Shown here: one piece after another, positions 1 to 64,000 of the stretch | Position numbering within the stretch: the first letter of the stretch is position 1 | How the letters are laid out: every line of letters begins with the position of its first letter | Origin: Rhynchobatus australiae | Lineage: Eukaryota | Reading direction: 5' to 3' | Length of the DNA stretch: 64,000 nucleotides | NCBI GenBank assembly: GCA_034780895.1 | Contig: JAUZTB010000033.1 | Span: 10,447,477 to 10,511,476 of the forward strand | Notes under the pieces: generated by a model | Databases searched by the model: none | Told to the model about the DNA's origin: nothing | What the model saw: the letters and a program-made list of their open reading frames with translations, nothing else | Position numbers and translations under genes: made by a program

Positions 1-193
1 AAAAGTCTCTGACTGTCCACTTGATCTATGCCTCTTATCATCTTGTACACCTCTATCAAGTCACCTCTCATCCTCTTTCTCTCCAAAGAGAAAAGCCCTC
101 GCTCACTCAACCTATCCTCATAAAACATGCTCTCCAATCCAGGTAGCATCCTGGTAAATCTCCTCTGCACCCTCTCTAAAGCTTCCACATCCA
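1..193 (-). mobile_element. CR1-type LINE fragment (ORF2 C-terminal region)
   Basis: Minus strand encodes DVEALERVQRRFTRMLPGLESMFYEDRLSE...; near-identical to copies at about 25.1-25.3 kb and 29.95-30.13 kb. Confidence 0.9.
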
Positions 194-1194
194 CCCCCTC
201 ACTTCTAATGACCATATTATGCCAGTGTGCCAAAGGGAATAATAGTCACCTACATTATGGAAGAAGAGGCAGGGGAAGAAAGTATTAAATTGAAGCCTAC
301 AAAATTGAGAGAGAGATTGAGATAGGGCAGGAAGGAAATATTTCCACTAGCAGAGGGGTCAATAAATGTTGGGGTTGTAGACATAGGAAGAGTAGTGGAA
401 GTCGAGATACAGTGTTCCATTGGAAGAGAGTGTGGGTCTGGAACTCTGCCTGAGGCAGGAAATCTTCATCATATTTAAGTAGCCGGAAGGGCAGACCACA
501 CACCATGAACTGTAGGACAACAGCCAGGGCCAGAGGTTGGAATGATTCCAAATCATTTTATTTTGTAGCTAGAATGGACGAATGGGCAGAAAGGCCTGTT
601 GCACTGCAAATTCCTGCATGTCCAACGGCCTTGTGACATATTCCACCTGATTTCCTGGTGCTCATAGAACCTTCCCCACACAAACAACAACAACAAAAAA
701 AATCACTGATCATTTCTTTAAACACACTAAATACTGGAAAAGATGTCCTGAAATTGAGTGTACAACATAGACTGGTTGGGCTGTAGGGCCTATATCTGTG
801 TTGTATTGCCCCAATGCCTCTATAATTAAATTCACTGTATAAATCTGATTCTGTCTCAGAGCAACTGACCACCAACCAATGAAGCACATCTGAAGTTGAC
901 TCACTGCAGGAGACAGAGCAGCCAAAATTGCTTACATCAAGTTCTCACTAAATAAACCTTTCAGTTGCTGGTTGAAGGCAGTTCATTGGCCAGGAGCCCA
1001 GCAGATCTCCTCCGTGGTATGATAGTAGGGCTGCAAGAGAGTTCATATCCACCCAGAAGGCAGATGGAGCCTTGGCTTAAGAACATCACATTAGATACAG
1101 GAGAAGGAATAGAGCACCTGGCCCCCTGGGTCTGTTCCATCACTCATCTTTTAGACATTATCCCCATATCCCTTGATTTCCCATAATGTTTAGA

Positions 1195-2019
1195 CGGTGA
1201 AGATTACCAAAAATGACAGGGCATCTCGATCAGCTGGATAAGTGGGCTGAAGATTGGCCAATGGCTTTCAATTCGGATAAGTGCGAGATGTTGCAATTTG
1301 GGAAGTCACACTGGGGTAGACTTACAGGGTGAATGGTCAGGCCCTGGGGAGTGTTGTGGAACAGAGGGATTTAGGAGTACAGGTAAATAATTCACTGAAA
1401 GCGGCATCACAGGTAGGCAGGGTGAAGGTGGCATTTGGCAAGCTGGCCTTCATCATCAGTCAGAGCACCGAGTATGTTGCAGTTGTATGTTGGTGAGACT
1501 GCACTTGGGAGTATCCTGTACGGTTTTGGTCGCCCTGTTATAGGAAAGACGTCATTAAGCTGGAAAGAGCGCAGAGATTTACGAGAACGTTGCCAGGACT
1601 CGGGGGCCTGAGTTATAGGGAGAGGTTGGGCAGGCTGGGACTTTATTCCTTGTAATGTAGAAGATTGAGGGGTCACCTTATAGAGGTGGACAAAATCATG
1701 AGGGGTATAGATGGGGTGAATGCACAGAGTCTTTTTCCCAGGGAAGGGAAACTAGAGGGCATAGGTTTAAGGTGAGAGGTGAAAGATTTAAAGGGGACAC
1801 AAGAGGCAGCTTCTTCACACAGAGGGTAGTACATATATGGAATGAGCTGCCAGAGGAAGCGGTTGAGGCAGGTATGTTAACAATATTTAAAAAAACATTC
1901 GGATAAATACATAGATAGGAGGGGGATAGGGGCCAAATGCAGGCAAATGGGACACGCTAGGTGGACAGCACGAGTTGGGCTGAAGGGCCTGTTTTCATGC
2001 TGTATTACACCATGACTCT
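1195..2019 (+). mobile_element. CR1-type LINE, decayed 3' portion with tail
   Basis: Frameshifted ORF2 C-terminus (LDKWAEDW, EQRDLGV, LERAQR) and the typical gaagggcctgttt...tgctgtat...atgactct tail. Confidence 0.85.
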
Positions 2020-2660
2020 GCAACTTGATATCTATCAACCTTTGTTCTGAATGAACTCAATGCCTGAATCTCCACAGGGGTAGAGAATATCAAAGATCCA
2101 CTAGTCTCTGAGAGAATAAGTTTCTCCTCATCTCAATCTTAAATGACCCATCCTCATTCTGAGACTGCCTCCCCGGTTCTGGACCTCCTCAGCCAAAGGA
2201 CGCGTTAGAGAGAACCCTGCACAAATCCTGCCTCATTCGGCAAACAGCATCTCCGACAATGCATCGCTCCCTCACATTTCTGGGGACCGGAACATCAGCC
2301 GACATTTTTTGTGCTCGAGCCTCTGGGACGGGAGTTAAACGCACAATCGCTTGACTCAGTGGCAAGGAAACTGACAACTGAGCCACGGTTAATAGAGCAG
2401 AAATCCCACATTTTTAATTAGCAGCATCGATCCAAGATTGCCAGTTAGCTGTTTTAATTTATCATCGTCTCTGTGGAATGGCATTCATTTTGGAAGGGGA
2501 CATTTCACCCTTTCCTGGTAACAGTCATTAATTTCAGTGATCATCTTCCATCAGCAGATCAGATGTCACACTGCTGGCCAAATTCCAGGTATATCTTGGA
2601 GGATTACATTTCAAACATTGTTTCTTCCCTTCACTGAGGGGATGGCAGTTCATCACAAAA

Positions 2661-2752
2661 CAAAACCCTTACCAGTAAAGTATTTCCACAAAATCCTTAC
2701 CAGTAAAGTATTTCCACAAAACCCTTACCAGTAAAGTATTTCCACAAAATCC
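2661..2752. repeat. Tandem repeat, 28-bp unit, about 3.3 copies
   Basis: CAAAAYCCTTACCAGTAAAGTATTTCCA starts at 2661, 2689 and 2717, with a partial copy at 2745. Confidence 0.95.
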
Positions 2753-3117
2753 ACAATTATAAACAGATTTTTTTTTACAAGTAGGGCGTGCAGCAATCAA
2801 ACATGGAGTGGCAGGTTTTGGTGAATAAGTTTGCTGTTAGTCATTCTAATGAGAGCTGGCAAGTCACAAGATCAGGAAAGCAGCATTGAAATGTGTGGTT
2901 GCATCCCACAATGAAGAAATTACAGAAAATACTAACTGGCAGATTCTCCAGCGTAGGTGTCATCTGCAACCTCACCAAGCCATAGACCGTAGGTTCGCTG
3001 CAGACAGACTTGGACTCAGTTTAACATCAAGAATGTGCTGCAGTGTCAGAGCTGCTGGCTTCAGAAGTCTTGAAAAGACAAAGAGTCACAGGTGCTGGAA
3101 GTCCTCAGCCTCCTCCA

Positions 3118-3456
3118 CTGGAGGAACAGCACCTCATTTTCCATCTTGGAACCTTGCAGCCAAATGGCATGAATATTGAATTGTCCCACTTTAGGTAATC
3201 CCCATCCCCCTTCTTTTTCCCAGCCATTTTTCCCCCTCCCTCTCCTTATCTTTGACCCATCCCCCAGTGGATCTGCTCTCCCCTCCTCCTGCTCACCTGC
3301 CTATCATTATCTACCTCTTACCACCCTGTGCTCACCCCTCCTTTGTCCACCTATCACTGCTCTGCTTTTCCCTGCTATATATTGGGCTTCCCCTCTTCCT
3401 ATCTGGAAGGAGGGTCCTGACCCGAAACGTTGACCGCCTGCTTTTCTCCACGGATG
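3118..3456 (+). mobile_element. Penelope-like retroelement 3' remnant (GIY-YIG C-terminus plus terminal repeat with hammerhead-like motif)
   Basis: 3118-3198 encodes LEEQHLIFHLGTLQPNGMNIELSHFR*, the typical Penelope GIY-YIG tail. It is followed by a pyrimidine-rich spacer and GGGTCCTGACCCGAAACGTTGAC. Confidence 0.75.
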
Positions 3457-6289
3457 NNNNNNNNNNNNNNNNNNNNNNNNNNNNNNNNNNNNNNNNNNNN
3501 NNNNNNNNNNNNNNNNNNNNNNNNNNNNNNNNNNNNNNNNNNNNNNNNNNNNNNNNNNNNNNNNNNNNNNNNNNNNNNNNNNNNNNNNNNNNNNNNNNNN
3601 NNNNNNNNNNNNNNNNNNNNNNNNNNNNNNNNNNNNNNNNNNNNNNNNNNNNNNNNNNNNNNNNNNNNNNNNNNNNNNNNNNNNNNNNNNNNNNNNNNNN
3701 NNNNNNNNNNNNNNNNNNNNNNNNNNNNNNNNNNNNNNNNNNNNNNNNNNNNNNNNNNNNNNNNNNNNNNNNNNNNNNNNNNNNNNNNNNNNNNNNNNNN
3801 NNNNNNNNNNNNNNNNNNNNNNNNNNNNNNNNNNNNNNNNNNNNNNNNNNNNNNNNNNNNNNNNNNNNNNNNNNNNNNNNNNNNNNNNNNNNNNNNNNNN
3901 NNNNNNNNNNNNNNNNNNNNNNNNNNNNNNNNNNNNNNNNNNNNNNNNNNNNNNNNNNNNNNNNNNNNNNNNNNNNNNNNNCCCTGCACTAATTTTGTAT
4001 TCTGTCTATACCGTGTACTTGCACAATTTTTTTGTCTTGTGTTTATTGAATGTTCTCTGTTGTGTGAGTCTGGGGGAAAACGACATTTCATTCCTCCATG
4101 TGTTTTTCTAGCACATGGGTGAATGACAATAAAGTATAACTTGAACTTGAAAAGCCATGCTGGAAAGGAGAGATGCAGAACACAGCAGCAGCTGGAAACC
4201 TGAAACAAAAAAAAAACTGCTGGAAATAGCAGGTCTGGCAGCATCTGGAAAGTGAGAGAAAGTTCTAGATGGAAAACCTTTTTAGATGTTTGCGATGGCT
4301 CACAATAGAGCAAGAGTGGTTTCATGCCCTGGCCAACACTGACTAATAGAAGTAGCTGTGCATTGATTTCATTGTTAGTGGCATTTGCTGTGGGCAAGTT
4401 GGCTGAAATTATGACTAAGCAAAAGGACCTCGCTGCTTGCAGAGTGGGTTGGGGAATAAGGAACAGAAGCAGCCACATCGCCCTTGAATCTGTTCCACCA
4501 TTCAACATCCTGGTTGATCCTGGGCATCAAACTCACCTTCAAGTCCAACTTCCACAGTGTCCAAGATCCTAGCAACATTAGCACTGAGGTCTGAACATTT
4601 TAGTTTTAACNNNNNNNNNNNNNNNNNNNNNNNNNNNNNNNNNNNNNNNNNNNNNNNNNNNNNNNNNNNNNNNNNNNNNNNNNNNNNNNNNNNNNNNNNN
4701 NNNNNNNNNNCCCCAGGAATGAAGACTAAAAAACACCCCAGAAAATCTACCTCCAAAATTTGTTTTTCTTTTCTTCACAATGACAACATTCTGATGGCAA
4801 TATATTTTGCAATGTCAACTGTATTTTGAAAGCTTTCATTCTGTGTTAAGACAGGTATTGTACACAGACCATGTGACCAAACACATGTTTGTGGGCACAA
4901 CAGGAACAGCTCAGAATGATGATGCTGGATGACTCATGGGTGGGACGATGGGAATCCAACTGATAAAATCCAAGGGCAACGATTTTGAAGGTCCAGTTAT
5001 TACTTGTTATTAATAATTTAGTTGCAATTTAATTATAGAAAAAATAAGTCACGTCGATGCATTTGCCCAATTTTAAATAACCAAAAGCACCTGATTTTGT
5101 TCATCTACTAAATAAATACCTTGAACAGAACCAAAAATACAAATGAGTAATTCAAGAGCAGAATATAGTCAATGACTGAGCACCCATAGTCCCCTGATAG
5201 AGAGAATTCTAACATACATTTTTTTAAAAATTCTCAGCCCTAATGACTTATCCCAATTGTGCATCCTCGGTCCAGACTCCCCAGCCACAGGAACAACTTC
5301 ATGGCAGCAACCCCGCCAATTCCTCTCAAAATCTTGAAGTGATCCCCCCAAAAATTGGGTTCTACAGGTCAACTTATGCTAATGCCACACTCGAAATTCA
5401 TTTAAGCCTAATATGTGAAATATTTCATAGTTTTAACCAAGTCTTAAGCTTCATTAATGCAGCTGGCATTCAGAACACAGAAACTAGAGTTGAATTATAA
5501 CCTTAAGCATTTTACTTAATTTTTCACAAACAATATCTGGTGTTCACCAGAAATCCAAGAACAGCCCAAAAACATAACTTCACTATTAAAAAGTTAGAAG
5601 TTTTTCTTCTTAAAACGTTCGCAGGTCTCCCATATATAGCTGTTGATTTCAAAGGACAAAGAAATCATTGGGAATGATCTAACTTTTGCAGTGACAATGA
5701 TGTACCCAACACGCTGAAAGCTGGACNNNNNNNNNNNNNNNNNNNAACAAAGCACTCTTCTTGCATCCTGTTCCAGATGTTAAGCCAACCACCTCTCCCC
5801 CGCCCCGCCCGCTCTCCCAAAGATCCCAAGGAACTAGTCGGAATGGTGGAGGAACCACAGCCAGTCTTTCAAATCGACATTCCAAAAGCAGATAATTTAT
5901 TATCTAAATGCTCTTTGCGGGATATTATTGTACACAAACTAGCCGCCTCGTTTCCTGTTATTAAGACTTTATTAGTTGTTGAACACTGGGGCATCTGATG
6001 CGCTGAAAGGCACTTTGCAAATGCAAGTCTCCCTCTTAAAAGCCACAAAATACTGGTAATAATTCCCTTGTATTACCTTGCGAAGAGCATTCAGTCAAAA
6101 AACATAAGGAACACCCTTCGCAATCCTATAATAAGACACAACTCTGCTTCAGAACAGCAAATTAAAAGCGAGCTGGGCAAAAAAAAAAAATTCAGACTCC
6201 CCGATTAATATCTGGCTGGCGACTGCAGGATCCTGCTGTATTTAAGGGGCCTTCTGATTTCCCAACAAGGCTCAACACATTGTAAGTGT

Positions 6290-7135
6290 TTCAGCCGCCG
6301 CGGGTGTCCCGGACAAGAAAGGTGCGAGTTGAACACATTTCCCCCAGTGTGAAGCGCTGCCCCGGGTCGTGGGCTCCGCTCCACCAAAGAATGCAGCCGC
6401 GGCCCCACCCCATCCCATTCCTGGGCATCGGCAGCCTACAATCCACCCCCAGAGAGGGGGGCAGCCTTGCCCGTGAAGGGGGAGGGAGAGGCTGTACCGA
6501 CCGCAGCCACGGCGCCTAGAGCCAAGTCCAGCACAGGGCTCGGGGCGCAGAGCAGATCAACGCGCTGCCTCTCCCTCCCTTCGTGAAACATCCCCCTCCC
6601 TGCAGACGGATTTGATGCAATAATGCTTCAGTCGGAATCCGGATCACACACCTCACCTCCTCCCCATCCTCTTCCTCCACCACCCCCCCCCAAAAAAAAA
6701 ATGACCCACACCAGACATTGCAACTTCCCATCCTGTCTCAAGGTATGCAGCAACACTCCACACCCAGGGACACTGTGCACACAAAGTGTATCAGACCCTA
6801 ACCTTCCTTGAAACCACAGGCCTGCAATCACTTACCTTGCACTCAAAGTTACGCTGGGTTCCTCCCTGTTTTGCCCTCTCCCTCTCTCTCTCTTCCCAAT
6901 CTCCCTCTCTCTCTTTTTTTTGCTGGATCCTTTGGTCGCAGTTTCCGTCTCTGCTTCACACACACTTCCTGCACCGATCACGTGTTTCAATCAGCTGTTC
7001 CCATCCCAGCCTCCCTGTCTCACATCCCTCAGGCTCCCATAGAAGAGTGGGCTGTCCTTCCTCACCAACTCCCCCCCCCGTATGGCTTATTCAAAGAGCT
7101 GTCACTTCTCTCCGTGAAACAAAGGCCAATTGGAA
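6290..7135 (-). promoter_or_regulatory. CpG-rich TATA-less promoter region
   Basis: Clear local CpG/GC enrichment at about 6290-6650. E-box CACGTG at 6979-6984, ETS CAGGAAGTG at 6963-6971 (minus), palindromic CCAATTGG at 7126-7133, C-run/GC-box-like sequence near 7071-7080. Confidence 0.65.
6836..6990 (-). other. Non-coding first exon of the downstream gene, probably cortactin by synteny (5' end approximate)
   Basis: Consensus donor AAG|GTAAGT at 6836 next to a CpG-rich tract, with no ATG in the exon. In human, PPFIA1 is followed on the same strand by CTTN. No CTTN coding sequence is in the window. Confidence 0.55.
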
Positions 7136-7322
7136 TCCAGAAATCTTTTTTTTAATATAATTATTTTTGTTGCAGATGAAGGGTCTTGTTGTAGTCCCTA
7201 AGTGAAGATCTGGCTCAAAATTTCAAAGGTCCTAATTTTTCTCAATGACTGATTCCCCCCCCCCCGGAATTTAATGCTCAATTTCAACAAAACAAGATAA
7301 AAGCATCCAATCGTCAAAACAG

Positions 7323-7950
7323 ATGTATAGTGCCCAGCCCATCACAGACTCATCACTTCCTTCCACCCGGCCCATCTACACAGTGCGTTGCTTCAGGAAA
7401 GCTTGTGGTATCGTCAAGGATGCCCGCCACCCAGGCCATTCCTTTTTCTCTCTTCTACCCTCTGGGAGAAGATACAGGAGCTTGAAAGTCCAGACATCCA
7501 GACCCAAGAACAGCTTCTTCCCCACTGCTATCAGACTTCTGAACCAGTCACCTCTTCCACACCCACTCCCCAGTGGTGCTGTCATGTTCTCCAACCCTTG
7601 ACTCTACCCTTCGCATTATGCCACCTTAGCATTTCTTATGAAGTCGTAGAATCATACAGCATGGAAACAGGCCCTTCAGCCCAACTGGTCCATGTTGACC
7701 AGGATGCCTATCCAAGCTAGCCCATAACCTTCTGAACCTTTCCTATCCATGTACCTGTCCAAATATCTTCTTGCACTACCTCAGTTTGCGCTGCTAGAGT
7801 TTGCACCACTCTGTTGTTTTGCACCCGTAATCGTATTTATTGTTATTATTTATTATTACCATGTATACTGTTAACACTGTGAGCTTCACGCAAGCAAGGA
7901 ATTTCATTGCACCCTAGTGAAAATGACAATAAGCTAATCTGAATCTGAAT
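7323..7950 (+). mobile_element. Rex1/Babar-type LINE 3' end, interrupted by a CR1 tail fragment (about 7642-7770, minus)
   Basis: Peptide CFRKACGIVKDARHPGHSFFSLLPSGRRYRSLK...KNSFFPTAIRLLN is the characteristic Rex1-clade C-terminus. Ends in gacaataa...(tctgaa)n. Confidence 0.8.
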
Positions 7951-8723
7951 CCCCAACTATGAAATTAATGGATGGAGGGAAAATGGGGAAATAAGGAAAT
8001 CTGCCATCCCAGAAGATGAAGCCAGCTTTGACTGAGACTGCAGATGTTCTGTGCTGCTAGAATATAGAAAATAGAATAATGTTATGCCAAACTAATTAAA
8101 CTAGCAATTAAATGCCTCATTAAACTACTCCCTTCTGCCTACATAAGGTCCATATCCCTCCTTTCTCTGCATATTCTAAGAGCCTCTTAAACACCCTTAT
8201 TGTATCTGCCTCCACCACCACCCCTGGCAGCACATTCCAGGCACGTACCACTCTGTAAAATCTGTAATGTTTATAGTACTGGTTGGTATCATTTTAAGAA
8301 TTATNNNCATGAGAACGAGTGCCCATTGTGTTGCCAATATGTTTTCTTTCACTGTAGAACTTGCCAGGATCTGCCTGCCTGTGTGGGAGTGGAAATGCTG
8401 TTGAGAGTCTATGTAAGTTCCTTTTATTAATGAAGTCCCTTGTTAGTTTAATGAACCTCCAGTATCTTCATGAGTGAATGAATGAAAGGAAGGTGCAGAG
8501 ACATGATGCCAGAAATGCTGTTGGATGAAACCATGAAATTGAGACCCCATACAGGAACCGGAATACTGAAAGCTCAACCTGATACTTGGCAAATGAGGAA
8601 CCATAGATGTGCAGCAAGAGACAGAGTATGTGTGATTCAATTGAGATTGTGCTTGATGGAACAAATAAAGATGTATAGGCCACTGGATTTCCAGGCAAGG
8701 AATCTGTTAGAACAATTTTTTTC

Positions 8724-9006
8724 CTAGAGTTGGGCCATTGAATTAAGGTGAGGGGGAAGAGATTTAATAGGAACCTGAGGGGCAACTTTTTCACCCAGAG
8801 GGTGTCCTGTATATTGAATGCAGTAGTGGTTAAGGCAGGTACTGTACATTAACAACATTTAAAAGGTACTTGGACATGTACGTGGATAGGAAAGATTTAG
8901 AGGGATATGGGCCAAATGCGGGTAAATGGGAATAGCTTAGATGGGTATCTTGGTCAGCATGGACCATTTGGGCCGAAGGGCCTGTTTCCGTGCTGTATGA
9001 CTCTCT
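8724..9006 (+). mobile_element. CR1-type LINE 3' end
   Basis: ...FNRNLRGNFFTQRV... remnant and the ggccgaagggcctgtttccgtgctgtatgactct tail. Confidence 0.85.
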
Positions 9007-9756
9007 GACGCTAATGGAGTTGATGGAGGGAATAGTTTTATCCTTAATGTTACACTGCTTATGACAAATAAACCAGCCCATACAAAAGTAAACACATTGT
9101 TGTATCTCATCATGGGTGAGAATTTTACCACACAATAAAGACTCAAATGAGATCCTGGAGGATGTATTGTAGATACATTGCAATCCATCTAGAAATGAAA
9201 GCATTAACTGTTACCAGTCCTNNNNNNNNNNNNNNNNNNNNNNNNNNNNNNNNNNNNNNNNNTGGAAGGATGATTGTGAGTTGACAATTGCAGTTTTGCA
9301 GATCTGAAGGCCTCACAGAGCAGAGGTCTGAGAGTCCAACCTGAGGGAATAGTCATTGCAAGAGACAAAGTGCAAAGGTGCAGAGTTATCCAAAGCCAGG
9401 CACCCAAGTGTTGACAAGTATTATGGCAACCAAAGAAATGCCCTGCGTATGGGAAAGGTGTAGGCAAAGTGGCTTGGAAGATCATTTCTACATGGAATGC
9501 ACAATGACAAAGACATCAGAAGTCCATGAGGTGGAGGGAGAGAAACTGGGCCACATTCAGTTGGAAGCCATACACCTGATGGAAAATGTAGTCCATTTTG
9601 TGGAAGGAACACCCATTGTTCACATTTCACCTTGATTCAGGATCAACACATTTTTTTCAATGCAAGCCGTCAGTCTTAAGGAGGTGCATTTGGAACCAAT
9701 GAGCTGGGTCCTGGCAATCTACAAGAGGAAACTGAAGCCTGTCGGGAGCTACAAGA

Positions 9757-10050
9757 GTCACTGAGTCACGGAGCATGAAAACAGGCCCTTTAGCCCACTG
9801 GGTCTGAGCCAGCCATCAAGCACCCATCTACACTGATCCTATGCTAATCCCACTCCATTCTCCCTACAGACCCCTCAGCTCCCCCCCAGATTCTACCACT
9901 TACCTGCAGCTAGGGGCAATTTACAGGGCAATTAACCAACATCTCATTGGGATGTGGAAGGAAACCAGAACACCCAAAGGAAACAAGGAGAATGTGTAAA
10001 TTCCACACAGACAGCATCGGAGAGCAGGATCAAACTATCGGCTGCGCTAC
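9757..10050 (-). mobile_element. SINE (HE1/V-SINE-like) with CR1-derived tail
   Basis: Minus strand has the V-domain-like ggtttccttccacatcccaa core and a gggctaaagggcctgttt tail. Confidence 0.7.
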
Positions 10051-10779
10051 TGTTCTGTCCTGCTCACTGAAAGTGGTGAACCCAAAGAGCCAAGAGAGAT
10101 GTAATGTGGATTTCATCACAGTAAACAGGAAAAGATGCCACCCCGTAGTTGGAGGTAGTGCAGCCCAGATAGGCTGATAACGGGACACCACAACTGGATT
10201 GTGTAGAGTGCTTCAATGCAAGCCATCATTTTTTTCTGTGCAACTAAGATGAATATACAGATGTTGTTCATGCAACAGGGAAATCAGTAGTGCAATGAGG
10301 TTCAAGAAGACAATTATTATTATTCATAAAAAAATAATATATACAAAAGAAGAACACAGCTCAAAGCTCTGTATGTTCTTGGTGTTGTTCAGTCNNNNNN
10401 NNNNNNNNNNNNNNNNNNNNNNNNNNNNNNNNNNNNNNNNNNNNNNNNNNNNNNNNNNNNNNNNNNNNNNNNNNNNNNNNNNNNNNNNNNNNNNNNNNNN
10501 NNNNNNNNNNNNNNNNNNNNNNNNNNNNNNNNNNNNNNNNNNNNNNNNNNNNNNNNNNNNNNNNNNNNNNNNNNNNNNNNNNNNNNNNNNNNNNNNNNNN
10601 NNNNNNNNNNNNNNNNNNNNNNNNNNNNNNNNNNNNNNNNNNNNNNNNNNNNNNNNNNNNNNNNNNNNNNNNNNNNNNNNNNNNNNNNNNNNNNNNNNNN
10701 NNNNNNNNNNNNNNNNNNNNNNNNNNNNNNNNNNNNNNNNNNNNNNNNNNNNNNNNNNNNNNNNNNNNNNNNNNNNNNN

Positions 10780-10950
10780 CTCTGGTTTCCTCCCACATTC
10801 CAAAGACGTATGGGTTAGGAAGTTGTGGGCGTGCTATGTTGGCGCCGGAAGCGTAGTGACACTTGTGGGCTGCCTCCCAGAACATTCTACACAAAAGATG
10901 CATTTCACTGCGTGTTTCATTGTACATGTGACTAATAAAGATATCTGATC
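10780..10950 (+). mobile_element. SINE 3' part (V-SINE-like) with gtacatgtgactaataaag tail
   Basis: ggtttcctcccacattccaaagacgt core. The same tail recurs at about 23700-23815 and, inverted, at about 38085-38118. Confidence 0.65.
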
Positions 10951-11789
10951 TTATAAGTCAGTCAGCAACATTCCCTTTCAGATATCTCACTGTGCTGGAA
11001 GACCATCAGGTTTCGGGCAGATAAAAGAACATCTTTCATTGAGTTGATGATCTTCCGGCAGCACTTGATGTCCATCTCTGCGTGTGTCCCTGGAACAGCC
11101 CGTAGATTAGAGGTCCTCTGCTAAGAGGGTCTGGCAAAGTTTGCAAGGGTCCTGGTCACGGTTCATCCCGAGCAGATACAAGAAGACAAATCCAGAACAA
11201 GAGGTGCCAGAGCCCTGCTATCTCAAAAGGTTGGAGGTGCACAGAGGACAAAGCCCACATTAGATCACCACGAGAAAGCAATGGTGACTCAACACCCACC
11301 AAGAGATGTGAGGTCATGATAGAGACAGGCATCAAAAATCAAAATAGACCTTGACTGGGAAGGACAGTCTATAAACCCAAGTATCTGAAGGACCTTGAGG
11401 CAGAGTAAGGCACACAGAAACTGGAGAGGTAATTTTAATGAATTTTTCATTATAAAAGAAGAATGTACAAATAATATTGATTGTAACACTTCAGGGATTA
11501 TAATGTGTGACCAACTGCTCTCCGATACATTGTTTGTATAAAACTGCCGATGTGGCAGGGAACACACAGAAGGAAATGCTGTCTTTGTTTCTCATTTACT
11601 TGCAATGTATTTTATTAATTTAATTTCTGGCCATCTTCCAGAATCTTACTGAATGAAAGAGAGGAAGGTAGGAGGATAAAATAGTTCAGAGTCCTGGGCA
11701 ATTTACAACCAGGGACCATTGTGCATGTTTGATAGGCATGGATTCTACTACCTTGCCTTGGAACACACAAGCCTATGGGGCAGTCAGGA

Positions 11790-12262
11790 GAGTGACAGAA
11801 TATTCTCCACTTGCCTTGACAAGTGCAGTGCTAACACTGAAGAGGTTCAACACCATCTGGGACAGTGCAGCCTGCATGACTGGCACCACTGACTTACTTT
11901 GACTGCAGTACATAACATCTACAAAATGCATCACAGTTACTTGCCTAGGTTACTCCAACAACACTTCCCATTACCACGAAGAAAGATAATGACTTCAGGT
12001 ACTTGGGAACACCACCACCTTCTGGTTTCCCTGCAAGTTGCATATGATCTTGACTTTGAAATACATCAGTGGGTCTTTGTCATCACCGTGTCTAAATCCT
12101 GGAGGTCTCTACTCAACAGCACTCTGGGAACACCTTCAGCAAAAGGACTGCAGCAGTTCCAGTGGGTGGCCCACTACTGCCTTCTCAAGGGCAGTTAGGG
12201 ATGGGTGATAAATGCTGGCCTTGCGAACAATGTACAGATCCTGAAAGTGAATAAATTAAAAG
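11790..12262 (+). mobile_element. Old CR1/L2-type LINE 3' end
   Basis: Decayed ORF (IYKMH...LPRLLQQH...SKSWRSL...GLQQFQ) and a cttctcaagggcagttagggatgg...aataaa tail. The same tail is at about 56.7-56.9 kb. Confidence 0.65.
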
Positions 12263-13339
12263 AATTGGAAATCACTTTCAAAAGTGTCAGTATCCTCAAA
12301 ATATTTAAAAGCTCCAATTTCTGGTGGGTTGGAGTACATAAAAGAAGAATATTTATTGCAGTTGTAGAGGCACATCCAGTGTACTGTGAACAATTTTGTT
12401 CCTCTATTTATGATGAGNNNNNNNNNNNNNNNNNNNNNNNNNNNNNNNNNNNNNNNNNNNNNNNNNNNNNNNNNNNNNNNNNNNNNNNNNNNNNNNNNNN
12501 NNNNNNNNNNNNNNNNNNNNNNNNNNNNNNNNNNNNNNNNNNNNNNNNNNNNNNNNNNNNNNNNNNNNNNNNNNNNNNNNNNNNNNNNNNNNNNNNNNNN
12601 NNNNNNNNNNNNNNNNNNNNNNNNNNNNNNNNNNNNNNNNNNNNNNNNNNNNNNNNNNNNNNNNNNNNNNNNNNNNNNNNNNNNNNNNNNNNNNNNNNNN
12701 NNNNNNNNNNNNNNNNNNNNNNNNNNNNNNNNNNNNNNNNNNNNNNNNNNNNNNNNNNNNNNNNNNNNNNNNNNNNNNNNNNNNNNNNNNNNNNNNNNNN
12801 NNNNNNNNNNNNNNNNNNNNNNNNNNNNNNNNNNNNNNNNNNNNNNNNNNNNNNNNNNNNNNNNNNNNNNNNNNNNNNNNNNNNNNNNNNNNNNNNNNNN
12901 NNNNNNNNNNNNNNNNNNNNNNNNNNNNNNNNNNNNNNNNNNNNNNNNNNNNNNNNNNNNNNNNNNNNNNCTCTATCAAGTCACCTCTCATCCTCCTCCT
13001 CTCCAAAGAGAAAAGCCCTAGCTCACTCAACCTATCCTCATAAGACACATTCACCAATCCAGGCACTGACTGCTGCACCTATGCGCAAGAATGCAGCAAT
13101 TGACACAAGAGTTGCTAAGAGGTCTAAGCTATTTTAAACAGTTTGCCCTTGGACTTATTATAGAACCCAACCCAAACTGTACATTAACCCAATCAACACT
13201 GTGCTACAAAATACTGAAGTGCAATTTCTCCTTCTCATTAGAAGTAGTAACAAGCAAGGAAAACATAAAAAGCATAAATTAATTTAACCACAATTGTCAA
13301 TGGCCTGCAACTTCCCTTAGAGTCACTAAGGATTCAGAA

Positions 13340-15000
13340 TAACTGTTTTTCACTCAGTCTGTGGGTTCTGAGGTCTGCAAAAGCCACCGTCGATCTTGCA
13401 GACTTGATTGGGCAAGCTAGTGGTTAGTCTGGGGAGTGGAGCTTCTGCTTTTTACACTGGGCTTCTGTGTGCTCCTGATGCATGGACTTGAGATTCTCAA
13501 GGCCACCCTGAATACTCCTTCAAGTGTTCATGGGCCACGGATTTCCAAAAGTCCATTGGGCTATTACACCTTTTCCCAGGAGCTTTGAGGCCTTGAATCT
13601 ATTCTTCTGGCATTGATAATCTCTTCTTGTGACAGAGCTCAGAATAAGTAGACTGTGTTAGGAGCCTACTGTTAGGCATTGGTCTGATTGGCCTGTCCCT
13701 CTGAGCTGTGTTATTTGGGCTATTGCCCTGGAGAGGACACTCTCATTTGTTCGGTTATCCTGCCAATGAACTTGGGGGAAGTTTGGACATACTGGTGTCT
13801 CTTCACGCTTTAAGCTGTCAGCTGTAGGTAGTCCAGGACTCAGAGTAATACTGGAGACAAGGGATCACAGCTGGCTGGTAGACCACATGTTCTGTGCTAG
13901 GCTTGAGGTCTTATCTCCGAATTCTTTTCCTCTCAAGGCCAATGAGTGTGCTGTTGTACTGTCATCATCGGCATCTACTTTTGCTGAAAGGTTGCCCCTG
14001 AGATATGGAAACTGGCCAATGTTTTCCAGGGCTTTGCTGTTGTGGGGTTTGTTGGAGGACCTTTGTTTGTGGGTGATAAGTCCAAGGCCTGTTCCCTCCT
14101 TCATCACAGTGAACAAGCCGATGAAGGCTTGGAGCTCGTCCTCCAATGTCCACGTACACAAGTGTAGTCTGTACACAAGTGCAAAGGATCAGAGTAAATG
14201 GCAGAAGTGCTCCACTTCCCAGACTGGCCTGCTCCATTAAGCACCTGCTCCCCATTATGCAGCATCTGTGGGAAGAGAAATGGAGTTAACATTTCAATCC
14301 TAAAAATCCTAATCTGATTGCGGTAACTACAGAGGAGTTACCCTGCTGTCTGTCACTAGGAAATCTAGTATTTCCTAATACAGATATCTGTATCTCCTTC
14401 CACAGATGCTGCCTGACCTGCTGAGTGTTTCCAGCATTTTGTTTTGGGTCAGTTTCCCACTTATCCACAGTGAGCTCACCTCCAACAAGCTCCCTGCTGA
14501 AGTGGAGGGGTAGTGTTGCAGTGAGAAAAATTGAGAAAAGTGTTGGAGCAATGGAGCAGTCTTGCTTGACACCAATGTACACTGGGATTGGATTTATTGT
14601 GGACTTCTTGATTAAGATCACAGCCTGCTCGCCATCATAGAGCAGGATGGTGATTAACTTTTGAAGGCAGCCAATTCTGAGTATTTTTGAGTTTTGCAGT
14701 CCTTGATTGATGGAATGAAAAGCATTCATGAGGTCAGGAAAGGTCATGTATGGTGGCTGATGCTGCTCTCTCGGGAGTTGTTACGGGATGAAGATTATGT
14801 TCATTGTGCGTCTGGATTCTCAGAATCCACATTGCAACTGGGGGAACAACACTGGCCACTGGGAGGAGATAGCTGAGGAGAACCTTGGTGGAGATTTCCT
14901 AGTGACAGACAGCATGGTGACTCCTCCGTAGTTACCGCAATCAGATTTGTTTCCTCTCTTGAAGATGACTAATGATTGCAGTCCCCGGGCATCTCATCCT
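13340..15000 (-). mobile_element. RTE-clade LINE, heavily decayed
   Basis: Minus-strand peptides GVKQDCSIAPTLFSIFL and LENIGQFPYLRGNLSAKVDADDD match RTE RT motifs GVKQGCxLAPTLFSIF and LExVxxFxYLGSxLS. Interrupted by a Penelope-type fragment at about 14385-14450. Confidence 0.75.
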
Positions 15001-15687
15001 CTTTCTGGACTTGAGGGAGAACAATCTGTATCACCACAAGGTTAACTGTTGTTGATTAAAGTTAAGGTCAGTTAATTACTTAATGATCATAAATTCACAC
15101 TCATGAATGCAGCAGACAATTAAATGTTGACTTTTTGCAATATTATAGCATTAATTAGTTATTTTCAATGTTGATATCCAAGTTTAATAAATGCTTTTAA
15201 TGAATTTAATTTCCCAGTCTATGAATAACTGGAATGGTCCCAACACATATCCACCTCTCAGTGAAAGAAGGAACTTCACTTATAAATTGTCTTTTTATGA
15301 TCTAGGGACATCCCAAAGAATGTTTTAGACACGTATGTTTGATGAATAATCACTGAAATAATGTAGGAATCATCGCTCTTCATTACCTTGGTCCTAAAAA
15401 CAAGCACCAGTGAAAAGCCATGGACCATCAGAGGCAGTAAAGGAACCAGCTGGGACCAAAGGAAACACAAGCCCTGATGATGCTACAGAAGGAGTGACTC
15501 TAGATTCAGCCCCAGTCACACCCTGACCCTACCCCCAAAACCCACATGATGCTACCATAGAAGCAGTGAAGATGGATGCTACAGAAGAACCAAAAATGGA
15601 TGCTATTTAAGCAGCGAAGAAGCAATAATGGATTCCCTGATGAAGTTACAAAAGGAGCAAAACTGGATTCGGCAGCGTACATCATGA

Positions 15688-16224
15688 TTTTACATTCCAA
15701 TGAGAATAAACCCAGCCTACCCAATCTCTCTTTATAACTACAGCCCTCCTTTCCAGGCAATTTCCTGGCGAATTTCTTCTGTATTCTCTTTAATGCTACC
15801 ATATCCAAGCTGTAGTGAGGCAACCTGAACAGTATACAATACTCCAATATGATGCCTTGGTGAGTCCTATACTCAATGCCTCAGCCTATGAAGGCAAGCC
15901 CACTAAATACCTTCTTCATTACCCTATCCACCTGTGTTGCCAGTCTCAGACTTACACCCCAAGGTTTCTCTGTACATTAATACTTCTAAGGGTCCCTGCC
16001 ATTTACACTTTATTTCCCACCAGAATTTGATTTCCCAAAGCGCATTACCTCACAACTGTCTGGCTTACATTCCACTTGCCACTGTTTTGCCCAACTTTCT
16101 AGCTGATGTGTGTCCTGCTGTATCCTTAAGACAACCTTTTTCACCATCTATAACCACCAATTTTGGTACTGTTGGCAAATTTACTAATGATACCCATTAC
16201 ATTCTTATCCAGTGATTTAAAGTA
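15688..16224 (-). mobile_element. CR1-type LINE fragment
   Basis: Minus-strand peptides ISKFANSTKIGG and EYCILFRLPHY...LKRIQKKFARKLPG. Confidence 0.85.
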
Positions 16225-17519
16225 NNNNNNNNNNNNNNNNNNNNNNNNNNNNNNNNNNNNNNNNNNNNNNNNNNNNNNNNNNNNNNNNNNNNNNNNNNNN
16301 NNNNNNNNNNNNNNNNNNNNNNNNNNNNNNNNNNNNNNNNNNNNNNNNNNNNNNNNNNNNNNNNNNNNNNNNNNNNNNNNNNNNNNNNNNNNNNNNNNNN
16401 NNNNNNNNNNNNNNNNNNNNNNNNNNNNNNNNNNNNNNNNNNNNNNNNNNNNNNNNNNNNNNNNNNNNNNNNNNNNNNNNNNNNNNNNNNNNNNNNNNNN
16501 NNNNNNNNNNNNNNNNNNNNNNNNNNNNNNNNNNNNNNNNNNNNNNNNNNNNNNNNNNNNNNNNNNNNNNNNNNNNNNNNNNNNNNNNNNNNNNNNNNNN
16601 NNNNNNNNNNNNNNNNNNNNNNNNNNNNNNNNNNNNNNNNNNNNNNNNNNNNNNNNNNNNNNNNNNNNNNNNNNNNNNNNNNNNNNNNNNNNNNNNNNNN
16701 NNNNNNNNNNNNNNNNNNNNNNNNNNNNNNNNNNNNNNAGCCAAGACAACAGGTTCTCCGTCTACTATTGATGGGTCATCTTTTATAAAGTAAAATGCAC
16801 AGTATCTAGATTAGGAAAGGGTTGCAAAAACAGTGAACCATACTTCATGAAAAATAAATAAGGCTTTCATTTTTATTTTAAAAAGTACCCCACTTCTTAT
16901 ACTTTAAATTGAATAGACCTGCCCTCCCTTTTCATCCCAGTTGACACCAGTCAGTGATATTGGTCCATTGAAAAGTTATACCAGCCTTTTCCTAAGAGCA
17001 AAGGGAGGAAATATCATGGAGCTATGACAGGTCTTTCCTTGCATTTAGTTCCACCTTATCCTTAATATTCCTATATATATGGCTTTCTCTCTTATATCCA
17101 TCTACGCATTATTAACCATACTGCAAAAAGGATAAGCATTTACAGTTTTAAAAATTAGAACAGGTGGTTTAAAAAGGATTTAATTACAGACTTTAAACTA
17201 ACTACAACATCAACAAACTTAGTGCTGTCAGCATGCAGTTTCTCTTGGGAAAACAGCATGAAAATGCCATTATAACCTTTTGTTTGTCCTCAACTTTATA
17301 AAAAAAATCTGAATATCTGTAGTAATTACATAACGATTTACAAAACCCCCATGGCTTTCATAGGGATGAATACGTACAGACATATGGTACATTTCCTTGA
17401 AAAATAACATGATTAAGAGTAAAGAAAATTGATGTAAGAAAGAATTGTACATTATAAAATGTGTCTTTAGCAGGTGTACACAATTAAAGCTAGATCTACA
17501 ATAAATCAATATCGAAACA

Positions 17520-18829
17520 GGTTTACATAAATATAAGAAACATTTATTCTAAAATTTTATATCTAAGGTACTCATGACTTGTGGTTCAACTAATTAAAAT
17601 TTCTGTAGCAAAATATTAAGTCCAAGTTAGAAATATTGCTACATCACAGATATCCTGGGTTTTGCACCAATTCACGTGATGTACACTTCATGTATGAAGG
17701 CTTTGAATGCTGTACAGTCATCTGTTGAAATAGTGTAGGTGAGCTGAAAGATAAANNNNNNNNNNNNNNNNNNNNNNNNNNNNNNNNNNNNNNNNNNNNN
17801 NNNNNNNNNNNNNNNNNNNNNNNNNNNNNNNNNNNNNNNNNNNNNNNNNNNNNNNNNNNNNNNNNNNNNNNNNNNNNNNNNNNNNNNNNNNNNNNNNNNN
17901 NNNNNNNNNNNNNNNNNNNNNNNNNNNNNNNNNNNNNNNNNNNNNNNNNNNNNNNNNNNNNNNNNNNNNNNNNNNNNNNNNNNNNNNNNNNNNNNNNNNN
18001 NNNNNNNNNNNNNNNNNNNNNNNNNNNNNNNNNNNNNNNNNNNNNNNNNNNNNNNNNNNNNNNNCCACATATAAAATATTCTCTGACTTCCACAAACAAG
18101 TAACTACAATCAAAAATTTCCCTTTGCCACATAGGATCTTTTAAATCAATTCTATGATGTTTTATTAAATTACCTGGAATTTATAGTAATAATGACCAAG
18201 AAGCTATCATCCCTTACTGTTATAATAGAGAAAAGCTGATAGTAACTTCTTCAGCATGCACAACAGAGTATAAAAGTGGAAATCCTGAAGTCAATTCCAG
18301 TGACAAACTGTTCCACTACGGGTGCGTTGCTTTGCAAACTTCTCTAAATTAATCTTCAGAAATTAGTGAGTTGATTAGAACTCTGTTCTTACTACAAATG
18401 GTAACAACAATTTGTTTAATTTTCCAACTATAAAAACACCTAATTTTGTATGGGCTCCATTCCTACAATTGTTTCAAAATTCCATACCCATTTTTTAAAA
18501 AAAAGTTTTATGACATCTCAACCAATACCTTATCTCATGCGTGCTAGAGGGAAGGGACTGTGCACTGTAATCTGACAGCAGCTAGAGCAGATTTAATTCT
18601 GATTTTGGAATTCACGAGGGTGGGTGATGTATTACAGGAAGTCTGCTGAACTATTTCTTTACATTGCAAGTCAGTTTTTGACCCAAAAGGATTTATATAC
18701 AGAGAGTATATTCACCACAAATGAATCAGAAACATTTTTTAAACCTCCAGTTACTTTATCAGATTTTTTACTGAGTTTACCCTTGTGTAGGTCATTGCAA
18801 CTGAACTGAGTAGAATGACCTATAGTCAC
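17520..18829 (-). other. PPFIA1: Probable terminal 3'UTR exon of PPFIA1 (3' end approximate)
   Basis: Acceptor TTTTCTTCTACCTGTATCACAG before 18829. AU-rich, repeat-free sequence. AATAAA at 17543-17548 (others at 18161 and about 16872). Pumilio-type TGTATATA at 18694-18701. Confidence 0.6.
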
Positions 18830-19636
18830 CTGTGATACAGGTAGAAGAAAATGCAGTGCCTGTTTATTCAAGCCCTAAGATTATAAAGCAGTGGTTTGAT
18901 GAACTACGTTCATGATTAGCACACACAGCTAAAGAGGAAGCAACAACATATTGGGACATGTAATAGTCAGCTGAGGTCTAAAATGATAAAGCAATCTGCA
19001 GATGAATCACTCTAGCTCCTCTGGGAATAAACAATTACTGAGATAAGATCATTGCTGTTTCCCTTTACATAAGTAGTTGCAAATCAAAACTGCAATGTTG
19101 GATCGGCAAGTGCTGACATACATACGTGCGTGCAACAAGTTATTTCACAGAAGTACTGAAAGAGGCTATGAAGCAGGTTATCTATTACCCAGATGGCTTG
19201 AGAATAGCATGCTGTCTAAAAACCAGGAGAGCAACCCCCGTTAATGCTAAAAAAAAGGACCAAATAACAACGACCTCCTTATCACGCAAATGAGGGGAAT
19301 TTTTTCATTGCACAAACTTCCTTATAAAGTAGCAGGATAATTGAAAATTTGGTTGTGGCATTACTGTTCACAAATGCTGAATAGCATCAGAACTAAGATA
19401 GTGCAATAAAGAGGCATACACAACTAAACATTATTTTTATTAAAAGAAAATGAAGATACTCCAGTACCCACTCCTCCTCACAGCTATTCATTTACTGAGG
19501 GTGAAGAAGAAATCTCCATTTCAAAATAAAATTATGAACGCACCTAGCTATTTCCTCTGAACTTTTATTACTTTCTGCACGGGATCATGCAGAGATCATG
19601 GAAGACAGGAACTACTCTATGAACACTTACCCCAAA

Positions 19637-19695
19637 TTAACATGAATAGGTTCGTACAGTGGCAGAATCCATTCTTTGCTCTCCAGAAACATTGC
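19637..19695 (-). CDS. PPFIA1: Last coding exon with PDZ-binding C-terminus (GNVSGEQRMDSATVRTYSC*); exon extends to the donor at 19631
   Basis: CAG acceptor, TAA stop at 19637-19639, GGG|GTAAGT donor 6 nt later. Matches human GNVSGTQRLDSATVRTYSC. Confidence 0.96.
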
Positions 19696-22227
19696 CTGCG
19701 ATTTGCATCACGAGAAATAGCATGCAGAAAACATGCAGTTAGTTACAAATAAACCACCTTACAAATGCACAAAGCAAAACTGAACCAGTTAATCAGAGCT
19801 GAAAACCTGAGTTAAAAGGTTTCATAACAAATCAAAATTTTAAGCATGAATGTTGTTTTGAAACTAATATTTTAGAAGAAAATAGTTTTGCAGATTATGG
19901 CATAAACTCTATCTAAACAAGCTTTTACAAGGTGGCTTCACCATTGACACATCCTTACTGCATGAGGAATGCACTCCATTCCCTGTAATTTCCTGGCCAG
20001 TGTAGAGCTCCAATAAATGTTTATATTTAACAAAGAGCTTTAAACCAAGAACCTTAATAATTGCATCATTAGGGCCCAGATCATTTCTGGCAGCACCACT
20101 TCTGTTCCCCACTACAAGGGTAGTTACAAATCAAAATTTCAATGATCCATGACAAATATTAACAAATGCCCAAATGTAAAAGCAACAATTTATTTAATCT
20201 AAATTTTTTATGAAGCAGGAGGACACATATTTAACAAAGAACAGGAGTACTCTCTCTCTNNNNNNNNNNNNNNNNNNNNNNNNNNNNNNNNNNNNNNNNN
20301 NNNNNNNNNNNNNNNNNNNNNNNNNNNNNNNNNNNNNNNNNNNNNNNNNNNNNNNNNNNNNNNNNNNNNNNNNNNNNNNNNNNNNNNNNNNNNNNNNNNN
20401 NNNNNNNNNNNNNNNNNNNNNNNNNNNNNNNNNNNNNNNNNNNGGCAGCTAAATGGTAAACTGCCTCTCAATTTCTTGGTCTGACTCATCTTCCTTATTC
20501 CCATTTATTCAATCACATGGAAAAACTGGTGGAATTTCCTCCAAGAAAACTCACTAACACCCACATTTTAGTGACATAAATGCTGGTTAATCCATTATCT
20601 GAAAATGTTGACATACTCTGACACAAATGTGATCCTGCTAAGCAGTGATGGGTGTTAATGACAATTATACTGCATCTATTTAGATTTTAAATTGCGGCAA
20701 ATTTCTACACTAATACCTTATAACCAGCATGTTATTTTGGGATAAATCTAACAGTAGATGTAAAATATCAATAGTCTTTGTGCCCTGGCCTTTCCCCTCT
20801 ACAGTGCACTGAATATGTAATGGCCACTTAATGGGACTTCACCCAACTGAACATTTTTCATTAACCATGAGAGCAAATGCTGCCTACACAAGGCAAGAAA
20901 GAAAAATGTGTTGTCTCAAACACTATGGGGACTTTCCAAGCCACATTACAAAAGAATACAGGGAGAGAGAACTATTTGGCCTCTCTTGCCTGTTCCACCA
21001 TTAACAGAAGTCATGGCTAATCTGTAACCCAACTACACAGACACACTTTCTCCCCAGTATTTCTCAGTACCTTTGGTTATCAAACAATTGATTCAGCACT
21101 GATTGCTGTTTTCAAGCGAACATTCAAAATTTCTACTACCACTGCATGTGAAAGTGCCAAATGGGAGCTTTCACAATCATTAATAGTTGTGAAGCCTAGT
21201 CAGAGTTGTGCAGGAATCTGGCACAGCCAGCTCCCACAGCAACAATATGACAATGATTAGATTTCCAGGTGCTGGTTGAGGATAAATACTGAATAAGACA
21301 GCAGGCATCATTTATGTTACCACGGGATCTTTTACATGCATCTGAGGGGAAAGAGGCCTCAATTTACCATTCTATCCCAACAGAGCCACCTGTATAGCAC
21401 TCCATCAGAAATGCATTGGAATGTCAGCCTGGATTACAAGTTTAAACGTCTGACGTGGAACTTGAATTCACAGCATTGGTGGTGCAAGTCTTGTCAATTG
21501 AGCTACAGCAAGCAGAAACACAGCCAAGCCAAATGCTATCCTGTAACAGGACAGCAGCTCAAGACTAGCAGCAGGGACTTNNNNNNNNNNNNNNNNNNNN
21601 NNNNNCGTGAATGCTAATGCTTCTTGGCCCTGGCTTGTTCACCACAGACCTGAACAGACAAGGTCCAAGCAGAAATCTACACGAATTTGCTTAACTCAAC
21701 TGTGATACTGATTTTAAAATTCTAACTGATACACTGGTGTATCATGTCATATTATAATTCCTCATAATTTCAGAGGAATGTGTTGAGAACTAAATCATCT
21801 ACATTATGGACTTGCAAAGTTTTAAATTAGATTAAAGAAATATCATAAAAGGCAGTTTCAAGATTGTGAGAAAGGAAAATGAGTTAAAAATATTGAAGCA
21901 TTTTCTGAAACATTTTAGAAAATCATTTTAGATATAATTTTGCTATTTGAGTGCAAAACCATTTTGCAATATGCTAATATGCCACAATTGAAACAAAATA
22001 GGATTTTGAACTGTGATCTAGCATTCACTGTCAAGGTGTATAGCAAACTGGTTTCCTGTTATTTTACAGTGCGTCTTATCAAATAGAGCTAAATTAATTT
22101 TGAAGTGCTTGTACATGCAAAGACCATTCAAAATCTGTAAATATTTTCAGGATGTATCCAACAACAAAGAGTAGAATACATATTGAATGTGTCAATTAAT
22201 GTCACCCAACAGGAAATCAATACACAC

Positions 22228-22393
22228 CATCTGTTTGCATTTTCTTTTGCTGCATGGAGGGCGAAGATATTGTTGAGGTAACTCTAAAATTAGCAGGCAG
22301 TGTCTCTGCTGATCCAGGTGTCATACCCCTTACATCCTTTGGTCGGAACTTCTTTCTCCAGGAAGGAGCTCGCCTGAAACCTTTTTCATCATC
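22228..22393 (-). CDS. PPFIA1: Liprin-alpha-1 exon (DDEKGFRRAPSWRKKFRPKD...SPSMQQKKMQTD)
   Basis: AAG acceptor, ATG|GTGTGT donor, 166 nt (phase 0 to 1). Matches human DDDKSFRRAPSWRKKFRPKD...PSMQPKKMQMD. Confidence 0.96.
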
Positions 22394-22624
22394 CTTAAGC
22401 GAAAGCACACATTAGTTATCCCGGGTTATCCATTGTTATATACAGTTTCCTCTCCAACATGCGAAATACATGCAGATTTACTAACTCTAAGCAATACGAG
22501 TTTACACTCAAGTACAATAAAGTTTCTTTGAACAGATGTCACTAAATCACCAGTTATATATGAAAATTAAATGAATGGGGGAGAATTANNNNNNNNNNCA
22601 CAGTATGTTATATTTAAATCTTAC

Positions 22625-22693
22625 ATCATCTAGTCTCCTGTCCGTTCCTACAGCCAAGAGGTTGTTAAATTCTCTCTCCAGTGACTGACGGGC
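22625..22693 (-). CDS. PPFIA1: Liprin-alpha-1 exon (ARQSLEREFNNLLAVGTDRRLDD)
   Basis: CAG acceptor, GAT|GTAAGA donor, 69 nt (phase 0-0). Matches human ARAVLEREFNNLLVMGTDRRFDE. Confidence 0.95.
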
Positions 22694-23134
22694 CTGTGAA
22701 TGTAAATTCATAATTACTTTTTAATGTAAACTAAAAAAGCCTTTAAATGAAGTCATCCAAGACAAATTCTAATACAACTCCACATGTAAAGAAACCAATT
22801 AACCAAACTAAAGCCAGCATCTCCAGATAGGGTAATGGAAGTAATTACTCAGAATCGCAACAAATTCCAACTGGAATGTCATTATCCTTTCAGTTTTGGT
22901 TGGAACGGGACCCGTTACCTCAGCAAAATCACTTCCTATGCACTGCAGCAAGACAGATGTTAATTTTACTTAACAGCAAAACCTGAATAAAGCCAATAAA
23001 CTTTACCTAAATCTTTCCAGCAAAACTTAAAATGCATAAAAAAAATACAAAACGCAAAGGAAAAACTCAGCGTGTCAGGCAGCATCTGTGGAAAGAGAAA
23101 CAGCTAATGTTTCAAGTCAGCAACCACTCTCTCA

Positions 23135-23532
23135 TTACCATTTATAAAGCACCTTTAGTATCTCTTTTAGAACATCACAAGACACTTTAAAGTCAATGAA
23201 GTACCTGTTTTGGAAAAATAGGTAAGAGTAGCAATGTCAGCAACATGGCAGCCGGTTTGTACACAGACAGCTCACATTAGCATCAATGTGATAATGACCA
23301 GGTACTTTTTCTGGTGCTAGAAAATAACAGATTGGCCAGAACTTGAGTAATTTCCCTTCTCTTCTTTGAGATGGTGCTATGGGATCTTTTGTATCCAGCT
23401 GAAGCAGATGGATCCTTTGGGTTAACATTGTGTGTAAAGAAAGATACATTTCAGGATATGCTTTGAGCTGAGTTCAAGTCTCTGGAGTGGGACTTGAACT
23501 GAGAGGAGAGGGTACTACCCACTGAGCCACAA
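23135..23532 (-). mobile_element. Old SINE, Deu-domain/SacSINE-like; related copies at about 21200-21510 and 60860-61225
   Basis: Minus-strand head tggctcagtgggtagtaccctctcctctcag...gttcaagtcccactccag, aaaagatcccatagcac core and aaagtgtcttgtgatgtt...aggtgctttataaatg tail. Family name is from memory. Confidence 0.55.
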
Positions 23533-24836
23533 CTTACACTGAACAGATCTTCTAGGTGAAGGCAAGTTTAAATTGAAAAGCATTTATTTTCTATTACATC
23601 AGTTCTAGATTGCATCCTTTTGATGTTGAGAAAACAAAATCATTCACAGCTTTCAGCATTGTTCAATTTTCAAGCATAATTCCTGTTTGAAAAACATAGT
23701 GGTTAGGAGCTGTGAGCATGCTACATTGGTGCTGGAAGCGTGCTAGAACATTCTATGTAAAAAGATGTATTTCATTATGTCTTGGTGTACATGTGACTAA
23801 TAAAGAAATCTTATCACATTGTGGTTACTCTCTCCTTCCTAGAATTCAGAGGCCTAATTGCAAGTACACTGGCAGTAATAACAGAATTCAAATCAAAGAT
23901 AACGATACAAGGAATTAATTTGGTGAGAGGCAGCTGCACTACACAAAAGACAAGTACAATAAAAGAAAATAGGGAGTATTCAGGAGAGCAAAATTACATC
24001 CCTGCACAGTAGAATAGCCTTCATGATCATTCTCTGACTGGNNNNNNNNNNNNNNNNNNNNNNNNNNNNNNNNNNNNNNNNNNNNNNNNNNNNNNNNNNN
24101 NNNNNNNNNNNNNNNNNNNNNNNNNNNNNNNNNNNNNNNNNNNNNNNNNNNNNNNNNNNNNNNNNNNNNNNNNNNNNNNNNNNNNNNNNNNNNNNNNNNN
24201 NNNNNNNNNNNNNNNNNNNNNNNNNNNNNNNNNNNNNNNNCAAGTGGGTGTGGTGGGGGGGGGAGGGGGGGAGGCGAAGAGAGCAGGAGTAAAAGCTGCC
24301 CAAACTGCATAGCTTTCTTGGTCTGGAACTGGCATAAATGTCAAGTAGCCAACCAGCTCATCACATAAGAGGACAGAAGATTGGTTGGCTAACGGGAAAC
24401 TGAGAGGACATACAAGTGTTTTCTTTCTGGTTGGCAAGATCTAACAAAGGGTGCACTTAGGGATCGGGCTTTTTTTTTACAAATAATTTGGATGAATGCA
24501 CGAAAGGCATGGTTATTAAATTTGCTGACAACTCAAAGATAGATAGGAAAATAACAATTTCTCTTTGTAGCTCCTTATGTGAAGGAGCAAAGATCTGGCA
24601 AATAAGTATAATGCAGGAAAAGCAAAATCATTCATTTTGGCAGTAAAAGTTAAAAATAAAGCAAATTAACTGAATGATTGTAGACTGCAGAGCTCTGAGA
24701 TACAGAGGGATCTGGGTGACTTAGTGTATGATTGCAAAAAGCTAGAATCCAAGGTGGCTAACAGAATGTGATCGCTTATTGCTGGGGGAATTGAATACAA
24801 AAGTTGGGAGATTATTCTTCACTTACATAGGGCATT

Positions 24837-25591
24837 GAACATAGAACATTACAGCACAGTAAAGGCCCTTCAACATTTTATCCTGCTCTAATATCTATTT
24901 CACCCTTCCCTCCCACATAGCCCTCCATTTTATCATTCATGTGACTATCTAAGAGTCTCTTAAATGTCCTTAACGTATCTGCCCCCACAACTTCTGCAGG
25001 CAGTGCGTTCCAATCACCCACCACTCTGTGTAAAAAAATTTAATTCTGACATCCCCCTTATACCTTCCTCCAATTACCTTAAAATTATGCCCCCTCGTGT
25101 TAGCCATTGTTGCCTGGGAAAAAGTCTCTGACTGTCCACTCGATCTATGCCTCTTATCATCTTCTACACCTCTATCAAGTCACTGCTCATCCTCCTTTGC
25201 TCCAAAGAGAAAAGTCCTAAGCTCACTCGACCTATCTTCATAAGACATGCTCTCCAATCCAGGCAGCATCCTGGTAAATCTCCACAGCTTCTCTGAAGCT
25301 TCCATATCCTTCCTATAATGAGGCGACCAGAACTGAACACAATACTCCATGTGTGGTCTGACCAGAGTTCTACAGAGCTGCAACAATACCTCGCAGTCTT
25401 GAACTCAATACCCCAACTAATGAAGGCCAATACAACCATACGCTTTCTTAACAACCCTATTGACCTGCGTGGCAACCTTGAGGGATCTATGGACATGAAC
25501 CCCAAGACCCCTCTGTTCCTCCACACTGCTAAGAGTCCTGCCATTAACCTTTATTCTGCCTTCAAATTCAATCTTCCAAAGTGTATCACTT
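24837..25591 (-). mobile_element. Young CR1-type LINE 3' end; an older plus-strand CR1 fragment at about 24380-24837 abuts it
   Basis: Peptide LQLCRTLVRPHMEYCVQFWSPHYRKDME, and tail ...ctgtgctgtaatgttctatgttc. Confidence 0.9.
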
Positions 25592-28500
25592 NNNNNNNNN
25601 NNNNNNNNNNNNNNNNNNNNNNNNNNNNNNNNNNNNNNNNNNNNNNNNNNNNNNNNNNNNNNNNNNNNNNNNNNNNNNNNNNNNNNNNNNNCAATTTAAC
25701 TCTGACCAACTAAATCTAGTGAAAAATATTTCCATGTCCTCCACGGTATTCAATAAAATATTAGACATAGTTGCACATAATGTTTAATTTTCTGTTCCAT
25801 TCTTTATTTCTGCTCTTAAATATGCAGGGGTCTTTAAATATGTATATTAGGCTCTAGAAATATCACCTGGATTTTAGTTATTCTTGTTGGAAGGCTGCAC
25901 AGAGACACAGTTGCTGTTTCCCCATCATTTCACCTGAGCAAGAGGAAGAGTTTGGTTAGAAACTAAAACATAAGTCATATTGTTTTGATTTAATTGGTTC
26001 CTGGTGTTGGACCAGGAGGCATAGAGGTGCTAAAGTGTCTCGCACCCCTCCACCTCGTCATTTGCTTGCATGTTGGGCTTTGTTCCTTTGTTCTCCAGCA
26101 TTCTGCTCATGATGCTATTTCTCTCCTTCTCACCTCCCCGCTGAGCTCAGAGTGGACTCTGACTCAGATGCAGGGAAGTCTCCCAAGCCTCAACACCCAC
26201 TTTGTATGTCTGTTACCTCTGTAAAAATTGCAGCTTAGCATTCAGTTCACCCATATCCTTCTGTCCCACAAGCATTATTGTTCCTTCTCTCGCTTTCTGA
26301 CCCCACCCACTTCCCTGTATTTGTAAAAGTGTGAGTCAGAAACAGCCAGCTCCCTGTATTTTCAGCTTGTTAACACAAACACTCAGATGAGACTATGTGG
26401 AAGGTCACATCCTATAGGCTGTTAGTTAATCCCATGGACATTATAATAACTGCTTAATAAGAAATTGTAAGTATTAGTTTAGAGTTTGTTCTAACTCCCG
26501 ATGAATGTCAGCCCAGTTTTTGACTTGGGAATTACGAACAAGCAGGAATAAAATAACTACTTCTGCATTAATCTTAAACTATCATCTTGATTATTCTTGG
26601 AATGTAACGTTTACAATCCATAGCATCTCCCAAGATTAATTCCGAGAACTCAGTCCCTTAGATCAGCGACACATCATAATCTAACACAAGATATAACTTC
26701 TTAATATCTTTTTCCTTTATTGAGCATGGTTGTTGTTTTCTTTCAGCATGAGGAAAAAGTGATTAATCTGTCCCTTTCCAAGAGTATGGGAAGAGAAAGT
26801 TTTGGAATCAGTTGTACTTGGGCTCTTCTCTCAGAGAGTTCATCTGGACATGGCTGCTGAAGTAAGTTTGAAAGCAATTTTACTCTGCAAAGTGTACACT
26901 GGCACAATTGCATATGGTCTCTGAAATTGTCTCTCACTTTTGCACTCCTTGTTTGGGAGTCAGATTGTGGACACTGCTCTTAATAATGCAGTCAGGAGAG
27001 CAGGTCCAATGTTCACAGGTCTACAATACATTGCTTCCAAGAAATTAAGCTTGTTTACATGATGGCAGTTGTCTCACAGAGGAAAATCCTAATCTACAGC
27101 TGTGTAAAAGACCTCATGTTAAAATAACACCCTACTGTGAGTTATAATCTATGTCTACTTGGGGTGCTGATTATATCCATCACTTTTTATCCATTATTCT
27201 CTAAAGATATATGAAGACTGATTTTTAAGCCTGGGTAGTGGCTGGAACAGGTACTAAATAATTGCCTACCGATAATACTCACTTACTTATTATCCTTTCT
27301 ATTAACTTCAATCCTCCACTACCAGTGACAAATGCGATTAGAACAGTAATTTGAATTTAATAGAAGGTGCAAAATTCTAAATTGGACCCTGGTGTCAAAG
27401 ATGTCATTGTGAGTCATTTAATCCAAACATTTCTCCATGAAACAAACAAAATATTGGTTCCAATTACTTCATCTGGCTGTAATTTACTTTTTAAAATATA
27501 TGGTTGTTTCTCGACAATCTCTTAAAAAAAATATTCTGGTGAATGTTAATGTTGGAAATGGAACCGTTTGAAAATTTTGAAAACGTAGTATCAGTATCAA
27601 ACATTGCAAGACAACTACAGAATGATCACAGACCTGTCCATTCAGATAGAATATCATGATCAACCTTTGATTTCAGTTAAGTATCTCCCAGTACATCTGT
27701 TTTAGTTTCCTTGCCTTGCAGTGGGCATCCAATGTTCCCCACCGTAAGACTAACTCCAGACCTTGTGCTGATGAGTGCTTGGAGTTCATGCTCTCAAGCA
27801 CTATACTGAGACTGCCGAGTTCATCATTTCACAATGGATCCTTTAAAATTATCAAACAGATTCAATAAACTTGCATTCTGCGTTAAAGGCGAAAGATACA
27901 TGCACTAATTCACATCACCATTGGATCACTTGCATTGTAACTTCATATCTACTCAAATTCTAGGGAATCTTCGATATTCAGCACTGTGAAAACCTCACAA
28001 TAACTTAACTCTGGCCAATATTCTTCTTTACCTACTGCAGTTTGGAAAATTACAGTTATTGACTACAGCATGTAAATAAGTTTACATATTTCAAAACTCT
28101 CAAACCAAATTATCAGATTTTGGAGACTTAATAGCATTTTATGTCACTTGCATGAGTATTGTAGTGCCCCAGCCTTTTAATAACTTGATTTTTTAATGTT
28201 TTGTTTTTTGAGAATATTGAAGTACCTAATTTGCCAATAATTTGATTTTTCATAATAAATATTCCTTGTAGTATTTCATTACTTAAGACTATGAAAGCTC
28301 CATTTTGTTTTCCAAATATTTACAATCTTCTAAAAGCATGGATAATTTATTAAAAAGTATTAATTATTATAATTATTGAAAAAACAACGCTTCTCAAAAG
28401 TAAAGAGAAATCACAGAAAATTGCTGTTAGTGGCTATTATGTAATAAATTAACATTTGAAAAACCTATTAAATAAAAGGGAATGTTTGAATACTATACAT

Positions 28501-29642
28501 TCCTTTACTCAATGTTAAATTAACCTTCTACACATTTTCTCTTTATATGAAATAAATTCAGTTTTTAGGTTTACAAAATAACTGCATAAAGTGTATTAAA
28601 ATATAAATTGTTGCAATAGCCTTTGCATCCTTTTGCAATTAATGTAATATACACAGGTATTGCAGCAGTAGCGATTCCTGCAGACTTTGGAATCTATGGC
28701 TTGTAAATGATTGTCACATTCAGTCCTGATATTTGTCACAATATTCTCCGCATGTCATTCAGTGGATGATCACAGTTCTGGCTATTGGTCCTGTAAAGCA
28801 GAAGAGCACATTAAGTACTTAAAGTAGAAACTGCATTTCATCTTTTGTTAAAAGAAAACTCTGCTTTTCTATGGATTTGATATTTTTCAAGTTGTTAAGA
28901 TATAATTATTTCTTTTCCCAAATGTTCCATTCAACAAAGTGATTTTAAGTGGACTTCGGCCCTGAAAATCAAAGCAGCCATTAGGATAGTGGGTGTGGCT
29001 GACCTCCTCCTGTGATTCTGATAGAGCATCTGCAATCAGGATATGTCATTTGAGTAGCCTCCTTCTGCTGGGCATCTGTGCCAGTATGAATGCTTTATAG
29101 GGTCTGTTGGAGGAGGAAGCAGATGCGGAGCTGGTGGTCACTTCAAGGGGGCAGTGATGTGGCACTTTTTTGTTCTGTTTGAAAGCAGCTACCATGGGCA
29201 AAGGTAAAGGGAAAAGGATTCGAAATTCTGTTTTCCTCTTCTGTCATGATAATCACTGTGATCAACGGGTGTTACTATTTTGTGTTATCTACAGCCAAAC
29301 TTAAAATATTTCATGCCAGGACACTTCAGGTTTGGCTGCAAGAAAGATGAAAGAGATTTTTGGCAATTCCATATTTTTAGAGTGTTGTCAGGATGGGTTT
29401 GGAAACTGCTATATGAATTCCAACTTTTAGTCATGTACAGACAGGGGCAGAGACATGGCAGAACTAGTTCACCACTCAAAGTCCAGCATCGTCTCTCCCC
29501 AATCCGTGTTCATCATGGTTCCACACTCAATAATTTTATATTTTCTATTTCTTTCAAATAATATATAGCAATCTGTGTATGTATCAAAACAATAACATTA
29601 CTAAAACAACTAAACATGTTCTGATGAGGTGTTTCGGACCTG

Positions 29643-31300
29643 AAACATAGAACACTACAGCACAGTACAGGCCCTTTGGCCCAAAATGTTGAGCCGACAT
29701 TTTATCCTGCTCTAAGATCTATCTAACACTTCCCTTCCACATGGCCCCCTATTTTTCTATCATTCATGTGTCTCTAAGAGTCACTTAAATGTCCCTAATG
29801 TATCTGCCCCCACAACATCTGCGGGCAGTGCGTTCCACGCACCCACCACATTCTGTGTAAAAAAACTTACCCCTGACATCCCCCTTATTACCTTCCTCCA
29901 ATCACCTTAAAATTATGTCCCCTTGTGTTAGCCATATTTGCCCTGGGAAAAAGTCTCTGACTGTCCACTCAATTTATGCCTCTTATCATCTTGTACATCT
30001 CTATCAAGTCACCTCTCATTGTCATTCTCTCCAAAGAGAAAAGCCCTAGCTCACTCAACCTCATAAGACATGCTCTCCAATCCAGGCAGCATCCTGCAAA
30101 TCTCCTCTGCACCCTCTCTAAAGCTTCCATATTCTTTCTATAATGAGGCGACCGGAACTGAACACAATATTCCAAGTGTGATCTGACCAGAGTTCTATAG
30201 AGCTGCAATGTCACCTCGTGGCTCTTGAACTCAATACCCTGACTAATGAAGGCCAACACACCGTACGCCTTCTTAACAACACTATCAACCTGCGCAGCAA
30301 CCTTGAGGGATCTATGGACATGGATCCCAAGATCCCTCTGTTCATCCACATTGCTAAGAGTCCTGCCTTTAACCTTGTATTCTGCCTTCGAATTCGATCT
30401 CCCAAAGTGTATCACTTCACAGTTTTCCGGGTTGAACTCCATCTACCACTCCTCAGCCCAGCTCTGCATTCTATCAATATCCTGTTGTAATCTACAGCAA
30501 CCTTCTGCACTTTCCACAACCCCACCAACCTTTGTATCATCAGCAAACATACTAACCCACCCTTCCACATCCTCATCCAAGTCATTTATAAAAATCACAA
30601 AGAGCAGGGGTCCCAGAACAGATTCCTGTGCAACACCACTGGTCACTGATCTCCAGGCAGAATACACTCCATCTACCACCACTCTCTCTCTCTTCTACGG
30701 GCAAGACTATTCTGAATCCACACAGCCAGGTTTCCCTGGATCCCATGCCTCCTGACCTTCTGAATGAGCCTTCCATGAGAAAGCTTATCAAACACCTTCC
30801 TAAAATCCATGTACACCACATCCATTGGTCTACCTTCAATGTGCTTTGTCACATCCTCAAAGAATTCAAATCAGGCTCATGAGGCATGACCTGCCCCTCA
30901 CAAAGCCATACTGACTGTCTCTAATCAGCCTTTGCTTCTCCAAATGCTCATAAATCCTGTCTCCAAGAATCTTTTCCAGCAATTTGCCCACCACTGAACT
31001 AAGACTCACTGGTCTGTAATTCTCAGTGTTATCCCTACTTCCTTTCTTAAAAGGAACAACATTTGTCATTCTCCAATCATCTGGTACTATTCTTGTTGCC
31101 AGTGATGACGCAAAGATCATCACCAAAAAGGCGCAGCAACCTCTTTCCTCATTTCCCGTAATAACCTTGGATATATCCCATCTGGCCCCGGGGGCTTATC
31201 TATCCTAATAGTTTTCAAAAGTTCCAGTACATCCTCGTTCCTCACATTGACCTGCCCTAGCGTATCAGCCTGTTGTACGCCATCCTCACAAACGTCAAGG
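29643..31300 (-). mobile_element. 5'-truncated CR1-type LINE with a frameshifted reverse transcriptase domain
   Basis: Successive ORFs encode KPPGPDGIYPRLL, NYRPVSLSSVVGKLLE, SQYGFVRGRSC, GVAQESVLGPLLFVIFINDL, MFADDTK, QRDLG and LEYCVQF, followed by the complete 3' tail. Confidence 0.95.
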
Positions 31301-33539
31301 TGAATGTTGGTGAGACTATACCTGGTGTACAATCTCCTTATTTAAGGATGGACTTAATTTACTAGGCAATTACCCAGAATCCCAAGATGCCCATGCTCCC
31401 TTTAAACTCATCAGGGCCAAGGTATTAAATAATACCATTAATACTACTAGCATTAAATAATACTATTGTTTAAAATCTTAATATTAAATTAAATGCGTTG
31501 GGATATTTATTAATTTATAATTTTTCCAGAAGTCTGGAAAAACTGTCAGATTGGCACCTAAATCGGAGGATGCTGGATTTTCAGTTTTACTCAACTCAGG
31601 CCAGTAAACAGTCCCCATTTCCAAACTATTTGGAGAGTTGGTGAGTTACTTTAATAAGGACAGTTATACTATTACAGAAAGTGAATTTAGACAAGCAGTT
31701 ATAAAATGTTTTCAAAGCTTTTCCAAATCCAATTGTATTAGCTCTTAGCAACTTTGAGCTCTTGCACATATCAGTGATCAAGAGATATGGAAAGTCAAGG
31801 CAAAGCTCAAGGTCATTGCTTTACACTTAAATCATGCTGGCTCCTTTTGCACTGGCATAATTTAATTAGAGGCACAGGGAATGGAGGTAAATTGGCAAAA
31901 CAATACCATAAAACTGATCAAGAGCTACAAGAAATTCCAGGCACTTAGTTCCTGCCAGTTTCCCTGAATTCCAGTTGCAAAGATACATCCAATAATTCAT
32001 TAGACAGTTTACAAACAAAATGCCAAGAGGTGAATTATTTATGCCAAGCAGCACAAATAATTATCCCTGTTTAGCTGTGCACTCACTGTTACATAAAATA
32101 GGTGGAAACTACAGTCTTTGTCACAAATTTTTCAGAATTACTCCTGCAACACCACCTTCTGGCCAACAGATGGTACTCTCCTCTTATGATGCATTTCCTA
32201 AGCTAATTTCACAGTGTAGCACTTGGCATTGGCAATAAAATGTTTTAGACATGAAGAAAATGAAGGGTTCCCATTTCCTCCTGCCAGAATTCACCTTTGT
32301 TCACTGAAAGCATGAAGTAAACCAGCAGTTAACTCAAAGCAGTCTTGAAAAAAAATTGACAAAATGAAATATCAATAGCATCTCAATGCTAAACCTCACT
32401 TTACGGTTCTGTGAGCAGCCTTCACAAAAATCAATTGCTGCTGTCTTCATTTCCAGTATTAAATACCAATACAAAATATAAAACTGATAATATTGGTACC
32501 ATTAATTTCCAATGGAGACCAGCTCAAACCATAGAGTTCCCCAAACTGCAGCAACTCTGTTGCTGTTTAAAATTTTAAAATCCCAAGTGAAAGGGGAATG
32601 AAATCCTGAGATAATGGTGAAGCTTGCAATCCTAACAACTTGGAACGAGTTATATACAAATGCCTATGCTGCAAGATGTTTCAAGGTAGTTCGCAGGAAG
32701 TGTTGTCTGGCAAAAATTTTTATTAAGTGACCAGAGGAGAAAATGGCAAAAGGTGTTAAAAGAGATGGATCAAAAGGCAAGTTTTAAGCAGGCTTAAAGA
32801 AAACAAAACAGATGGAGTTATGAAAATTTTTTATGAACTTAGGGCCTAGACAACTAAAAGAGACAGCCTCCAATATGGGGAGAAAGTAGGTGAGGGATGT
32901 GTGCCACTGTACCATGACTAAGATTTCTTTAAGTACAGGCTTTGCAAGTCAAGAAAGAATACATTAAAAGCTCAAAATGCTAATAGCATGTCAATATCTG
33001 TGCAAATCATTCTGGTAAAATTAAATTAGAAAATTGAAGTGCTTCAGTAAATTTAAGAAAATAGTTGAGGGTGGGGAAGAAAGAAAGAGGGGTAATTAAA
33101 CATAAGCTTGATCACAGGGGAGATATTAAAGGGCTGAATGACATAACTGCTTCCATTAAGAACAAGGAATCATTAAATTAAATATCATGCCAGAAAGGGA
33201 AATTAATTTAGAAAACCAAACAAAGGACAGGTAAAGAGACCGACTCAGGAAAAAGACTGAGAAAATTACAAAAACGGGGGAGAAATTCAGAACACTTGAT
33301 TGGCATTGAGTACAGATGACATGGAGTACATAAAAAGAAAATGAAATAAAAAGGTCAAAAAAGACTTGAGGTCAACTTGTCAGAACATTGTCACGCCGAG
33401 CTATTAAAGGGTTCACATTCAGAATGACAAGCTTTCTTTCTTTCCCTTGGGCACTGACAGGCCTAATACCATTTCTACACACTCATTACCATTGCCCCCA
33501 TGCTACTAAATTTAATGTTCAAGGACCAAGCAAGAAAAT

Positions 33540-34862
33540 TGGGGAGGCCTGTCAGAAATATAGAAGGTGGAGTGGTCATAGCATTAGGAGGACAAAGAGG
33601 GGGCACTTAATATCACTGACAGACAAGATTAAGGAAAACCCCCAAAGAATTTTAACTGTATGAAGGGCAAGAGTATAACCAGTGAAAGAGTAGGGCCCAT
33701 TAGTGACCAAAATGGCAATTGCATATGGAACCAGAGGACACAGGTTAGACTTCAAGTGCATACAGATGAGAAGTACTATAGCTTAATATTCGTTGGGGGG
33801 TTGGGGGTGGTTGGAAAAGACTGGTCCAAAAGTTAGACCTCCAGGATAAATTGGCAGATTGGATACAAAACCAACTTGGTAATAGGAGGCAAAGGGTTGT
33901 TTTTGTGATTGGAAGCCAGTAACGACCACAGGGATCAATGCTGGGACCCTTGTTACACTCGTTAACGATTTGGATATGAATGCAGGAGGTAGATTAGCAA
34001 GCTTGCAGATGACATGAAAGGTGGTATGGTTAACAGCGAAGAAGGGAGTCATAGGCTAATAGATGATATTGATTAGCTGGTAGGATGGGCAGAGCAATAG
34101 CAAATGGAATTCAATCCTAATAAAAGGTTTTGCACTTTGGGAGGACTAATGACTGTAGAACACACGCAATGAATGGCAATGTCCTAGGGAGTGTTGAGGA
34201 ACAGAAGGACCTCAGCATACATCTAAAGGTCCCTGAAGATGGCAGCACAGGTAGATATGGTGTGAAGGCAGCATATGGGATACTTTGCTTTCATTAGCTA
34301 GTGCATAGATTATAAGAGCAGGGAGGTTGTGATACAACTTTAAAATATTGGTTGGTCACAGTTGGAGTAATGTGTACAGCTCTGAACTCGACACTACAGG
34401 AAGGGCATGAAAGCACTAGAGAGGGAGGAGAAGAGATTCATTAGTACGTTTCCTGGGATGGAGCATTTCAATTATGAGGAGAGATCCAATAGGCTGGTTT
34501 TGACTTTTTTTGGAGCGGAGGGAGGCCTAGGGGTTCCTGATAGAGGTATACACAATTCAGGAGGTGCAGAGATAGGGTAGATAGTAGGAAACTTTAAAGA
34601 GCAAGAGGTTTAGAAACAATCCGAGGAAGAACTATTCTCCCCCACTCTGAGTGTGGCTGGAATCTCAAATGCCTTGTCTGAGTGGGTGGTGGAGGCAGGT
34701 ACTCTCAACATTTAAGCAATGTCTAGACGAGCTCTTTAATCATCAATACAGAGAAGGTTGTAACCAAATACTGGTAAATGGGATTAATATAGATAGGTAC
34801 ATGATGGTCAACATGGACATCATGGGCCTAAGGGCTTGTTTCTGTGCTTTATGCAACTCTAA
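33540..34862 (+). mobile_element. Decayed CR1-type LINE
   Basis: Remnants of IKENPQR, SKLADDMK, MEFNP and EQKDL motifs, and a gggcctaagggcttgtttctgtg tail. Confidence 0.8.
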
Positions 34863-35336
34863 ATAAACACTTTCAAGGAAGTATTTGGCCTGATCGGAAT
34901 GCAACACAAAAGATGAGTGGTCCAAGTGGGCACAGAAGGCAAGGGAGAGTAGAGGTGTCCTAACATTCATGCAAGAGTCTCTCCAAAATAAAGACCACAT
35001 TCGATTGGAGATAATCAAGAAAAATTACCGCACACTAAGAGTCTGGGCACCTGGAAGATGGTGATCAGACATCCTGCATATGTTGGAAAACTAATACAAA
35101 AATAGAAAACACTGACCAGGTCAGGCAGCACTATGGAGAGAAACAGAGACCATGTTGTGGGTTAGACCTCCATTTACCTCTAAATGAATACAGCCTTACC
35201 TGTTGAGTATTTCTACCATTTTTACATCATTTATTTCATAGCTTGTATAAGAGAAACTGTTGTTTGGACAGTGTATATCAGCTGGTTTCTTTATTAGAAT
35301 TCTCTACATATGGGAACATTAGCTCCCTTTACTTAC

Positions 35337-35512
35337 CTGTGTATTCTGTGTTGGTATCTGTAACAAAAGAGCCAGTGCATTGTAATCAAAAAGTTCGTCT
35401 AGTGCAATAAGTCCACCATGAACTCCAATTTCTAAAAGATTATTTGCATATTCCTTAAGTCCAATTGACTGCACCCAACGTATCACTCGCTCATTAGTCC
35501 ACACCATAACAT
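35337..35512 (-). CDS. PPFIA1: Liprin-alpha-1 SAM3 exon ([26 protein letters not shown]...[13 protein letters not shown])
   Basis: CAG acceptor, CAG|GTAAGT donor, 176 nt (phase 1 to 0). Confidence 0.97.
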
Positions 35513-36996
35513 CTGTAAAAATTAGAGGAAGTAGGATTAGAGGGAACGTAACTATTTACACAATAAAATATTTATTAGATCACAAGTGTCCAAGTTTGCA
35601 TCTAAACAGCTTTTTTTAAAGAATCAAATTGCTGGATTTGTTCGAAGTATATTGTTTTAATAATTAAATAATATGAACTGCAACAAATTAAAAGAAAATT
35701 CATAGATGAGTGCACTACAGTGCTGTGGTACAATGTAGAAAACTTCCCAATAAAGTTCACAGAGGATAAGCAAAAAACTAAACAACGCTAATCAATTAGG
35801 GTTTTAAATTAGGAGATTAAATATTCACTGAACTATGACAGCTCCAGGTTACACAACACATCCTTTTTAAAACTCTTATCTTCCTTTCAAAATGCCTCCA
35901 TGGCCTCACCAATCACCCTTCAATTTAATCTTCTCCAATCCTAAAATAAAACAAGATACCCAATTTCCACTCCTCCCAATCTGGCCTCAATCATTCCCAA
36001 ACTCATTGATTCCAACATTGGTAGCTCAGCTTATATATAAAAAACATTCTTTGATTATTTTCTTTATTAGAGGTGATTCAAATATAACGTGACATCAAAG
36101 GTGAAGTTCCAGCAGGGAAATCAAAGATATTTAAAAACAAACGGCAGTGGCAGAGAAACATACAGGGAGACCATTATCAAGGCAGAGATGTGTCAGTTTC
36201 AACCCCAAAGTAGTTTGTTTAGACAGAAGGCAGTGAGATGTTGGTTAAAATGGGATTTACATAATGTCAAGATTTTTAAATGGAGTACCAATATGGAGTC
36301 AGTAAAGGAAAGGGTGATTGGTAAGCATGGCATGTCATGAATGCTTAATTGTAGAAGGGACTTGCTTTCTTTTTCCTAGTTCAGATGAAGGGTCATCGAT
36401 TTAAGTATTTCTCTATCCACAGATGCTGCCTGACCCGAGTTTTTCCAGATCTTTTGTTTCATGTAGGAGAAAGGATGCTGTCCAGGAGCAATGAAATGGT
36501 TGTCTGAAGAAGGGAAATACAGGGAATAAGCATTTTGGCATCAGATGGTCTGAAAAAGGATTTGGGAAAATTGGATTAGAAGCTCAGGGTTGAATGGCCT
36601 GGCTGATGAAATCAGTGTTGAGGCCAGAATACACCTTTGGTCCACTCAATACTTAACAGGGAAATTTCAAATAAAGACCACTGTAATGGAAGTGCAGTGC
36701 TTGGGAGGAGGAGTGGATACGAGTGATATTTAATTTTTGCATTATTGCCTTTTTAAATTCATGTTCTGATGTTGAATCTTCTTGCAGCTTTTCCTCCAGC
36801 AGGGTCTTATGATCCATTTGAGAGAGGGGCAAACATGTATTGGCTTACTATTGATCAAAAACCTGGACTAAAACTTCTGAAAGCATAAAGACAGGAGTGT
36901 TATATCTGAGACCTAATAAGATGGGTCATTGTTGGTCCACTTATTGAGATCATGTTAAGATTTGAGATCATATCAAGATTTGAAATATAACCACAC

Positions 36997-37094
36997 CTCT
37001 GATTTCATGTTGACCTTCTTCACGTCTTCTTTCCAGCTCCTTGCGGTCATAATTCAGTCTTTTTAAAGCCATTATTCCACAATGTAGGCTTTTT
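36997..37094 (-). CDS. PPFIA1: Liprin-alpha-1 exon, end of SAM2 ([32 protein letters not shown])
   Basis: CAG acceptor, GAG|GTGTGG donor, 98 nt (phase 2 to 1). Matches human [27 protein letters not shown]. Confidence 0.95.
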
Positions 37095-37379
37095 CTGTTT
37101 AAAGACAGAACATTCATTTGAGTAAAGCCTTTAACTACTCTGGAGCTTTATACATTCTTCAACATTTTCCATTAAGAGAAATAAACATACATATAAATTT
37201 AAGTGTTCATCCTTCTAGTTGTGTTTTTCCCCTTTAACTATTTTACATTAATTTCATTATTCAGATATTGTACAAATCCAACCAAACTTCAGTATTCATT
37301 GCAGCTTCTCATTCAATTTCAGTTAGGTAGTTAAGACCAAATAGATAATTAATCTCAGAATCAACAAGTAAATGGTATC

Positions 37380-37742
37380 ACGGGTATTATGTACTGGACT
37401 AGTAACCCAGTGAGCTATTCACCTAGAGACACAAGATCAAAATTTACCATGGCATCAAGGGAACAAGTTCAATAAAACAAATATAACCTGGTTTAATGGT
37501 GACCATGAAACTTGAGGACGAGCAAAATAAAAACAATCTTCTGCACTGATGTTCTATCGGGTAGGTAATCTGTAGTCCTTAACCCATCTGGTGTATAACC
37601 CACTTCAAACCAACAGCAAAGTAGTATGACCTGATAAATGTTCTGAAGTGACCTGGCATGTCACTCAATTCAATGGCAATTGGGAAAGAGAAATGAACAC
37701 CAGTCCAGCCAATGATAGCCACATCCCAAGAATGAATAAAAA
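37380..37742 (+). mobile_element. Old SINE; related copy at about 38825-39110
   Basis: ggactagtaacccag head, aatggtgaccatgaaact core and ggcaattggg...gccacatccc...gaataaa tail shared with LINE tails in the window. Confidence 0.55.
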
Positions 37743-39416
37743 CTGGAATATGGAAGAATTGCCTTACAAAAATACAAATTCTGTTAATTGTTTTTTTTAA
37801 ATTAAATATTGCCTTGATTCCAGAACATAACCTAAAAGGCACAGAAAAAGCACTTTTTCAACCTTGGCCCAATTAAAATGTTTCTTTTGTTGAAGGTTTA
37901 CAAAAAAAAACAGATACTGATAATTTTCTCTAAGCTGCTTTCAATCATCTAATTGTGGGGTTTATGGGTTCATTAAAGCTAATGCACAGAAGTATCATGT
38001 GCTGAATAACTAACTAAAGATTTCCACAAGGTTAACTTCCATGAATTATATTTCCAAATTAAAAAATCACACCCTACAGATAGATAGATTTCTTTATTAG
38101 TCACATGTACATCAAAACNNNNNNNNNNNNNNNNNNNNNNNNNNNNNNNNNNNNNNNNNNNNNNNNNNNNNNNNNNNNNNNNNNNNNNNNNNNNNNNNNN
38201 NNNNNNNNNNNNNNNNNNNNNNNNNNNNNNNNNNNNNNNNNNNNNNNNNNNNNNNNNNNNNNNNNNNNNNNNNNNNNNNNNNNNNNNNNNNNNNNNNNNN
38301 NNNNNNNNNNNNNNNNNNNNNNNNNNNNNNNNNNNNNNNNNNNNNNNNNNNNNNNNNNNNNNNNNNNNNNNNNNNNNNNNNNNNNNNNNNNNNNNNNNNN
38401 NNNNNNNNNNNNNNNNNNNNNNNNNNNNNNNNNNNNNNNNNNNNNNNNNNNNNNNNNNNNNNNNNNNNNNNNNNNNNNNNNNNNNNNNNNNNNNNNNNNN
38501 NNNNNNNNNNNNNNNNNNNNNNNNNNNNNNNNNNNNNNNNNNNNNNNNNNNNNNNNNNNNNNNNNNNNNNNNNNNNNNNNNNNNNNNNNNNNNNNNNNNN
38601 NNNNNNNNNNNNNNNNNNNNNNNNNNNNNNNNNNNNNNNNNNNNNNNNNNNNNNNNNNNNNNNNNNNNNNNNNNNNNNNNNNNNNNNNNNNNNNNNNNAG
38701 TCCGAACACCCCAAAGGAAAAATGCACAGAATTATCAGAGTCCACTTTAAGTACCAAAAAACACATTTCTGCCTTATTTTTCTTTAACTATAAAGAAGGG
38801 GCACATAAGTGTCACCATTAGCAACCAGGGACAAGAGTTCAAATCCCAACTTGGCAGCTTGGGTCTTAAATTCAAGTAATTAAGTACTTCCAAAATTAAC
38901 AGTAATAATGAAACTACTGGAATGTCCCATGATAAGCAATCTTGATCACCACTGCCCTTCAGGAGAAGGAATTGGATATTCTTATCCCATCTGTCATACA
39001 TATGACTATGGATCTATTAAGGTGGCTAACTCTTAATTGCCTCCTCATTTCAGGGGCAATTAGGGATGAACAGCAAATACCAGAATTGCCTGTGAAGTCC
39101 ACATTCCAAATTGTGACTATGAAGTGTTGTGATCAATTGCCAGTGAGTGAAACAGCTTTTTAGCCCTTGCACCGTGAAGGAGCATGGAACACAGCCAAGG
39201 GATTAACAGAATGTTCATACTGACCTTAACATAACCCTGTCTTAAAATAACATCCACTTACTGCAGTGAAAAAATTGCATTCTCAGCAAAAGTTTAGTCC
39301 AAATGACTGAGTTTTGTGAAACATTTCAAAATTGAAGCAAGTAAATAAAAGGGGATGGGAAAAATCGGGCAGAGTAGTTAGCAAAGAGAAAGAGAATATA
39401 TTGTTAAAAAGCCCAC

Positions 39417-39443
39417 CTGGGCCCAGCTGCCCTCTTCATCATC
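39417..39443 (-). CDS. PPFIA1: 27-nt microexon (DDEEGSWAQ)
   Basis: Upstream TTGCTTTTCTAACTGCTTTAACATCAG acceptor, CAG|GTGGGC donor, phase 0-0. Homologous to ESEEGSWAQ of liprin-alpha-2. Confidence 0.9.
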
Positions 39444-40599
39444 CTGATGTTAAAGCAGTTAGAAAAGCAAGAGGAAAATATGTATCAAAGTTAATAATGA
39501 TATATTGGTTTAGTAAGCTTTCATAATCAGCAACAAAAACCAGCAAATGTAAATTCCAAGCACAGATATTACTTTTAAGCTTAAGTAATCTATGTTAAAT
39601 AGTCAAGCAGATTGTTAGAAGATAAAGAAAATATGTACTTGATAGATTTGCATTTCGCAACAACCTTTCTATACAAGCATACCATTAGTTTGGACAAATT
39701 CAAGATCCCTTTGAGTTACTTTCAGCAGGCAGAGACATTTCTTTTACATTATAAACAACTGATAACAGAATACCTGTTTATTCCATGCTTTAGAAGATTA
39801 TAAAAAAAGGCAAGATGTTCTACATAACATATTTGTCATTTAACCACAGGAATGCTNNNNNNNNNNNNNNNNNNNNNNNNNNNNNNNNNNNNNNNNNNNN
39901 NNNNNNNNNNNNNNNNNNNNNNNNNNNNNNNNNNNNNNNNNNNNNNNNNNNNNNNNNNNNNNNNNNNNNNNNNNNNNNNNNNNNNNNNNNNNNNNNNNNN
40001 NNNNNNNNNNNNNNNNNNNNNNNNNNNNNNNNNNNNNNNNNNNNNNNNNNNNNNNNNNNNNNNNNNNNNNNNNNNNNNNNNNNNNNNNGGAGGGAAAGGC
40101 CACGTAAGTGATGTCAGTTTTGAATTTATAAAAGGTTGCTGTTGTATACAACTGCCATAAAGACAAAGCCTAGCAACTTTATAGGTTCATGAAATTTGCT
40201 CTGGAAAATAGCCATACTGTTGTGATCCCTCCAGCACAGAACAGAATACAAATCTGATTCGAATGGGACAATGCTACTCGAGTCATGCAGCTTCCTCCAC
40301 AATTCCCATTGTATGTTCAATAGAAAGGATACTTGATTATATACTGCATTAATATTGGGAGTTGTACCAATTGCACAGTAACATCCCTAAGGCGAGACTC
40401 AAAGATAGAATCCAGACTTGCAGACATTGTGCATCTGGGTTATTGAATTTTTTTTTGGGTGTGCATCCATCCAGTTCAAATTTCATTTGACATTATAGAA
40501 TTCTGAAGTAATTACAACTAAAAAAAATTTATAAGATTGAAAAACAAGATACAAGGGAAAAGAATGATAGACAGAAGCTACTAATCACATGGGACTAAC

Positions 40600-40662
40600 C
40601 GTCTGTGGTGTGGCAGCAAGAGTTTCCATTTCTTCGTGTGTTAACCAGACATTTCCAGTGGA
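40600..40662 (-). CDS. PPFIA1: 63-nt cassette exon in the SAM1-SAM2 linker (STGNVWLTHEEMETLAATPQT)
   Basis: TAG acceptor, ACG|GTTAGT donor, phase 0-0. Homologous to the GNVWVTHEEME linker insert of liprin-alpha-2. Confidence 0.93.
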
Positions 40663-41077
40663 CTAATGACATAACCCACAGAGACCCAATCAAATCCAAT
40701 GACAGGAAAGCAGTAATAAAGAGAGGTGCCAGATCATTAAGCAATAGGTATGTTTAAGGAGGTTAGCTTATGCTTAAACTACAGTTTGTTAAAATTATAG
40801 CACAAGTTATTTAGCTTTGTAGCTGAAGGATGACATTCTGTATCGATACGGATGTGGGAAGAAGGTCACGTTAAGNNNNNNNNNNNNNNNNNNNNNNNNN
40901 NNNNNNNNNNNNNNNNNNNNNNNNNNNNNNNNNNNNNNNNNNNNNNNNNNNNNNNNNNNNNNNNNNNNNNNNNNNACATGACATGATTTTAATGAAGCAT
41001 TCAGTTTACTCTCTTTAGTTTATTGACATCCAATTTACTACCTTTTATTTATTGGCATCCACAATAAGAACTATTTA

Positions 41078-41443
<366 letters not shown>

Positions 41444-42291
41444 TCAGTGAACAGAAAATAAAATCATTCACAAACTGACTAACCATAACTTCAGCCAAAC
41501 ATCATGAACCCAAGTTTATCCCAACACACCAGATGGGAAACCCTCTAGATCAGGCAGAACATCAGTTTCACACTCCAAATAACATTATTCTCTATCAACT
41601 TTCAACATACATTAATATTGAATAGGATATGAAGACAAATTTCAGCCTGATCCTGGCCAGTTATTTCTACATCTTCCTGCAATTGAGATCTACAAAATTT
41701 ATTTTTGCCACTTGTGTTAATGTTCTCTCTGATCATCTGTGCATTCCTCTCATCCTCCCACTGCATCCTAATCTGTTGATACAAAACTTGTGCAGGAGAT
41801 TCTGAAAATACTCAGGAGGTCAGGCAGCATCAGAAGGTGGAGAAATCTACAATAACTTGTTGAAGCAACTTAAATGTCTGTGTCTGAATTGGCCAAGTTT
41901 GAAATATTTTCTTTTAAAGTCAATAAACTAGTTAGGATTTGGAATACATGCCTAAAAGGTGGTGGAAATATTTCTGAATACTTAGGGTCTACTCACATAA
42001 TGACACAGGAGTCAATTTGATCCATTGCATTCACGCCATCGCACGGAGAACAATTTCATTAGCCCCCTTCACCCTCTCCTTCCTTCCCTCAGTACCATAA
42101 GCAATTAATACAAAATCAAAATATTATAAGAGTATGTGGCTGTAAAATGAGGTCTGAATTAGCCTTGCAGAACTTGGTGGAAATAGACCCATTAGCTGAA
42201 GACTGTTACTAGGCTAACTCTGTGAGTACAAGAAATTTTTAAAAATTTAATGAAAACCAAATCGCTTTTCCATTAAGATCTGCGTTCTCAC

Positions 42292-42373
42292 CTCCAACCA
42301 TACGACCACAGTGGGGCCATCCCACAGCGCAAATGGTAACCCTTGCCTTCGTGCTTCTTCCAATAATTCTGTC
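42292..42373 (-). CDS. PPFIA1: Liprin-alpha-1 coding exon, start of SAM1 ([27 protein letters not shown])
   Basis: TAG acceptor, GAG|GTGAGA donor, 82 nt (phase 2 to 0). Confidence 0.96.
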
Positions 42374-44689
42374 CTAAAGTACAAATCTTGTATTAACAAA
42401 CCAGAATAATTTCCAGTCAATTCATTAACTACACATAAAACTGCAGTATTATCCCTTTCACACTCACAGCAAAATAAACATTCTCGCAGTGTTATGGCTT
42501 TTGACTATATTGTAAGTTTTAATACTTCAAGCATGCAGATTGGGTTAAACTTGCAACATGAAATATTTATAGGAAAGCATGAGCACTGTTTAGTTTTAAT
42601 TAAGCAAAGCACTGTTAGGCAAGTCAGAAAATCCATTCCTACAGAGAAGTGTTGGGTTACAGTGAAGCTCCACGCAGAATATTCACTCACACAGCTGTAC
42701 TCTAAACAGTACTTCCATTCCCAAAGAGTTCCAGTTAATGAGGTTTATGATGGTATTAATATAGCTTTACACCCCAAACTTCCAACACTCATATTTGGTT
42801 TTATTTATTAACAGGATGTGGCATTGTTGGCATTTATTGTCCATCTCTAATTATCATGAACCTAGTGGTTGGCTGCATCAATACCAAGGACAATTAAAGA
42901 ATCCACCAGATAAGGATGCCACATTTTTTTTTCCGGAAGTCTATAATTAACAAGATATGCCGATAAAACAATCTGATAGCATCATCATTTTATGCTAAAT
43001 GATGTAAAAGTAGCTCTTCATGAGCAAAGAGTTGGATGCTAATGAACAAGTTACAAAATGCAAATGTGGAATTGATTGTAAAGTGGAAGATGGTTACTTT
43101 TAGGACAAAAAAAGGGGAGATTCCAATAAACAGCATTTAAGATGACAGTCCAGGGACAAAGAGTTGANNNNNNNNNNNNNNNNNNNNNNNNNNNNNNNNN
43201 NNNNNNNNNNNNNNNNNNNNNNNNNNNNNNNNNNNNNNNNNNNNNNNNNNNNNNNNNNNNNNNNNNNTGAGGGAGCAAGGAACAAACAACTTTGCAATCA
43301 GAGGAACACCATACATTGGCTGGGATATACTGTTGCAGATTTCAAAGTCAGATAGGACAAAACTACAGATCAATTTGGTAAGAAAGGCATAAGGAAAGCA
43401 AACTTATACAAAAAGGACCCAGGATACTGAATTGTACATTAGGTGGATGATTTTAGTGAGGAAGAAGTGTGAACAGATCTATCAAAACAACATTTGATAA
43501 ACTGATCCTCAACATGAAGACGACATACAACACAATTTCAAACACATTAAGGGTGAAATAAAGTAAGCTCTTAGCTGGTGAAACAACAGTCTTGGCAATT
43601 AAATGGAAATTGCTTTGAAATCTCAGCTCAGGGACTTCTCAACTCAGTGCAGTTAGAATGTGGAACTACCACAAGCAGTTGATTTGATGGCATAAAGGAA
43701 TTTGATTAAGGGAAAAAATAATCCAAATATTTAATGATGGGATTAAGTGTGGGAGCAGCTTTAAGTATTAACTCTAGCACAGACCCGTCAGGCAGAATAA
43801 CTTGGTCCTGTGATGTAAGTGGTATGTATTTTCGATATGCACTTCAAGGGCTGTTAAAAGTCAATGATAATAATTAAAAAGGATGAAGAACTCCCTCAAC
43901 TTTTTGTCACCAACAAGAAAAATCTAGGCCAACTCCTCATGCATTTTATAAAAAGTTTTCTGTCCAGTGCCTTGGGATATCTTACTACTTCAAAAATACT
44001 TTATAAATGCAAGTTGGTACTGGCTAGTATGATTTTGCCAAATAATAAAGGCTGTGCATGACTATCCACTTAATGATCACTGGATTTACACAGATCACAT
44101 ATGAAGATTGCTTAGACATGATAATGCTGTAAGTGCTACAGAGGTTTTTGAGAAATAGAACTTTGCAGCTCAATAAGAAACTCTTGCTTAATACCTGGCA
44201 ATATACACCCCAACCTTCAGCATAACCTCTTTTCCAGAGCAAAATTCAGGCCTTGATTGAAAGGTTTACACCTCTACTTTTACAAAATACAGGCCTTAAT
44301 CCAGATACTTCCACAGAGAATCACCAGTAATGTTACATGATTGACTGGGAGAGGTCCAATCATATGAAGTAGGATAAATACAATTACTTTTCCCATCTAG
44401 CCCTGTGGAGTTTAACTGCTACAGGTGATTAGGTCAAAGACTGAGATTATGCTTGCAAGGCAGATATTCCATTACAACAATTTTAAGCTATGGCAACTTT
44501 TTAAACAANNNNNNNNNNNNNNNNNNNNNNNNNNNNNNNNNNNNNNNNNNNNNNNNNNNNNNNNNNNNNNNNNNNNNNNNNNNNNNNNNNNNNNNNNNNN
44601 NNNNNNNNNNNNNNNNNNNNNNNNNNNNNCAGACACTGACAAAGAGCAAACCAAAAGCATTCATGAAAATTATTGATAAATGAACTTAC

Positions 44690-44701
44690 CCTGATTTATT
44701 A
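44690..44701 (-). CDS. PPFIA1: Candidate 12-nt microexon (TAATAAATCAGG; changes LKKK-TELL to LKKNNKSG-TELL)
   Basis: Long pyrimidine tract + TAG acceptor, AGG|GTAAGT donor. Phase 2-2 and stop-free in the PPFIA1 frame. Confidence 0.6.
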
Positions 44702-45034
44702 CTAAGGTCATGGAGTGAATAATAACATAAGAAGGGAAAGAAATGAAAAAAAATGTAAAACACTAATTTTAAATGAAAAATAAAATGATAGGGGAAAAGG
44801 AAAGGATATGGGGATGAAAGGATGTTGGGAAGAGCCAAGCTTCCTCCTCAGTTGACATTGTTCAAAAGACATTGGTTGATTTTAAACATTGCCACTTGCA
44901 GTGTGAACCATTCAAAATATCACTGCAGTAATTTTACAAGATTATTTTTAAAAACCCAAATAGTGAAATAGAGTCAAAATAGCCATGCATTTTTGTAACT
45001 ACTTCAGAAAAAGTTTTTTTTAAAAAAAACTTAC

Positions 45035-45125
45035 TTCTTTTTCAATTTCCTATCTTTTTCTGCTTGACCAAGTTTACTGAGTCCCAAAGTATCCTGAGGA
45101 CTGGTTTCCATATCTGGTATGCCAG
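45035..45125 (-). CDS. PPFIA1: Liprin-alpha-1 coding exon (AGIPDMETSPQDTLGLSKLGQAEKDRKLKK)
   Basis: TAG acceptor, GTAAGT donor, 91 nt (phase 1 to 2). Matches human QDALGLSKLGGQAEKNRKLQKK. Confidence 0.94.
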
Positions 45126-46714
45126 CTATAAAATTTAAAGTTAAATCATTATAATTTCTTCATGAAAATAAATGATCTAACTGATTTCAGAAAAATTTGC
45201 AAATTGGATTTTGAATGGCAGTTTATTCCTCCTTTAAATANNNNNNNNNNNNNNNNNNNNNNNNNNNNNNNNNNNNNNNNNNNNNNNNNNNNNNNNNNNN
45301 NNNNNNNNNNNNNNNNNNNNNNNNNNNNNNNNNNNNNNNNNNNNNNNNNNNNNNNNNNNNNNNNNNNNNNNNNNNNNNNNNNNNNNNNNNNNNNNNNNNN
45401 NNNNNNNNNNNNNNNNNNNNNNNNNNNNNNNNNNNNNNNNNNNNNNNNNNNNNNNNNNNNNNNNNNNNNNNNNNNNNNNNNNNNNNNNNNNNNNNNNNNN
45501 NNNNNNNNNNNNNNNNNNNNNNNNNNNNNNNNNNNNNNNNNNNNNNNNNNNNNNNNNNNNNNNNNNNNNNNNNNNNNNNNNNNNNNNNNNNNNNNNNNNN
45601 NNNNNNNNNNNAACAGATTGGAACCTAGCTTAACATTCCATCTGCAATTCAAATGTACTGTATGAAAAATTAAGAATTAATTAAATATAGCCTATTAAAA
45701 TTATAAATATGATTGGAATATTAATTCAGAAGTGCTCAATTTTATCATGCTTCCACTAGTATCTAACCATTCTTCATGTAAGCAAAAATAAATATCAAAT
45801 GTTGAAAATATCACACTCATAAGTACCAAATTACTCCACATTACATACAATTACAAACTGCTTGCCCAAAGTATTAAAATTATGCAAATAATGTTAAAGG
45901 CAAAAATATTCCAATTTTAACATGCAAATGTTCTTTTTTTCCTGTTAATGGATACTAGTAGGCACTGTGGCATCAGGAGAAATAAAACACATCTAGCATA
46001 TTATGTAGTTGCACAAGGCTGGGATCCAACAAGCATCATGCCAGTATCATTGTTCAATAACTTATACAAATCATCATAGAGTACAAGCAACTTGCCTCAC
46101 TACTGTTTACCAATGCACGATTTAATAAAGGCTTCATTTTGGGTTGGGGGGGAGGGGGGGGGAAGGTGAATTAATTAAAAAAAACATGAAGATAATGTAA
46201 ACGAGTTTAAACTCAAAGCTATGCGATCGCTTTCACAACTTTGCTTTCTCAAGACTGCTTTCTTCCACCGTTGGAACACTGTCTGTTCCACCTATCCCAT
46301 ATTATCACTGAGACTCCAGATCATGCTTTCCATGCCTTCTAACTCGCCACAACTGCAAATTATTTTGAATGATACTGCTAGTTCCTACCAGAACAAAAGT
46401 TTCTTCTTCAGTATAGTGATTCTTGTTAAGTGCTACTGAATTATGTTATAGTGAAATCAGTTTCAGAAATCACTGTGAACTTCTACACTTCAAATCCAAG
46501 TGATTCCTTTCGGCATCATGCCACTATTCCATGTTCTTTCACGGCAGGCATACACTCGTGATTAAACTGACCCCAGCTCTCTAGAAATTCATGTGCCTGA
46601 ACTCCTGCACTTTTGTTTCCAAAAGTGCAGAAGACTTCTTTCTGATCTGCTCCTTATCTCCATTTATTTCTTGCATCATTTTGGTTCCCTTTAGTAATTT
46701 GTTATGTGAGCTGA

Positions 46715-47415
46715 CTCAACCCAGAAACAAAGGTGTGGGGGGCAGTTGGCAGGCAGTGTGGTTGATGTGCATGTGGTGTATTTGGACTTTCTGAAAGCTT
46801 TATGAAGATGTCCCATACGGGAGTTTGGTTAACAAAGTTATATTACATGGAGTTGGGGAAAAAATACTGACATGGATTGAGAATTGGTTATCAGACAAAA
46901 AGCAATGAGTAGGAATAAACAGATCTTTCCCAGGTTGGGGTGGCCAGAGAGTGGAGCTTGGAGCCCAGCTATTCATGATCCACATCAATGATTTAGCTGA
47001 AAGAAGCAACTGTAATATTCCCAAATTAGGTGATAATGAAAAGAGTGGGATTATCATAGGATGATGTNNNNNNNNNNNNNNNNNNNNNNNNNNNNNNNNN
47101 NNNNNNNNNNNNNNNNNNNNNNNNNNNNNNNNNNNNNNNNNNNNNNNNNNNNNNNNNNNNNNNNNNNCAGCACAACTAGGTAGACAAACTGAGTGAATGG
47201 GCAAGAATATTACAGATTCAATATAGTGTGGAAACATACACACAATGACAAAACAGTGGTGACAGATCAGGCAATAGTAGATTGCTGGGTAATAAGGGAA
47301 TCAAGGGGTATGGGTGTAATGGGAGATATGGGGAAAGTTGAGGTAAAAAAATCACAATAATTTTAATATATTCTACAGCAGGCTTGAGGGGTCAAATGAC
47401 CTACTGATATTCTTA
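46715..47415 (+). mobile_element. Decayed CR1-type LINE fragments
   Basis: Remnants of DVVYLDF.KAF, TWIENWL and LFMIHINDL, plus a ttgaggggtcaaatgacctact tail. Confidence 0.65.
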
Positions 47416-47667
47416 AAACTCAATGCCATTGTTTAATTAGGTATGACGTACAGAAGTATATTACTATTGAAGTTGAGGTGATGTGACAAGTTTCTGATGA
47501 CAATGGGGAAATTAAATGCTGTTATCAAATAAATTCAGGAATGTGCTTTTACAGTCTGTTCTCTACATGTGATAATTCAGAAGTTTTTCTTCTTGCTTCC
47601 TCTGCCAAAGGCAGAGAAAACAAAGGGATTTCTAATTATGTCAATGGTCTGAAAAACAAAGGACTGA

Positions 47668-47808
47668 AGATGCTGGAATCTAGGTGAAAAGCACCATGAT
47701 ACTGGAGTAACTCAGCAGACCAGGCAGCATCTGTGAAGAAAAGCAGGAGGTCAACGTTTCAGTTCAGGACCTTTCTTCAGGCTTCTAAGTTCCTCCAGCA
47801 TCACAGGG
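47668..47808 (-). mobile_element. Penelope-derived terminal-repeat fragment with hammerhead-like core
   Basis: Minus strand 47750-47780 reads CTGAAGAAAGGTCCTGAACTGAAACGTTGAC, followed by the cagatgctgcctggtctgctgagtt family sequence. Confidence 0.6.
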
Positions 47809-48259
47809 TTCTAATTCAATGCTCCCTTCCATTTAAAAACAAAACATTAGCAACTTGAATGCTCTCAAAAGCTGCTTAAAAAGAGCAAAATCAGGAGTTT
47901 GAAATGCAGAACATTTTAAATTTCAGGAGGAATACACAAATATTACAACTTGCTGAATGGGGATAAAACTGGCATTGTTGATGATTTTAATGGAAGTGAA
48001 AATTAGACAATTTATTTAGCTGATGGCTGATTTGCTTTGGCAGTTTCACATCTGGTACAGAAAGTTAACTGTTTGTCCCAAGTGTTTAATTAGTAAAAGT
48101 CAATGCATATTTTTAAATTATGATATTATTACAATGCAAGCTTTACCAGCCACTGCTGAACCCATTTAGAGAATGGTTAATGAAAGCAAGATACTGAATT
48201 AAGTGCAATCAGAGGGAGGGACATTCACTCAGGCAATTTTGGAAAACTGCTTTAAATCA

Positions 48260-49330
48260 AAAAGTAGACGTTGCAAATGTGGTCACTTCATTCAAAAAAG
48301 GTGGCGATTAATCATGGACATAAAGATAGATTTGGAAAAGAGAGGTCGTGCCTGACTAATTTGATTGAATTTTGTAGCAGTAACAAGGAGACTGTCAATG
48401 AGTAACTTAACAAGGCTTTTGACACATTCACTTATGGCAGGGTGAGGAAGAAGGTAAACAGCCATGGGATCTAAAGGAGAGTGGCTTTAATATTGATTCA
48501 GTGGATCTAATATTGGTTCAGTGGCAGGGAGCAAAGGAAAATGTCTGATGGGCATTTTTATAGCTGGAAAGTTGTTTCAAATGGAGACCCACAGGGCTTC
48601 ACACTCATTGCACGTCTGTGTTACATATTTAAATTTTATTTTCAATGCAACAGGCATGATAAAGAAGTTTGCTGTGGTACAAAAACTGGTCNNNNNNNAA
48701 ACTGGTCATGTGATAGACTGGTCAATTGGGCATAAAAGTCGCTAGTGGAAATTAGGCCATTGCTGTTCTTTTATTTACCGAAAGCATTGAATATAAGAAC
48801 AGAGAGTTTATGCTAGAACTGTGTACAATACTGCTTATGTCATAGCTTGAGTACCGGGTTATTATACAACAGAAAAGATGTGATTACATTACAGAAGATG
48901 CAGAGATTTGTAAGGATATTAACAGGAAAAGAAGATTACAGCTCTGAAGACATACTGGACAAGCTAGGGTTGTCTCCTTTAAAACAAAGGAGATTAAGTA
49001 GAGGTGTACAAAATTATGAGGGGCCTAAACAGACTAAAAAGGAAAGACCATTTCCTTCAGCAGAGTGGTCAAATAATAGGAGTCACAGATTTAAAATAAT
49101 TGGTAGGAGGTCTAGTGGGCAAGTGAGGAAGAGTATTTTCACTGAAAAGGTGCAAGTCAGAAACCCAAATCACATTTAAGCACTTGGGTGTGCAGAACAG
49201 CTGTGTAGCCAGCAAGGAGGGACACAGAGCTAATACTAGAAGGTGAGATTTGGCAGCACTCTCAACTGGCTTCATTTGATATCTGAAGTAGTTGCTCACA
49301 AGTTCATTAGGGCAAAATTACTAGCTGGTC
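48260..49330 (+). mobile_element. Heavily decayed CR1-type LINE
   Basis: Remnants of RGRSCLTNLIEF, KAFD and RKDVITLQKMQRFVRIL...DKLGLSPLKQRRL. Confidence 0.7.
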
Positions 49331-49765
49331 ACAGACCAAAGGTAAAGGTATACACTACATTTGAGTTGATCCCTCCTCACGCTATCAAAAGGACTCCATC
49401 TTATTACAACCTGAAGGTCAAATATCATAGGTGTAGTACTGAGCTGTCAAAATTAATTGAAAGTTGTGGCTATTTCACAAAAAGCTTTCATGCTAAGTCT
49501 ACAACATGCAGACAAGCATTAATCCAAAGTACAATCCAAACCACATAATTCAAGAACACCAGAGCAGAGATTCAACCTGAACTTTAAAAGGTAGCAAGGA
49601 AAGAGGGCCAAGATCGATGGACAGTCATTTGATAAAGAGAAACGAGAAAACAAAATTTAAATAAAAGTAAGGATAAAATCTTACAGGGCAAATTATAGTA
49701 AAAATTAAAAGCTTATTGACAAAAAGTACTTATTCCAAAGTTTTCTCATTGACTTCCAAACCAAC

Positions 49766-49938
49766 CTTGCCCCGTGGGATCTTTGCCGGACTGTCCAAGC
49801 CGACCCTTTTCTTTCTTACCAAAGAGTCGCCCAATAGAAGACTTTATACTTTTCTTTTTGGGAGCTTTGTGAAGAGAATCTTGGCTGCTGTTGCTGCTAC
49901 TGGGGTTGCTTGTTTGACCATCCTGAGACCCAGTCGAA
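49766..49938 (-). CDS. PPFIA1: Liprin-alpha-1 coding exon (STGSQDG...[24 protein letters not shown]...GQ)
   Basis: TAG acceptor, AAG|GTTGGT donor, 173 nt (phase 2 to 1). Conserved [18 protein letters not shown] motif. Confidence 0.97.
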
Positions 49939-50124
49939 CTATACAAGTTACATTTAAGAAAAAAAAGTTTACTGCATTATTTTTACAAATACAATAGCAA
50001 AAACAGTTCAGTTCAAGGTGCAACATCAATACAAAAGCACACCAACTTCAAGCCAGATCTAAAAATGGCAGACTAATTTAATTCATAATCAAAAGTTTTA
50101 CTTTCCATCTACAAAGACAACTGG

Positions 50125-50668
50125 GCTGCAGTCAGTAGAGCTGCTGCCTCACAGCTCCAGCAACCTGGGTTCAATTATGACCTCTTGTGATGTCTATATG
50201 GAGTTCCCACTTTCTATCTGTAACTATGTGGGTTTCCTCTGGGTGTCATATAGTCAAACTGCATGCAGAAAGGCTATTTGGCCGACCCCATACACACTGA
50301 CCAGTGGACACCCATCCACATTAACCCCATTTTGCACCAGTGGTCCATAAGCCTTCTACATCTAGGCAACTTAAGTGCTCCGGTTTCTTCCNNNNNNNNN
50401 NNNNNNNNNNNNNNNNNNNNNNNNNNNNNNNNNNNNNNNNNNNNNNNNNNNNNNNNNNNNNNNNNNNNNNNNNNNNNNNNNNNNNNNNNNNCACAAAGAT
50501 TGTGCTGCTTGGTAGGTTAACTGGGCTCTGTAAAATGCCTCTATTGCGTGAGTGAGTAGTAGAATCTGGAGAGAGTTGAGAGGAACGTGGGGAGAATAAA
50601 ATGGGATTAGTGTAGGATTAGTGTATATGGGTGCTTGATGGTCAAAAGGCCAAAAGGGCTCTATGACA
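50125..50668 (+). mobile_element. HE1-like SINE with a nested inverted CR1-tail fragment and a gap
   Basis: tRNA-like head gtagagctgctgcctcacagctccagcaacctgggttcaa, gtgggtttcctctgggtg core and gggattagtgtaggattagtgta...gggtgcttgatggtc tail. Confidence 0.65.
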
Positions 50669-51861
50669 CTAAATTTTACTGAAGAACTTCAGGGTACTCA
50701 ATAACAGTAAGGTATTTCGAATATGGACTCTGTACCAAACTAAGCCTTCAATCAGGGACTGAAGCATGAAAATTCAGCAACAAAAAAAGGTAGTTTTATT
50801 CCCATCCCTAACAGCAAATTTGTTCAGTTACTTTTCAAATATTTCTGAAAAGCTTTATGCAGAAACATGCCACTGATTTGAAATAGTGAAAGTAACATTA
50901 TCCACACCTTACTTAAATTAGCGAGTTTGTTAAAATATTATTAATCTAATTTGCCCAAGTATTGTTCTTACAACAAAAAGTTATTACCAAGTAAAAACTG
51001 CCAGTCTTATTACTTCCTTTCTGGTAAAGTTGTTAAAATTAGTTTTGATTACCCATTCTCTTCTGTTCTAACTAATTTTCTTGATAATTAAATATTACTC
51101 CATTCTGTGACATTCCATGTAATCAACTATATGATAGAACATGTCTTTGTATCAAAGTTATGGTGAAACTGGTTTCTAACAAGATGTCTACTGCCAACTA
51201 ACCAAAAATCAGAAGTACATTGTTGCATTGTTCTTGTTAAAATATCACCAACTCAGTATCACAATATCACTTGTTCTGTTTATAATACCACATCTTATTT
51301 CTACAGGTCAGTTCATGCACCAAGCAAAAAATAATGTAAATTCCAAGGCATTCCTTGATTTACGAAAGGGTTGTATTCTAGGAGAACATCTTAAGTGAAA
51401 AATCATAATTCTGAAAGGCATTTCCCAATAGCTTCAATATAAAAACTCTGGTTGCACTCGAGTTCAAAAACTCTTGATATGCAAGACAAGTTTTTCACTG
51501 TACCTCATAACAAGTGACAATAATAAACCAATATCAATACTCCTGCTCCTATTTCTTACATTCTTATGTAGTATTAATGCTCATAGCTTCATTACAGGAA
51601 GTGCAATCCTCAGAACTGCTGGGATGTTCTGAAAAATGCACAAAATAAATTCTGATGAATCCCACTTTAAAGCAGACTATCACATTGACAAAATGGTGTG
51701 AGAGAAAGTACTGCACAAAATTAATTATAGATGAAGGCTAGAGTGCTTTTTATTAAAGTGTCAGTGTTACAGCAAAAGGTCAGAAACCAAACATTTGTAA
51801 ATCAAGGAATAACCAAGTAATCTCATGAATTACACTTTTTAAAAAAAATATAAGTATTTAC

Positions 51862-52007
51862 CTTCTTATATCCCGTATGTCCTCCTGGCTGGCAGTGTGA
51901 CAGGCACCTTGGTTAATCCGATCTAATCTGATGGACCTTGGAGTGGAAGGTGGTGATGTTTCACACCTTATTGTCGTTTTATCTTCTCGAGCATCCTCTT
52001 TTGCTAT
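51862..52007 (-). CDS. PPFIA1: Liprin-alpha-1 coding exon (IAKEDAREDKTTIRCETSPPSTPR...SQEDIRDIR)
   Basis: CAG acceptor, AAG|GTAAAT donor, 146 nt (phase 0 to 2). Matches human DDKTTIKCETSPPSSPR...SHEDIRDIR. Not in the ORF track; read manually. Confidence 0.95.
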
Positions 52008-52805
52008 CTGAGATTAAAGTCATTGTTAATGAGTAAAAAGCTTAACAAAAGGGTCACAGTTTAAAAAAAATCAATTCTTAAAAAAAATGATTGATACCAT
52101 CACATCACAATGATCTCACAGGCACAATACAGCAAGCAAGGATACTGGGACAGAATTACCATGGCAGAGGAAGCTGAGACACTTACCATAATGAGTTCTT
52201 TATTTGTGAAGATAATATATATATGGAAACAACACAATGCAACAGTTCACATCTCAAATTTATTGCAACTTATTAAATGATTTTGAAAGACTATGACAAA
52301 ATAAAGGGTAGCAAAAGCTACAAATAAGTTGTAAAAAAAATCAAAGGTGTCCCGTGAAAGATGCCTTGTCTGGAACGAGGAAGTACAGGCAAGCACAATC
52401 TTTCTTTGCATTGGTGGTCACACAAGAAAACGTGAGGAGCAGGCCACCTGGCCCCTCAAGCCTGCCCTGCCATTCAATATGATCATGGCTGATCTAGCAC
52501 AGGTCTCAACTCCTCCAGATCCCCATTGCCTTCAATTCTCCCATCTTTCAAAAATTTATCTGCCTTCACTTTAAATACTTCTAATGAACTACCAAAGCAA
52601 AGAACACGATATGAACCATAAATGTGGATTTTGACTTTCAAGAATTTAAGTTACATCAGTTGCAAGTACTTGCAGGTATCATCAATCCTTATTCAGCACC
52701 ATTTATTCTGACAGCAGCAAGAGGTACATTAACAAGGAAATCTCTGCTCAAAGCATTCTTCCACTAGAGTAAAACATTTATGTTTTCTGTAAAAGTTAAT
52801 GTTGC

Positions 52806-53373
52806 CATAGAATCATATATAACAGAAACAAACCATTTTGTCCTACCTTTTTCATGCTACCCACGATGAGAATATACCTAGCCTATCCATTCTCTCCTAA
52901 TAACTACAGCCCTCCATTCCAGGCAACATCTTGGTGAATTTCTTCTCAACTCAGTTTCTACCCTTCTGTGGAAACTGGAGCTATACACAATACTCCAAGT
53001 GCAGCCTAGCAATGTTTTGTGCAACTGCAACATAACATCCCAACACGTAGTCAACACCTTGACCTATGAAGGCAAGTGAACCAAATGCCTTCTTTACTAC
53101 CCTATCCACCTGTGTTGCCATTTTCAGGGAACTATGGACTTGTACCCAAAGGTTTCTCTGTACACGAACATTCCTAAGGTCCCTGACATCTACCAGAATT
53201 TGACTTCTCAAAGTTCATTACCCCACACTTGTCTTGACTGAATTTCATCTATCATGACTCTATATTTAATTTTCCAGATGATTTAAGTCCCTCTGCATCC
53301 TTAGATAAACTTCATGACTCCAGCAACTTTCATATACATATTACAGATAATGGTTCCAGCACCAATCCCTGAT
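52806..53373 (-). mobile_element. CR1-type LINE fragment
   Basis: Minus-strand peptide QRNLWVQVHSSLKMATQVDRVVKKAFGSLAFI...HLEYCV. Confidence 0.85.
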
Positions 53374-53839
53374 NNNNNNNNNNNNNNNNNNNNNNNNNNN
53401 NNNNNNNNNNNNNNNNNNNNNNNNNNNNNNNNNNNNNNNNNNNNNNNNNNNNNNNNNNNNNNNNNNNNNNNNNNNNNNNNNNNNNNNNNNNNNNNNNNNN
53501 NNNNNNNNNNNNNNNNNNNNNNNNNNNNNNNNNNNNNNNNNNNNNNNNNNNNNNNNNNNNNNNNNNNNNNNNNNNNNNNNNNNNNNNNNNNNNNNNNNNN
53601 NNNNNNNNNNNNNNNTAGCTGCTTCACCTGAGCAATATTTACACAAGTACTCTGAGCTAGGACCAGAAGTAGAGGATGAAATTAAAATGAATCCCCTTTA
53701 AAACTGTTTAATGGGAGGAAGAGAAAGAAGCCATCTGAGAAAGATGCTACTGTTGCACTGATTGAAATGCAGATTACTATAAATGTGTCTGTTCAACAAT
53801 CTGTTGCCAGGTAATCAAAGTTCAATTTCATACAATTAC

Positions 53840-53869
53840 CTTCCTACGGTGCTTCCTTAAATCACTAGG
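53840..53869 (-). CDS. PPFIA1: 30-nt cassette exon (PSDLRKHRRK)
   Basis: Pyrimidine tract + CAG acceptor, AAG|GTAATT donor, phase 0-0. Peptide is the PSDLRKHRRK segment known from liprin-alpha-2 and other liprin-alpha isoforms. Confidence 0.93.
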
Positions 53870-54499
53870 CTGACAGACATATGAAAAGAAAAGAGAGAGT
53901 CATTAAGGATAACAAACTATTTAAAAGATTACACAAGATGTAGCTGTATTAGAAATCACACAAAAACAAGGACAGCTCGGAAGACTGAACAATGTAAATT
54001 TTATTAATTTCATAATGTTTGTCAGCTAAGTGTGACTGCAAATGTTTTTTGAATGCCCTAAGCAAACATTTATGAAAATTATAAGCAGTGATAGGTAGCT
54101 ACTGTACAGTTTGTGGGTTATGTCACTCTTAATGAGTTACACTTGTGGAAAACAGTACATGGTTACGATTCAGTCTTGTTTTAGTAAATGAGAATTGCAC
54201 AGCATTCCAAAGCCAATAAATGACACATCTTTCATTTGTCATTTCACATTCTCAATTGATGTACATTGGCTGGCTGGCCCAACCTGCATCAAACATCTTA
54301 AGAAATTTCCTTTTTCTAATACAATTGGAACAATAATCTGGTCTTTCTAGAGTGAGGTATTAAACTGCTTATTCAGTTAATACATTTTTGTTGCTGTTGT
54401 TGATTACTATATCACATATAGGTGTTGCACAGTTCCTCCAACTTCTGAAGGGATTTTCTTAAAATGTAATGAAATAGTTTGATGTTAAGACAAATATGC

Positions 54500-54782
54500 A
54501 GAAATACAAATCAAACTTGGAGGTACTCAGGAAGTCAGGCAGCACCTAGGGAGAGAGAAAAAGAACCCAGGTTTCAAGTGTAAGACCTTTTATCAGAACA
54601 ACAAACACATGGAAGGTTTTTCATAAACAAGGTGAATTTTATGCATTCTATGATCTTATTCATTTGTTTTCTGATGAAAAGTCATCTACCTCAAACATTA
54701 AATGTTTCTCTCCACAGATGCCTGGCCTGAGCATCTATAGTATGTGATTAGTTTCAGATTTGCAGCAGCTGCAGATTTTTGC
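54500..54782. mobile_element. Inverted-repeat (foldback) Penelope-derived element
   Basis: Left arm tcaggcagcacc...gtttcaagtgtaagaccttttatcagaa is the imperfect reverse complement of right arm ttctgatgaaaagtcatctacctcaaac...cagatgcctggcctgag. Confidence 0.55.
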
Positions 54783-57035
54783 AGAGATACAAAGTCTGTT
54801 TTCAAGTCAGATTAACTTAGTATAATATATGAAGTTCTGCATTAGTAACATAAAGGCAATCAAAACTGCTTGTCAACTGCATGAGCTAAAATAATCCTTC
54901 TGCTTTTACAAATCTTTTTGCTTTTTCAGCATCACTTCATAATGCTTGAGCTGTCAGGGCAACATGTAAAATTACATGCTTTATGAAACAGAGCAGTGGG
55001 TTAGGAAAGAATGTTGGGAGAGTGACTAAAATTGCCATGAAGAGGAAGGAACAGAGAAAAGGTAGAAGACAAGAAAATAGCAATGCTTAAAACAAAAAAA
55101 ATCCTATTCCATCAAAAGTGGAAGTTGCACTAAAATACAGTAGTGGATTATTAAATATTAATCTTGGCACCCCAAGATAGCCAGGATCACTTGAAAGCAA
55201 GCATACCATATAGTTACTAGGCAGCATTATCAAGACAGTTCTGGTGGCAACTTTCTGCCTCAGAACAATTTTTGAATCACAAGATGCAAGATTCAAATTT
55301 CATCCACCAAAGTGCACACTAAAAGGAAAAAATGTACATGTGCTGTGTTGAATCACACAGACCACGTTGGCCAAAGAACACTTTCAACAAGGCATTTTTA
55401 ATTCCTTACATAGGCAACAGATTTACACAATTCTTTTATTATGAGATGTTTTCTGGCCTACTCTATTCAATCCTAACCCCAAGATGCACTGAGAGTGAAA
55501 ACTATTATAATTGACAGAAGTTTTAAAGAGTGACCAAAAATGAAACAATGGATACGCATCAAATAAATAATTATTCCCATCTAACATCAATGTACCCAAG
55601 AGGAATGTGCTACTCTTCATCAGCAAAAGTGAAGTAGAGTTTTGCTGTCGGGTGTGGTATTCCTTACAGGAATCCGTTAACATTTAATCTTTGCAGCAGA
55701 AGAATAACATTATATTCAATATGAGTAAATTAACTGGTATAATTGGAGCCAGATGTCAATGGTTCAAAGATACATGATACACAATGTCTGTTGAAGTTAA
55801 ACACTGTTGTCACTTTCACAATTTCCTTCCACATAGAGCACTGTTTTCTAAGATTAAATCTTGGGGAAGTTGAGGTAATGCACTAAAACAGGGATTCCAC
55901 TCCCAATTTAAATGAGTTGGGAAATGTTATACTAAATGCTCATGATGTCTTTTGAAACTGTTGAAAGCTCCAAAGCTTTCATGTACCAAAATATCATCTA
56001 TGTTACAGCATACCCCTGTCACCAATTACTGTTAAATTACAAGTTATTTCTAAATGCTATACAAAAGTTAAATATTGTATCGACTAGCATTTTGCTCAGA
56101 GTTTACACTTTTTAGGAATGCTTTTTTCAAGATGACATGACGTACAACAAACATGGAAATGTTAAACATTTTAAAATACGCGACTTCTGATTAAATTTAT
56201 ATCATACCAAAATTAATGTGCAACCCAGTCCCAATTACATCACTATTAACATCCGTATGATGTTTCGCAGAAAATTTCAACTTGTCTGTCTCCATGAATC
56301 TGGAAAATTCATTATCAGTCTGTTTATAAAGGATTTATTAAAAATGTTTCTTCATTGATTTTCTATTGTCCATTGAAAATCTACACTGGAGTTGCAAATA
56401 AATGCTTAGGCATATTCAGCGCAAAAATCACCAGATTTCCTTTCTCACACCAGAAAGGTTTCCTCAATAGTCTAGTAGATTCATAGTCACCATTCTGCAA
56501 ATTAGCTTTACATTTCAAATTTAATACCTTAAGTTTACATTTCTCAGCTGCCTTGATGGTTTATGAACTGGTATATCTGAAGCAATGATCCAGACCTCTG
56601 ATTCTAATCCAGAAATTTAAGCACCATGTGCCTTTATAAATATCTTTAATTCCCTATTCATGCAGTCTACACCAACAGTACTTCTCAAATCTACAGCCTC
56701 TGCCACCAAGGAGGACAAGGGCATCATACCATCCTGACTTGGAAATATATTGTTTTATCAGTGCAAAATACAAATCCTGGAGCTCCAGTCCCAATAGCAC
56801 TGAAGGTGTATTTTCACAAGGATGGCAGTGCTTCAAGGAGGTGACCCACCACTACCTTCTTGGGGCCAATAAAAGATGAGCTACCAATAAATGCTGGCAT
56901 TGCTAGCAATGCTCAAATCCCAAAGAATGAATAATAATAAAGGGAAATGAAGTAATGTGTTCATCATCAACAGCAGATTAGGTAAATGTAATATTAACAC
57001 ATGACAATGTGCTGCTAAAAAGATTTAAAACTTAC

Positions 57036-57273
57036 CAGGGTCATGACACCAAGCCTGTCAAGCTCATGAGCAGCATTTCGAGGGGTTCGTCTTGGCGTGG
57101 AGTGTCCACTGCCGGGTGGTGAAGAACTGGCAAGTGATGAACCAGTGAATGAGGCAGGGAGTGTACCTCCTCGGTACCGGCAAAGATTCAGACCATCAAG
57201 GCTACCACTACCCACTCGGCTCTCAATTTCTTCAGCTCTCTGCTGTGTGGACTCTTTTTCTTCTTGGATGAGC
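57036..57273 (-). CDS. PPFIA1: Liprin-alpha-1 coding exon ([20 protein letters not shown]...[10 protein letters not shown])
   Basis: CAG acceptor, CTG|GTAAGT donor, 238 nt (phase 2 to 0). Conserved liprin-alpha peptide. Confidence 0.97.
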
Positions 57274-57758
57274 CTGCAAGACAATTAATTTGAGTGCTGG
57301 ATCACTTTTTCAACCCCTTCTTATCATAGTCATTGGGGTATGAATTTTTTTAATATATAGTATTACAGTTCCATCTCAAGCTACTATGTGGATGTTTCAA
57401 GTAAAGCCTGCTGTGCATGCTTTCATTGAGATTATAATTGGAATCAGAATAATATGCAAATATTCAGTCATTTGTTCAGCCTCAAATCACTTAAGCCTAC
57501 TTATATGCATTATTTATACATCCTCATTAATTCTGGTTAACAGGGCCACTACAGTTAGGGGGCCTACAGATGAAACCCTCCAGTGAGTTTTCCTTTGCTA
57601 TTTCTTAATTCCACCCAAACTGATTTTACATCATAATCATCTCGGCCAAGATTATTTCCTCTAACTGTGCTGATTTCATCCTTGATTAACAAAGTTATTT
57701 TACTTTTTCCTTTATGCCTATTATTCTGAAGTATTCAGTACATTGTAACAGGACAAAC

Positions 57759-57982
57759 CTTATTTCATTATTGATGGCATCCAACTGTTCTTGAAGCATC
57801 ATAGCCAAAGTTTGGGCATCAGCCTGACCACTTGGTGAGAGTAAATCGACAGAGCTGAATATCGTCTCTCTATCATCTTCCGCATCCGACACTTCAGCAT
57901 CACTCTCAAAAGCCTGGGCCACATTCGCCAAGACACTGGCTTGTTGTGCACGCTCCCATTCTTGTTCGTTCAAAGTCTGGAC
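57759..57982 (-). CDS. PPFIA1: Liprin-alpha-1 coding exon (VQTLNEQEWERAQQASVLANV...QEQLDAINNEIR)
   Basis: CAG acceptor, GTTTGT donor, 224 nt (phase 0 to 2). Near-identical to the vertebrate PPFIA1 peptide. Confidence 0.97.
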
Positions 57983-58974
57983 CTGTTCATAAAAGTGCAG
58001 TACATCTTGCTCAGAAACAGGATACCAAAATGTCCAATATGAAACCGAGATACAAGGGCAGGAAAGGGCCATTCAACCACATGAACCTCCTTCACCAAAT
58101 TCAATCTAGACATCAATTTCATCTAAGTGAAAATTTAAAAATCTGCAGACGTTGTAAATGTAAAATAAAACAGAAAATGCTAGAAATAGGTCAGGTCAGA
58201 CCACATCTATGGGAAGGAAAAACAGAGTTAACATTTCAGGTCAAAGTCCCTTCGATAGAACCCTTATTATCAATTCCAGACCCTCATTATCAATTCCATT
58301 TTATTCCCTTGGTCCCATAATCCTGAACATCCTCATCTAACAAAAATGTAATCACTTCGCAATTTTCAATAGCTTCCATGTCTCAATCGCAAGATAAGTA
58401 CTCATTACATACAACATTGTTTAAAAAAGTTATAAATTGAATTACTGGGGAAAGGGACCAATCACCTGAAAAGGTAACAATAAAGATGCACAAATGATCA
58501 ATTGTAAATCAAACTACTGGTCAATCTTCACAGAAAACTGAATTTTGCATCCCTTTTGGAAGTATCAATTCATAAGTCTTATTTTGATATCAATACTTGT
58601 AACACGATTTACCAACAACTTAAGTCACGTCAAACAAAATATACAATATAAATGTAGACATTCTTGAGAAGTGCTTGGAAATGGAAAGGAGGAAAATGCA
58701 AACATTAGAATTAAATGTGTGAAACTGGTGCTAACTGGTGAGCAGAAGTTACACTGGTCATTTGTGTTCAGGCGGGCAGCAACTTGGGTCGGACAGTGCT
58801 TACTCAGACTGGTCCCTTGCTTTGGCTCCAGTACTAATCCCCTGATATTCAGAACTATTTAATAATTGTTTAAAAGGATAATTAAAAAAAAATAAAATAT
58901 TTAGTCAAAACACAAACTGTCATAATCTAAAAAGGAGCAAAATAAAGAAAAGTAAACAAACAACTTGAACTTAC

Positions 58975-59183
58975 CTTTGTAAAGAAGGGCAGCAACCCCA
59001 TTCAAATGAATAGGGGTGCTGCTTGTATGCCACCGATGCTTGGCATGAAGCTAAGGGGCTAGATGCAAAATGCATCCAGTCCCTCAGTCCAGTATGATCT
59101 GGAACTGGAGTTCAGGAACACTAGCGTTTCTGCTTTCACACTGTAGTGCACACAAGTTGCTGACATCATAGGGTGGAGGTTCC
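58975..59183 (-). other. PPFIA1: Candidate alternative first exon or poison exon of PPFIA1 (ends ATG-GLLPFFTK)
   Basis: Consensus donor AAG|GTAAGT at 58975. ATG at 59001 is in frame with the next exon and preceded by TGA. Possible acceptor TTTTGCAG before 59183. Confidence 0.35.
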
Positions 59184-59428
59184 CTGCAAAAGCACTGGCC
59201 ACAATGGACCTTAGTGTGGGCCATTATCGGCTACACTAATGGAAGGTTGTGAGACATTACATTTATCCTTCTTTGGACAGATCTCTGCTATTTACCATGA
59301 TAGCAAATTGAAATGGCATAAAGCAAACTATACTTTTAGGTGAAATAAAGTTAAATCACTACTTAACAACTGACATTGTGAAACAATTCAGGATTAAAAA
59401 CTGTGCACAACGCATGAGACAAACTTAC

Positions 59429-59431
59429 ATT
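59429..59431 (-). CDS. PPFIA1: Candidate 3-nt microexon (AAT, Asn) of liprin-alpha-1
   Basis: Minus strand reads ...TTTTCCTGCTGCATTTCTGATGGATTTCTCTGCAG|AAT|GTAAGTTT. About 95 nt upstream lack any AG. Sits in a phase-0 intron. Confidence 0.5.
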
Positions 59432-60238
59432 CTGCAGAGAAATCCATCAGAAATGCAGCAGGAAAAGAAAATAATAATAGTAGCACATCATCAATAGATC
59501 ACAATTAAATGGTACACAACAGAAGTGCACTTCAGTGAAATAGGAGTTGAGATTATATTGCAAAGGGAGTTCAATATTCGCTGGGAAAATATATCATGAA
59601 AGAAATTTAGCAGTAAAATGGAATAATTGGATTGAATATGTAAATGACTGTTCAGAAGGATAGGAGCAACAAAATTAACAGTGCACAAGTACTTAAGCAC
59701 ATAATTTCCTGATGCTGATAGCATTATTTGAAATAATCGAAGAGGTAGTTGAGCAATTAATCACCAATGTCAGGCTTTTCACATTAGATGAAATTAGACA
59801 GGATTTCAAGCAAGCAGCATCACCACAATTGAAAAACTCACCATGAGCAAACATTTATTGGAAACAAGGGATCTAATCTGCATGCACAAATTCCAGAATG
59901 CCAAAATATAGCTATAAATTAAGCTTCTATTTAATATTCTAATAACTGTAAACTATGACGAAAGGCACCAAATGTATTCAAAGTGCTCTGATTGCCAGGA
60001 ATGAAAGAGTGAGTACCCATTNNNNNNNNNNNNNNNNNNNNNNNNNNNNNNNNNNNNNNNNNNNNNNNNNNNNNNNNNNNNNNNNNNNNNNNATCATCAT
60101 TATTGTCCAGAAGGACACACTCACTCAGTTTTAGTTATCCTCCAGATAACTGCGTCCAGCAACCGCAGAGATGTTTCAGCTCAGTGAAAAGTTGTCAACA
60201 GCCTCAAATTTATTTCAAATAAAATTGTGCAGATGCAT

Positions 60239-60278
60239 CCAAGATCAATAAAAAGCACCCAAGATCAATAAAAAGCAC
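60239..60278. repeat. Exact 20-bp tandem duplication
   Basis: CCAAGATCAATAAAAAGCAC occurs twice in a row. Confidence 0.9.
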
Positions 60279-61456
60279 CTACTTTCCTAATGACTTTCCC
60301 AACATGGATTTCAGGAAGGGGAAAGACACAATAGCCAGGACTTTGCAGTCAGCAGAGAAAGCAAGGGTTGGGGAAAGAAGGGGCAAGGAGGGAAATGGGA
60401 GAGTGGGAGAAAAGTGGGAAGGTGGAGGTCAGAGGTGGGGTTGGGAGGTAGATGCCCACAAGACTGAGTTATATCCAGAGAGCAGATCTTATCTGAAAGA
60501 CAGAACCTCTGATTAAGTAGCAGTCTCTCAGATCGACTCCAGGACAGTATTTATCCTGGAATAACCTGAGAAACCACAGTGACCCAGGATTTTCAGGCTG
60601 TTGTAAACACTCCTTGATTGCTGCTGATTTCCAAAATAAATTGAAACTTCATAGCAATTCACACAATAGATGTTTCCAGGAACCATGGAATCCTTCCAGA
60701 CATGACAAGACCTCCCACAATCTGCCATTACTTTAGAAAAAGAAAGTTGACAGGCTCAGACTGGCAATAAATCAGCAATTTTTCTGGGAATGCCATAATC
60801 AGCATCCCACTGATACAAAAAGGCATTAATTTTTATAACTTCAGAATAAGAGATCAACACCCACATTTTTGCAGTGTCTTTTGTAACCTCCGGACATTCC
60901 AAAGCTTCTTATGGTCAGTTTTTTTTTGAAAGAGTAGTCCTGGTTGAAATTTAGGAAACACTTCAACCAAATTTGCCCAAAGCAAACTAGCACAAAACAA
61001 ACTAATAGTCTTATTTAATGATATTGTTTGACGTATAAATATTGGGCAAAATGCAGGGTTAACATGCCAGCACTTCAAAACAATGGCACTTTTTATATCC
61101 AGATATCAGAACATCCCGTCCACAAGGAAGAACTTCAGTAATTTTGATGCTGAAGTCTTGGCAAGAGAACTTGGACTAAAATCTTTGACTCTAAAATAAA
61201 GTGTTCCACCAACTGAACCAGGACTGCCTGTTTGCCTTCACACTAAAAACCAAAATTGCTTGAAAAAATACTCAAGTTCCAGGCAGTAATGAACTTGCCT
61301 TTTTTGACAGGCAGGTAGGGTTAAAGATCAAGTCCCATTCTTGGAGTATAAATTCAATTGTTATGCCCTCAAAAAGTGCAAGAGTGGATAAACTGCTTCC
61401 AATCACATTGCATATAAAGTTGTCATAAACAAAAACATGCTACCAAGAAACTTTAC

Positions 61457-61604
61457 CTTTGAAGGTTCATCTCGTAAAGCTGCCAAGCGGCCCTTCTGAG
61501 TTCTTCGTAACACTGAGGTGCTGCTGTATGGGTCTGGATGGGTGTCTCCCTCTGACGCTGTTGGTAATGGATACCTATAATCTGAGCTGCTACTTAAATG
61601 AGGC
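61457..61604 (-). CDS. PPFIA1: Liprin-alpha-1 internal coding exon (PHLSSSSDYRY...RRTQKGRLAALRDEPSK)
   Basis: TAG acceptor, AAG|GTAAAG donor, 148 nt (phase 2 to 0). Peptide matches human PPFIA1 RPHLGSVPDFRF...RRPQKGRLAALRDEPSK, which points to alpha-1 rather than alpha-2/3/4. Upstream exons lie beyond the window. Confidence 0.95.
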
Positions 61605-62709
61605 CTATGGAACAAAAAAAAAATCAACATTTTGGGTAAATTCAGTGATGTGGCATGCATGCAACCTCACAGATTGAAAATGGAACTACATTGCCAAAAC
61701 TGTTGCCAACCCACATTCCTGATGAGAACGGCACCATATATCGAATTTACATGTCCGTATTTCACGAACAGGGCTTTCTTTGATAATAATTCATTAATGG
61801 ATGCCAGTAATATCTAAAAGATCAATGTAAGTTTCCAAAATTAAACACTCCTGAAGTGGAAAAGTTTTACATCATAAAAACAATTAAAAGAATTTGAAAC
61901 AACTTTTCTGCATACTTAAGTAACTAATTAAGTNNNNNNNNNNNNNNNNNNNNNNNNCTGACATTTCTTCCATTCTTAAAAAATATTAAAGGATCAAAGT
62001 ACTTGGGATGGTGTAGGAAAAGTGGCACCTGGTAGAAGATCAACCATGACAGTGAATGGCAAAGGCCTACTCTTGCTTCTATTTCTTATATTATGTTCTT
62101 GCATTAAGGCCCTAAATAATCAGTCTATGAAAATCCTATATGCATTAGCAATTTCAGGGTCCTTCAACAAATTATTTCAGCTCTTTCATCAGATGGTTAT
62201 GTAACGCAAAGAAATTGTTGTTTCAGGAATTAAGAAATTAGGACATGGCCATGCTCCAAAAAGGCCTCTATTTGTATCTTTGAAGAGTGCATATTGTACA
62301 AACCTTAGAAATAAATCTGCTGAGGGAGGCAAAGCTTACTGCAGGTTTAGCTTCTGTGGGAAATCAAAACCTCTTGACACTGCTGCCAAACTTGCACAGA
62401 GTAAATTGGTGTTAGTGTCCATACTCATTCCAGGCTCTCTCCTCTAGTATTGTGACAGGCTTAGACTTGCACATTGAACTGAGTTGGGATTTCAGCTTCC
62501 AGTTACATCAACATTATAGTTCAGTGCAACTATACACTTCCACAGAAAAGTTACTCATTATTATCTGCTGTATCAGTGATAATAATTAGCAGAATTGCCA
62601 GTTTTCCCTCAACAGGCCAAAGGTTCAAGAGACTAGACACTGCTCAAATTAGAAATGTCACCTTTTCTTCCCCAAAATATTCCTTTAAAGACCTCTGCAA
62701 CTGATGAGA

Positions 62710-63990
62710 AATAAAGGATAGAGATTGAAAGCATCTATGCATTTGAAGAACATGAAGGTGAATAAGTCCCCAGAGCCTGAGGCGAACTCTCTCAGGTTAT
62801 TGAGAGAGACAAAAGAAGATATGCCTGGGGCCTTGACGGAGATCTTTGTATCCTCTTTAGCCACAGACAAGGTCCAAGAGGACTAGAGTATAGACAATGC
62901 TGTTGTTTTAAGAAGGGAAACAGAAACAAACCAGGAAATTATCTGGTGAGCCTTACATCAGTGGTAGGGAAATTATTGAAGATTCTAAGGGATAGGATTT
63001 ACTTCCATCTGGAAAAGCATGGCTTTATTAGGGATAATCATCATGGCTTTGTGTAGTGAAGGTCATGTCTTACAAAAATTTTTTTGAGGAAGTATTGAAG
63101 TGATTGATGAGGGTAGGACAGTGGAAGCGATTTGGCCGAAAAGATAGGTGGGGTGATTAGCAAGTTTGCAGATGACACAAAAAAATGGCAGAGCTGTGGA
63201 TCGTGAGGAAGGTTGTCAAAGGATTCAGCAAATATAGACCAGCTGGAAATGTGGGCAGAGAAATGGCAGATAAGAGTTTAATCTGGACATACGAGTTGTT
63301 GCACTTTGGCAGGTCAAATCTCAATGGAGGAGGATACAGTGAATGGCAGGACTCTTAGGAGCACTTATGTACAAAGGATCTTGGAGTGCAAGTCCATAGC
63401 TCCCTGAAGGTGGCAATGCAAGTAGACTGGGTGGCAAAAAATCCAAATGGCATACTTGCCTTTATCAGGTGGAATACAGAGTATAAGATTTGGGCAGTCA
63501 TGTTGCAGCTGTATAAAACTTTGGTTAGGCTACATTTGAAGTACTGCAAACACTTCTGGTTGCCACATTTTAGGAAGGATGTGGAGGCTTTGGAGAGGGT
63601 GCGAAAGAGGTTCGCCAGGATGTTGCCTGGACTAAATAGTATTATCCAAAAGGAGCTGTCAAAAAGCTTCGACTGTTTTCTCTGGAGCATCGGAGGCTGA
63701 AGGACAACCTGATAGAAGTGCACAAAAATATGAGGGGCACAGATAGGGTAGATGGTCAGCGAATTTATACAGTGCATTCCAGGCATCTACCCCTCTATCA
63801 AGGGATGTGATGAAAACATTGAAGAGGCATTTAGACAGGCACCTGAACAGGCAGGGGATGGTGGGGGTGCTGGGGCGGGTGGAATATAGACAGTATGCAG
63901 GCAGATGGGATGAATTTAGAGTGACACCATGGCCAGCACAGACATCACAAGCCAAAAGGCCTGTTCCTGTGGTGTACTGTTCTATCTAAT
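62710..63990 (+). mobile_element. CR1-type LINE (internally deleted RT, C-terminus and tail)
   Basis: DKSPGPD-like start, SLTSVVGKLL, SKFADDT, QVHSSLKVAMQVD...LQLYKTLVRLHL...RKDVEALERV, and an aaaggcctgttcctgtggtgtactgttctat tail. Confidence 0.9.
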
Positions 63991-64000
63991 TTGAAAGCGA

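Follow-up and report, generated by a model that had tools for sequence, protein, structure and literature searches.

A candidate three-nucleotide microexon adding a single asparagine to liprin-alpha-1 in Rhynchobatus australiae

In an intron of the liprin-alpha-1 gene of Rhynchobatus australiae, a single AAT codon lies between an acceptor and a GTAAGT donor, which raises the question of whether three nucleotides may be spliced as an exon in their own right and, if so, under which control. The locus was analysed within a window of 64,000 nucleotides, a term used here for the whole stretch of DNA under study. The sequence and the gene models of other species make it highly probable that this is a real 3-nt exon and favour, with less assurance, an optional exon that adds one residue to liprin-alpha-1 (EPSK-N-VQTL) in neurons under SRRM3/4 control.

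Fourteen collinear liprin-alpha-1 matches run along the minus strand of the window, and the host gene is liprin-alpha-1 (PPFIA1), as judged by similarity and by the collinear order of its exons. Non-skate rays gave the top identity among the 10 proteins compared (sawfish, 93%), and the downstream exon matches the liprin-alpha-1 records of shark and ray at 100% identity. The upstream exon reads ...RDEPSK up to position 61457, followed by GT, and the downstream exon reads VQTLNEQ from 57982, preceded by AG, in agreement with the initial annotation, which had placed the codon in a phase-0 intron between these two exons. This intron has 3,474 nt, and its downstream acceptor, TGAACAG, is without a tandem AG. 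The features of the locus are the following, read from the sequence unless otherwise indicated:

61457..61604, minus strand: upstream liprin-alpha-1 exon, ending ...GRLAALRDEPSK
59432..59529, minus strand: acceptor AG and 96-nt AG-free, pyrimidine-rich zone
59455..59460, minus strand: TGCTGC, two UGC motifs (-29 and -26), candidate SRRM3/4 element, its role presumed by analogy
59429..59431, minus strand: candidate 3-nt microexon AAT (Asn), phase 0 to phase 0, with Asn also in thorny skate records
59423..59428, minus strand: donor GTAAGT
57759..57982, minus strand: downstream exon of 224 nt, starting VQTLNEQEW, in which the single alpha-helix begins

The same intron carries high-copy repeat fragments at window positions 58120-58260 and 59043-59090. 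A further donor, at 58974, was set aside, as no convincing open in-frame exon could be found for it.

Across the site, the minus strand reads TTTCTCTGCAG|AAT|GTAAGT, in which AAT occupies positions 59431-59429, 2,026 nt away from the upstream donor, exactly as the acceptor and donor one codon apart had been described. A sequencing-run contig spanning 59420-59744 is identical to the window and, given that this independent contig covers AAT without difference, the site cannot be put down to faulty assembly; the CAG|AAT|GTAAGT observation is thus confirmed. The AG-free tract, estimated beforehand at about 95 nt and said to be pyrimidine-rich with a TGCTGC, measures 96 nt, with 30 pyrimidines in the 40 positions from -43 to -4 relative to the acceptor AG, and UGC motifs are found at -54, -29, -26, and -5. 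Branch-point candidates are predicted at -19, -63, -77, and -108. The site thereby shows the size and frame of the microexons dependent on SRRM3/4 (3-27 nt, frame-preserving, canonical AG/GT), being 3 nt long with CAG and GTAAGT at its borders, and it combines a strong donor with a long AG-free acceptor, as judged by consensus and not by MaxEnt score. It also places UGC motifs, those at -29 and -26, between branch point and AG, if their assumed position relative to the predicted branch point is correct.

Other short exons of the gene provide a local standard for these values. Three of them are found on the minus strand of the window:

53840-53869, minus strand: 30-nt exon, PSDLRKHRRK, matching a neuronal mouse Ppfia1 microexon
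44690-44701, minus strand: 12-nt phase-2 exon (sequence), with a 59-nt AG-free acceptor and a GTAAGT donor
39417-39443, minus strand: 27-nt exon, DDEEGSWAQ, matching a neuronal mouse Ppfia1 microexon

The AG-free zone of 96 nt at the AAT site stands against 45, 72, and 59 nt at the 30-, 27-, and 12-nt exons, respectively, and against 21 nt at the flanking constitutive exon, and its pyrimidine content matches or exceeds that of the three short exons. The 12-nt exon of the window accounts for an NNKSG insertion in the skate models; it may correspond to a 12-nt PPFIA1 exon of the chicken retina, GgaEX1045355 (PMC9303857, 12 of its 18 supplements). The candidate belongs to the same gene and class as the 30-nt (PSDLRKHRRQ) and 27-nt (EDEEGSWAQ) exons, neuronal in mouse according to table S1 of PMC7821500, and the 12-nt exon of chicken retina (PMC9303857, in part), but lies in a different intron, and none of the known ones has 3 nt.

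The bare motif must be set against what chance may produce. The pattern YAGNNNGTAAGT occurs once in the 64-kb window, with 0.70 expected, and this count was reached in 49 of 100 shuffles, so that the motif alone proves nothing. When the host intron was shuffled 5000 times, YAG-NNN-GTRAG appeared in 526 of the shuffles, in 31 when an AG-free stretch of at least 40 nt and at least 26/40 pyrimidines were also required, and in 25 when the codon was restricted to AAY, i.e., to Asn, the residue of the skate models; these figures are descriptive, the thresholds of at least 40 AG-free nucleotides and at least 26/40 pyrimidines having been chosen after the AAT site was seen.

Further evidence is provided by the gene models of other species, in which an additional residue is found at the same junction. 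Among 568 proteins, a sample of cluster representatives and up to 15 members per cluster, 181 were without the junction; an insertion was absent from 331, and the inserted residue was His in 31, Gln in 14, Asn in 9, and Val in 2. Asn (EPSK-N-VQTL) is present in 9 of the 14 RefSeq records of the thorny skate, Amblyraja radiata (isoforms X1, X3-X9, and X11, e.g., XP_032894610.1), where X1 and X2 differ solely by N574, and the genomic codon AAT encodes exactly this residue. The 31 records with His come from 12 species (four frogs, a gecko, a tortoise, and six birds), such as Sphaerodactylus townsendi X1 (XP_048339613.1) and Rana temporaria X1 (XP_040184055.1), and the X1/X2 and X6/X7 pairs of the gecko are likewise separated by H574 only. 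The RefSeq "X" isoforms are automatic models, known here from protein records and not from exon coordinates; in comparison with these undescribed one-residue isoforms, which share the junction and, in the skate, the residue, the window supplies a genomic source for the latter.

Among the matches listed, Asn is found in one of the 23 cartilaginous fish species and in one of the nine rays and skates, no insertion was seen in 20 of these 23 species, including eight of the nine rays and skates, and none was seen in the salamander, coelacanth, bichir, or Hucho records. Such absences are weak evidence, given that only representatives and some cluster members were surveyed. The isoform models yielded no usable pattern of co-occurrence between the residue and the other short exons.

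The identity of the residue restricts how it may have arisen. Where exons join in phase 0, slippage to a tandem acceptor inserts a codon whose last two bases are AG, and slippage to a tandem donor inserts one whose first two are GT. Asn and His therefore need a separate exon, and NAGNAG tandem acceptors, which also add one residue, never yield Asn or His in this phase. A tandem splice site (NAGNAG or GYNGYN) was rejected on these grounds, the AAT codon being 2,026 nt from the donor and the Asn and His codons fitting neither rule. On the other hand, the Gln found at the junction in seven of nine records of Stegostoma and seven of 25 of Callorhinchus may reflect a tandem acceptor, a CAR microexon, or a misplaced CAT, and the Val of two bird records is likely to be donor slippage. 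The one relative for which DNA could be compared keeps the site, at a divergence of only about 2.4%, which is uninformative; no change is listed for it between 59417 and 59508, and this identity carries no information either, as change-free gaps of 83-106 nt occur elsewhere in the same kilobase. One substitution in that relative creates an AG, which shortens its AG-free zone.

Another line of evidence comes from the paralogs in the same genome, which holds further liprin-alpha genes on the contigs C80, C65, and C42, and a lone exon on C48. The C80 gene has a twin site, CTGCAG|CAT|GTAAGT (His), at C80:370632-370630 on the minus strand (L023:1631-1633), 1,982 nt past the donor of the matching exon, ...KDDPSK|GT, with an AG-free zone of 65 nt, 30/40 pyrimidines, and UGC at -22. 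This gene is closer to liprin-alpha-3 chains (53 bits) than to those of alpha-2 (48 bits) over 28 residues, in a comparison whose matches include no alpha-1 or alpha-4 chains. The twin was found in a scan of three paralog regions, and 25 of 5000 shuffles pass the thresholds, which in this case had been fixed beforehand. The liprin-alpha gene DNA scanned, 127,781 bases on the sense strand, has seven bare motifs, of which the AAT and CAT sites are the only ones that pass; the two share little sequence outside a 15-nt core. The C80 twin is seen in no protein record compared, a search of 50% representatives returned no liprin-alpha-3 isoform across the junction, and the downstream exon of C80 is masked by a stretch of 4,965 N. 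The duplication of liprin alpha-1 and alpha-3 dates to the early vertebrate genome duplications. As the twin follows the same exon in an alpha-3-like paralog, the microexon is likely to be older than this duplication, which is the simplest reading of the two sequences; the alternative, an independent origin of two sites in the same intron, keeps some probability.

No such site was recovered from the remaining paralogs. In the C65 intron, which is complete, no 3-nt candidate is followed by a consensus donor; a CAG|CAT at position 7349 of L006 on the reverse strand has a pyrimidine-rich acceptor free of AG over 56 nt, but its donor is GTGCTC, and it is probably chance or a decayed copy. For the C42 gene, the upstream exon was not located, which leaves its intron undelimited. 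A single-exon tree grouped C65 with C42 (95/96) without placing C33 or C48, and neither the SAM1 exon nor an Atlas search separated the paralogs. The lone liprin-alpha exon on C48 (C48:43933387-43933611, L002:1501-1725) lies on a piece of about 5.3 kb flanked by gaps, no further liprin exon occurs within 50 kb, and the 4,965 N of the C80 gene sit where an exon of its type belongs; it is possibly a product of mis-scaffolding, no contig overlap having been found to link it to the C80 gap, and a similar split may affect the C65 exons and a SAM exon on C76.

In mammals, the insertion is present in none of 44 named records from 13 species, and the exon has likely been lost or silenced. Mouse Ppfia1 was located in the published tables by locus coordinates that we take to be correct, one of them being confirmed. 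In the available part of PMC7821500, the Ppfia1 rows of the mouse MicroExonator table are of 30 and 27 nt only, both neuronal, and none of its 11 three-base CAT, CAC, or CAA rows (AAT and AAC having no row) falls at this locus. In the zebrafish table, AAT and CAT have a row each, both backed by a single read and both for genes that could not be identified. Table S4 of the 2017 VastDB paper, which holds selected events only (PMC5630039, in part), has eight PPFIA1 rows, none of 3 nt, and no PPFIA3 row. The passages and 12 supplements covered of PMC12626424 have no ppfia entry, and the matches listed from 12 of the 13 supplements of PMC12626420 include only the 30-nt exon and ppfia4. No published description of a 3-nt exon of liprin-alpha-1 was found, although VastDB itself, subscription papers, or bioRxiv supplements could hold one. 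Given this, the earlier view of the exon as probably unannotated stands in so far as no description was found, and fails in so far as the automatic RefSeq models already have Asn (one of 23 cartilaginous fish species) or His (12 tetrapod species). The class to which the exon would belong is a known one, and automatic models of other species already imply the exon itself; it is for its evolutionary depth, its paralog twin, and its apparent loss in mammals that we found no earlier description.

A real 3-nt cassette exon adding Asn, as initially proposed, agrees with the skate isoforms, the His of tetrapods, and the twin site, which together represent its conservation among vertebrates. It is improbable that the site is an unspliced signal, arisen by chance or decayed, with the insertions of other species being unrelated or artefacts: the expected 0.70 bare motifs per window and the lack of the residue in most ray models (among the matches listed) would fit this, but not the match between genomic codon and skate residue (25/5000 shuffles), the His of 12 tetrapod species at the same junction, or the paralog. 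The initial annotation had also considered two other readings, a recursive (ratchet) splice point and the terminus of an alternative first exon, either of which the closeness of acceptor and donor may suggest. Recursive sites have an AG directly followed by the donor GT, in very long introns. Here, three bases separate AG from GT, joining to the upstream exon creates no new donor, the intron has only 3,474 nt, and the residue is internal in full-length models, so that both of these alternatives become very improbable.

A more serious competitor accepts the exon and denies it an SRRM3/4 neural switch, with low inclusion or another regulator or tissue, such as retina or muscle, and little effect on the protein. 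The patchy annotation (Asn in one of 23 cartilaginous fish, among the matches listed), the absence from the mouse, chicken, and zebrafish tables searched, the variable residue (N, H), and the mostly mild or null effects of single microexon deletions in zebrafish, as given in the available part of PMC12626424, are consistent with it. Against it stand the long AG-free zone with UGC at -29 and -26 here and at -22 in the paralog, and the retention across the split of cartilaginous fish and tetrapods, which argues for selection; this explanation seems unlikely, while deserving serious consideration.

The neural reading, which we prefer, draws on the resemblance to the SRRM3/SRRM4 neural microexons (3-27 nt), shared in size, frame, strong donor, set-back pyrimidine tract, and UGC near the acceptor (bioRxiv 10.1101/2024.09.17.613571, in part), as well as in a synaptic host gene and deep conservation. 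The AAT exon differs in being at the minimum size and in its apparent absence from mammals, where most of the others were catalogued. In the accessible text of the same preprint (10.1101/2024.09.17.613571), microexons dependent on SRRM3/4 combine strong donors with pyrimidine tracts lying at a distance from the AG, and 74-79% of them have a UGC, a motif that is neither sufficient nor strictly needed for the SRRM4 response. The genome has two matches over the cut-off to the SRRM_C domain. The AAT codon would be skipped by default, three bases being too few for exon definition, and it would be included where SRRM3/4 at the UGCs, together with the strong donor and the long pyrimidine tract, recruited the early spliceosome.

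The exon would have originated before the duplication of alpha-1 and alpha-3, and would later have been lost or silenced in mammals. Both codons, AAT and CAT, fit the donor consensus at -3 (A or C) and at -2 (A), so that the residue is perhaps fixed by splicing rather than by side-chain chemistry. A wider reading, to which we give somewhat less than even credence, is that of a pre-duplication one-codon exon whose splicing has persisted in both genes for over 450 million years, selected for its length and not for its residue (Asn, His, perhaps Gln), and lost in mammals, hence missed by mammal-centred catalogues.

In the protein, coiled coil 2 (Pfam, 245-491) precedes the residue (574 in the skate), and the single alpha-helix follows about 50 residues past the insertion, the 6IUH match covering 624-655; this helix binds GIT1, according to the available part of PMC8044993. 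In a model of the ostrich His isoform, itself weak (mean pLDDT 51.5, pTM 0.23), the residue falls in a low-confidence stretch, six residues ahead of a predicted short helix, and the linker around it is likely to be disordered. The flanks of the insertion are nearly invariant over 34 aligned vertebrate records, which suggests a binding motif, although no assigned partner was found for this motif of liprin-alpha. The residue would likely act by slightly altering the spacing of a motif for binding or phosphorylation, e.g., a Lys-x-x-Thr pattern.

If this holds true, an exon of minimum size would extend from cartilaginous fish to birds and be common to two duplicate genes, and would offer a clean case for the role of one residue in a synaptic scaffold and for how such exons persist or vanish. 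The surprise is limited, given that the class is well known and that single microexons are often mild in effect. The exon marks the nearly invariant linker of liprin-alpha as a likely regulated interface, and non-mammalian annotations miss or misplace exons of 3 nt. Shark and ray models (four record pairs) also carry a second one-residue variant, HH[S]R, some 50 residues further upstream.
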